A stretch of 64,000 nt of DNA from Camelus dromedarius. Its lineage: Eukaryota. Shown here piece by piece: positions 1-64,000 of this stretch. The notes below the pieces were generated by a model, which worked only from the letters and a program-made list of their open reading frames with translations, was not told the DNA's origin and ran no database searches. The position numbers and the translations under genes are program-made. The stretch spans positions 15,128,001-15,192,000 of the forward strand of contig NC_087436.1 in the NCBI RefSeq assembly GCF_036321535.1. Direction: 5' to 3'. Within the stretch, counting starts at the first letter, position 1. Every line of letters starts with the position of its first letter.

Positions 1-2199
1 GCTTCCCTCCTCTCCTTCACTCTCCACTCCAAAGTCCCCCCTCAGGCCACCCCATGGCAAACAGCCTCCTCCTGCACCTGCCAGGCTCGCTGCCCCCTTA
101 CCCTGCTTCACCGCATCCATCACCACTGGAGATCCCATCAGAGAGTTGAAGAAAGTACTTTGGAAGTGGAAGACCTGGCAAATGCAAGGCCCTGAGGCCA
201 GTGGGAGCTGCAGGAATTGGGGCAAGTGTCCAGAAGGGCCACTGGAGAGGACACTGTGGACCACGAGCTGTGGCATGGCAGCTACCCGAGCTGAGCGGCA
301 CCCAGCAGTGAACACCTGTTTCTCGCTGCACATCCTGGGGTCGGCTAGGGTGGCAGCTCCAGGTGTGTCCTTCTGGGGCCCAGGCTGCTTGCAGCACCAG
401 GTCCTGGGGTCCATCCTTGTGCCAGTGATGGTGGAGGTCCACTCCCATCCCCCAGCCAGAGCACATCACGTGACCACGTCAAAGTCACAGGGCAGGAGGA
501 CTCCACTGCCAAGGCCAGGCTGTGGCAGGACATGGCTATCCTGTTTCCATGTCTCAGGGACAGGAAAACGGGGCCATTGATTCATTCTATCACACGGCAA
601 GTGGGATGGGGCAGCCACCGTGTGAGGGAGAAGGCATTGGGCAGAGGAGTGACACAGGACGGGTGTACACTTTTTGAAGTTCTCTCTGGCTCTTGCATGA
701 CTCATACATAGACCAGGGGGCCAGGGTGGAGACTGAGAGACCCTGGCAGGATACATTCTCCGGTGAGGCCCTGCCGTGTGCTCCACGGCTGGAATAGAGG
801 AGAAGCAGACAACTCAGGTCCTGCCTCACGGACCCCTGCGTGTACTGCCAGCACCAGCGGGGACGGGACGAACTGGATGAAAGGCAGAGAGAGAAAGCAG
901 GAGCCTCCCACCCCAGTGCGGGGTGGCCGGTGACGGCTGCTGGGAACGCCACAGGAGTGGAAACATCCACATGGACCAGATGCAGATAGAAAACTCCCTG
1001 ACGGTACTAAATGCGCGTGCAGTGATCAGAAGGAGAGCTAGAGGGGGTGGGGGAGGGGACAGTCTGCCTCATTTTAGCTGTAAAAATAAGGCAGCAGGAT
1101 GATGAGTCCAAGGAAGCTGGCTGGCTTCACACCCTCCAGGAAGAAAGGCAAGGGCTTCCCATCTCATCCCACCACACCTAAACCCTGCACATGTCCTGTC
1201 TCAGATCTCCCAATAGTGAGAGTAAAGGAGATGCTCTGAGAAAGCAGCCTTGGGAAAGCAGGTGGTTTTATAGAAGGAGCACACTGGAACCAGGAATTTC
1301 CAGCTGTGGAGAAGTGAACAAGCCATCAGAAGATGGCAAGCAGATGCTGTAGAAAATGTCAGACAGAGGGATTCCAGAACTGGGTAGGGCTGGGTGGGGG
1401 GGTTGCTCCCTTGAGATCCTACAAGGCAACTGGGGAGGGAGTCCTCTGGCTCCCGGGCAGTAGAATGAAACGAACCAGCGGCCATCTGGGCACACAAAAG
1501 CCCAGATCAGACACCTTCTCTTCATAGAACCGGGGAAGTTTACAAAAGGAAAGCATTTTAAGGCCAAAAAGGAAACCTATGGTATTCAAAATTTCATATG
1601 AACATAAATAGCAAAAAATAAGTACATGTAACTAGAAAGGAAGTGTAAGCCATTAAATGGGTCAGAGCCAGTCACATAACTTCTTTCCAATGTAGTTTTT
1701 CGTCTTTATGCTGGGGAATTTGGACCAAATTACATTTTTACGTTCCTTTGATTTCTGAAATTCTAGGATTTGTAAAAGAATACCTTGCAAGAAACCCTGA
1801 AGAATGTCAAAAATAAAACCCAAGAAGGTGAAGGTGTCAATGGAATGCAGCAAGGAATGAAAAAGGAAATAGAAAAGAAATTGTCCCACTGCCTTGCCGT
1901 GTCCTCTGCCAGGGAAGATATGTGCCCTTGAAACGGACAGGTCAGAGCATTCAGTAACATTGTAGTAAGTGCACAGGATGTTCTAGTCCTAACTGGCCAA
2001 ACACATATCAATAAATCACCCAGACAGGATGTGACTCACCTAAAGATTTCGAATGAATTCATGGGCAGGCTTGTGGCGCTGTCGACCGTGACGTGAGACC
2101 CATTGTTGCAACAGCTGCTGTGTTAGATTGAGAACTGTCAGGTTGCCCGTGTCAGACTTATTCTGAGTCTACAGAGGGCACTCTGGGAAAGCACCCACT

Positions 2200-2970
2200 G
2201 GCTGTTTCTCCCTTCCTGACATACCAAGCTAGTGGAATCCCTAAATAAGGTAGGAATTGCAAAAAGCTCAAATCAGCACCATCCACAGAGGCAGAGGCAT
2301 GATGGGTTCTGTATGAGGAAGCCGTCTGATTACCGGCATTCTCTGAGGTCACGCGGGAAAAGAGGACAGAGTCATTCTGCAGACTTTGGAATTGCCTTTG
2401 ACAAGCACCTGCACCAAAAACTTACCGTGGGCAAGTGAAGAACAGTTGAGTCACCATAGGATTAAGGGACAATTTGAAACGGATGGAGAATTAAGTTCTA
2501 ACATAGGGAAACCAGGTAATAAAAGAAAAAAGTGTCATTTCTTTGCAAAAAGTAAGAGCTCTCAGAGATCAAGAGGGGCTGATCTTGGTAAGTAAGTTTA
2601 TAAAGAGATTTGAAGAACAGGGTCCACAGTGAAACTTCCGTGGCTGTAGATGACTGCAAGACATTCTAAGACGTGAAATGGTGAGTCAATGGGATAACGA
2701 CTTTTTGAGGCTAAGCAGAAAGTGATACAGGAATTTCAGTGCTGGTCAGTTGAGTTTAAAGCACCTTAAACACCAAAACTTGCAGAACAATAGCCTAGGA
2801 ACTTACCATAAAGCCAAGAGGAGACCTTGGGGTTACTTGCTTTCCCGAGAACATTAAACCTAATGCAGAAAAATAGCATCAAAGGCAATCCCACGGCAGG
2901 CACTCCATAAATATTTGTTAAATGAATGAAACGCTGTATCATCAGAAAGATGCAAAATAGAAGATACGTT
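2200..2970 (+). mobile_element. CR1-clade LINE (CR1_Mam/L3-like) fossil, reverse-transcriptase region
   Basis: Degenerate RT motifs occur in the expected order: HDGFCMRKPS and DFGIAFDKHLHQKL (ORF 2232-2438; cf. QHGFxKGKSC, DFxKAFDKVPHxxL), LSHHRIKG, AVDDCK (2643-2660; cf. FADDTK) and GDLGV (2820-2834; cf. RDLGV). An L2-tail-like piece interrupts at ~2880-2930. Boundaries approximate. Confidence 0.75.
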
Positions 2971-3139
2971 CAAACGTGAACTAAACTATTTGTAACCGGA
3001 TGTGAAAATAAGACTCTTCTTACTTCCATGTTAGCTGAAGCAGCAAAACAATATCCTCTGTTCCAAAGTAAGACCAGTACATTTTTTAAGACTTGCAAAA
3101 CAGAGATGGCTGGCATTCTCAAAAAGATGCACACTGAAT

Positions 3140-3329
3140 GATCCCATGAGAGAACACAATTACAGAGATGAAAAATAGATGAGTGGTTTCTGGGTTGCAG
3201 ATAACAGAAGAAAGGGGTGTGTTATAAAGGGGTATCTTGACAGAGCCTTATGGGAAGGGGGCGGTTGTATATGCAATTGTGGTGGTGGTTATATGGGAGT
3301 ACACATGTGATAAAATTGCACAGAGTTTG

Positions 3330-3372
<43 letters not shown>

Positions 3373-3550
3373 TGAGTGCATGCATAGCTGGTGAAATCTG
3401 AATAAGCACTGCAGATTGTACCCATGTCAGTTTCCTGGCTGTGCTGTTACTTTACATGCAAGATGTTAACATTGAAGGTGAAGTTTGCATGGGATTTCCC
3501 TGTACATTTCTTTGCAACTTCCTGCAAACCTATTATTATTTCAAAATAAA
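3140..3550 (+). mobile_element. Old L1 (L1MC/L1MD-like) 3' UTR
   Basis: Resembles L1M 3' ends (gtggtggtggtta...acatgtgataaaattgcacaga...ttgcaacttcctg...tcaaaataaa) with an internal (CA)n. Confidence 0.7.
3332..3370. repeat. (CA)n microsatellite
   Basis: Directly visible CA run. Confidence 0.98.
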
Positions 3551-3680
3551 TTTTGTTGTTTTGGGGGGAGGTAATTAGGTTTATTTATTTATTATTATTT
3601 TATTTAATGGAGGCACTGGGGATTGAACCCAGGACTTCATGCATGCTAAGCATGAGCTCTACCACATTTTGACTCCTCCC
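3551..3680 (-). mobile_element. tRNA-derived SINE (camelid vic-1-like)
   Basis: Reverse complement of the tRNA-like head (gtggtagagc...gcttagcatgcatgaagtcctgggttcaatcccc, B-box GGTTCAATCC) and of the aataaacctaattacctcccc tail shared with other copies in this window. Confidence 0.9.
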
Positions 3681-4640
3681 AGTCAAAATTTAAAGTTTGA
3701 AAAAAAAAAAAAAAAAGAGGTGGAGGAGGGGTTGAAAACCAGCTTCTGCCCTGAGGTGCCCATGCACCTGTAGCCTATATAAGAGATTGGAGCAGCCAGG
3801 AAAGGAGAGGGTGGAGGTGGAGAGATCCTTTTTAGAGAAGGTTCCAGGTCCTCTCCTTAGAGGTAGGACTGGGATGTCAGCCCCTCGTGTTGACATTACC
3901 GATGAGCCTTCAAAAGGAACACCCTGAGGGCATGATCCATGTCCCCTGCGGTTATGGGACACATGAAACTGTGTCTGACTCCCACGTGAGAAGCATCAAC
4001 AGTAAGAGTTTCAAGACACACAAGTCAAGGAGAAGAGGCTGTGTTGGGAGGGCTGTCCTCAGTTTGCCAGCACAAAAGACACGTAACGGCTTTCCACGCT
4101 GCAGAGGCAGAGCAACAAGGAGCTGGAGACGAGTGTATTGCCTGTAACAGTGATCTCCGGGGAGAAGGACGTCTCCAGTGACGGAGATGTGAAGAAACAA
4201 CCCACAAAACAGAGACGAGAACAAGACTCGGCTTTCAACACTTCCCAGACCCAGAGAGGGCAACACCCGGATCACTATAGCCCCAGGTAAGGAAAAACTT
4301 TTCTGACCAGCGTTCTCTCCTGCCTCCCTGTGGTCCACCGTGAGGGGTCAGAAATCACCGCTAACAGGATGGAGGAGGGAGATGGGAAAAGCACAAGGGG
4401 AAGAAAGAACACATCTCCTTCCCCTTCTGCCAGCTTCCACCTGCAACAGGTCACCATCAGGGGAGGAAAAGAAAACTTCATACCGAACCAAGTTCAAAGT
4501 ATGATCTGTTACAAGGGACTGGACTTTTACATTATTGATTGGAGGAGCTTGTATTACCTGGGTGACCAGAAAACCTGCCTGATTTTTCATTCAGATGTGA
4601 GAGAAGAACAAAGCCTATGCAGCAGATTTAAAGGGACAGC

Positions 4641-4733
4641 TGGGGAAGGGGGAAGGGTATAGCTGAGCGGTAGAGCACATGCTTAGCATGCACAAGGTCC
4701 TGGGTTCAAACCCCAGGACCTCCATTAGTTTTT
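4641..4733 (+). mobile_element. tRNA-derived SINE (vic-1-like), short copy
   Basis: gggtatagctgagcggtagagcacatgcttagcatgcacaaggtcctgggttcaaacccc. TSD tttaaagggacagc (4627-4640) / tttaaaggtacagc (4734-4747). Confidence 0.9.
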
Positions 4734-4759
4734 TTTAAAGGTACAGCAGGAGGCAAAGC

Positions 4760-5200
4760 ATTGGTTCATGATTTTCTGCCATGGTCTTGCTTGGTCAATA
4801 TAATATTACATAACATGAAAACTGAAGGCTATTTTATCAAGAAAGATATCACAAATCTAGAAAGAGGCAGTGAAAAAGACTGAGCACATAGCATAGAGGG
4901 GAGGGGGTTCTGGCACACAAGAAGAGATTTTAAAAGATGATGAGTGCATATGACAGCAAAGCTTGAAATGGAAATTTGATTGAAATCACTAAAATCATAA
5001 ATGACATATGGATAAAGTCAATAGAAAACTTTGCCAGCCCCCAGAACACAAGCACAACAGGCACTAACTCAAGGTAAGAGAAGTGAAAAGTAAGGACAAA
5101 TACTCTTAGGGAACATACTACCTCTCAAGAAAAGGGATACATTAAAATATCCATAAGAGGGTATTTTTAGACTTAAATTCACTTGAATTTGAAAAATAAG
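4760..5200 (+). mobile_element. CR1-clade LINE fossil, ORF2 C-terminal/3' part
   Basis: KKDITNLER (4839-4865; cf. KKDIxxLEKVQRRA) and GNLIEITKIIND (~4970-5005; cf. GDMIEVYKIMKG), collinear with the RT fragment at 2.2-3.0 kb. Confidence 0.65.
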
Positions 5201-5639
5201 TGTATATCATACAGCACTTTTAGGGAGAGGGATGAATCCACAATTATACCAACACGATGAAAAGCCTTGAAATGCAGCTGGAAGTACCCATACTATGCTG
5301 ATATTTAATGTACGTCAATAATTCACTTTAACCTCCTAAATATATCCCATGCAGCACTTTTAGGAAGCAGGAGATAGCTGTTACAATTTCCCCAATGAGA
5401 TTAATAGTAGTAATTTGCAATGTCAACACCTACCCTATTGATAAGAAAGTGAACCGTGTGAATAAATAAAACATCACTCATGGAATATCACTAACACTGT
5501 TCCCTCCAGTTAATGTAACGAGATCGTTTTGTCACTTCATCTGAACAGGCTATTTCAGATTCATAAAGGTTTTGGATCAGTGGTTCTCACCGGAGTGCTC
5601 ATCGCGTGACCCTGCTCCGAGGTTGGTGGGTGCTGTAGC

Positions 5640-5900
5640 CTCTGCCCAGATCACTCTTCCTACGTTCCTCACATCAATCAGGTCTCTGCTCAAATGTCAC
5701 CCACTCAGAAAGACCGTCCCCTCTTTTGGCCCTATTTAAAAATCTCCACCTTTACCCATCACTGCTTAAAATTATAATATTTATTTCTTGCTTATTTATC
5801 AGCTATCTCCCTACTGGAATAGAACCCTAAGAGCTGCCAGGGACTTTGTCTTCTCACTGTTACATCCTCAAGACCAAGAAAAGTGCCTGGCACATAATGG
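5640..5900 (+). mobile_element. L2 3' end
   Basis: tctctgctcaaatgtcac...gggactttgtc...agtgcctggcacata. A tail-like sequence resumes after the LTR at ~6365. Confidence 0.75.
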
Positions 5901-6364
5901 GCTGTGGCTAACACTGCCTGTTTCTCACCTAGCATCCATGTCCCCCTTCTTCCTTAGGAACAGTCCCTGTGTTGTCAGGCCCAGCACATATACCAGCTAT
6001 AAAACTACATTTGCAGGCTCTGTCATCAACAGAAGTGTTTAAAGAGGTCTAAGCAGAAGTCATGGGGTAGAGCTTCTTGCAAAACACTTTGAAGGAAGTT
6101 TACTCTTTAAAGAAGGCATACTCTTCTGCCCTTGGTCCATCCTCCTTCCTACTGCTTGGAACATGAATATAATGGCTGGAGCGGCAACAGCTATGTTGTG
6201 TCCATGAGGTAAGCTTACTTGTGGGAACCATTCTAGAAGGGGCCTGTGTCTTTGATACTAGGTCTTGACTGCCTACCTCTGGAGAGAAAAATAAACTTCT
6301 ATGTTATTTAAACTGCATGATTAGTGTTATTTTTTAATTGTAGCCAAACCTAATTCTGATATAT
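5901..6364 (+). mobile_element. MaLR solo LTR (MLT1-type) nested in L2
   Basis: MLT1-like internal motifs (aatggctggagcggcaacagctatgttgtg) and 3' end (aataaacttctatgttatttaa...ttgtagccaaacctaattctgata). Confidence 0.7.
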
Positions 6365-6587
6365 AGGTACTTAGTACATTTTTTGTTGTTGTTGTTAAAT
6401 ATATATGTGTTTTTCTTTTAAACTTTTAACTTTCAAAAATGTTATAAAGACATACCTTGTTACCTTCCCCACTCCAGATCTCTAATTAAGCTGTTCTCGA
6501 GTGGAGACTGGTTGATTGTGATGATCAGGCTACCACTGGGTAGATAACCCTTCCGTGAAGCTTCATCTACACAGAGCAGAACAAGTA

Positions 6588-6690
6588 AGAGTTCTGGAAT
6601 CCTAGCTCAGTCACTTACCTGCTAGTTGTCCCACCTGAGCCAACTTGCTTAACCTCACTGAGCCTCAGTGTAACCATCAGTAAATCAAGC
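6588..6690 (+). mobile_element. MIR fragment
   Basis: MIR core aatcctagctcagtcacttac...cttaacctcactgagcctcagt. Confidence 0.75.
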
Positions 6691-8179
6691 CAACACTGTA
6701 AACAGATGCTTCGTGAATATTGATTGCTGCTATTACATGCGTTCTAAGGCAAACTAGGACATTTTACGAAAATGCCAATGGCCATCTCCGGGACCATGCC
6801 GGACAATCTAATCTACCACGGTAATGCTCCTGCTGCAGAGCTTGGAGAAAAAGAAGAATCTTATATAGAGAATTCTGGGATCCACTGGGTCCAGCTAAGT
6901 TGAACTGAGGAATGTGGCTGGGCCAAAGAACGACTAAACCAGATTATTTCCACATCTCTGTTTCCTCCTCTTCTTTTTATTTCTGCTACATTCTTCTTTT
7001 CCTCTCTGTAACTTGCTTCCTTTGCTTTTCTGGTTCACATAGCAGGAAAACACAGTTATAGAGAATCCTTTAAGTTCATGTGTTACGGACCCCAAACGCT
7101 GTCATCCAAGTCCAGGTTTCCAGGGAGGAGACTCGGACTGGCTCAGCTCGGCAGTATGACCACCCTGGCCCTCGTAGGCGTGGGCTGAATGAGTCCTACT
7201 GTAGGTATGTGGCCAGCCCTAATGTAACAGTATAAATAGAGATCAGAACAACAGCCCACACCGGAGGGAAAAGTGGACAGAAAAACAGTAAGTATCCATT
7301 ATGGGAACTGAAATCAGGTTTACTCCGGGTGAGCTGAGAGTCTGAGCCAGAGCCAAAGAGAAAGTGTGGGTGGTGAGCTAAATTACGTGAGACGGTAAGC
7401 TAACTCTTCGAGAAGCCAGAGCCCCTAAACTGGTGAAATGTGGGGCTGATGAATTGTGGGTGTCGTGGAGAGCTGGACCTGAATTAACACACCCTGGCCG
7501 CTCCATAGACAATTTAAAGCAAGGTGATTTGCGGGAGAGTAGAGGGCTTGCGGTGGTCACATGTTTAGTTTGATAAATATTCAGGTATCAGTTCCCTCAA
7601 AGACCAAATGCTCATGATGGACTGATTGTGAGAAAAAAGAATGTCTCTGATCAGCCACCTTGAACCTATTTCAAATTTGGAAAGAAAAAGACTATTTATA
7701 GATTTCTCTTCCTGCGAGGGCTGCTTTGAAGATGACGTGCGGGCTGTCTCCAGGCCCCCCCTTGATGGCAGCTCCCACCAGCACACCTCCCGCCCAGGGA
7801 GGGCCTCCCCGGAACCCCCCACGCCCGGGTTAGTGAGCGCAGGCCTGTGACAAGTCCCCCAGGGCTCACTCGGCTTGCTTCCCTAACTCGGTCCACTCCT
7901 CCATTAGTCTTTTCCTTGTGAAGGAAAATGATGACTGCATGTTGTCCCTAGAATATAAACAAATGGCTTCCTGGTTTTTCAGTCCACTAATGGGTGTACT
8001 GGACATGCCCATTAGTGATATCTGGCCTGTGTCGCAACTCAGCATCTGGAGGGAGGGTTTCTTGGTGACTGAGGCTCTGAGCATGGTCACCTGTGAGTTC
8101 TCGGGGCCAGAGAGGAGTGGTTGCAGAGAGACACTGTAAAGGAGGTTAAATCTCTCTCTAGATGGACCTCTTCAGAGCC

Positions 8180-8267
8180 TTTTTCTTTTCTTTTCGTTTC
8201 GTTTCTTTTCTTCTTTCCTTTTTATTCTTTCTTTTTTCTTTTCTTTCTTTCTTTTTTTTTTTTTTCT
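8180..8267. repeat. (TTTC)n/poly-T pyrimidine tract
   Basis: Directly visible low-complexity tract. Confidence 0.9.
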
Positions 8268-9404
8268 AATGCTGATAAGCTGATGGGATTCTAAGCAGCC
8301 TAACTAAAATGAGGGGTAAGTCTCCCTGGGCCATTCACTGCAGGGAGAAATTGAATCAGAAACACTTTTGAAGTAAATGCCATTGGCCCTGGGAGACAGG
8401 TGGCGGGGAATGCGGGCCTGGATGAAGGTGGAAGGAAGAAGGTGTCCTGCCCGGCGTTGTCAGCTCAGCAGAGTGGAGCCCGTTGGGGCTTTGAGGTTCC
8501 GCAGAGCTCTAACCCTGAGGGCCTGTAAGGCCTGAGAAATTTTTCGTAATTTCTCTGGAGTTCCTTTTCTTTCTGTACCGCACCCCCCTCTTTTTTTTTT
8601 TTAATCTATTGCCATTTACCGGAAAATACTGTCTGCATTGTGGTCTAAATATTGTGAAGAAAGTGCTGTCTGAAGGCCACGGAGAACTAGCACTCTTGGG
8701 GGTACTGCTCAATTTCGGGGCATCTCCTGGGTGTTGATCTCATTTGCTGCATCTCTTGCTCCGTCCTAACGTGGAGCACAAGCCCTTTTCTCCTCCAAAT
8801 CCCTGTTTCACTGAGCTGCTCCGGTTAGTTCAACCACACTCAACCCAAGACGGTTTGTGATCTGACCTACTGGGATCTAAGAGCCCTGTTCTTTGAAAGG
8901 GCCAAATCCACATCTAATGGAATTAAAGAAATCAAAATAGTTCTTTATCTGATATGACTGTTGCTATTTGCTGAAGTAACTCTGCAAGCAATTAAGCTTT
9001 AAGTTCCTCCCTCATGGCTGGTATAAGGTCTTGAGGGAGACCCAGGGCTTCTAGGATTGGGACAGCATGAAGTGCACCTCAAGGTGGTACCCTTGGTACC
9101 CAGGTAACAATACCTGGCTAAGTGTTATTCTACTGGTTTCTGAAGTCTCTTGTGTGATGATTTCAGACTGATTGCTCTTTAATTAACCCTTCTTGGGTTC
9201 CTTTCTTGCCTCTAAAAAAAAGAGAAATTCATTTAGGTAGTAGCGGGGCCATGCCTACATCCAGTGGTGAACTTGGTAACTAGGCTGATTCTGTTCAGAG
9301 TTTTCAGTTTCACATGATCTTGTGAGAAGACAGATTCCTTTATCTCAACCATTTGCTCTCACACAGGTATGTATCAGATGACAGAAGGGACAGGTCGAGA
9401 AGGA

Positions 9405-9620
9405 TGCATAACTCATTCAATATTCATCCATTCACCAAATACTCACCAAGCACCCACCCCAAGACAGGCTCTGCCAGGCACAGGAGCTAGAGCAGAGGAG
9501 GGAACAAGACACAGTTTCTGCCCTCAAGGAGCTCACAGCCTTGTGGGGGACAGGCCAACTATTTCCATAAAGCGTAAGTAGGAGCAATCAAGTTGCAATG
9601 GGAGTGAAGGGGAGAAACAG
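9405..9620 (-). mobile_element. L2 3' end
   Basis: cattcaccaaatactcaccaagcacc...tgccaggcac...ctgccctcaaggagctcacag, the antisense L2 tail pattern. Confidence 0.75.
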
Positions 9621-10805
9621 CAAACATGGCCTTTGCAGCTCAGAGGACCAGCCAACTACTGAACACAAGACCCCAGGCTCTACGGCAGGTCCTTTGCAGG
9701 TCAACAGCATTATCTTTAGTCAAAGGAGAGTGTCATGATCATAGTTGTGTGAGTGGCAGAGAAATAAGCAGTTGCCCATGGCTCCCTCCCATAAGCCCTA
9801 CCTCCTTGCTCGACATTGTAGGAAAGCCCAGCCTACTTGGTGGAGATCATTTCTCACTGACATGAGAAATCATGTTCCTATGAATCACCCCACAACCCAC
9901 AGCCACTAATTTTTCATCACATACAAACTTTTATTTCCAGCTGGGTGTTGACAAGACAAAACTGTTCCCTAATGCTTAAGTAATAGAGTGGAAGATAGTT
10001 GACAAAATATGAAAAGATTCATTTTGATTATACATAGAATCTCTCAAGAACGAAATGTGTTTGAACAGACATGAGTCATTCCTTACAGGGTTGTGAAATG
10101 TTTGATTCATTTATGTAGTTGGTTGTTTAATTGATGTACTTTAAAACCATAACTTCACTGGCTTTCTACATTCATATTATAAAAATCCAAGAAATGTATC
10201 AGAAATACAATGCATTCTTCAAGTTCTATTACCCAACAATAACCAGTGTTAATATGTACCAAACATCAGCTCAAGACATCTCTGTAGACCAGCTAGACTC
10301 AGATAGAGGAATGGCTGATGGACAAGCACCATCTCATAATAATGGAGTCATGTTACAGTTCCTTTAAAAATAAAACAATTAATTCTACATGAATTTAATA
10401 GAAGGCAAAAGAAACTGAAGTGAAAATAAAAGAAAGGCTGAAATTCATAGATCTTTCCTCATTCATAAGAGATTGCTCTAAGGATAAGAATAAAGACCAT
10501 GAATGTCATTAACTAACTTTTTCCATTTTAGACAGTCCGGATGGAAAGATTTTGCTAGAAACGGTTAAGTGGCCAGCATACTAAGACTTCCTCCTGTCTT
10601 TCCTCATCCCACCTCCAGATTTTTGAGAAGCTTTTATTTTGTTCGCTTAGTCAAGACTTGTATATTTACACCCTGTTCTGTAGCCTTTCTTCCCTCAGGT
10701 GTTGCTGTTTTTGTTTAATCTTGGCTCTGTATTTAAATTCAAATTCAATCCTCACCAGTGGTTATTTTGCTATTCTTCATCTCAATGATACATAACATTG
10801 ATTAT

Positions 10806-11035
10806 AGCAAACATGGTATATGTAGCTTTTACTATGCATCAGGCAGTATTCCAAGCACGGTATATATGTTGATTCATTAAATCCGGAGAAACAATCCAAT
10901 CAAATGGTGGCTATTATTATCCACACTTTACACATGAGGAAACTGAGGCACAAAAAGTAGCTTGCCCAAACAGTACAAGCAGTAAGTGGCCAAGCCAGGA
11001 TTCAAACCCAGGTGGTCTGGCTTCAGAGTCTATGT
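10806..11035 (-). mobile_element. MIR
   Basis: tattattatccacactttacacatgaggaaactgaggcaca...ccaggattcaaacccagg...tctggcttcagagtc. Confidence 0.85.
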
Positions 11036-11067
11036 CTTGTAGGGCGTTCTTCAAGAAGGTTTATTGA

Positions 11068-12234
11068 CAAGACACTATAAACTTCTTAGAAGAAAACATA
11101 GACAAAAGGTTACCTGACATAAATCTTAGCAATGTTCTCCTAGGGCAGTCTACCCAGGCAATAGAAATAAAAGCAAAAATAAACAAATGGGACCTAATTA
11201 AACTTACAAGCTTTTGCAAAGTAAAGGAAACCAAAAGCAAAACAAAACACAACCTGCAGAATGGTAGAACATACGTGCAAAAGATGAGACTGAAAAGGGC
11301 TTTATTTCCAGAATATATAAACAGCTCACACAACTTAACAACAACAAAAGAAAACCGAACAACCCAATCCAAAAATGGCAGACCTAAACAAGCAATTCTC
11401 CAATGAAGACATATGAATGGCCAATAGGCACATGAAAAAGTACTCAATATTACTAATTATCAGAGAAATGCAAATCAAAACTATAATGAGGTATCACCTC
11501 ACACCAGTCAGAATGGCCATCATTCAAAAGTCCACAAATGATAAATGCTGGAGAGGCTGTGGAGAAAAGGGAACCCTCCTACATTGCTGGGAATATAGTT
11601 TGGTGCAGCCATTATAGAAAATAGTATGGAGAGTCTTCAAAAGACTAAAAATAGACTTACCATATGATCCAGCAATCCCACTCCTGGGCATATGTCCAGA
11701 AGGAACTCTAATTCAAAAAAAAGACACATGCACCCCAGTGTTCATAGCAACACTATTTACTAAGGCATGGAAATAGCCTAAATGTCCATTGACAGATGAA
11801 TGATAAAGAAGCTGTGGTATATTAATACAATGGAATACTATTCAGCTATAAAAAAGAATAAAGTAATTCCATTTGCAGCAATGTGGATGAACTGTCATTC
11901 TAAGTGAAGTACACCAGAAAGAGAAAGAAAAATACCGTATGATATCATTTATATGTGGAATCTAAAAAAAAAGGCACAAGTGAACTTATGCATAAAACAG
12001 AAATAGACTCACAGATACAGAAAACAAACTTACAGTTACCGGGGGGAAGGGAGTGGGAAGGGATAAATTGAAAGTTTTGAGATTTGCAGATACTATATAT
12101 ATATATAGATACTATATACAAAATAGATAAACAACAAGTTTATGCTGTATAGTGCAGGGAACTATATTCAATATCTTCTAGTAATCTATGATGAAAAAGA
12201 ATATGAAAATGAAAGATAATAAAAATTTTTTTAA
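11068..12234 (+). mobile_element. 5'-truncated young L1 (ORF2 C-terminus plus 3' UTR)
   Basis: ORF 11417-11617 gives the L1 ORF2 Cys-rich domain ([20 protein letters not shown]...[16 protein letters not shown]). Perfect 15-bp TSD aagaaggtttattga at 11053-11067 and 12235-12249. Confidence 0.97.
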
Positions 12235-12249
12235 AAGAAGGTTTATTGA

Positions 12250-13200
12250 TGTTTTATTCCCTGAGCTCTGTCATGCTTTAGGATGCTCTCCTTGTTGCTT
12301 TTAAGCATAAATGATAATTTGACTGGATAGAAATATTCTAGCTCACAATTCTTTTCCTCTGTGGACATTGCCCTACTGTTCTCTGGCATTGGAAACTATG
12401 GAGAGAAGGCTGAAGCCCCTGGTTATTTCCCCCTTCTGCTTTTTCTGCTGTATGCCTGAAGAATGCTTTATCTTTGAAGTTGAATAGATTTATCATTTTA
12501 TGTCTCAACGCTGTTCATTCTGTATCAGTTTTGAGTAGCATGCACTGAACTTTCAGAGGGCTGATTCAGTTCCTCCCTCAATTCATGAAAATTTTCCTGT
12601 ATTATGTCTTTCCGTATTTTTTTCTGTTTCACTTGTTGGGTTCTTGTCAATGATATCAAAGACCTTTATACTCATCTTTTCATTTTTTCCTCTGCACTTG
12701 CTGTGATTATTTCAAGTCTTGTCATTAATATGATTTTTAGCTACTTGTACTATCTTTTTCTAAGAGTTACTTGAAATTTTATTTTGTCCCTTTAGCTCTT
12801 CAGTATCTCATTCCATCTCATTTTGTGTTTTTGTCATGTTATTTTGATCTTTTATTTAATCCATGTTTTTATTACATTCTTGTACAGTGCCATGTGCTTA
12901 CAAGGAAACATTTTTGCTATTTTGCTTTTGAGTTCTTCCAGACAGGATTGTTCACCTATCCTTAATGTGTATTTTTCCCCTTTGTGTGTTTTTACAGTGA
13001 CCATGCCATTTCTTTTTATCTTATTTATGCCTAATATGAGCAATTCTGACTGTCTATTGCTTCAATAAATACAGTGCAGATGAATTTTCCTTGACATCCT
13101 TCCTGCCTTATATAGAACCTTTTATCTTTGCTCAGATCTGCAGCTTGAGGACTGGATGTTATTTTCAAGCCCCCTTTCTGTAGCTTAATGATGTGGGGAT
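12250..13200 (-). mobile_element. Ancient L1/HAL1-like fragment (antisense)
   Basis: T-rich, highly diverged sequence with gataatttgactggatagaaatattctag, typical of antisense old L1/HAL1. It is the apparent target of the young L1. Confidence 0.5.
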
Positions 13201-13769
13201 GAGGAAGGGGCACAATTCAGCTGTGTCTGGGTGGGGTCCTTGTTTGGGGCCCAAAGTTTCACTTCTTTCTTAGATGCAGCTAACTATCTTTAACAGGAGC
13301 CTGGTCCATCTAACCAAGGGTGTAGGGCACTCCTCTGGGCTTCAGCTTGTTCCTGCAGTTCAACACACTGACCTGGAAGCCCTTCCTGCCTCAGACAAAG
13401 CCCCAAGGTCAGCACTGGGGACTCTTCTCTCAAGGACTTTTCCTGGCATTTTCCTGGAGTTGCTTACTCACTCCCCCTCCTCTCAACCTGGTTCTCTTGA
13501 AGCTGGAGCATAGTAATGGGAGTCCTCAGGATTTCATTAATAGGCCATCTCTCCTCTCCATGGCTTTGGGGCCTTGGGGGTGGGTGATGTGGGATTAGAA
13601 GCCCCACTCAGCTCAGCTCCAATAGCATCCTCTGTTTCTTTTTGTGGTTCTCACTTCGTGATGCTTGTAGCACAAAGTTGTTCCTCTTTGCTTTTTTGTG
13701 TAGTGCTAGTAAATATCTCTCCCTCTCTCTCTCTTTCTCTCTCCCTTCCATCTCTCTCCCTACCCACCT

Positions 13770-13985
13770 CTCAAGAGAACATCCCCTACTCTTTGAGCAG
13801 TCTCTCCCCATTCTCTCCTCATACCAGCCCCTTGCAACCACCAATTTCCTTTCAGTCTCTATTCTAGACATTTCATGCATGTGGAATCTTACAACATGTA
13901 TCCTTTTGTGTTTGTCTTCTTTCACATAGCATGCTTTCAGGGTTCATCCATCTTGGAGCAGGTGTCAGAATTTCATTCCTTGGGT
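13770..13985 (-). mobile_element. L1MB-like 3' fragment
   Basis: ccagccccttgcaaccacca...tattctagacatttcat...cagggttcatccat...gtcagaatttcattcctt. Confidence 0.8.
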
Positions 13986-13999
13986 GGCACAATCATCTT

Positions 14000-14325
14000 T
14001 AATTCTGTGAATCTCCCACATTTTGCTGGTGGCCCCTTCCTTCATCTTCAAAGCCAGCGATGTAACTCCTCTCTGCCTCTGCTTCAGTTGTCACATCGCA
14101 CCTGGTTTTCTTACTGCAGCCAGGAAAGGTTTTCCCATTCTAAGGATTCATGTGATTAGGCTGGGAACACTTGGGTAATCCAAAATAATCTCTTCATCTA
14201 AAGGTCCCAAACTTAATCACATCTACCAGCTCCTATTCTGGGGTACTTTCCAGTACATTCTGTCATAGGGTATGGAGATTAGGGTGTGGACATCTTTGAG
14301 GGGGCGGTGCTATTCTGCCCACAGT
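14000..14325 (-). mobile_element. MaLR LTR (MLT1C/D-like)
   Basis: catcttcaaagccagc...taaggattcatgtgattagg...gtaatccaaaataatctc...ttagggtgtggacatctttg...tattctgcc. Confidence 0.8.
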
Positions 14326-14349
14326 AGACATGCCAGCTAACAGTGATAA

Positions 14350-14610
14350 TGATAATAATAGTAATAATAATAGCTAACGTGTATGGAGAGGTTACCATGC
14401 GCCTGGTACTCCTCTAAGAGTTTCTTGAATTCACTTATTTAGTCCTCACATTATTCCTATGAGATAAGAGCTACTATTACTCCCACTCGTAACAGAGGAG
14501 GGTGCTGAAGTACAAAGAGGGAAAATGACTCGTCTGAGGCCTCCCAAGAGGTAAACAGCAGCACAAGGATGTTAGCCCAGACATCTAGCTCCGGAGCTTC
14601 TACAATTAAA
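14350..14610 (-). mobile_element. MIR
   Basis: aataatagctaacgtgtatggag...tttagtcctcaca...ctatgagataag...tattactcccac. Confidence 0.8.
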
Positions 14611-14971
14611 AAGCAGTCCTTCTACTTAATAAGATTGGAATCCCTACCCTAAGGGATAAAGCCTTTCCTAACCAGGTCCTGCGTTAGGTCCTAGCTGGTC
14701 CTCCGACCCCTCAGGCGTGGCTGTGCCCTGGGGAGGAAGGTGGTCCCGTGCGGTGTGGGCTCCAGGGCCAAGTTGGGAGTGGACTCCACCAAGGACAGTC
14801 AGGAGCCCTTAAAATTTTGTGGATTTTGACATGATATTTGTGGTCATTTTTGTATCTAGCCATTGATTGAAAAGTATATAATGGTAGAAGGGTACATTAA
14901 ATACTGAAACTTGTTTAATAAAATGATCTTATTGATTAGTATATTCATATATTTAAATTAAGAAAGATCTA

Positions 14972-15350
14972 CAGTCCCTTTATCCATAATCCTGAACTTC
15001 TTAAAACAATAAAAATAGGGTTGGTTTGGGGTTTGGTTTTTTTTTTGTTTTGTTTTGTTTGTTTTTTTTTTTGGTAAGTTTGTGACAAACTAATTTTGGA
15101 GGCAAAAAAAAAAACCCAACTGAACTATGAAGCTATTTATAGTCTTTCTTTATCCCGTTAGTAGTGAACATTTCCATATTTAATTGCAGAACTATGAAAG
15201 TGCTCGGTTATAGGGTACTGCCCAGACTTGGCTGGGAATGGTATAAATACATGGTAGATACATCCTGTTTCCTGACTTCTAAAACGTGAAATGTCTGACT
15301 TCCAAAACACATTTGGCCCCAAAGGTGTGAAATACATACTTGTGGACCCG
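14972..15350 (+). mobile_element. MER46C-like Tigger MITE
   Basis: Close to the remembered MER46C consensus (cccttatcc...gctatttatagtcttt...acacatttggccccaaagg...ttgtggacc). Contains an internal T-rich expansion. Confidence 0.8.
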
Positions 15351-17180
15351 AGGAGATATTTGTATTAGAAATATTACTCATTTAGTCTATAATCAGTGGC
15401 TAGTGTACTCATGAATCTATTGACACGTGGTAATAAGTTTCTGCACCTGCACACCAAGCTTGCTGCCCTGCTTCGCAGGTTCACCTGGGATCTTTGTCCT
15501 AATTTTAAAAGTCTGACCTAATCTAGGAACTATCTCATCTCCTAGAGGCCTGTTTAAAATAAATACTTTACTAGTCCAATATACTTAATGGAAACATTTC
15601 AATATAATAAGAAGCCAGCATGATACAGCTACAGAATAACACAGGATGGCTGGTAATTTCCATGTGGAATTGCAGAGAAGAGTGAATGCAGATTGTTTAT
15701 TACAGCATGCTCTAAAGAGAATGACAAAAAATCCTTCTCTGGCTTGGGAGGCTCTTAGAAACACCAGTCCTTTGGAGCAAAGCAGAGAGAGAGTGCCCCT
15801 GGATGGCGGGGAATCCTGGAGACGGGTTCTCCTCACCATCTCATGCTGGGTGACAATGCACGCGGTGCCTGCTGCTCTGGGCCTCCGTTCCTCCTACCCC
15901 CATAAAGGGAGATGGTTTGATGAGCTTGGCAAAACGAGAGCCTGTGGTCGGAAGAAGTGTTCTTCCATGGGGCAGAAAGGCATTTAGGAACACAAGTTCG
16001 AACAGCATTCCAGACCTCATTTTTAACCCAGGTTAGCTGCCTGTAGAATGAAATGCATGTTTTTTAGAGATAAAAATGTAATATTAGTACCAACTATCAG
16101 CTCATAAATATACGCTCATTTATATGCGTGTCATAACTCATAAATAACCAAAGGAATCAACAGTTTATCAAATGTTCATCTGAGGTCAGTGAGTGGAAAA
16201 ATCCCTCCTGCTTTTCCTGGGACTGGGGCTTGAGAAGTCAGCCCTGCTCAGAGCTGACCCCAGTGATGAACTCATTAACGAGTACTTGCTATGCATGGGG
16301 TGCTGAGCTGGGGAGGGGAGACGGAGTGGAGGAAAGTCTGGGTTCTGCATTTATTGGCTCGTGGTATCGGGTAGCTGTCTGCCTGTCACTGCACAGTAGT
16401 GTGCTGCCCCCCTAGGTCTGATGATGATGGAGGAAGTTGCTGATTGGCCTGTCGCTTGATTCCCACTCCTTTTGGATGTATCACAAATAATTAAGGTATA
16501 GTGGTGATAGGTCAAGGCAGGGAATTATTCCGGAAAATGGAGTTGTTTATTTTTCACCCCAGCAGAATGCTGACTTTAAACTTACCATATGAATACAGGA
16601 AAACACCGCATTCAATGGCCTCTACATAGAGCAGCAGACTGCGCTCAGGGATTATAGCTCCAACCATCAGACCCAACTGACCTTGCACCTGGCAGCAAGC
16701 TCAGGGCCTCTCAGAGAGCCCAGAGGTGGCTGGACCCCGGCTTCCTTGGCCATGTCTGTACCCTGCCCAGAATTAGCAGACAACATCTGCTGCCCCAGAT
16801 TATGATTCAGGGCCAGCGCTAGCACCCTCTGCATGCACTCCGCAGCCACAGAGGGAGAATCAGGCCCTGGTTTCCAGCCAAGAGGCCTCCCTGAGAGGGT
16901 TGCCCATTCAGACGAGCAGATGGCGGGTGAGGCAGGCTGAGTTGTGGAGGCACGTGGCTCTCTCGGCTCTCTGAACTTGTGATTGCTGGCAAACGGGGAC
17001 CTGGATGTGCATTTGGGAATGACGGCCAGCTGAGCAGAAGAGTCCCTGGCCAGGCTGGAACCATAGAGCCCCTGCTGCTCCCTCCCTTACTGTGTCTTTC
17101 CTGTGCTCTGTTTTCCAGGTAGATGGACAGTATCACTAGCTCCCAGTACCAGCTCTTACTGCTAAAGATCAGTTACTGGA

Positions 17181-18426
17181 AAGACCAGATAATATGAAAC
17201 TCCTAGAGGAAAACTTAGGCAGGATACCTTTTGACATAAATCACAGCAATATTTTTTTCAAACCAGCTCCTAGAGTAATGAAAATAAAAGCAAAAACAAA
17301 TGGGACCTAATTAAACTTAAAAGTTTTTGCACAGATAAGGACACCATCAACAAAATGAAAAGACAACCTACAGAATGGGAGAAAATATTTGCAAATGATG
17401 CTTCTGACAAGGGACTAATTTCCAAAATATACAACCAGCTCATACAGCTTAATATCAAAAAATAAGCAACCCAATCAAAAAATGGGCAGAAGACCTAAAT
17501 AAACATCTCTCCAGAGAAGACATCTAGATGGCCAAGAGGCACATGAAAATATGCTCAACATCACTAATTGTTAGAGAAATGCAAATCAAAACTACAATGA
17601 GGTATCACCTCATACCAGTCAGAATTACCATCATTAAGGAGTCTACAAATAATAAATGCTGGAGAGGGTGTGGAGAAGAGGGAACCCTCCTACAATGCTG
17701 ATGGGAAAGTAAATTGGTGTAACCACCATGGAGGACAATATGGAGGTTCATTAAAAAACTAAAAATAAACTTACCAAGTGATCCAGCAATCCCACTCCTG
17801 GCCAACTATCTGAAGAAAAATATAATTCAAAAAGACACATGCACCCAAATGTTCACAGCAGCACTATATACAATAGCCAAGATATGGAAACAACTTAATA
17901 TCCATCTACAGATGACTAGATAAAGAAGTTGTGTTATATTTATGCAATGGAATACTACTCAGCCATAAAAAGAATGAAATAATACCATTTGCAGCAACAT
18001 GGATGGACCTGGAAATCATCATTCTAAGTGAAGTTAGGCAGGAAGAGAAAGAAGAAAACTATATGATATGACTTATATGTGGGATCTAAAAAAAAAAAAA
18101 GACACAAATGAACTTATTTACAAAACAGAAACAAATCCACAGACACAGAGAACAAACTATGGTTACCATGGGTAAAGGGAGTGGAAAGGGATAAATTGGG
18201 ATTTTGAAATCTGCAGACTAACTACTATATATAAAATAGATAAACAACAAGTTTATACTGTGTAGCATAGGGAACTATATTCAATATCTTGTAGTAACCT
18301 ATAGTGAAAAAAAATATGAAAACAAATATATGTACATATATGTATGACTGAAACATTATGCTGTACACCAGAAATTGACACAACATTGTAAACCAACTAT
18401 ACTTCAATAAAAAAAAGAGTTGGAAA
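17181..18426 (+). mobile_element. 5'-truncated L1 (ORF2 C-terminus plus complete 3' UTR and A tail)
   Basis: Collinear with the L1 at 11.07-12.23 kb and ends in acttcaataaaaaaaa. Degenerate TSD aaagatcagttactgga (17164-17180) / aaagatcacagttacttgga (18427-18446). Confidence 0.95.
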
Positions 18427-18456
18427 AAAGATCACAGTTACTTGGATCTGTGCTAG

Positions 18457-18977
18457 TGTTGCAGCGAAACAACATGGTCATGTCCCAGATCTTGGGTGAG
18501 TCCCTGGGATGCCCCAGCATGTGAGAGTCCTTGGCTTCTCACAGGAAAGGATTCAAGAATTAGCTGAAGTAGAGTAAAAGATTTATTCAGGGAGATACAC
18601 ACTCCATAGACAGAGTATGGGCTGTCTCAGAAGGCAAGAGGCCCCAGGGCACTGGGTTGTTAGTTTTTATGGGCTGGATAATTTCATAGGCTAACAAGTG
18701 GGAGGATTAGTCCAACTATTTGGGGGAAGGAGAGGGGATTTCTAAGAGTTGCCCCCCCCCCAACTTTTTAGCCTTTTACCATCAGCCTGGGAACTGTTAT
18801 GGGTGTGTCCTTTAGCAGTTAATGCATTACAATGAGCATATAATGAGGCTCAGGTCTACTGGAAGTTGAATCTTCTGCCATCTTGGGCTTAGTTGGCTGT
18901 AACCAGTTTATGTCCTATCCTTAATGGCTGTGTCATTCTTTTAGTTCCTGTGTCCTCCTCCCTTCCCTCCTGTCTCA
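18457..18977 (-). mobile_element. ERV1-class solo LTR
   Basis: TG...CA termini, 4-bp TSD ctag (18453-18456 / 18978-18981), and a minus-strand AATAAA near 18582. Confidence 0.85.
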
Positions 18978-21131
18978 CTAGATCTACCCATGCAGGTCAA
19001 GGTCCAAACGATTTGAGAAATCAGCACAGTGTATATGCAAAGCTCTGCTGCTCTCTCCTAGGGCCCCAGATCCCTTCCACTCTGAGGGGCCAAGCTGGGG
19101 CAGCACTCCAGCTCAGCACTGTTCGAAGTGCCCCTGCACGGCCTGGGTAATCCTCTACCTGTTACTGTTACCCAAGATCTCCAGCCTCCACCTCCCATCT
19201 CTTCTTACTTTCCACTTGTTTCAGGCTCCCGCCTCCCTCAGATACCCCCATTCTTTCCTTGTTCTTTTGTGTTCCTGCTCCAAGCCTGAGGCATTTGATG
19301 GAGAACTCATTCATTTACTGGAATCTGTGTGTGTGGCTTGAGTTCTTCCTCTGAGGAAGATTCACCTCTTATGAGAGACCTAGGGAGGAAGGAACCACTT
19401 ACTTGTAAGGAACAAACCACAAATGGTGGCATTTCAGTCTCTAAGGGAAATTATTTTTGGATCGGAGCTGCCCCATCTGAAATCCATCCAGACAGCTACT
19501 TGATCTGTTATGCATAAGATTGCTACCGGTTTGTTTGCAAAGTGAGGCTTGAAGACCTGGGGGGCTAAACCTACAGCCGTTCCTGCTCTGAAGCTGAGTC
19601 GCTGATGGTGCCTGTGACCCTGAACTGCAGTGGCCTTCGGAGGACTCAGAGCTCCTACATCATGTGGACCATGTCTGCCTCCTCTCTCCTCCCAGGCAGT
19701 CTCCTCCATGGATGCCCTCATAGGCAAAAGCAGCAGCACCTTTCTCTCCTCAGTGGTTACTCCAAGCCTAGCTCCTTCGGTACCGCACAGCAGTTGGGAG
19801 ACAGTGACAGAGGCTGCAGGATGGCCATGGATGACATGAGGAGGGCCGTGGTGGGGAGAAAAGAATGGTGTTACCAGTAGTGACGATCTGTAAATACCCT
19901 CCTTTCTGTACCCTCACCCATCACCCCCGATGTTGAACTAAGTGAATAAGAATGTGACGAGAACCAGAGATGAACTTGAAAGGGGGTTCTACTAAGCAGA
20001 TCTGAAGAAGAACCTGGTCCCCTAGAGTAATAGAGATGGCACTGAGAAGCTCTTCTCAGCAGCAGGCACTCCTGTGTTGGCAATCTGCGCTGACTAGAGA
20101 CGGTGAAATCCACCTCGATGGAGGTGGGGGCGGCCACACTGAACCTCAGCGCCTCAGGCAGCCAACACCTCCCCCCGACACCCACGACTTGCTCGGCCTG
20201 GACCAGACAAGGGGAGATTGGCCTTATCTTTGAGATGTGGACCTTCTGTGTCTGCACGCTGGACCCCCAGCATCCTGCTTGTTAGAGAAATGGCCGGTCA
20301 TTTTTCTCACCCAGCATCCCACCCCTGCTGAGTTCAAGGAGGAGTCCAAGGCAATGGGTGAGCAGCGCCCTGCTGTGGGCTGCCAGGAGTGTGGCGGGCA
20401 GACCTCCTGGCGGTGTTTTTGAAGGTTTGTTTTCTGCAGGATTTTTTTCCTCCTCTACCAGCCATTCTCTTTGTTTCAGGGAGTGACTCTCTGTGCTGGA
20501 TTTATTGGCTCTATCTAGAATCTATTTTCTCCAAAGACACTGCTGCAGATGCCCACTCTTTCATTCTATCCTGGGATGTGAAGAGATCTGAAACTGACAA
20601 GAAATGAAAGAAATTTAAAACCCAAGAGGGAATGGAGCCGCATAGAGCAGGATATTTGGGTTCTAAGTCAGATCCTTCCCATGAAAGCACTGCGGCACAA
20701 AGGAGGATTTCTTAAATCAATTTCCCTCACAGTCCAGCAAGAAAACCTGAGTAAGGCTCTCTCTTATGGGCACGTGATCGTTGCAATCCCCTCCTCCCTC
20801 TCTTTGCATAACAGGTTCAGCCCATTCGTGGGAAATTCCGAGCCATGGTGCATCCAGGAGGCAAATCTTTGATTTGTGGAATCCCACTCATTCATTCAGC
20901 AAACCTTTTCGTGTTTGGCCCCACAGATATGATTGGCTTGCTTCATGGGTTTGCAGTCAAATGAGGAGGACCAAACAAAAACCCAACACATTCAAGCCAT
21001 CATCACATCCAAAAAGGAACTCCAAGAATAACCTCAAATCTGTCCATTTGTCTCTGTCTTCATCAACATCACCCCCGTCAAAGCTATCATCATCTCCTCT
21101 TTGGACTGCAGTGATGGCCCCCTGAAGGACA

Positions 21132-21518
21132 CTGTATTACTGTCACCAAATTTTTCATTTTCTTTTCCTGCAGTGCCCCTCCCTCAAGGGGATACATTCC
21201 CCTCAGTTGAACTCAGGGGTGACCATACAGCTTGATTTGGACAATAAAATACAGGTAGAAGTGCTAGAGTGGCACATCTAGGCAGAAGTCTTTTAGAGCC
21301 AATACATGTTTCGCTATGTCCCCTTTCCTGCTATAGTGACCATCAGTGTTCACGATGTTGGCTGCCCAGATCCTGGAGTGAGTGGATATGGAACACAGCT
21401 CCCAGCTGACCTGCAATGGCTATGTAGCATGAGTGAAAGATCAAGTTTTGTTGATACAAGCCACAGGGACTTAGGGATTGCTTGTTACTGCATAACCTAG
21501 CCTATTCTGGCTGATACA
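21132..21518 (+). mobile_element. MaLR LTR (MLT1-type) nested in L2
   Basis: 3' end aagccacagggacttagggattgcttgttactgcataacctagcctattctggctgataca, with L2-like sequence on both sides. Confidence 0.8.
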
Positions 21519-22245
21519 CTTCCTAGATCATTTCCCTGTTTCCATCTTGCCCCACTCCAATCCAATCTGCAAGCAGCAGCCAAAATTAGCTTTGAAAAAC
21601 AAGCCAAACTTGCTAGAAGACTTTCACTGGGTTTCCACGGTACTCAGAACAAAAGCTGAGCTCCCTTAACACGTTTTGGCCGTGTTTTTTTTCTTCCTAT
21701 TACGTCGCTAGCAACTCTCCCATCAGTATCACCTTTCTCCCACACACACGTGTACCAGCCACACTAACCTTCTAATGTTCCTAAGAGGCCAGGCTCCTTG
21801 CCTCTGGGCCTTTCCATATATGCGTTTTTTCCAGTAAGAATGGGGAACACTACTTTTTATGTTGGCAGGATGCTTCTCAGACTTCTGATTTCAGCTTAAC
21901 TGTTACCTCCTCAAAGAGCTTTGCCCAGTTTTTTCAATTAAAATTAAGTACTCACTGTTTGCCTTGTCATTAACACCATGTTCTTTTCACTCATAGTACT
22001 TATTATGATCTGTAATCAACTATTTACACAGTTATTTCCTTTTATATTGTTCATCTACCTCCACTGAGGTATCAACTCCACAAGGCTAGGGCCCGTGATT
22101 GTTTTGTTCACAATGGCATCTCCAGCACCTTACACAATGCCTGGCACATATGTACTTATGGAATGAATTAATGAATTAACATACGTACTTATGGAATGAA
22201 TGAATGAATGAATGAACATTCGTATTTATGGAATGAATGAATGAG
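21519..22245 (+). mobile_element. L2 3' region with expanded tail
   Basis: catcttgccccactccaatcc...ttgttcac...catctccagcacct...tgcctggcacata...gaatgaatgaa. Confidence 0.85.
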
Positions 22246-22639
22246 CAAAATAACTGCTTCAGAGGCTTGATTAAAGTGGTAGTGTGGGTACCCACACAAG
22301 AGAAATATACATCAAGGGTAACTTCAAAGAGGAAGATAGTATGTAGGATGGTACAGATCTGAGCCAGAGAGGGTCTGAAATGGCAGGGGAGACCTATTTC
22401 AGGTTAAGGGACAGGGCTGCTTCCAGTATTAATCTATAATTTCAAGTCACACTTAAAGGAAGACTAGACTACAGATCAAAATCCCATGAAACCAGTCACC
22501 AGAGAGAATCCCCAAGAGGCACTTGGCCCCTCTACCCGTGCCAGCAAAGACCATCATCTTCTGAAGGACCGCAGGCAGCTCCTCTGTGCAGTAGTGGGCT
22601 ATTTTTGCTTGCCTGTCCTCTATTAAAATTTTTGCTAAC

Positions 22640-23640
22640 TAATGTACCCCCTCAACACATTTTAAAGTTAACATTTAAATTATGTATCATATATACTGTT
22701 GCAAAATTTTACATCATTCCTTTTTGCCTTTGAACTTTTATTTTCGTTCTACATCGCCCATGGATTTTCACCCTGATGTAAACTTCTTGGCAATAAAATA
22801 CCGATATATCGCAAACCCTAATAAATAATTATTAAATATAAAATTCGAATGTTATTAAAATTGCATCTTTCAATGGGAGGGAGGAAGCTTCTCTTTTCAA
22901 TTAGCTGGCACTCCATGAATAAACATTACTTTTTGCTAGAAAAAGACGACTTCAGCAACAATTCTATTTCCACTTACTCTTGTTTTAAAATGTAATTGCC
23001 GAGATACTTTGCTCACATAAACACATAGATGGGCACGCGTGGAAAGCAAATCGTTTTTAGAGGCACTCCTAATTTCTTTGAATTCTTTCTGATTCTTACA
23101 TCAAAAATAAAAAAGAGATCTATCACCACAAATTATTTTTAATGTCTGAGAGCTGACAACTCGATTAGGTCTTCCTTCAATTTTATTGAAAGCAAAGAGT
23201 TGAAACCCACCCAAGTTTCAAAAAGGATTTTTACCCAGTCAACCATCCTCTTTCTTAAATGCTGAAATGTATATCACAATGTGTCTACCAAGCCTTATCA
23301 AATGACAATCACTTACACATTTTATTCTTTCACTTAAGGGCACCTTGTTTAACTGATACATAAAAGATTGGAAAAATCAGTTTTTGCTTATTTCATTAGG
23401 CCTTTTCCAATATAATATTTTTGTTAAATGCTTTAAAATTATCACATGCTTCAAATATATTTTAACACAACTTTGGAGCTATACATTAAACTCATTCAGT
23501 AATAAAAAACGTCTGCCATATAAACAGTCTTTGTTGTCAAATCAATCAGCCAAACCAGGGTTACTGTCTGTCAGAATAGATCTCATTTCATTGATTAATC
23601 CAAATAAACATGATAAGACATGTTGCTATGACCACCATCC
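22640..23640 (-). mobile_element. hAT/Charlie-type DNA transposon, decayed transposase C-terminal half
   Basis: Minus-strand translation shows ordered hAT motifs with stops and frameshifts: VLSCLFGLINEMRSIL, YMADVF/LNEFNV*LQ (cf. LAYLADIF..LNELN..LQ), DWVK/NPF (1-nt frameshift) and PSMCLCEQSISA (22997-23032; cf. PTTYLCExGFS of the dimerisation domain). Confidence 0.8.
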
Positions 23641-24534
23641 ACCACAGGTAGAGATAACACTCCCAACCTTGCCATGGAATGAGACTCTGCCTTCACTTTG
23701 CCTTATCAAAAGTAATGGGGAATCTCCTCCACAGAGAATGTTTCTTTGATGATATCTGCAGTATGGGAAAGAAAAGGTCCTTTAAAAATGTATTGTATTT
23801 CAAAAAAAAAAAACATATTTCTAACTCTCTGTTTGGCGATGTAAGGGTTTTTACATCCTAGGCAATGCATCATAGTGCAACTCGGGTTAGATGAGAGATA
23901 AATGCATCTCTAAAGAAGAAGGAAGACTAGGAAAGGGAATGTGGAAGGGAGAAACAGTCTTGTTATCAGAGCTCCTCTGTTCAGTTTTAGAAAGAGTACA
24001 TACGAACGTTGAGGATCCAGACATACATTCCCTTTAAATCTAGGCATGCCTGTGTCTCTCTTGTAAAGTCTTTGTCTAACCCCAGATGAGAGCACCAGTG
24101 CCCTGTTGCTCCTGGGAGAGGTCTACCTTGGGCTGCAGACTGAACCAGATTCTCCCCTATGATGGATCCAAGCAGCTGGGGATGATGAAGGACCAGCCAA
24201 AGGTCCATGCCGCTCCTGCCTCTCATCTCCCGTGTCCAGAACCTGGGCAGTGGCCATAGGAGAGGGGAGTGCCATGGGACCTCTTACTGCTGCCAGTGGG
24301 AAGCAGTTATTCTGCACACTGAGAGATTGCTCCTTGTTGGGATGGCTAAAAGGGCGAGTGTGCTGGCCTCTTGGCACCTATTTTCAGCTCAAAATAAACC
24401 CATGTTCTAATTTTACTTTCCAATACTTAGTCTAAATGAGTCAAAGCAATTTGTTTCAGTAAATGTCAGCTTTGCCCAGAAACTAAGTCAAAGTGGGATA
24501 CAAAATGGAACCTAGATTTTTCATTTGTTTAGTA

Positions 24535-24720
24535 ACTGACTGTTAACCATGTAGATTTGATATGCAAACACTTTACATAATAATGTTTAAGCCTCTCCTC
24601 ACAACAGTCCTGCAAGGAAGCAACGAGAGCTCTCCTCATCTAGTTGAGAAAACTGAGGCTCAGTGTGGATTCATGCTAGCCTGGGGCAGACTCAGGTTCC
24701 CAAAGCCTTTGCAGTCTTCA
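24535..24720 (-). mobile_element. MIR
   Basis: ctcacaacagtcctgcaagg...gagaaaactgaggctcag. Confidence 0.7.
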
Positions 24721-25299
24721 CCGTGCCCCGCTGCCTGCAGACCCTTTGGCCACCATTCCCACTGCTCACAGGAAATGCAGCCTCAACGCTAATAAGCAGT
24801 TGATACATTTTTTTCTGTGTTCTGTGCCGATTATTCAGGGTTATGAGTCATGTCCCAATTAACTACAGAAATTGGCTAGCGTGGAGAAATTAAAATCATA
24901 CGTAATCCCCAAATCTCATGTTAGCCCACAATCTCCGCCTCTTATTTCCGAAGGACTTTTAGAAGAGTTCCTAACAAGTGACAACATTTGACAGGTCCTA
25001 TTTTCACCATCTTGCCTTTTCAACCCCATCCCTGAGTAGAGATAGTAGCTTACACAACAGGAATTTGAAAATCAAACAGAGCAGGAAGAGGGAGAAGAGA
25101 ATCTGGGGGCTTAAATGACACCTGTAGATGAGCAAGATGGCAGCTGTGTTGTTAGTCTGCACTTTGGCACTTTGGGTTATCTCCAATTCTAAAGTGTATC
25201 TTCAGTTAGAATGCACAATCAAATGCACCGATGACAACCATCGAGTCTATATCTCAAACTGCTGAGCGTTGACTGAGTCCCAGATCATAGCCAGGGACC

Positions 25300-25808
25300 A
25301 GAGTAGACACCTGTGACACCGCCCCCACCTACGTCATTCCCCCTCCGTCCACCTCTGACTTCAGCTGTGGCTGCAGGGACATCCCTGAGTAATCTCAGAC
25401 TCACCTTTCCCTGTCAGTGTCCGTCCCATGGGCTTTTCTGCTGGGCAGGTTCTCGGATGCCACGAGTCACTCTTGTGCATCCTGGGAGTGGCAGGGGATA
25501 AAGTTTGTTAATACCCCTGGAGCAACCTGCAGTCAGTAGGAATGAGAACCAGTAGATAAGTGCTACAATCTTCCATTCTTCAGGGAACAATCCTGGGATA
25601 CATAGGTACACTTGGCTAGAGGTTCTGACAGAATCAAGCCCTTACTGCCCATACTGTAACCTCAGTAACACTCATCTATAGGCTTTTTCTTCTCCCCTGT
25701 CTCAGTCTCCCTGTTTGCTCACTCCTGCTTCCTGGGACCATCTCCTTAATAAAATACCTGCTCTGAAGACTCTCACATTCTGCTTTTGAAGGAACCCAAA
25801 CTAAGACA
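25300..25808 (+). mobile_element. ERVL LTR (LTR16-like)
   Basis: cacctctgacttcagctg near the start, and the 3' end ctgcttcctgggaccatctccttaataaaatacctg...ggaacccaaactaagaca. Confidence 0.8.
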
Positions 25809-27049
25809 TGGAATTTTCAGATGTTATTTACAAATAGGCCATTCTCCGTGGAAATCGCTAAACAGCAACAAAATAATTAAATAAGAAATCAGGTCATTCC
25901 AGTAAGGCAATAATTCTTGACTCACAAGGGGAAAGTGGTAGAAAGAGGGACAAGTGCCCCAGGAGAAGTGCAGAAGAGTCATCCAGGGGGCTTTTCAAAC
26001 TCCATCCTTGAACTTCTGACTTACCTTTATGCAGTATTACGTAATTCACTCCCTCAGAATCACAGCCACATTAAATCACCATCTTGTCACCATTGCTGAT
26101 GAGAAAATGTGTTGTGTGGGGCAGGAAAAGAAGTTTGCTATACTGACAGCTTTTTAAAGACAAATTTTTTCAGATGCAATTTGGTACATTACTCAATAGT
26201 CTAAGCTATTTTTAATTGCAGTTTAATTTAACTCTGGTCTTCTTGTCCGCATGCTTAGAGTATTGGAGCTAAATAAGGAGAAAGCCTGAGCTTTTCTTTC
26301 TAGCATTTGTGTTGAACTTGGAAAGTCCTTATCACTCCTCCAGGCCCCTTTTGCCTTCTTGGTGAATCAGAAGATGACCATGCCATGGAATTGCACCTCT
26401 ACTCTGACAGCATAAAACTCCTGACCTGTTTTTCTCCTTTGATTCTTTAAAGAACAGCAAAACTCCCCTTTCCCAGCAACTTTCTAGTTAGAATTTGCCA
26501 ACTAAGTGTAACTTGGAATTTGCATGTAATTCTTTCAGCAACTCTCTGGAAACCTGGAAAATTTACAACTGCACAAGAGACCTCTATATAAGGGGGGGAA
26601 AGTTGCAGAGAATACTCTCTACTCAGAATAAATCATTTTAAATAACAAATATTGAATAAGGCCTTTTGGCACATAGATTTAAATTAGAGCACAGCAGCCG
26701 TACATTTCAAAACAATTTAGTTGAAAGCTAGGGGTTGGTGGGAATACTTTAAGCCTGGCACATATGGAGTGGCCACTGCAGACATTATCAGTTGATTGAA
26801 GCAATGCAGACATTATTAGTTGATCATAGCACTCTCTCTCACCAAATCTGGATGGAGCTTCTGTATTCTTCTCAACACAGGTTGAACAAGGTTCTTAAAT
26901 TGATAGAAAAAAATCAGGAAAGACAAATCAGAAAAACATTAAGGATACAAACACAAACAAAACAAAGCTCTTGCCTTTATGGAGCTAGCTTTGTACAGGG
27001 GAAGCACAATAAATCAATAAACAAAAATATTTTTTATATTTGGAGCAGA

Positions 27050-27560
27050 GTTTGACAGTTGACTTTGAAGTACCTATTTTTTTTTTTTTTTTTTTTTTTG
27101 CTTCTCTCTCAAATTAACAGAATAATTATTTTTACCTGGACACATGGTCTCCCAGATAAAAGACCACATTTTCTCAGCCTCTCTCATAGTTAGGTGTGGC
27201 ACAAGACTAAGTTCTGATCAATAATACATATGCAGATAAACTTTGTGGGTCTTGCAGGAAGTTTTCTTAAAAGAGAGGGGGCAAATCCTTCTTTCTCTTT
27301 TCTTCCATCCTGCTGCTGGGAAACTGGATGTGATGGCTAGAGACTCAGCAGCCTTCTTCAACCTAGAGGATTGGGTCACATCTGAGGCACTGTGCTTCGG
27401 AAAGCTGGAAGAAATCTTTAGTTCTCAATAATTATGTCAGTACCATACCAGCTCTGGACTGTCCACCTTCAGACTTCTTCTGTCTAAGAAAGAAAAAAAT
27501 TTCCACTTTATTTAAGCTGTCACTTTTCAAGTTTCTGCTATTCATAAGTAACCTAATCCT
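27050..27560 (+). mobile_element. MaLR LTR (MLT1-type) with internal poly-T
   Basis: cattttctcagcctc...ttaggtgtggc...actaagttctg...tgtgatggctagagactcagcagcc...tttatttaagc...cctaatcctga. Confidence 0.75.
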
Positions 27561-28344
27561 GAAAATTTTAAAATACATATACACACACCTTACCTAACAT
27601 TGAACTAGATACATAAGAGTGAAATATATATCCAATAGTGGGTATTAATTGGTCATAGAAGAGATGCAGACTTCAGTGTTTCAATTGGAACAAATAATTA
27701 TAGATTTGAATATTGACATTTGGCAGGAGTAAAAGTACATATTTTCTTGTCTTTCACGGTTGTAGATTGTATTTACGGGTGGCATCATTTCTGAAAATTT
27801 TCAGTGTTTGCATCTAGTAAATTAATGAATGGTTAAACTGCTATATTAAATTGAGAGATTGTTTTCTGTTATAAAACAGTTTACAGAGCCATAAATTCCC
27901 ATTCGCATTGGGTATTCCAAGGGAACGTGTTTCATCTGCATTCTAGGCTTCTTTGTCTTCTTTCATCAAAGCCTCAGCACCATTGAAACACCAGGGCTGC
28001 AATCCTACCGTCTTGTTTTTTAAAGCACCAAAGCTGTGCTGATTTGCATGTTAGCTGGCATAAATTTGAATATTAATTTTAATCGGTATTGCCTCTAAAT
28101 CTAGAAAATAAATACAGCCTGCTGCAATTACACAGATGACCAGTATTTAGGGCACATGGTTGCCTAAAAGTTTTAAACCTTCTACATTTAATTTTTCTCA
28201 GATTATACTTAACACATACACTCACACAACCTTACTCACAAAGTGGTCAAATTATAGGTTGTGAACTTTACAATGAATTTATTCCCTCAGACAGATGTAA
28301 AAGTTCCCATTTTGGAAAAATTAATAATCCAGTTTCAGGAATAC

Positions 28345-28640
28345 ATTGACCAGAATCCTTCTCTTAGTTGCAAAAGACAGAAAACCAACCTAAAACTGCT
28401 CGAAGCTAAATTGAGGATGTATTGGCTCATGCGATTTGGAAGTCCAAGGGGTTATCTGACTTTGGGTACAACAGGACTGAGGGTTCAAATGATTTCTCTC
28501 CCTCCATCTGTCTGATCTGCCTGACTCCACTGGTTTCATTCTCAGACAGATTCCCTCTACATGTGGTAGCAAGAGAGCCCTGCCAGTCCCCAAGCCAATA
28601 CTGTCTTCACACCTTATCATCTCAGAAGAGTCCTCTCTCT
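28345..28640 (-). mobile_element. Old MaLR LTR (MLT1K/L-like)
   Basis: ttagttgcaaaagacagaaaaccaac...tattggctcatg...gaagtccaaggg. Confidence 0.6.
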
Positions 28641-28940
28641 CAATATCAACCCCCAGAAGGAAGTTGTTCCTGGCCAGCCTCGGTCAAGTGCCCAGCCTTC
28701 CCAGGGACAGCCTTGCCGATTCCCAGAATCCCACGCCATTAGGAAGGAACGGTTGCCGAAGGACACAGTGGGTGCGGAGAAAACAAACAAAAAAAGGAAT
28801 GTGTGTACTCATGAAGAGAATGAGTGGATTTGGTGAGATGAAAATGAGACCAACTGAGCACTGGGCTAGACAATCCGTGTCCCTTCTTGGCTGGTCCAGG
28901 CTGCTAGTGTGGAAAACCACTAGGAAGCCAGCCGCACATA

Positions 28941-29105
28941 CTAGTGCCTCTCAAATGTAACATGCTTTCACATCACCTGGCGTTTTGTTATAGTACAGCT
29001 TCTGACTCAGTAGGTCTGGGGTGGGGCCCAGCACTCTGCAGGTACAACAAATTCCTAGGTCATGCTGATTCTGCTGGTTCCCAGAGCACACTTTGAGCAT
29101 TAAGG
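28941..29105. mobile_element. MER5-type hAT MITE
   Basis: catcacctgg...ttctgactcagtaggtctggggtggggccca...gctgattctgctgg...cacactttgag. Confidence 0.85.
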
Positions 29106-31809
29106 ATAGACCCTCAATCACTACGGAAAGTCTGTTTGACCCCAAGAGTGCAGCTCCCTGTCTCTCTTCAGCCTTGTTTCATCATTTTCATGTTGGCACA
29201 GCCTCGGATCCTCTGGATAAAGCTGTCTTTACCACTGCCATCCGGGGGTTAACATGGCTAAAGTCCCTGCCCTTTTGAACCTCCTGACACAGTTTTACTG
29301 GCTTCTGCCTCAGGTAAGAGTCCCCAGTGGGCGAGTCCCCGGTGGGCAAGCCTCCTTCTCTGTGACTGGCCACTGTCAAAGCAGATACACTGTGCTGAGC
29401 CATTAGGTCTCATCGCTCTTTGACCGCCTTTCTATTGGCATTCTCCTAAATTACGGAGAGTTTAGGAAAACTATCCCATTGCTAGCACTACTCTCTGGAC
29501 AAGCAAAATTACTTGTTTGCATAATTTACCACAAATTCGTAAGTCTTACTCAGCACCTGGGTGTTCTTGTTCATTTAGCATGCAGGTGTATAAAAGATGC
29601 ATAAGACCTTCTCTGGGACACTCTCCAGACCTAATACTCATCAGCTGCATCCTAAACAAACAAGAATTTCATCTGGGCTTCCGAACAGGGGCATGAGAAT
29701 GTGAACAACACGTGGAACTAAGCATTACTGAGCTGAAGGCTGCATTTCTGTGCTTTTCTCTCTGCCTTTTCCACACACTCAGCCCTGACTCCCCTCCCAG
29801 CCTCACTGACCTAGCCCACGTCCAACATTCCGCTTTGCTATCTCCATGAAGGAGCAAGGGGTGAAGGGAACACTTAGCAGAACTGAAAAAAATCTCACAT
29901 GGTGCACTTTTCTCCATCTTTAGTAAATGAATTCAGGTGAAAACTAACTTCAAGGGTGGTTTTAAAGGGGAAGAGAATTCCTGAATAGTATTTGCCAACG
30001 TAGAGAGGAGCAATCCCATTCATTTGACCCAGGAGATCCCAGAAGTATATAGACTGCTTGCATTTAATGTAAATTTTGCTGGTGAAGCCATCTCTGTCTC
30101 CTCCCTTTTTTCCCTCTCTGAGTCACTGCTAAGAAGAAAGGAGGAAGAAAGAAGAGATAGAGATTCTGTAACACCAGCTTGTTCCCTCGCTGCAGACCTC
30201 CCCCAACCCTCCAGCCCAGAGTTCACTTGCTACTTCTTTGCAAATGTCTCTCTGAGAGTCATGGCTTAGAACTCACTGCCCCAAAGGAATAAAATGTCAG
30301 TCCAGCCAAGTGTTTAATTGCAGGCACTTGTTTGAGGTATAGGGCTCAATTTCCTGTACAAAAAAAAAATAAGCCCTTCATAAGAATCAAAAATTCATAC
30401 TGCATTTTGTAGGAATCTGATGGGAAATTATGTCTGGGGAAATTTTTGCAACTTAAGATATGCAAATTCACTATTTGATTGTAATGCCAACCCGGGATGC
30501 AGTGTTCTTACCCTTGTCTCCTAGAAGATGAGAGGCTATAAACACTAGTGTATTAAAAATGTATCCACCAAAGTAAAATTAGTGCTCAGCAAATTCTTAT
30601 TTTCTAGAACTTTATTTCTCAGACGGATTGGTATAGTTTTGAGTGGTACCTATTGCCAGCCTATCAAACCTGATAGAGGGTTGTATCAGATAATACACTG
30701 TGAACTAGGGATCAATCCTACACTAGTCTCAGGGGATGTAGCTAGTGACCTAATAGAATGTTTCCAATTCTAATTTCTCTGTTTCTGTGAAATCAATTTT
30801 TCTATAACCTATAATCAGTACATGAGTGTTTTGCAAAAACTAATCGTATTGGCATAATAAGCATGTCAAGTTATGGTGTGATGAATGTTCTGTTGTCCTT
30901 TTATTGAAACTAATAGAGCAGTGTTAAAAGGAATAAAATACTCAAAATGATCACATTTTATGGCTTTGGATTTTTTTCCTAGCCTTTTCAATTTGATAGT
31001 ACAGCATACTGGCTCTCAATCTCCTTTTATGAGTATTTGAGTTTAAACCTGTTAAAAATGACAAAGAAATGGCTAAGAAGAAGCATTTTCCCACTCTCTG
31101 ACCCTCAGCAGTGTGGTCGAGAAATAGCCAGCCTATGGCATCTTCATCTGCGAGGTTCATATGTCAGCTGCTGCCGCCGGGAAGGCTGGATGAGGAAGAA
31201 GAGTTACGAGGATAAGCCTTCTGCTTTGTAATGTTGACAAATTAGCCGATCTCAGCTCCTCGTTTCAAAACTGCTTCCACCCAAGGAGAATCGGGTGAAA
31301 TTGAAGTTGGTCATGCTAACCCAGAATGACCCTGAATGAAATAGACCTCTCTGTTTCCTAGGCATAAAGATTACAGTGGACACATCCATCAGGAGGCCCA
31401 CAGTATCACAGATTTATCTTCCTAATTTGAACTTTACAGGCATTGGAAACTGCGGCTTTATTGCTACTTATTATTGTTGTTGTTATTTAATGGGATTTGG
31501 AAGCCTCTCCCAAAACAGATGGGCTCTCCTCTTTGATACTTATCACAATCGTGGCTGATAATTAGTTTTTGATTATATATTTAAGGTTTGATTCCCCCAC
31601 TAGGCTCAAAGTGCTATAAAGCCAAGAAATGTACTCATCCTCCAAAGCTTATAGCCCCAGTGGCTAGCACAGGTCCTCAGTAAGTAGAGGGACCAGTTTG
31701 CTAAGCACTGGTTTTTACCTGTTGTCCTGTAATAATCACTAGGATCTATCATCTCTCTATCATTAAGTGTGTGTTAGACAGATAAATGGACGAGCCATTG
31801 CTTGGCCAT

Positions 31810-31945
31810 GGATTGGAAATGGCCCTGGGCTTGGAGTCAAGAGGAAGTGATTAGAGTCCTAACTCTGCTCCTTATCAGTTACGTGACTTGAGCAAGTGCT
31901 TTAAGCTCTCTGGGGCGAAGCTTCTTCACCATGAAATGAGAAGAA
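31810..31945 (+). mobile_element. MIR
   Basis: ctgggcttggagtcaag...gagtcctaactctgc...gtgacttgagcaagt...ctctctg. Confidence 0.75.
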
Positions 31946-32020
31946 TCTAGATCAAATAGGATGCCTACTGGATTGTAACTTCTCCATACATATTTCTTTT
32001 TTTTCTTTTTACATTTAAGG

Positions 32021-32222
32021 CAGCACCATCCAATCTAACTTTCTGCAATGATGAAAAAGTTCAGTATCTGCACTGTCCAAAAGGATAGCCACAGGTGGAT
32101 ATAGACAGCCTGAAATGGGGCTAAGGCAACGGAGGAGCTGAATTTTTAATTTTGTAGAATTTTTAATTAGCTTAAATTTAAATAGCCGCATGTTGCTAGG
32201 GCAACTATATTGGACAGCACAG
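32021..32222. mobile_element. MER3-like hAT MITE
   Basis: tccaatctaactttctgcaatgatgaaaaagttc...ttaaatttaaatagccgcatg...tattggacagcacag. 8-bp TSD atttaagg (32013-32020) / atctaagg (32223-32230). Confidence 0.88.
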
Positions 32223-34647
32223 ATCTAAGGGGTTCCATAGCTTTTTAAAGACCCAGAGGGATAACATAAATAACAAGCTTTAATAGAGCTCCCGATAGCT
32301 GTTCTGGGGTCTTCAGCATCTAGGATGAATGAGTACATTCCATTTCCTTTTGTGAATCGCTTCTTCCGGGACTGACCAGTTTGCATTGCTTTAGTAAGCT
32401 GCCAACATTTGGATACTCCTTAACTTTCAGAACCCAGGACAGTTCTCATAACTATAACACATGTTTGATATGAAATGACTTCTTTCCACCCCTGAGAGAC
32501 AGAAACCTCAGAGAACACTCACCATGCTTGGAGAACCATAATGTTACACCAGTACTTGTCTCCCATTAAAACTGTGACACCACCAAATGTGATTTACTTA
32601 TGAAGAAAACACCCTGTAGTCACTTGGACTTTCTTCTAACTTTGGTGAGCAACATCCTTGGCCACTTGAATGTCAATATTTTAAATTTGGGATTTAAATT
32701 TAAAGTTGAGGCCAGGGTGGGGCAGGTTTCTGTCAATAAAAACTTCAGACTGTTGCATTAGTCCTTGACTAATGGTTAACTCTTCACTTAAGGGAGGAAG
32801 AAAATGGAGTGATTCTAGAAAAATTAACTGGAAGAATTATTTTGACACTTGACTTGGAAAAGGGACATCGTTAAAAATCTCTGATGAGCTTTCTCTGTAG
32901 TGACCATTTAAACTTGCAGTCATGAGTCATTCACGTAAAACACAATAGCAGATTGCACTGTGAGCTGATTTTTAAGGCACTGTGTATACTTATTAATAGC
33001 AGAACTTATGATCACCAGAGGACTCGCATGTGTACTGGTTACAAAGTACTCAGTATTGGAATTTCAGAAAGCTGAAAGGAGATCAAATATGTATTTTTAA
33101 TTTGTTTGGATGAACAGTCAAACTGGCTTTCTCTGGAACTAAAGCAAGTTTTTTTTTCACTGCTATAGAGAAAAAACCATTAATACCTAATAGCCCGGGC
33201 TTACCAGCTACTGCTTAAAGACAACAGTACTAGAATAACTACCATTTTGTCCCTTCGGTTAACTTATGAGGTTTTTTTTTTTTTCTTTTATGGATGCCCA
33301 GAACTGACCTTTCAGAATGTGCCCGGATGAAGAATTCATTTGCAATCATTGTCACCACAACTTTAGCTAGAAAAGCAGCTAAATCTCTTCCAAATCTGGA
33401 CAGACTAAAAGTGTAGGCATTTTTACAGGCAAATCCAGTTTCTTAACTGGCTCTCCTCGGAAGCCATTGTGCCTGGCTGCCTGGTTCTTGCTGATGGAAA
33501 GTTAAGCCAGAAAACATGACCGGGTAGCCCAGGACCTACTCATTTTTCATTATTACTCCAGGGGAGACTGATTCATGAGATTATATACAGTTACAACATG
33601 ATTAACTCTCTGCTCATCAATTCAATTTTTTTTATTGGAAATGTCGCTGCAAATGCGGCATAAATTTCCTGAGCACAGCATTCAGTTCCACTTTATTATG
33701 CAGCCCAGCTTTCAGAGATAGGAGGGACTATGGCTACTCCTAATTTAATTTCAGAAGAAGAAGTTAGCTCTCCAGCTTGCTACAAACCGAGCTCCATTCC
33801 TGACGTTATCCACTAGGCTAACTGAGACAGGCTAGAAATACCTGTGTGAATTGTGATATCAAAGAGTAACTCTGAATCTGAAAGAAATGTGCAGAGCCTC
33901 AGAAATTTCCTGGAATCGCCAAGTCCGTGCCTCCAACAAAGGCAGCTGAGCCCTGCAGCACAGTTTACATGTGGTTATCGGCATTTGTACATGCCCAAAT
34001 CTACTATTAAGAGCATCACTCCAATCTTCTGGCATCTCAGAATTCCCAGAACAAAGCCACTGGCCTTCCAGGAGGTAACTTGGTGTTCAGAGAAGTCCCT
34101 CTCTATTAGAGGAAATAAATAAGTTGATGCCTTTTTAATCTGAGCAGATGCATGGAGTTTCCTATGGGGAATTCTCACAAGGACGTTTTTACTTGAATGT
34201 TTCTCGGTAAGAGAGAAGGGAGAGCCGGGTATCCTCCTGGATCAGAAGCACAGATTTTCATTAACTTGTGATAAATATATATGTATCAAATCCAAATCCA
34301 CTTAAAGAGGTGGAAATTACCCTTTTGGTTTATTGGACCAGGCAGGGACTATCAGTTCCATCGGGTCTTAACAGAGATTCAACAGCTCCATAATTGAAGA
34401 AACTTTTCAAGGATTGTAGGTATTATTTAGCCTTTCTGTTACCTAGGATCCACACCAGGAAAATTACGTGCAAACACAAATCAGATATTCTCCCAGGACT
34501 TATCTGCAGAATGTTGCTTGGTGAGAATTCCCACAGCATCAAAATTATGCTTAGAGGGAAAAAAAAATGGGAGACTCATAGTGAACCATGCTGCTTTTCA
34601 CAGGAACAAAGCAATACAAAAAAAAAAAAAAAAAAAAAAAAAAAGCT

Positions 34648-34800
34648 GGGGGTTGGGGTATAGCTCAGCAGTAGAGTGCACGCTTACCATGCAGGAGGTC
34701 CTGGGTTCAATCCCCAGTACTTCCATTAAAAATAATACTAATAAAAAAAACAAACAAAAATGCCAATTATTTTTTAAAAATTAAAAAAAATAATAAAAGC
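34648..34800 (+). mobile_element. tRNA-derived SINE (vic-1-like), preceded by a long A run
   Basis: ggggtatagctcagcagtagagtgcacgcttaccatgcaggaggtcctgggttcaatccccagtac plus an A-rich tail. Confidence 0.9.
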
Positions 34801-35097
34801 CTGTGACAAATTATTTTCCTCCTCACTGCTCTTCTCCTATTAGGGACAACTTCCAGTTTGTCAGCAGCCTGAATGTGAAGGAGCGTCTCAGGCCAACCCT
34901 GCTACAGTTTCTGTGTCTGGAGAATTTTCAGATGTGCTGAAGCTAACGAACAAAAAGTCTTTATATAGGAACCCAAAATTTTCACATAAGTACATATTTG
35001 TGGGTGTGAGCGTGGGTGTGCGTGTACATGCACGTAGGGGAGCTACGAATACCTCACATAACCTTGTTATGTAAAAATAATATTAAAGATGAAGCAT

Positions 35098-35815
35098 CTT
35101 TTTGTTGTTGTTGTTTGAGTATAGTTAGTTTCAGGTGTACAGCATAGTGATTCTGGGGGTTTTTTTTGCAGATTATATTCCACTGTGGGTTATTACAAGA
35201 TATGGGTATAATTCCCTGTACTATACATTAAATCCTTGTTGCTTATCTATTTTGTGTATAGTAGTTTGTATCCCATACTCTTAATTTGTCCCTCCTCCTA
35301 CTTTAGTAACCACAAGTGTGGTTTTCTATGTCCGTGAATCTGTTTCTGTTTTGTATATAGATTTATTTGTATTATTTTTTAGATTCCACATGTCAGTGAT
35401 ATACTCTATACTATTTGTCTTTCTCTGTCTGACTTATTTCACTCACTTAGCATAATATTCTCTAGGTCCATTCATATTGCTGCAAATGGCAATATTTCAT
35501 TCTTTTTATGGCTGAGTAATATTCCATTGTATTTATATACCACATCTTCTTAAGCCAGTTGTCTGTTGATGGTCACTTGGGTTGTTTCCATGTCTTGGCT
35601 AGTGTAAATAGTGCTGCTGTGAACATTGGGGTGCATGTATCTTTTCAAATTAAAGTTTTCTTTTTTTTCCAGATATATACCCAGGAGTGGAATTACTGGA
35701 TTATATAGTAACTCTATTTTTAGTTTTTGAAGGAAATGCCATACTGTTTTTCATAGTGGCTGCACCAATTTACATTCCCACAACTGTGTACAAGGGTTCC
35801 CATTACTCCACAAGG
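35098..35815 (-). mobile_element. 5'-truncated L1
   Basis: Antisense match to the other L1 3' ends (tagattccacat, tgctgcaaatggc, atggctgagtaatattccattgt). TSD core gatgaagcat at 35088-35097 / 35816-35825. Confidence 0.93.
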
Positions 35816-36248
35816 GATGAAGCATTTGAAATTACATCTGCTAATTTACCCCTCTGTGATTTTGGAACAACTTTACAATATTGCCAAATTTCTCATCTAG
35901 AAAAATAAACATTCAGGAAGGGGTAAGAAGAATATTTAAAAGAATAAAAGAGAACTTGCTATACTAGATTTTAAAACTTATGACAAAGCTGCAATCAACA
36001 AAACAGTGTGGTACCAGCACAAGAATAAATGGCCAGACCAATGGAGTGTGGACCCAGAAAACAATATACAGTTTCTGCCACATATAATATAAAGAGAGAG
36101 AGAACATCTGTGGTGTAAGCTGGATTTGAATTCCATATCTACTGCTTCCTACCTGGGTGTTCTTAAGCAAGTTAATACTCTTACTGAATACAAATTACCT
36201 AAATCTAATGGGGGTGATGATATGTATCTTAAAAGGTGTGAGGATTTG

Positions 36249-36401
36249 GGGGAGGGTATAGCTTAAGTAGTAGAGCACATGTATAGCATGCATGTGGTCC
36301 TGGGTTCAATCCCCGGCACCTCCTCTTAAAAAAATAAATAAATAAAAATAAGTAAACCTAATTACCTCCCTTGCCCCCCCCCCAAAAAAAAAGCAGGGGG
36401 T
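36249..36401 (+). mobile_element. tRNA-derived SINE (vic-1-like) inserted in a MIR
   Basis: Head gggagggtatagcttaagtagtagagc and tail aaacctaattacctccc. TSD ggtgtgaggatttg (36235-36248) / ggtgtgaggacttg (36402-36415). MIR-like sequence at ~36110-36245. Confidence 0.92.
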
Positions 36402-36436
36402 GGTGTGAGGACTTGAGAATCAAATGCTATCCTGCA

Positions 36437-36960
36437 TGTATCAATCAAGGTTTTCAGTTCCAAGCAACAGAGACACACTCTGTCTAATTCAGGCCGAAGA
36501 GGAATTTATTCAAGGCTATTATGTTGCTTACAAAAGGTTGGGAGCCAGACATGGGGGAAGGAAGGATCATGGAAGACTGGGTGGCAGCCGGGATGGCAGA
36601 AATTCCTGGCACCAAGGAGCATGTGGAGACTCCCAGCCGCACCACTGAACACTTGGCTGTCACAGTGAGCCCTGCCCTATGTGCTCCTGGAAATTAGGAA
36701 CTGTTGACATAACACATCAGAATGGCCTTTGTTCAGTCAACCTTCTTGGGATCAATAAATCCAGTTGTGAAGCCTGAATGGATCCATTGATTGGTTGAGC
36801 CTCAACATATGCTCACATCTCACCTAAGTGCAGAGGAGTGTGGGAAAGTAAGCTCTTGGCATTTTCAAGTTTTGAAGTCAAGGCAAGCTCACTTTCCCAG
36901 CAAGACTCAAAAGCTCGAGAATTTACCATACCAAGGAAGGAACTTCAGACCCCGAGTCAC
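36437..36960 (-). mobile_element. Old MaLR LTR (MLT1-type)
   Basis: tgtatcaatcaaggttttcagttccaagcaacagagacacactc...gaggaatttatt. Confidence 0.55.
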
Positions 36961-38779
36961 CTAGAAGATGCACAAGTCCTTACAAAATATATCAAAGCTC
37001 CTGACACAGCCTTCAGTAAATGGTGACTGAATATTTTCACAAATCAGTAGGAAAAAGGAAACACTCCATTCTTCAATAAATGGTGCTAAGATGATCTGTT
37101 ATTTGGCAGAAAAAAAACAAATCTACCATTCACCAAAATAAATTCCAATTAGATCAAAGATTAAAAAGAGAAACCTATCTATAAAAATTGCCATATCCCC
37201 CTGAGCCCATCAGTATAGCCCCCCGACCCTCCCTGAGGGGAGGTTCATTCAAGCCAAGTGAGATTTCTAATAAAAACAGGGGAGAGAGGGGCTTACCCCA
37301 CTACCTCTTAGAACCAGACCTATATGCCCCACTCTTCATTTTGCATTTAACCCCCAGTAGGAGATGCTCCTCTTTTATTTACTGAAGCTTATCCTGTGCC
37401 TAACTGACACAAGCCTTTCTTAGGCTCATTCAGATGACGTTACCAAGTGTGACCTAGTGCCTTGGATTGTGTCTTCGCTAATTCATAGGTTCCACCCAGG
37501 CAAGGGCCTTGTTTCACACATCTTTGGGCCCTACTATGCCTGGATCAGTGCTTTGAACATAGGAGACCATCAATTCATGATTGAGGAAGAAACCTGAATC
37601 ACTGGTTAACCATTTTGAAATGTCTGATAATGGTTTCAGCTTTGAGCACTAAGTTAGATAGAGTAATCTCTCTGTTCCTCAATTTCTTTTCCTACAGAAC
37701 AAGTACACTGACATGGCTGCTCCCCCATAACTTCACATCACATCGAATATTGAGTATTGCAGCCTCGAGGAAACAATTCATACGTGACAGCTCTTAAGTT
37801 CACAGATGGATAGCTTTCCAGAGCATGCTCTACTCTTTTTCCTCTCTTATCTATAATCCTTACTGTTCCCAATTTCCACCTGCCACTCCTATATCCAGTT
37901 CTGAAAGACTAGTCAAAAATGAGTGGGGCTGGTCAGAGATATTTCTTTTCTAGCTATATTTCTTGTGTGTTACCTGTTGGCTAATTTTTCTTCTTAATTT
38001 ACTGCTTTTCTCCATCATCAGAATAAATACAGGATCTGAAATATCTGAAACATTAACTTTCCTCATGATTGAAGTGATTTTTGCTCTTCCTTTGGCTTTC
38101 TAAAACTTCTGATGCTTACTTAAGTTGAGAGATCACCTTAAGACTCTTGAATAATGCAAGTAACTATAAATATATACAATACTAACATTACTCTTGCAAA
38201 AAAAAAAGGGGGGGAACTCTTATATATATTATATTTTCATTTTTAAATCTTAAGAGCAAAAACACTGTTAGCCATAATACCTTCCTAAATAACACATGAA
38301 TAAGGATTTACTGTCTCTGGAAAATTCTATTCAGCTCCAGACCCGAACAAGGCCATTTGCTGTTCTGTCTGATTCATCTCTGAGAATGAAAAGAACCAAA
38401 AGTCAGTTCCCTTTTGGACAAACTCTCTTTCATATTTTATTTGCTAATGTACAGCTAATTTCTACATTAAGAACATGCTTACAAGAAAGGTTAGGAAGTT
38501 ATTCACTCCAATCCATTAGCAAATCTGGTTTTAATTGAAATTTTAAATAATTTTTGATAACTATTGTACCTTGGCTTTTGGATTTCAAATAAGATGAATC
38601 TGTTTTCTTTTTGATTTAAAATTACAATAGATTCAGCCCAGTCAAAAGATTCCAGAGTTTCTCCCAGTGAAACACCTTGGGGAATTCTTTAATTCTCACA
38701 AGGAAAATATGTGCTGACCATATATACTCATCACCAAATTTTAAATGATCAAAGAGTTGAACTATATTTGTGATTAGGT

Positions 38780-39094
38780 CAGGGGTCAGCAAACTTTTTC
38801 TGCAAATATTCAGACAGTAAATATTTTAAACTTTATGGTTCTCAGACTCTCAGCTCTGCCATTGTAACACAAAAGCAACTCTACACAATACATTAATGGC
38901 TGAGTGTGGCTGTGTCCCAATAAAACTTTATTTATAAACACTGAGATTGGAATTTCATATCATTTTCATGTGACATGAAATATTCTTCTTCTTTTGATTT
39001 TTTTTCAAAAAGTAAACATCATTGTTAGCTCACAGGAATTATAAAAACAAGGGTGGGCCATATTTAGACAGTGGGCCATAGTTATTGACTGCTG
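38780..39094. mobile_element. MER58B-like hAT MITE
   Basis: caggggtcagcaaactttttctg...ggctgtgtcccaataaaactttattta...gggccatagtt. Confidence 0.88.
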
Positions 39095-39479
39095 CTTAGG
39101 GTAAACTGAAGACAAAATTCTTGAGAAGTTTTCACCTTTATTGAAGCTCAGGTTTTGCCACATCTTGCATAATTCAAGTCCAAACTCTTTCAATTTATGC
39201 TACACTTTCATTCAAAAACAGGATGCTCTGATATTGGATGCTCTCCCATGTACACATGTAGACCATGCTCTCATTTGCTTAAAAAGAAAAACTATATACT
39301 CATATATGCCTCTATGGGTAAAGAAGATCTCGTGAAGGATGTACTGGAAATTTGTCACAGTAGTTGCCTCCACCGAGGGGAATTCGAGGACAAAGGGGAC
39401 AAGAGTGAGTGGGTAACTTAATTTTCACTATATACCATTTTGTACCTTTTGGCTTTTGCACCATTTAATTGAATACATT

Positions 39480-39860
39480 TTTTACTTTTTTAAAATTTTT
39501 GTACAATTTTTAAAGGTTACACTCCATTTACAGTTATTAAAAATATTGGTTCTATTGCCCGTGTTGTACAGTACATCCTTGAGGCTGTCTTACACCCAAT
39601 AATTTGTACCTCCCACTCCCCCACCCCTGTAGTGCCCCTCCCCACACTCTCTGGTAATCACTAGTTTGTCCCCTATATCTGTAAGTCTGCTTTTTTGTTA
39701 TATTCACTAGTTTGTTATCTTTTCTAGATTTCACATATAAGTCATATTGTACAGTATTTGTCTTTCTCTGTCTGACTTGTTTCACACAGCATAATGCCCT
39801 CCAAGTCTGTGTTGCTGCAAATGGCAAAATTTTGTTCTTTTTAACGGCTGATTAGTACTC
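39480..39860 (-). mobile_element. L1 3' fragment
   Basis: taaaggttacactccatttacagttatt...tagatttcacatataag...ttgctgcaaatggcaaaattt. Confidence 0.88.
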
Positions 39861-40204
39861 AAATGAACCTATTTTTTAAAATAATAAATTAATTTTTTTT
39901 TAATTTTAAATGCTGAAAAGGACTAGAAGGATCCTGAAGTCAGTTCTTAATATCCTTCAAATTAAAAGGGGGCCAGAGCCAGGGTACAAATGAAAGTTCC
40001 AGCGCAAATGATTCAAATTCTCTTAAATTCATTTTCACCATCACTTTGTTCTGTGTCCCAGCTTTGCAATATCTGCTAATCTGGAGATCTGAATTTCTGT
40101 CATGCTACTATTTGCAACCTACAAATGAACTGACAGATTCAGTGATTCACAGAGCTCCTTTCATCAGCTAGAGGCCCTCTTATAAAATGTGCCTGGGAAG
40201 GACA

Positions 40205-40257
40205 GAAGGAAGGAAGGAAGGAGGGAGGGAAGGAAGGAAGGAAGAAAGGAAGGAAGA
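40205..40257. repeat. (GGAA)n/(GGGA)n purine microsatellite
   Basis: Directly visible. Confidence 0.95.
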
Positions 40258-40417
40258 CAAGCATGCAACAGAGACCATATGTGGGCCCCAAAGCCTGGAA
40301 TAGTTACCATCTGAGCCTCTATGGACCAATCTGCCAACCCCTGGTTTTAGAACAAACATGAGGGTAAATAATACCTTAGACGTCCAGGCTCTGAAAGAAA
40401 CCAGATAGCAGACAGAG

Positions 40418-40950
40418 GTATCAATTGGCTATTTTTACAATAATGCTGTGTAACACATCATCCCAAATTTCCATGGCTTGAAATAGCAATATCATAGTTT
40501 ATCCATCTGACAGTGGGCTGGCTCAACTGCAGCAGCTCTGTTGAACTTGGCTGCACCCACTCACCCATTGTGGTGTGGTGGGGTGAGCGAAGAGTCAAGG
40601 TTAGGCTGGGACAGTCCAGTCTACACTGCAAGTCCGCAGGTCTGGACCTCGACTGCGGTCTCTCAACTTCCTTAGACCAGGGGCCTGGCCAGGACATACT
40701 TTTCTCAGGGCAGTGAGGGAACTCGAAAGAGAGTTCTGAAATGTGCAGCAGCTCTTACGAGCCTCAACTGGGAACTCATACACTGTCACTTACTTCCCCA
40801 GCCCCTGCCATCAGTCAAAGCAAGCCACGCGGCCCCACCCAAAGCAAAGCAGCAGGGAGATAATCTACTCCCCTAGAGGAGCTGCCTAGTCTCACAGCAA
40901 AGATGTGAATAAGGGAAGGATGAGAACTGGGGCCAATAATGCAGACTGAA
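40418..40950 (-). mobile_element. MaLR LTR (MLT1F-like)
   Basis: tatcaattggctatt...gctgtgtaaca...cccaaa...catggcttgaaa...gtcaaagcaagccacgcggcc...gaactggggccaataatgca. Confidence 0.75.
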
Positions 40951-41465
40951 ACTCAGTTCACTACATACTGAGCCCCAACACGTGCCAGGCACTCTTCTGG
41001 TTCCGGGGATCTATCAACAAACAAGACTATCGAAACTCCGCGGGAGCTTAGTCCTAGTGTGGTATGGAAGGGAGCTAATATTCAGTACTATAAGCTTCTT
41101 GTCCATTTTGTTTTGTTTCACTGGAGGATGAGCCTTTTGGCATGTCTGCTCCTGGGCCAGGAATCATCAAGGCGTGGCCAGCTTTGTGTCCCCCGGCCCC
41201 GGGCTCACTAATAAGGGAGGGAAGGAGGCATCTTCTCTCTTTTCTGGGAATCATTGAATCTCCGTCAATTCATCGGCAGATTGCAAGGAGTGAAATGACA
41301 GAAATTCAGATCTTCAGATTAGCAGACGAGGCAAAGCTGGGACGCAGAACAAATGACAAGTGACAGTGGAACTGGGTTTGGGAGAATTTGAATCATCTAG
41401 GCGAGAGAGCCAGCAGATGGCATTTGCCTGCTCAGTGTAGAAAATGGGTCACGGCTCCCAGGCCC

Positions 41466-41501
41466 GAGCCCTACACAGCCTCGGAGCCCTACACAGCCTC
41501 G
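41466..41501. repeat. Perfect 18-bp tandem duplication
   Basis: gagccctacacagcctcg twice. Confidence 0.97.
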
Positions 41502-42153
41502 GAGACCTGCAACAGGGGCAGAGCCTTCCAGCCACAGGCGGGTCACAGAAGAACTCCAGTGGATTTATGGGGCGCCGAGGTGCTGACATATGGGGGGCCT
41601 GTGCTCACGGCAGGATGGCAAACCAAGCTCAGGAGGGTGTGGTCTGTGCTCAGTGAGGTTCCTGACCTTGGTCCCCCCTGCGTAGATGGAGGGCCCCCAC
41701 CACATGGCAGAGGAGCCTTCATGAGGGTGGCCAGAGGGCACAGTGCTGCTGCGACCACGGTGCCTGAAAGCAGGGGCCTGCAGAGGACCTGGATGGACTG
41801 TGCCAAGGTGGCCCTGGGTCCCCATGACAGCCTGGAACAGGGAACCAGCAGCCTTCATCCCAGCTGAGCTCTGCTTCCTGAAAAAGCCTCCCTGACCTTG
41901 TTCCTTGATCTGTGATGTCGGCATTATACCTGCCCGACTTATGTCACAGGATTGTAGTGAGCTTGGAAAAAATAGCAAGTGTAAAAAAAAAATTAACAAT
42001 AAATAAGCCTGACTCAGGGAAGATGGGTAGGATTTGGTCTTGTCTTGAGCAAGGCCATGCCACTCTGTGTTTGGGGAATGCACAAGGATAAAGACATTCT
42101 CAGAACCACGCCAGAGATTGTCTCCAAGGTTGAAGTAAGACAAGATTCACTGT

Positions 42154-42919
42154 GAGGAAAAAGAAACTGAAAAATGGGTTTCCAAGCTCAGAGTGAACAT
42201 TTCAGAGGCCCCACTTCTCCCAGGAGGGTAATAAGTGTAGGAAATAAATTACGGTTGAAGATGATTGAGGCAGAGTATGAATTAGTCCTAAAGACACCTA
42301 CATACCTTTCAAATGAAAGGGAATAGAGAGATTAAGAAAGAAGTCAAGGAAGGGCAGTGAGAAAGGGGGCAAGGATGCCTCAGGTCAATGTTGAAAAACA
42401 AACATGTTCTTTACCCAAATGGTTGTGATCTCAGGTGTGGGGTTGGCACAGGCAGGTGAGTCCCCAGTCCAACTCTCTCTCCCTCTGACCTGTCAGTGGT
42501 GGTCTCAGAGATGCCTGCCGTTGGAAAGGAGTCAACAAGCATCTCCTAATGGTACCTCGGCTCCCCATGGACCATCCCCTGTCTCTATAACTTTTATTTC
42601 AAGCTCCTTTCTCTCCGGGACCTGCAGGGCACCAAGAGAGGAGGGGTGGGTATCATAGCGAGGTGGAAACAACTTTGCACATCATTGACCTGAGGCATCC
42701 TTGCCCCCTTTCTCTCTGCCCTTCCTTGACTTCTTTCTTAATCTCTCTATTCCCTTTCATTTGAAAGGTATGTAGGTGTCTTTAGGACTAATTCATACTC
42801 TGCCTCAATCATCTTCAACCGTAATTTATTTCCTACACTTATTACCCTCCTGGGAGAAGTGGGGCCTCTGAAATGTTCACTCTGAGCTTGGAAACCCATT
42901 TTTCAGTTTCTTTTTCCTC
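42154..42919. repeat. Long inverted repeat with 237-bp arms (42154-42390 and 42683-42919) and a 292-bp spacer
   Basis: Base-by-base reverse complement comparison gives 236/237 identity, with the single mismatch at 42358/42715. Confidence 0.97.
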
Positions 42920-42921
42920 CA

Positions 42922-42969
42922 GCCTCCAGCCCCAACATGTTTGTTTTTCAACATGTTGGGGCTGGAGGC
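42922..42969. repeat. Perfect 20-bp stem / 8-nt loop hairpin
   Basis: gcctccagccccaacatgtt (42922-42941) and aacatgttggggctggaggc (42950-42969). Confidence 0.97.
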
Positions 42970-43544
42970 AACAACAACAACAATGAAATTTATGTGATCC
43001 ATGAATGCACAGAACTGGGTAGCAAAACCAGATACATCATCTCTCTTGATAAAGCAAACTCACCAACTGCCACCCGGTAAGTATGAGGAGTATTGGTCTC
43101 CACCTGGATGCACCCTCCCCTCCTCAGAATGAAGTGTCTGGATGCCTCTGAGAATTATGCAAATACAGGCAGTATTTATACATCCGGGTGATTCATCAAG
43201 GATCAGAAGGTGCCTCCAGGCATGAATTACAAGGCCTCTAAAAGCAATGACTCTTTTATAGGGTTTTAGATTATGGTGATTTTCCATAAATCCTGCCCAA
43301 GTCACACGACAGGCCAAGAGCAATTAACATTAATTAAACAATCCCCATAAAGAGGTTGTTGTGCTGACACGCTGATAACCTGTAAATGCACTTAGCCCGC
43401 GAACATTCTCGAGGGCTTGCCTGCCATGGCACCACGAGCAATGGGCCGGCTCCTCCTGCCCCAGTGACAGCACGCACCTGAGTGTAACAGCTCAGCTGGA
43501 ACACACTGGAACCCGGCCCCGGGGACCACCGTCCTTCAAGCTGA

Positions 43545-43635
43545 ACCACCTGGGTGGGGATCCTGTTAAAATGAGATTCTGATTCAGCCGCTCTGGGGTG
43601 GAGCCTGAGAGTCTGTATTTCTAACAAGCTCTGCC
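43545..43635. mobile_element. MER5-type MITE fragment
   Basis: tgttaaaatgagattctgattcag...tctggggtggagcctgagagtctgtatttctaacaagctc. Confidence 0.8.
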
Positions 43636-44287
43636 TCAGACCTCGCTTGGAGAAGCGACATCTTACAGACACCCTCCAATAGTCCCGAGGTGGGGTGACC
43701 CGGGTCAAGGGCAGTAAGAGCAAGCCAAGCCATCTAGTGCACTCCTAATATGCGGCCTTTCTGACCTGCTTTGCTAACCCCCAGGGAACCACGGACAGCG
43801 AGAAATAAGCACACAGCATATCACACAGACGTGGAAGTTAACCTCGAAGTCATCCCAGATGCTGAAGCCTCATCTTCTATTGAAAGGAGCAGAGATTTAA
43901 AAAAAAAACAAAAAACAAAAACAAAAAACACCCAGCCTCTGGGAAGGATGAGTTCAGGAGCATTTCCACCCTGGGGTTCTCTGTATCCCGCACCCGCCTT
44001 GCACCCAAAGATGCCGCAGTCTACCAGTATGATGTGCGGCTTCCCCAGAGATGGAAGGATCCGGAACCAGGTGAACCTCTCCGTGTTGCCGAGAATCCCT
44101 GCCGCTAGGCACAGCCTTTCTGTCTGACTTGACACCACAGGGCACGAGGGAGGAACTGGATTTAAAGGCTGGCACATGGATGACACTGAGGGTGGGGTGG
44201 GGAGGGGCACGGAGGGCAGGGCATCAGCTGGGGCGGGAGGAACGTGAGCAGTGGGGGCAGTAGGCAATCAGCAAAAGGCAGAGATTA

Positions 44288-44452
44288 AAACAAGTTCATA
44301 CTGTACAGCACAGGGAACTATATTCGATATCTTGTAGTAGCTTAAGGTGAAAAAGAATATGAAAACGAATACATGTATACCTCATGTATGACTGAGCATC
44401 GTGCTGTACACCAGAAATTGATACAACATTGTAAACTGACATACTTCAATTT

Positions 44453-44485
<33 letters not shown>
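44288..44485 (+). mobile_element. Short L1 3' end whose tail is a (CA)n microsatellite
   Basis: cagcacagggaactatattc...gctgtacaccagaaattgatacaacattgtaaactgac, followed by (CA)n at ~44455-44485. Confidence 0.92.
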
Positions 44486-44486
<1 letters not shown>

Positions 44487-44492
44487 GGTCAA

Positions 44493-44636
44493 GGGGGAGG
44501 GTATAGCTCAAGTGGTAGAGTGCATGCTTAGCATGCATGAAGCCCTGGGTTCAGTCCCCAGTATCTCCTCTAAAAATAAATAAACAAATCTAATTACTTC
44601 CCCACCCCCACCCCCCCAAAAAGAAAAAAACAAAAC
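44493..44636 (+). mobile_element. tRNA-derived SINE (vic-1-like)
   Basis: gggggagggtatagctcaagtggtagagtgcatgcttagcatgcatgaagccctgggttcagtcccc plus tail. Confidence 0.93.
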
Positions 44637-45966
44637 AGGCTGAGAAGCTTTGGCAGAAATGGACTGATCCTGGAGTGGTGACGGCCACAAGGAATCGGCC
44701 AGCAAGAAGAGGGAGCCCTGGGTCAGGGCTGAGGCAGAAAAGTCAGAGAAAATAGTACAGAAACAGGAGAGGGAAGTTGGGAGGATCCAGCCCCCCCAAT
44801 TCTGGGAGCAGATGTGAGGTTTGCAGCAGCCCTATAAAATTGTAGACCAGCCGGTCATAAAATTATATTATGATATTATAACGACATGGCTGCAGAGAGC
44901 ACCAATAACCATGTGTTGCCTGTGGCCGGTTTCTGTTTTAATTCCATCATGATATGATTGAAATTTAAGTGTACACAAGGCCACAGAAAGGGGCCTGTGC
45001 ACTTAAATTAACCTCGTAGCCATTTCCTGACCCCAAATAAAGCCAAGCATGAAAAAAGAAAATGCGGAAGGAAAAGGGAAACATTCCCTTGAGTGGATGA
45101 GAGCGTAACAGAAAGTCACAAGAGCTGTCAGGGGAGAGCCCACCGGGGACACCTCCTTTACACAGAGAGCTCTTGGATTCCTTAGAGACTGGAGTCATCC
45201 AACCAAGAAATTTGCCCTTGAGTCTGTGGCCTTTCCTTTCTCTTCTCTCTGACACCCTTCCTCTGTAGCATTTTCATTGCAACTCAAGCCAAGTTGGCTA
45301 TTTATAGAGTAGGAACAATTTTACCACAGGGTGTGGTGTTTAATTTGAAGAGACTTCACGGGGTGAGGGGCAGATGGCTGAGCAAGCCGTGCCTCTCAGT
45401 GACCTTGACAGGGGCACCCAAGCCCACGGACTCATCCTGAATTTCACAGACCCAGAAATGTGATCTGATGACTGAATCCTGGGTTGATCAAGCTCTGCGG
45501 AAGAAAGGATAACTTGATAAGCCAAGTGCCTGCTTTGTTCATTTCTAGTGGACCTCTGGCTGGTTTGCAAAGTGAGACCAGTTCAGATGGTCCTTTCTAG
45601 AAAAATTGTTCGAGAGACTCACAACATCACTTGGATTTGGGAGATCCCAAATAGTTTTAGGGGGGGCACAATTCAACCTAGAAGAGTTATGCTATAGTGT
45701 GATTCAATTAAACACGAAGCTTCAGTTCAGCATTTGCTGCTACCTGCCATGGAGGCAGGCTGTGAGGTAGGGGAAGGCCATACCCTGTCCTCAAAAATCC
45801 TACCATTTATTAGAGGCAAATATATGAGTAATTTACCTGGCTTTTCCCCTCTGGCTGCAGGAGAAAGTTCAAAATGTACTGATGCCCAGACTCTACCCCT
45901 CACCAGTGAAGTCAGAACCCCTGAGATGGGGCCAGACATAGTAGTATATTTTAATAGTTCCCCAGG

Positions 45967-46337
45967 GGTGCTGATTAATTTTATTTATTAACATGACTGG
46001 GCCACCAAGCACCTGGATAGTTGATCAAACATCATTCTGCTATTTCTGTATTTTTTGAATAAAACAAAAAGGCTGTTCCTCCTCTGAATAAGAGGGAATT
46101 CCTCCAGCCGGGTAGCCTTTAAGCTGAGACATTATTTTTTGTTTTTTTGTTTTTTGAACTTGAACTGAAGCATCAGCTCTTTCTGGGTCTTTAATCTGCT
46201 GACCTTCAGATTGGAACTACACCATTGGCGCCCGCTGGGTCTCCAGCTTGTTAACCGCAGATCTTGGGACTGGTCGGGCTCTATAATTGTGTGAGTGAAT
46301 TTCTTACTTTATATATACATATAGCTCCTTTGGAGAA
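45967..46337 (+). mobile_element. MLT2-type ERVL LTR nested in a MER5-type MITE
   Basis: gattaatttt...catgactgggcca...tcaaacatcattctg...gcagatcttgggact. MER5 halves lie at ~45880-45966 and ~46338-46380, with ccagg on both sides. Confidence 0.8.
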
Positions 46338-46384
46338 CCAGGTGATTCTAACATGCAGCCAGCATCAAGAACCACTGACCTGTA

Positions 46385-47680
46385 AATAGCAGACAAGGGA
46401 GTGATTAATTCTGCCCGGGGAGGAGGCGTCACAAAAGCCATCACATTTGAGCTGGGTCAGAAAACATGTAGTGTTTGCCTTGCCAAGCAGATGCGGGCAG
46501 AAGAAAGAGTATTAGCAAGGGAAGCAAGGAAGGGAGGGTGGGGGAGAGGAGGGGTTATTGGAAATGGAGCTAAAATGAAAGGGTTGGGACCTGAGTCTGA
46601 CCTCCTGCAAATGCCATGGCTAAATAGTACAGAGAGTATTGGAAAGCGTCGCACGAGGGAGTGACGTGCCATTTCTGCATTGTACAAAGATGCACCTGGA
46701 AGCTGCATAGAAAAGGGGTGGAAAGACTGAAAGTCCGGGGACCAGTTAGGACATCAGTGGAAAAGCCCACTGTGCACTGAATGTGTCCCCTCTAATTCGT
46801 ATGTTGAAACCCTATCCGCCAAAGGGCTTATATTAGGAGGTGGGGCCTTTGGGAGGTAATTAGGTTTAGATGAGTTCATGAGGGTGGAGCCTCTAGGATG
46901 GAACGAGTACCCATGTGAGTAGAAGAAAAGACACCAGAGTGCTCTCTCCACCATGTAAGGATGCAGCAAGGAGAAAGCCATCTGTAAGCCAGGAAGGGGC
47001 CCTCACCAAGAACCAAATCCGCTGGTACCTTCATCTTGGGCTTCCTAACCTCTGAAACTATAATAAATAAATGTCTGTTGTTTAAGCCACCCAATCATTG
47101 GTATTTTGTTGTAGCAGCCCAAGCTAACTAAGAAAAAGCCCAAGCAAGAGATGGTGTGACCCTGGACTAGAGAGAAACAGAGGGGTTTTTTGGTATGTTT
47201 TAGAGTTTGAGTCAACAGGATTTTGGTAACCAGGCTTGGGAAATGAGGAGGCGGTGTCACAGATAACTTCAACGTTCCGAACATGGCTAACTGAAGGGAT
47301 AGTGCTGTTAAGACTGGGAGACAGGAGGAGAAACAGATTTTGTGGAGGATACAATGAATCCACTTAAATTTGAAGTGCCATAGGGCCTTCGCATGGAGAT
47401 GTCCAGTGAGCTGATAAAAACAGACGTCCAGCCCTCAAAAAAAGGGATTGCACTCTTTATAGATAAAATGTGAGGAATAATCAGAAAAACAGAATTGATA
47501 ACAGAATTCATGGGCGTGGGTAAGATTAGCCAGGAAAACTATGGAAAGGGCTGAAAACAGAAACCTGGATATATAGCTGATTAGGGGATGAACGAGGCAG
47601 GGGAAATTATCAAAGAAGCTAAAAATTAGTAATTAGTAAAGTAAAAGAAAAACTGATGAGGATGGAGTCATGGAAGCCTT
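46385..47680 (-). mobile_element. L2 (interrupted by the MLT1A-like LTR)
   Basis: Purine-rich antisense L2 motifs on both sides (gaccagttagga, gagtcaacagga, tttgaagtgcc...tggagatgtccagt, atggagtcatggaagcc). Confidence 0.7.
46768..47135 (+). mobile_element. MLT1A-like MaLR solo LTR nested in antisense L2
   Basis: actgaatgtgtcccc...tatgttgaaaccct...aataaatgtctgttgtttaagccaccca...gtagcagccc. 5-bp TSD aagcc (46763-46767 / 47136-47140). Confidence 0.9.
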
Positions 47681-48909
47681 CTGAGCACAGATCCAATCAG
47701 TAGACAGAAATCACATTCGAAATAGGAGATTGAATAGAAAGAACTACAAAGCAATGATGGGAGAGTAGCTATAAAGATAGAGAACTCTAAAGTTTACCCT
47801 AAAAACTGAGGGAGACTACGCAGGGTGGGATAAACTTAGAAGCAGAATTCAGAACTTATTGAAAAATATGGAGGCAAGAATGTATACTCTTCCCATGGAG
47901 GTCAAGGGGAAAAATTTAATCTTTGCCAAATAACAATCGAACCTGAAACAAAATGAATGATTGTCAAGTAACTAGAAGGAAACCAGAGAAGGAAAGAGAT
48001 ACCCTTGGCCAGCCCTGGGATAAGTAATGAGAGATAATGCTTTAGCAAATTCATTTTAAAACAACTATGAATGTATTATGGAGAAGGGAAAATTAGCATA
48101 AATGTTAAAGATTAAAAAGAGATATCAAATAAACCTGTTTGCAGGTACATTTAGAACTAGAAAGGAGCCCAGGCATGCGTTCTTCCCCTCTGCCGTTAGG
48201 GGCGCTGTGTTGGGAGAGTCTGAGCTCGTTCCAGGCACTTTAGAAAGCAGACCCGTTTACATGACGAAGTCCTCAGAGACCTCAGCTGAGCAAACTACCC
48301 CTAGAATCTAAATTCCAATCCAGGGATTTAAAGCAACAATGGTAGTTAGGTGATTTTTTGTTTTCTTTGAGAAAAAGTAAAATCGGGGCGGAAACTTGGC
48401 ATTTAGCAAGATTCATGGATCTTAATGCTTCCCAGGATTCCTTTTATTTCTTTAAAGAGAAATTATTCAGTTTCACAAAACACTTTCTTCTATTAAAAGC
48501 CTATAAAGCAAAAGAAACATTCTTTCACTGGCTGATGAGACTTCAAACCAGTGGCTGTCTGGTCTTCACATCGAGTCTTCCCAGTGACTCTTTGATCAGT
48601 AGTGACCTAGTACACTTTGTCTAAAAATAGAACAGAATCTCATTCTCTCAGGTCTTCTCATTGAAAATTGGACCCTACCTTTTCAAGGCTTTTTTCTCTA
48701 CAAAGCAATTATGGTTCCTTATCTTGTCACTTCTTTAGGAGAAAGCCCAGAATGTTCACGCAGCCCCTGTGGATGGGAATCAACAGCATGACAGTGTCCT
48801 CACTGGTTTTGGTGACATGGCTCTAAGATTCTCTTTCTTTCCCCGTCTCAGGGGCTCTGAAAGGGTTGCTAGAATGAATGTTCCTCCTCACCTCCCTTGA
48901 CGGTCCATT

Positions 48910-49435
48910 ACATTGATGGACCCAAAGAATACTCTTCCTGATACACACACGTCCTGGAATTCATGCCCTGTGAGCTTCCCTCCCACTGAATCCGGGCTAG
49001 GTCTGTGACTTGCTTCCACCAAGAGAATGCAGGGGAAGAGACGCTGCTCCTGTTTCAGGGCTAAGCCCTATGAAACCTGGAAACTCTTACTTCTGCATTC
49101 TTGGGAGCCCTGAAGTGCTGTGTAAGATGTCTGGCTTCTCTGCTGAAAAGATCATTAGGAAAAGGTGAGTCCCTGAGCCCTCAAGGACAGAGAGAGAAAG
49201 AGGGGGAGAGAGAGTTCAGAGAGAGAGAGACCCAGCCATGCCAGCATCCCAGCTGAGCCAGCCCAGAGCTGCCTGGTGAGCCGAAATGTAGTCATGTGAG
49301 TGACCATTGGTGAGACCAGCAAAATAACCACCTGGTCAAGCTCAGCCCTAATGGCAGAATCATAAGCAAGGAAAGTGGTTGTTTTTGGCCACTACATTGG
49401 GGGCATGGTTTGTTACACAGGAATGGACAGTCAAA
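48910..49435 (+). mobile_element. MaLR LTR (MLT1E/F-like)
   Basis: ccctcccactgaatccgggctaggtctgtgacttgc...gtggttgtttttggccacta...ggtttgttacacag. Confidence 0.8.
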
Positions 49436-49512
49436 AAGCAAAAATAATTACGATTCTATAGAACAGAGGTTGGCAAAGGTTGTGTGATATGCCAAGGCTC
49501 TGAGCCTTTTCC

Positions 49513-50020
49513 TTACAGAGGGGATAAAAGGTAAAATCACTAATTTGCCCCCAACCTATCCTTATATAAGTCCTATCTTTTTTATTCTGCATTTTTGATG
49601 CTGACCCCAGAAGGACTGCCCTTCCCTGGGATAGCCAATTCCTAGAGATAATAAAGGGCCCCACACTTTTCATATGCGAACCATCCTGTCCAGACCCCAT
49701 ACCTCAACCACCTCCTTTATAGGGTGTTTATATTCTGGGCCACTATTCACCCCAAGCCAGGTTCCAGACAACTAGGGACAGCCCCTGTGCCCCAGAGCTC
49801 TCTGAAATCATTCAAACTAGCTAATTCTAAGTCTACTTGCCCTGCCTTGCCTGTTCCTTCACACAGAAACCACAATAAAACTCTTGCCCAAGCTTCCCCA
49901 CCCCAGGTTAACCCTGGCCCTCCCCCATGTGGCCCCCATAGCATGGCGCGCCCCTCCTTTTGGGATCTCTGAGTATAACAGGCCGTCTTTTCAATGGCAG
50001 TCATCACCTGATTTGTTAGC
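49513..50020 (+). mobile_element. MER21/MER77-like LTR
   Basis: agccaattcctagagata...ccagacaactagggacagcccc...ttcaaactagctaat...aaaccacaataaa. Confidence 0.75.
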
Positions 50021-50189
50021 TTTGCTATGGCTAAATAATAATACAACGTATATAATACAACGATGGCTAGTGAATATAAATGAGATGGCAAAGAGGGCCA
50101 GTGTGACTGTCACAGGAGACTAAGAGGGACGAGGCGGAGGGGTTTGGGAAGGACACCTGATAACACTGTGCCATGAAAAATAAGAACTA

Positions 50190-50370
50190 CTGTTTTTTAA
50201 TGCTCCTCATTAATCCTCAAGATAACTCCAGAAGATGGGTTTTATTGTTCCCATTATCCAGAAGTGAAAATTAAAGCTTAGGTTAAATAATACATCACAA
50301 GTTTAGAGGCAGAACTAGGGATCAACCCAGTTTTGCTGGAATCCAAAACCAGAACTCTTCTCTCACACGG
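50190..50370 (-). mobile_element. MIR
   Basis: taatcctcaa...ttattgttcccatt...gcagaactagggatcaacccag. Confidence 0.65.
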
Positions 50371-50499
50371 TCCCAACAACCTTTGTTAGGCTCCCCATAG
50401 TTTTCCAAGCCTTCATACATGTTACATAATACCTTGGTAGGTTTTCTGTGTTGAATTTTTGAATAAATCAATTTTATCTTCTTTGATCATTCTTTTTAA

Positions 50500-50680
50500 A
50501 ATTTTTTTAAAATTGAAGTATAGTTGATTTACAATATTGTGTTAGCTTCAGGTAGACATCAAAGTGATTTGGCTACACTTACATGTATGTATCTTTTTTT
50601 GTTCTTTTCCATTATAGCTTATTGCAAGATATTGAATATAGTTCTCTTTGTGCTATACAGTAAATCCTTGTTATTTAAAC
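50500..50680 (-). mobile_element. Short L1 3' end
   Basis: attgaagtatagttgatttacaatattgtgttag...caagatattgaatatagttc...tgctatacagtaaatccttgtt. Confidence 0.9.
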
Positions 50681-51212
50681 AACCCTTTTCTGATTATAAA
50701 AGTAAATCCTTGTTATTTAAATCATCCTTTTCTGATTATAAGAGTAATAACTCTCATTGACAATTTGAAATATAAAGAAATTTTAAATCACTCATAGAAG
50801 CACTCAGATAAAACATTTTAGTATATTTGCTTCTAAAAGTAAATATAGGACATAGTTCCATACCTATATTACATACATTTTACAAAACTTAGATTAAACT
50901 CACCATCTCTTATAAACTACATTTTTAACTCAAAAATATATTGTGAGCATTTTACCATGCAATTATTTTCCCAAGATAGGAATTTTAATGGCTAATTTTT
51001 AGTTTCCTAGTTTATAAATACTATAGCCATTCATTAATCCTCCATTGTTATGTGAATTATTTCTGGTATTTTGCTATTAAAAGTGCTCTGATTAATATCC
51101 TCATATGTTCTTGTGCATAATTCTTTATGAACACCTCTAATACCTTAGGATAAATTTTAGATTTAGAACTGCTGAATCAAAGAATATGCACATTTTAAGA
51201 CTTCTGGTACTT

Positions 51213-51469
51213 TAAAAAAAATTTTATTGACATATAGTTGATGTACAATATTACATAAATTACAGGTGTACAACATAATGATTCACAATTTTTAACTATC
51301 CATTAATAGTTACTACAAAATACTGGCTATATTCCCTGCATTATACAGTACATCCTTGCAGCTTATTTTATACATAATAGTTTGTACCTCTGAATCCCCT
51401 ATCCCTATCTTTCCCCCCCTCCACTTCCCTCTCCCCACTGGTAACCACTAATTTGTTCTCTGTGTCTGT
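51213..51469 (-). mobile_element. L1 3' fragment inserted into an older L1
   Basis: tttattgacatatagttgatgtacaat...ctggtaaccactaatttgttctc. TSD gacttctggtactt (51199-51212) / gacttttgatactt (51470-51483). Confidence 0.88.
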
Positions 51470-51731
51470 GACTTTTGATACTTACTGTCAATTTTCCCTC
51501 CACTCACCACAGAGCCCTTTGCTTTTAACATAAAATGACTTACCCATAGGAAGTATCCCGTGTGTGTGTGCGTGACTAACCACACCCAGGGTCCTTTCCA
51601 TGCTAAGTGCAAGCCGAGTTTCACCTTAATTACACCTATAGTTGGTAAATAGAGGGGGTCCTTAGACAAAATTTTTATTCCAAAAGAGCAGCTCTGTTTA
51701 TCAGAGGCACTTCCCAGTCCAGCAGTGGAGT

Positions 51732-52452
51732 TGTTGCCAAAAAACTAGCCTCTTTGCCCCGATAGCCAAATTAAGACTCAGAGGCAGAGTTTTGGGAGAA
51801 TTAGAAAAGAACAGCTTTATTGCCTTGCCAGGGAAAGGGAGTCACAGCAGGCTGATGCCTCAGAGACCGTGAATCTGTCTTGGGGTTGGGGTCCTGAGGC
51901 TTTATAGAAAAACCTGATGGAACAGAAAGGCAACAACAGTCAGGGTGTTTTCTGGGGTGCTGTATTTCTCTTAAACTTGATGAATCCAAGAAACGTCATG
52001 CCATTATGGAGAAACTCAGGAGGGTCTGTTCATTCTTCTGAGGCTGTCAGCCTGTGACCACTTCCCAGAATCCAGCTTCTGGGTTAAAGGACAAGCTATT
52101 CTGGGTAGAGAATGTTTAGGGAGTGGAGAGTGTAACAGGAAGGTTGGGGGCTGTTGAGCACAAAAGCAGTTGAGCGAGTGAAGCAGAGGTGGGGGGTTGT
52201 CAGAGAACAGGGAAAAACAAGTTGTAAGAGTTTTAAATCAGAATGAATCAGCAGATCCTGTGGTGGCTCACAGTGAAAAAAAATGAATATATGTGTGTTC
52301 ATGTATACCTGAAAAATTGTGCTCTACACTGGAATCTGACACAACATTGTAAAATGACTGTAACTCAATAAAAAAATTTTTTTAAAAAAAGAATGAATCA
52401 GCAAATAGCTTTAGCATCAGGGAGGCCACTTTGTTAGTTTCCTGCCCTTTCA
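51732..52452 (-). mobile_element. ERV1-class solo LTR containing an L1 insertion
   Basis: TG...CA termini, 4-bp TSD gagt (51728-51731 / 52453-52456), and a minus-strand AATAAA (gctttattg, ~51815). Confidence 0.85.
52254..52389 (+). mobile_element. Very short L1 3' end
   Basis: tgacacaacattgtaaaatgactgtaactcaataaaaaa. 14-bp TSD agaatgaatcagca (52240-52253 / 52390-52403). Confidence 0.92.
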
Positions 52453-54364
52453 GAGTCACTCCTGTTTCTCAGCCACGTGGAACTGTGACACAGGACTACC
52501 TATATTATTTAAATGACAGGTTTCTGTGCATCCCTCAAATGTATTCAAATGTATTATGAGGAACCCACTTACAGTAAGGCCAGGAGAGAGAAGGCCAGCA
52601 AGCAGTGCTGTGCGAAGGACTTCAATAAAGGAAAGGTGGTTAAAAGACGTGGCATTTATCTGATTCTAAGAACTGGGGCGATGCAGAGTCCCGGAATGCA
52701 AATAGGAGGCTGCATTGCAAACCTGCACGGCTGGGCGAAGGATTGCACTGCTTACCTGGTGTAATTAAAAAGTCCCCCAAACAGATTCATGTTCCCAAAT
52801 GCCACCCCCCCTCCCAGCAGCCTTTGGTTGTGTGCCCTAGATTCTAAGTAGTAACACCTTTGGCTGCAAGCTGAAAGGTCCCTGTTAAGATGCAAATAGA
52901 TGAGCTGGAAGGACTAACACCTTAAACCATTAGCAACGTTAACAATTTAGCTCAGATGAGCTTAGCAAGTAGCTGGAGTCACCTAGAAAGGCCCCAAGTC
53001 AACGAGACCAGAGGATGCGGTGTTACACGGAGGCCAGAGTCAGGGTAGAGCAGGTAGCAAAGAAATGTTCTGGGTGATCTGGGGACAGAGGATGGCTCTG
53101 GTGGCAAAAGGGACAACAAAGGATGTTTTTGAGGACTCCGCGGAGGGAGGCTTCAGGCGAGGTGCTGGATGGGGTTCCATCAGTTCACCGGACTTGCTGG
53201 ATTGTTGAACTAAAACCTAGAGTCCTTTTCCCTGCTGGTCTCTTAACCACACTGGTTCAGAGCAGAGAACACAGCTATGGCTTCCATTCGCTGCTACCAG
53301 CAGAACTTCTAGCGAACACATGACTCCAGGTGGCCACACCTCTTACCTCTTTCTCCCCCAGGTGTCAAAGCCCCACCACATCCATTAACAAGGCAATGGT
53401 TCTATCAACAGCAACCCTGAGGAGATTTCTCTGTGCTGAAATAAGGCGCTAAATATAATAGCCTCTTCACAGTTACCTTCTCATCAGTATTATGCTGGCT
53501 TTTTCTTCCTGCCTGTCCCTGGATGATGGTAATTTTTTTCTGTCACGGTTTTCATCAGAGTTGAAGCCTCCCAGTCACTGACAGCTCAGGAGAGCCGAAA
53601 CTGCTCGCAGATTGACTTCACACAGTCACAAAATCATAACACAAGGAGAAGTTCTCACCAGCCTTCTCTCGCCAGTTAAAAACAAAGCAAATTTCTAAAC
53701 AGCAGGCTCCTTTTCCAGGCTTCACACGGCAAGGAGGGAGGCAGAGGGCACCCACTTCTCCCTCCTCCTCCCCTCCAAGTTCAAACCAGGAAACAATGAT
53801 CCTGGCAAAGGCGGTCCTAGAAACAGATATTGCAATTTCACTAATGGTATCTACAGGAAGCTAGAAATCATTCCTTGGACACGCCGTGATACTTACACAG
53901 CATCGGGCTGTGCTGAGTTCTCCTGACCCTGCAGTGTCTCCTCCCAGTTGTTGTCCATGATCTGAATGATCAGTGTGGAGCGGAGTGAACTGGTGGTGGC
54001 AGCCATCCTCTCCAGAGGTGGTGAGATGGAGACCTTGCCTTTTTGTCATCCCATGTAACAGGAGTTCCCTCCTGATCAGGACACCAGCTGCAAGGCATCT
54101 GGCATGAGGCATGTGTTAGGCAGAGATCACTAAATCTTTTTCCTGTCACCAACCTTAGAGAAACCCTAGAGATCGCTCCATTTTTGCCTTCAGGGTCCTT
54201 CTACTTCCTCCATATGCAACCTTGTTCCCCTTTTTGGTACCATCATTCTTGGAACCCCATGACCAGCATCTAACTTAGGTTTGTCCTTTACATCTAACCA
54301 AACCCTCATTTGCCTGAGACCTGGTTCTCAGATAACTATCACCAGAGAGATGATCTGAATACAT

Positions 54365-54700
54365 CAGACAGGGTGGGTGAGGTGATGCTGTGATAATAAA
54401 CAACCCTCAAATTGTAGTGGCCAAAACAGAGTAATTCAGTCTTGTTGACCGTCCATCACAGGTTGCCAGAGGGCTCTGCTCCTCCCACCTTCAGTGATCT
54501 AGGCCAACATCCCAAAAGGGAATGAAGGCTCTGGAGTCTTTTCCTGGCAATTACATGCACTGGCTCATAAATTATAAATATTACTTCCATCCTCAAGTCA
54601 TTGGCCAGAATTAATCCCATTGCCCCATCCAACCAAAAAGAGGCCAGGAAGTACAATCCTCTTTTGTGTATCAGGAGAATAGAAATATTTGGTGCATTGC
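54365..54700 (-). mobile_element. Old MaLR LTR (MLT1J/K-like)
   Basis: tgctgtgataataaacaaccctcaaattgtagtgg...tcattggccagaattaatc...ggccaggaagtacaatcct. Confidence 0.7.
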
Positions 54701-55589
54701 ATAAACGACTTGCATGCCAATTAATTAACGTACACTAAGAAGAAAAACAAAGATTCACAGTTAATGAGTTACCCCTCCCAGTGGTAGTCATTAGTACAAT
54801 GACTGTTAGGATGGTCAGTTCTCCAGTGCTTGGCAGGTGCGACCAGAGCACGGAAATGGGGGAAACCTCTCCCCAATTCAGACCTTATGTTTGCTTGATT
54901 TGCTCACAGTTCTCGAAATGGTTTGCCAGAGTGAGTCAAAAATTATATACATACATACAGACGATGAAAAGGGTGTGGTGGAAACATTTATCAAAAAAAT
55001 GCTAAACAATTTAAATTTATTTGAGGAGATCAGGGTAGAAAGAACTGGAAGCCAAGATGGGAATCTGAAAGGGACTGTGGGATGATGAAAATGGAGCTGG
55101 ACAATGATAATTCTTGCTGCTGGCGGTTCACTTTCTGGAAGCAAGAAAACAAAAACGCCAGTATGAACATCATAACATCAGTCTACCATGAAGCAATTAA
55201 GGCTTGGAGCAGAGTTGGAAAGAAGGAGACATCTGGTCTCAGAATCTGAGACTCTGGTGGAGGAATTATCGACACAATGAGGTGGTGGTGTGGGAGATGC
55301 AGACGCTTCTTGTTCTCGGCTCCAGGAGAATGGCTGGGCATCTGCGGGCAGTCCTGGCAAGGGCAGCGAGAAGTTGAGTTTCAGAAAACAGAAGGGCAGC
55401 AAAATAAGGTTCCTGTGTGTGAGCAAATGCTATACAAGTGCCCAGGGCAAAAACCAGCCAAGGCAGAAGCAAACCCCAAATATGACCCACAGTGTTGTGT
55501 CGAGGTGTCATCATCAGAGCCGGAGCAGGAGAGGGCAGGAGTCACAAAAATCTCTGTGCACCTTGGCAGCGACTCTAGGGCAGTGGGCC

Positions 55590-56378
55590 CATGAGTGACA
55601 CCACATCCAACCTCGCAGCCAGTCCTGTGGCTTCTTCATTCAGCACCCAAACAAAGGTAGACTCTGTCTTATCACCTCCGCCGGCCACCTTCCTCCAAAC
55701 CACTCTCATTTCATGCCTGGGTTTTTGTAGCAGCCCCACAGCTGCTCTCCTATTAAATTCTTGCCTCCTGATTGTTTTCTGTGAAGCAGCCAGAATAATC
55801 CCCTTGAATAATCATTTCTCTGCTCAAAACTCAACATATTCCCAATCCACTCAGAGGATCCCAAGACCTTCCCTTGCCCTCGAAAGCCATGTAGGATGCG
55901 GTCCTCTGAATCTTACGGGATATCATCTCCCTTCCTCACCCACTCAGCTTTAGTTACTCTCACTGCACTTCTCCCTCTGCCAAGCCACCTGCCTCAGGGC
56001 CTTTGCACAGAATTGCCTCGCCACCTAGGAGGCTCTTCCTCCAAGATCTGCATCAGGTCTTGCTCCCAGGCCTCATTTGGGTCTCTGCTCAAACACTATC
56101 CTATCAGCAAGGTCTTTCTTATTCATTCTATTTAAAAGAGCAACCCTGCTCTCAGCCCTGAAGGCCCTATTCCCCTCTCAACTGTCTTTCCCTAACCAAT
56201 TTAGTATGAAATGACTTGTCACATGTAACGTATTTTATATTCTACTTGTTTGTAGTATAAGTAAGCTCCAAGAGGGAAGGAGGGTTTCTTGCCTGGTTTG
56301 TTTACTGCTGTAACCCCAGCACCTAGAGCATGCCCCGCCACACAGTATGAGCTCCATACAGACGTTAACTGAATAGAC
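55590..56378 (+). mobile_element. L2 3' region
   Basis: catttcatgcctgg...gcagccagaataatc...gcctcagggcctttgcac...tctctgctcaaa...gctgtaaccccagcacctagagca...cacagta. Confidence 0.85.
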
Positions 56379-57624
56379 TGAAATTTACCCCAATCTCATC
56401 ACCACTCAGATTTAATGTCAAAGAGATATTCAACAGGCAGGCATTTCCTTTTCTTGAAATGCCCTACGAGGATTCAGAGCTTCCGCCTCCTCCTACCTGT
56501 TATCAGCTGCCACGGATACAGGTTTCTTAAAGGGGTCAAGGATGGGACAGATGCTTTACATTAGCTTTTATGTCCTCCATAAAATTAACAACAAGCAAAC
56601 CCCGAGGAATGGAGCTATAATTCTGTCTGGCAATTCTGAACCGACACCGAGTGTACGAGCTTGGCTCTCAAGGCGAAAAGCTGTTTCCAGAGCCCTCAGT
56701 GGAATTATACCTCTGTAATTCATTTACTGTTATTCATTTTATATATGTTTACAGAAGGAGCTCCCCAAAAATCACACAGCCAGCAAAACCAAAGCAAAGA
56801 AGAAAAGAAAACCTAGTGGTTTTCATGTTTAAATTACAATCATTCTGTGAGACATTATTTTGCCGCCCAACAGCACTTTGAGACAAAATACACTTAATGG
56901 CCAGGTAAACATAATACAATAGCTTTTTTTAAAAAATGAGTATTACCTTGCTCTGTCTTTGGGGATGTTATTTTCAATAGCAATATCAATTCACAAAGAA
57001 AAGTCAAAAGAATAATTACGGCTTTTTAGCCAATAGGACTGATCTATGTGAACAAGATCAGCAAAAGTATTGGGTAAAATCCTTGAAAGGCCTCTGAAGT
57101 TATTACTCAACTGCACGACCAAACTCAATCCAATAAGCCTTCATCACTGATGTCCAAGTTTCTGATGAAACAAACCTCATGCGAAATAAATAAGTATACA
57201 GATGGACTTAGAGAGATCTGGAATCAAATATGCCTTTTATATTTTTTAATTTTATTTAGTTTTCAAACCATTTAGGGTAATCAAAAGTGGTTTGTTTGAA
57301 AGAAACATTGGGGGGGAAAATGTCATTTTCCATGCAACAGACACAACCTAGAAAAAGCTAAGACAGATACACTTTCTTCAGCCAACGAGCTGCAATTTCA
57401 CTTTAACAGAGGACCTAGCAGGTTCCCACAGTGTTGATTTCTACCCACAGGGCATTCGTCTGTCACTTACGACCCATTTTATAGATCTGCTGCCCAGCAG
57501 CCTCCAGATGGTGTGTATAACATTTTACAAACGTGTCTCTTCTTCCAATCAGACATGACCTTTCAAATATATAAAACTGTACACAAGGAAACTGCCCACA
57601 AGACTTCTAGAAAAAGGCAGCAAA

Positions 57625-58345
57625 TTCAATTCACAAATGCTTTGGAGCACCTACTATGTGTGAAATATCATTCCAGGTACTGAGGATGCAGTCATGAACA
57701 AGTGGATTTTAAACCCCTGCCTCAATGAGGCTTCTATTCTAGGGGAGAGGGAGGCACAGACAGTAAACAAAATAAATAAGTTATAGATTTTGAAGGTGAT
57801 AATTATTAAGTGCTCTCAAGAAAAATCAAGTGGGAAAGTGCCAGGGAGGGAAGGGTGGGGTGCACTTCTAAATAGAATTGGCTTCACTGAGAAGGAAACA
57901 TTTAAGCCAAGACTTGATGGATTTGCCAGTATCCAGGAGAAGAGCCTTCCAACCACAGAAAACTGCAAGTGCAAAGATCCTGAGGTGGAAACATGCCTGG
58001 CGTGTGACTGGGACAGCGTGAGTGAGGGGAGACCAGTGGATAAGGTCAGGGAAGTACTGTGGGCCACATTCTGTAGTGACTCTGGCTTGTCCCCCAGGGA
58101 GGAGAACCATGGAGCAGGGTAGTGACACATGATCAATGTCTTCAAAGCATCATTCTGGCTACTTTGTAGAGAATAGCTGTTGGTGGGTAGGGGATGGAAG
58201 TGGGGGAAAAATCAGAAGCAGGGAGACCAGTTAGAAAGCGGTGGCATTGATGTAAATAAGAGAGAATGGCCACTATCTTTGGACCAAGGTAGCAGCCATG
58301 TGGATGGTATGACGTGGTTGGATTCTGAATATATTTTAAAGCTAT
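57625..58345 (-). mobile_element. L2
   Basis: gagcacctactatgtg...cccctgcctc...gcttctattctag...tgcaaagatcctgaggtgg...gaagcagggagaccagttag...gattctgaatatatttt. Confidence 0.85.
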
Positions 58346-60136
58346 ATAAAATAGGATAGAAACAATAGAATTGAGCCACTCTTAAAGATTCGTATGGCCG
58401 CTTTAAGTATCTGTGATCCTCTTCCAACCAGGTCCAGGACAGCAGTATTTACATCACCCTTCATCCATCAAACACTTGCTGGCATTCACGACATTTTTGA
58501 AGGATAGTTAAGAAGTCTGGATTATTTTGGAAGATTAAGAACCACATTAGAATTCAGAGATTCCCGAGTCAACACAAGAAATCACATCACTATATGGACA
58601 CATTGGAGGGGGTCAGGCTGACCCCTCCCGGTGCTGGGAGCTGTGACCAACAGAGCCACAGGGTACCACTTCTATGCTCAACAATTGCCAGTCCGAGTGG
58701 AGAGGCATACGAAGTTACTTCCTCCTTGCTTCCTCTGCTCTTCTTCTTCTCTGTTTGTCTCCTCCCTCTCTGCCTGTGTCAGGGCTCCCCAGGGCCCTCG
58801 AGGCACCAAGATCCAAAGAGATACTGAGCCACACTCCTGACAAGCATGAACTCCACAGAGACCACTCCTGTTCACTTCTGTGTTCTTGTCTTTTGTCTGA
58901 TGCCCACTTTTGTACAGCTTCCTGCTCAGGAGTGGGGTGGCCCTATCTCTGACTTTCTTCTATTTCTTCCATTCCTAGTTAAGAAGATAAAGCCCCAAAC
59001 TGAATAGGACCCAGCCCTATAAACTCCAAGATCAACCAAAGATTAATGGCGATGTGACCTTCCATGAGGTCTTTAAATTAGATGCTCACTGATCTGCTCC
59101 GACCAAGAAGAAGGGAGAGGAAAGCATTCTTTCTAAACAGCTGTATTCCATCTTTCAGGTTACTCGGCCCTTCCATTAAATGATCTCTCCCAGTGCTGGA
59201 GACCCACGGGAGGTCACTTGTCTTGGTCCCTGATGCCTTTGAAAATATAGCTCAAGTCTAGTACTGGAGATCACGTGGCCCAAGGAAATCAGAGTTTTAC
59301 TGTCTACTTAGTTTGTAAACCATGTCTTTTCAGCATATGCTGTGGCAGATGGTAGGTGATACCACGTGTGTTTATCTGATAGGATCCTTGCTAACGTCTG
59401 CACGTCCCACCTGCATACTCCAGAGGCCAGGACATTCTAGTCCCTGTGCTAAGAAATCCATCAAAACCAAGAAGACGTTGTGCAATGGTCAGTAACGGTA
59501 ATAGGTCTGGGCTAATGAAAATGCAGAGTTTCTCCAGGCAGAGTGGAAAAAAACCCAGCTGAACCCAGTATTGGCGGCTTTCCAGCGAGGCTGTCACTGT
59601 GATCTGTGATGCGCTATCAAGATGAAATTGGAACCAAGTGTACTTTATTCAGGACATCTATGAGATAAAAAATATAATGCTCCTTTTCTATCTTTGTGAC
59701 ATTGTTCGCAAAGATGTGATTTGGCTGTTAAAACCACTTGCGCTCTATCTCAAGGCTAAGGCTGACAATTCGGATAAAATCCTCTCTCCCTCCCCTTGGT
59801 CTGTTATCTGAACCACAGTTAGCTGTCATGGCCGCTCCACACACTGGGGCTTTGGGGAGGGGGCGGGACACTTGACTGACCTGTTACAGCTTCCCATCTG
59901 ACTCTGCTTCCGATCTCATTAATTTCCTGGGGTTCTGGGAACTGTTATTAATTTTTTTCTTTTTTAATGCCCTCAAAACAAAGTGCAGTGTTAAAAGACA
60001 AAAATAATGTTTACTTTTTAGTAATTTCATTGTATGCCCTTTATAGAAAGTTTATACATATTAGTACAAAAAAAGAAAATAAGATGCTACAGTTTTAGAT
60101 TAGCATGGTGAATATTTCAATGCATTTCCCTCCAAT

Positions 60137-60139
<3 letters not shown>

Positions 60140-60170
<31 letters not shown>
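60140..60170. repeat. (TG)n microsatellite
   Basis: Directly visible. Confidence 0.98.
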
Positions 60171-60172
<2 letters not shown>

Positions 60173-61589
60173 GTTGTTGACTTGTTTTTGTTCAAAAAGG
60201 GGGGATCTGAATGGACGATTTTATGAACTCCTTATTCCAACAACCTTTCATTTCCAACAGATGTGGGCACGCTATTTTTGCCATCATAATTAATCTGCAA
60301 GGAACCCCATTTCAGACAAGTGTCTCTCTGAAGTCTCGTAAATCACTTTAGAAGACCATCAAGAGGAACACTGGGAAATTCTCTCTACAGAGATGCAGGG
60401 TTGCAAACACAGAATCTTATCTAAAACACTCAAGCTTACTGGCCCTTCTGATTCTAGGCTTGAGCAAGCACTGGATTCTTGTTTGCTTAGCCTCAGAACC
60501 TCCAGTCGGCCTGGTACATGGGGCCATCCCAGCCTGCAAAGGGTTCCCCCAGGATGTCCTACTTACCACCCCTTCCCCTCCAAGTGTGCCTCTGGCTTTC
60601 TGCAAATAAGTCACTCTTACAAGTAAGCCCAAAGGGATTAGTTCTCTATAAGAATGCAACTTTCAGATAAATATTTTCGTACATTTTCACTGGAGATACC
60701 AGGTTATTGAGTTGGTATTGAAAATCCATTAAATGCCCGTGGTGCTAAGCAGGAGAAACAGGCACAATTTAAACCTGAGAAAAGGAACACTAAGAAGTCA
60801 CTCACTGGGATCTAGTGTTGACTAGCAGCTATCTGGAGCCCCAATATGTGACACTGTCTAGTGACAATGACACACTCCCATTAAGGAACTTCAGGGAAAC
60901 TGTAGTGGTTTGAAGAGGGACAGTGTGACCTCCTTGAAAATACTTCACTTTTGGAACAAGAAAATGGTGTGCAGCACACTCACTTGTCTTTTGTCCTCGG
61001 AACTGACGTTGCATCAAATTGGGGCCAACTGGAATTTGGCCAAGATTTCCGTCTGGGAGGCAGAGCAGTTAGGACCAGCCAGGGGCTGCCATGGGGGCTG
61101 CAGATGCCCGAGACCAATGTTCACGTTGAAACTTCAGGCAGAGAATTGCTTGCTTATTTTCTTTTTCCCATAGCTGGTGTAGACACCCATTTTCAAATGC
61201 ATACAGAATTTTTAACATTTGGAGAGGTGGACGTGGAGGAAATGAAGACACAACCACTGGTTCTTGAGAGCTAAAAATCTCAGTGAATGATGATGCAGAT
61301 CTGACATCTCACCTTCAGCAGCAGGGGATGAAGAAAATCTGTTGTATTAAACTGTTATTAAGTTCTCCTTTCCTGGGTTGTAGAAAGTGAGGAAAAGGGA
61401 CAGATACTCAAATTTCACTGCAATATTAAAAAAAAAAAAAAAATCTAGCTTAAGATGTGGCTCATTGCTGGATACTGGAAAACATTGCATTAAGTTCTTT
61501 AATAGTCATTATGTAAGGGCAATCTCGAGTCTGCAATGGATTCTCCATCTCTGCCCCTGATGACTTCTCCCTATTTCTTTCATCATTTT

Positions 61590-61749
61590 TTGATGTGGTT
61601 TTTTTGTTGTTGTTGTTTGTGTGTGTGTGGGGGGGGTGATCATTAGGTTTTTATATATTTATTTATTTTTTAATGGAAGTACTGGGAATTGAACCCAGGA
61701 CCTCGTGCATGCTAAGCATGCATTCTACCACTGAGCTATACCCTCACCC
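61590..61749 (-). mobile_element. tRNA-derived SINE (vic-1-like)
   Basis: Antisense head (gaacccaggacctcgtgcatgctaagcatgcattctaccactgagctataccc). Perfect 15-bp TSD ttctttcatcatttt (61575-61589 / 61750-61764). Confidence 0.95.
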
Positions 61750-64000
61750 TTCTTTCATCATTTTAAGTAACTATTTCATCTATTTATAAGTAACTACTGC
61801 CATCAAATAGGCAAATTCCAGGCTTCTAAGCAATGAGTTCATCTTTCACACTGGGACACACAACCTGAAGTAAACTCATTGATTGTACAGTTAAAAATCC
61901 ACAGACACCCGTGGCAATCTCACAGCCAACTGATTACACTTTGTTATGTTAAGTTTATGCTAAAATTAACTGAAGATCCAAGTAAAAACTGCCAGTATGA
62001 ATCAGAGGGAGGAGAAAAGCTAGAAACATTGCTTTCAACTATAAAAAACATTGGGTTCAAGACCTGGCACAAAGATGAGAGAAAATAAAACAAAATTTCA
62101 TTTTTACAGAGCAGGTCAGGGTCAAGGGCACTTCCATTAAAAATAATATTCTATAAATATGGAAATCAGCCCATTGTTCTCGGGAAATGTTGTGACACCT
62201 AGGAAGAAACTTGCAGGTGTCGGCATTTTCACTGGGTAACAAATGCTGACTACCAAGGAAATACATCAACAAATGCCTAACCTACAAAAGAAGAAAAGGG
62301 AGCTTGAGAAGAAAAAGACGTCTCTAGAGAAAATCTGAGTGGTTCTTGTAAACTGAGGAAGGGGGAGGTAACTGGGAAACTTGAGTGGCACAATAAATCT
62401 CAGATCTGATGGTGTGAGGAGAAAAGAGGCTGAGAACAGGAAAACTACATGAAATGAACAAGCTCAGGGAACAGAAATCCCAACTAATGCATGTAATGGA
62501 GGGTGTTTAAAGGTCGATTCACTGAAGGGAAATTTCCTGAGACACTAATACGGATGCCTCGGCCATCGCCTTGAGTGGAAGGCAGATTTTACACTACAGA
62601 TTGGAAGTCATTTTCATTTAATAAAGCCTACATCTCTGGAAAATTGGGTTCCACGAAATGAGATTTTTTTTTTTTTGTTACATTAAGTTTTACTATTAAC
62701 TTTCCAGTAGTTTTAGAGGGGTAATTTATTTGAAACATTCGAAAGTATAAAACGCTTCTAAGATAAAAATGAGTCCAAAGTTTGAAAATTAATTGAACAA
62801 ATCAATTTTCTAAGTAGCCAAACTACACTGATTTTTCAGAAAAAATAAATTGTATAGCAATTAATAAATTTGAAATTAAATGCAGTCAATTTTCAATGAT
62901 CAATGCTGATGGGAAAAGGCAGGAATGAGAAACAGGATTTACAGAGAACTCCAAAATCTCATTTCCATTTCAATCTTTTCCCCCATTTCCATTACAATCT
63001 TTTCATTGAATAATTCAAGTTTTAAAAAGCCTCTCTGTTTTCTTTCTGGTCATTAAGTAAGCATTTATGAAGGGCCTCCTATATGCTAGGCCCTTGCCAG
63101 GGCAGCCAAGGGGCTGACCAGGACCCTAATAACAACAGAGTTGGTTTCAGTTGCTTCTTTTTATCACCTTAGCAAAATGCAGAGCATAAATCAGAATTAA
63201 TAAAAAGAAAAAATTCCCTTAGTTATGTATGGGTATCTTTATCACAATTTTTCTCTAAAATAGTTTTTCACTACCTCTCATTCTTAATCCTGATCTATGT
63301 ATGAACAAGAAAATAGCAGCTGGGGAAAAATGGAGAAGGAATAGAAACCAGGCAAAAACCAAGAACAAAGTATATAGAAAATTAAGATACAGATGGGAAA
63401 GCAGAGCATAATTCAGGTACAAACAATACTGAAGTTAACCCCAATATTTCCTAGCAGATGAAGAGCTATAAAAATGGATTTATAAATGGGAATGTCATGA
63501 CTGACAAGTCAAAGGCTTACGTGGCAAGGATGTAGGAGTGAGACAGAAAAGATGTCCATCCCAACAAGTGGAGAAGGATGACAGGCAGCTGGAGAAATGA
63601 GGAAGCAGGAGCCTTTGAGCCACAGTCATTACAGAGGTGCTGGGTCAGGAAGTCTAGGACCCAAGGAGCAGGTCAGGGCCAATCATGAGGAGCTCCTTCT
63701 ACAAACCGTTTTCTAATCTACTCTCTCCACAAATATTGGAGGCCACCTATAATGAGCCAGGCACCCACAGAGCTTATCCAACTGAATGGTGTGCAGTAAG
63801 TGTCTTTTTAACCAGTAAATAAAAGAAGAAAATAATGAACAATCAAGCTGACGGTTCAGAAAATCCACACGTCCTTTAGCTCCTGCAGCCCCCCTGCTAG
63901 GTACTTTCTTATCCTTAGCTCCTGATGGGCTCTTTCTCACCTACCCATCAATAAGGACTCAAATCCCAGTCGCCATGATGTCAAACTCTCAAGGGCCACA

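Follow-up and report, generated by a model that had tools for sequence, protein, structure and literature searches.

A '3-1-4-2' template switch is described as leaving one spacer enclosed by two inverted pairs that are offset from each other (PMC5453318), and the same arrangement is also reported to arise from inversions initiated by staggered breaks (PMC1885836). The tracts copied during catalogued switches are mostly short, with a median of 12 nt and a maximum of 128 nt in one catalogue (PMC7954356); a further study gives 318 nt as the longest tract and reports that local switches can chain (10.1101/2021.11.26.470150). On a larger scale, inverted duplications of less than 1 kb copied within 5 kb are reported to represent 54% of the sequenced human inversion variants, typically without a tie to retrotransposition, so that the inverted repeat analysed here, which the original prediction presented as unusual in kind, does not appear to be so (PMC4617611).

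The repeat lies in a window of 64 kb, corresponding to the whole stretch of DNA analysed. Direct comparison of the two arms confirmed the geometry first proposed, at the same coordinates (Table 1): each arm is 237 nt long, the two are reverse complementary at 236 of 237 positions and they are separated by a spacer of 292 nt (42391-42682). The sole mismatch opposes a T at 42358 to a T at 42715 (plus strand). Among the 51 inverted pairs of at least 30 nt present in the window, this pair is both the longest and the most exact, the remaining pairs among the 25 longest listed being 72-90% complementary, and it is not a product of chance. The arms had been predicted to be unique and devoid of transposon hallmarks. 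They are indeed unique within the window, where a word-7 blastn search of the region 42001-43100 detected no further copy of an arm (no match outside of the structure was better than E 0.2), and none of the hallmarks tested (target-site duplication, second copy in the window, Rfam family) was found. In particular, the arms are not bordered by a target-site duplication of 2-12 nt and no Rfam family reaches its gathering score in the region 42-43 kb. The structure extends past the end of the right arm at 42919, where the original prediction had placed its limit, to position 42969.

Table 1. Coordinates of the features of the inverted repeat, of the candidate pseudo-exon and of the tRNA-like matches in the 64-kb window.
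Feature	Positions	Strand	Description
Left arm (A)	42154..42390	+	Putative source copy, collinear with the upstream flank; 236/237 complementary to 42683-42919
Left arm A, base composition	42154..42390	+	Purine-rich, as is the upstream flank
21-bp reverse copy, proximal junction	42388..42408	-	Exact reverse complement of 42934-42954
Spacer core	42409..42682	-	274 nt, single copy; probably inverted relative to the pre-event order, as suggested by topology
Right arm	42683..42919	-	Reverse copy of A, putatively the new one; a single substitution (42715/42358)
Distal junction	42916..42933	.	4 shared bases (CCTC), 7-nt slippage duplication, then reverse copy from 42950-42969
Hairpin	42922..42969	.	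Perfect 20 bp, 42922-42941 with 42950-42969, 8-nt loop; two copies of the palindrome AACATGTT
Candidate pseudo-exon	42923..43076	+	Acceptor made up of the junction and the right arm's pyrimidine-rich end; consensus-like donor at 43076
Segment C	42934..42954	+	Putative source copy for the 21-bp pair; runs on into the downstream flank
tRNA-like Rfam matches	3608-3676, 4653-4724, 34654-34725, 36252-36324, 44497-44569, 61674-61745		

The exact matches listed for the region 41500-43600 include three elements that were absent from the original prediction and that are all linked to the ends of the arms: a second inverted pair of 21 bp, a 20-bp hairpin and a 7-nt slippage. The 21-bp pair is exact; its left member shares three nucleotides (ATG) with the left arm at the inner end of the latter, and its right member begins 14 nt past the right arm's outer end. 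When up to three mismatches are allowed, this 21-mer has two matches in the window, for a mean of 0.01 in shuffled sequences, and 0 of 100 shuffles contained two. The slippage is visible at the distal junction, where the segment 42916-42924 recurs as 42923-42931. Folded as DNA, the hairpin reaches -26.1 kcal/mol, a value equalled by none of 200 shuffles, whereas, once the added arm is left out, the remaining part is no more stable than shuffled sequences (37 of 200 being as good). The 8-nt palindrome AACATGTT is present at positions 42401, 42934 and 42950. We also observed that the sequence preceding 42955 (in 42938-42958) resembles a 3' splice site with a T-rich tract, in which the final AG is replaced by AT. 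The base of this AT ahead of 42955 belongs to a 10-nt palindrome (42949-42958), and an older acceptor may possibly have been lost there through a palindrome-perfecting change.

We consider it rather probable that the repeat is the scar of a single recent germ-line rearrangement in non-coding DNA, devoid of function, and about 500 bases of non-coding DNA were probably flipped by one DNA-copying accident. The presumed order before the event would have been flank, A, X, C, flank, where X stands for 42409-42682 in reverse complement. Along the plus strand, A would have been copied up to a strand switch at the far end of C, mediated by three shared bases. C, X and A would then have been copied backwards over 532 nt (42388-42919), followed by a jump via four shared bases onto the reverse of the downstream flank, a slip of 7 nt and a return to the start of C via the 8-nt palindrome. 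This direction of synthesis is putative; in the mirror reading, on the other strand, the fold-back at the pair of palindromes would come first. The product would be an inverted spacer with an inverted pair of 237 bp and another of 21 bp around it, accompanied by the 20-bp hairpin, and the present sequence would run from A through the 532-nt reverse copy and two short segments taken in reverse from the downstream flank to C and the flank itself.

A greedy parse under the A-X-C order identified four junctions sharing 3, 4, 3 and 8 bases, these counts being dependent on the modelled order, and a single substitution; the additional cuts of the parse at 42715 and 42721 are an effect of this substitution. 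Given the same order, the 532-nt reverse copy and the short fold-back account for all bases but one. Under this model, the copied segments, the exact positions at which they end and the bases shared at the junctions are observed. For comparison, random junctions drawn 200,000 times in the same region share at least three, four and eight bases in 5.9%, 2.0% and 0.06% of the draws, respectively. FoSTeS/MMBIR-type events are typically marked by bases shared at the junctions and by short inserts copied from a template. The locus presents both, in the four junctions and in the 20-bp reverse insert, and it is more readily read as the outcome of replication than of end-joining.

The inversion of the spacer is a putative part of this reconstruction. 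Strand skew weakly favours it: the AT skew is -0.09 in the spacer core versus +0.33 in A and +0.14 downstream, and the purine fraction is 0.47 versus 0.66 and 0.53. In a control performed over the window, a middle segment agreed with both of its neighbours for AT skew in 468 of 680 tests and for purine fraction in 505 of 681, the tests being overlapping. Two features of the 3-1-4-2 switch are present at the locus, offset inverted pairs in the order A, C', A', C and new sequence templated nearby (all but one base, under the modelled pre-event order), and the inversion of the spacer, which would complete the assignment to this class, is putative and favoured weakly by skew, as well as by parsimony.

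One competing account would leave the spacer in its original orientation, a reverse copy of A and short templated pieces having been inserted after it. Such a plain inverted duplication, in which less than 1 kb is copied to a place no more than 5 kb away, would fall into the most frequent type of human inversion variant (PMC4617611), and it also provides a complete parse of the sequence (models 2 and 2b). However, this parse requires one more switch, its junctions share 0, 4, 3, 7-8 and 4-5 bases, one of them having thus no shared base at all, and it does not explain why the 21-bp piece starts exactly at the end of the arm; we regard this account as quite unlikely. [quoted passage not shown] This process yields the same two pairs and has been proposed for Drosophila inversions with flanking inverted duplications of median size 321 bp (PMC1885836), but staggered breaks alone produce neither the reverse-copied 20-bp arm nor the slippage, which need synthesis on another template, and we hold this origin to be very unlikely. 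A MITE with long terminal inverted repeats would match the 766-bp size and the terminal repeats in outline. This possibility was rejected on the missing target-site duplication; moreover, the structure is present in a single copy within 64 kb, and both the hairpin and the second pair extend across what would be the end of the element. The related idea of an old repeat homogenized by gene conversion is at odds with the other repeat pairs in the window, which are only 72-90% alike, and both versions strike us as scarcely credible. No plasmid match was found, and a pattern designed on the side of the junction retrieved 0 loci in metagenome contigs, as did a control pattern from a SINE of the window, which makes this collection uninformative for the locus.

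It is also conceivable, although unlikely, that animals keep the simple order and that the structure was created during assembly or library preparation, either as a mis-oriented contig of ~530 bp with unmerged overlaps or as a chimeric fold-back molecule. A mis-oriented contig with unmerged ends would give the same two offset pairs. Among 172 sampled words of the region 41700-43500, a share of 0.96 is held by 14 DNA or unlabelled rows of the index and of 0.95 by one, whereas none reaches 1.00; these 15 rows correspond to one organism, 12 samples and eight studies, in a total of 24 rows listed, 20 of which contain some share of the words. Five RNA-type rows contain 0.05-0.26 of the words (one of them, at 0.07, is on record as RNA) and four rows are at 0.00, two of them from a second organism; neither set bears on the question. 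In the modelled pre-event order, 102 of the 31-nt words would be missing: the proximal junction accounts for 27 of them, the substitution for 31 and the distal junction for 44. The loss of ~7 sampled words, a figure read from rounded shares, can be compared with the 9.9-11 expected if the junctions and one arm variant were absent (P(<=7) of 0.14-0.22). The ceiling of 0.96 fits equally well a private or rare allele, an artefact, or a fixed allele accompanied either by two or three substitutions of a private kind or by words that the index lacks, and the word shares are therefore ambiguous. Several observations speak against an artefact: the window contains 0 N bases, the arms differ at one base, all junctions present shared bases, which points to a molecular event, and the 8-nt fold-back and 7-nt slip are far shorter than the overlaps used by assemblers, although a chimeric library molecule could make them.

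If the repeat indeed originated in a single rearrangement, its age can be estimated from the divergence of its copies. Substitution rates of 1.5-3e-9 per site per year were assumed, and one difference in ~267 duplicated sites corresponds to 0.6-1.3 My (95% interval, about 0.02-7 My). The event could thus be roughly 1 My old, and far younger if the substitution arose within the event itself. This estimate supports the very recent origin that had been proposed from the near identity of the arms. The alternative proposal, homogenization of the arms by gene conversion, becomes superfluous, since the junctions bear the sharp mark of one copying event. The predicted duplex would be near-perfect because the repeat is young, and the locus, if real, would show that near-perfect inverted repeats unrelated to transposons require neither conversion nor selection.

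The RNA corresponding to 42140-42990 is predicted to fold with -594.5 kcal/mol for the plus strand and -599.8 kcal/mol for the minus strand, for means near -254 kcal/mol in shuffled sequences; 0 of 20 shuffles folded as well on each strand. The long stable duplex that characterizes hairpin RNA and endo-siRNA loci is therefore predicted at this locus, over 237 bp and on either strand, if it is transcribed. A functional or selected RNA, in the form of a transcribed, edited or diced dsRNA or of a new exon gated by structure, nevertheless appears highly improbable to us. It would be favoured by this duplex and by the strong acceptor located beside the junction with a donor 154 nt further on, and 7.8% of human intergenic inverted duplicates are reported to be expressed (PMC5398296). 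On the other hand, the same study reports less support for function in the human class with the longest arms (PMC5398296), a gene, a CpG island and an RNA family were looked for nearby and none was found, and youth by itself accounts for the identity of the arms.

The putative exon was noticed as the best acceptor-donor pair among 42 rows listed for both strands, using a simple weight matrix. It starts 3 nt after the right arm. Its acceptor is new, the pyrimidine tract being derived from the reversed purine-rich start of A and the AG from the junction, and the best acceptor ahead of the donor at 43076 scores 10.9 now versus 7.1 in the modelled pre-event order. Equally strong acceptors number 21 among 4707 on the plus strand and 33 among 4579 on the minus strand; equally strong donors number 6 among 3011 and 4 among 3398, respectively. 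The coincidence of acceptor and donor was spotted after the fact, and pseudo-exons are common. The 50-aa frame of the exon has no mammalian-like protein match, with one weak hit of low identity (33%, E 2.7e-4) among 1.84 billion proteins. There is, in our opinion, only a very slight chance that one replication accident built a strong 3' splice site before an existing donor and at the same time buried this acceptor in RNA structure, creating a newborn, polymorphic and structure-gated exon if a plus-strand transcript crosses the locus. In that case, the pyrimidine tract would lie inside the 237-bp duplex, and the AG and the first bases of the exon inside the 20-bp hairpin. Inclusion of the exon would then be gated by RNA structure (ADAR, helicases), provided that the plus strand is transcribed. 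If this were true, the comparison of carriers with non-carriers would offer a natural test of the tolerance of mammals to a fresh and perfect dsRNA that is not derived from a transposon.

More broadly, the window looks intergenic or deep-intronic. None of the 303 frames scanned reached a Pfam cut-off (all 34 frames of at least 110 aa, 266 of the 267 frames of 62-109 aa and, in addition, three exon candidates); below this floor of 62 aa, short coding exons may be present. The sub-threshold matches to NRG2_N (E 0.046), CoV_ExoN (E 0.023) and MSL2-CXC (E 6e-4) were treated as chance; the last one corresponds to a cysteine-containing frame at 23709-23909 on the minus strand (20.3 bits for a cut-off of 26.7). 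No 500-nt bin passed the CpG island screen. The only Rfam matches in the window are six tRNA-like ones, all copies of one short repeat family (Table 1), which we take to be tRNA-derived SINEs and not tRNA genes.

Other duplications are present in the window. An older inverted pair (40008-40153 and 41243-41396), with 78% identity over 154 aligned bases (E 3e-28), lies upstream of the young repeat at a distance of about 0.8 kb. Its two members resemble an ancient LINE relic, and they probably represent an older local inverted duplication, since they seem too alike for two independent old insertions. We also noticed tandem duplications at 50659-50747 (42 bp, 2.1 copies, 91% matches), which is fairly young, at 41466-41508 (18 bp x 2.4, 96%) and at 22146-22244 (37 bp x 2.8, 87%).

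The original prediction also suggested a hairpin-prone fragile site. This suggestion is weakened by data on inverted Alu repeats in yeast, for which a 200-bp spacer is reported to lower the rearrangement rate ~20-fold compared with a 12-bp spacer, an effect that is missing in long single-stranded regions (PMC10164571). By analogy, the 292-nt spacer should damp DNA instability at this locus, long single-stranded regions excepted.

Among known systems, the locus resembles most the four-point 3-1-4-2 switch (Loytynoja and Goldman, 2017; PMC5453318) in its offset inverted pairs, in its putatively inverted spacer and in the copied tract that covers both switch points; it differs from the switch as described there in the return, which would be indirect here, via a fold-back and a slip. 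The 532-nt tract exceeds both the maximum of 128 nt in one catalogue (PMC7954356) and the 318 nt of the longest tract in the other (10.1101/2021.11.26.470150). The locus also resembles the 'Inverted Dup' and complex inversions of the 1000 Genomes structural variant map, with less than 1 kb of unique sequence reversed within 5 kb, but the second, shorter pair and the probable inversion of the spacer distinguish it from a simple 'Inverted Dup' and bring it closer to the complex class (PMC4617611). It shares with the staggered-break inversions of Ranz et al. (2007; PMC1885836) the reverse duplication of both breakpoint regions and a similar duplication size, whereas the inversions described in that work are chromosome-scale and the present locus has a 274-nt spacer and templated extra sequence at one junction. 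Unlike the products reported for ODIRA and small inverted triplications (PMC10766186, PMC13334657), it has no DUP/INV/DUP arrangement and A is present in two copies only. As in hairpin RNA and endo-siRNA loci derived from inverted duplicates (PMC5398296), transcription would produce a long near-perfect duplex, which is here predicted from sequence.

The locus is most likely a further case of a known class of mutation, presumably young and neutral, and it would acquire greater importance only if transcribed. If real, it would be a clean instance, and a long one, of the rarest four-point template-switch product, including a chained fold-back, and could be used as a lineage or population marker. 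Its 532-nt tract is long for the template-switch catalogues cited above and ordinary among the human inversion variants of PMC4617611, and the locus, if real, would be a textbook case bridging the catalogues built at the scale of bases and the rearrangements that occur at the scale of kilobases.
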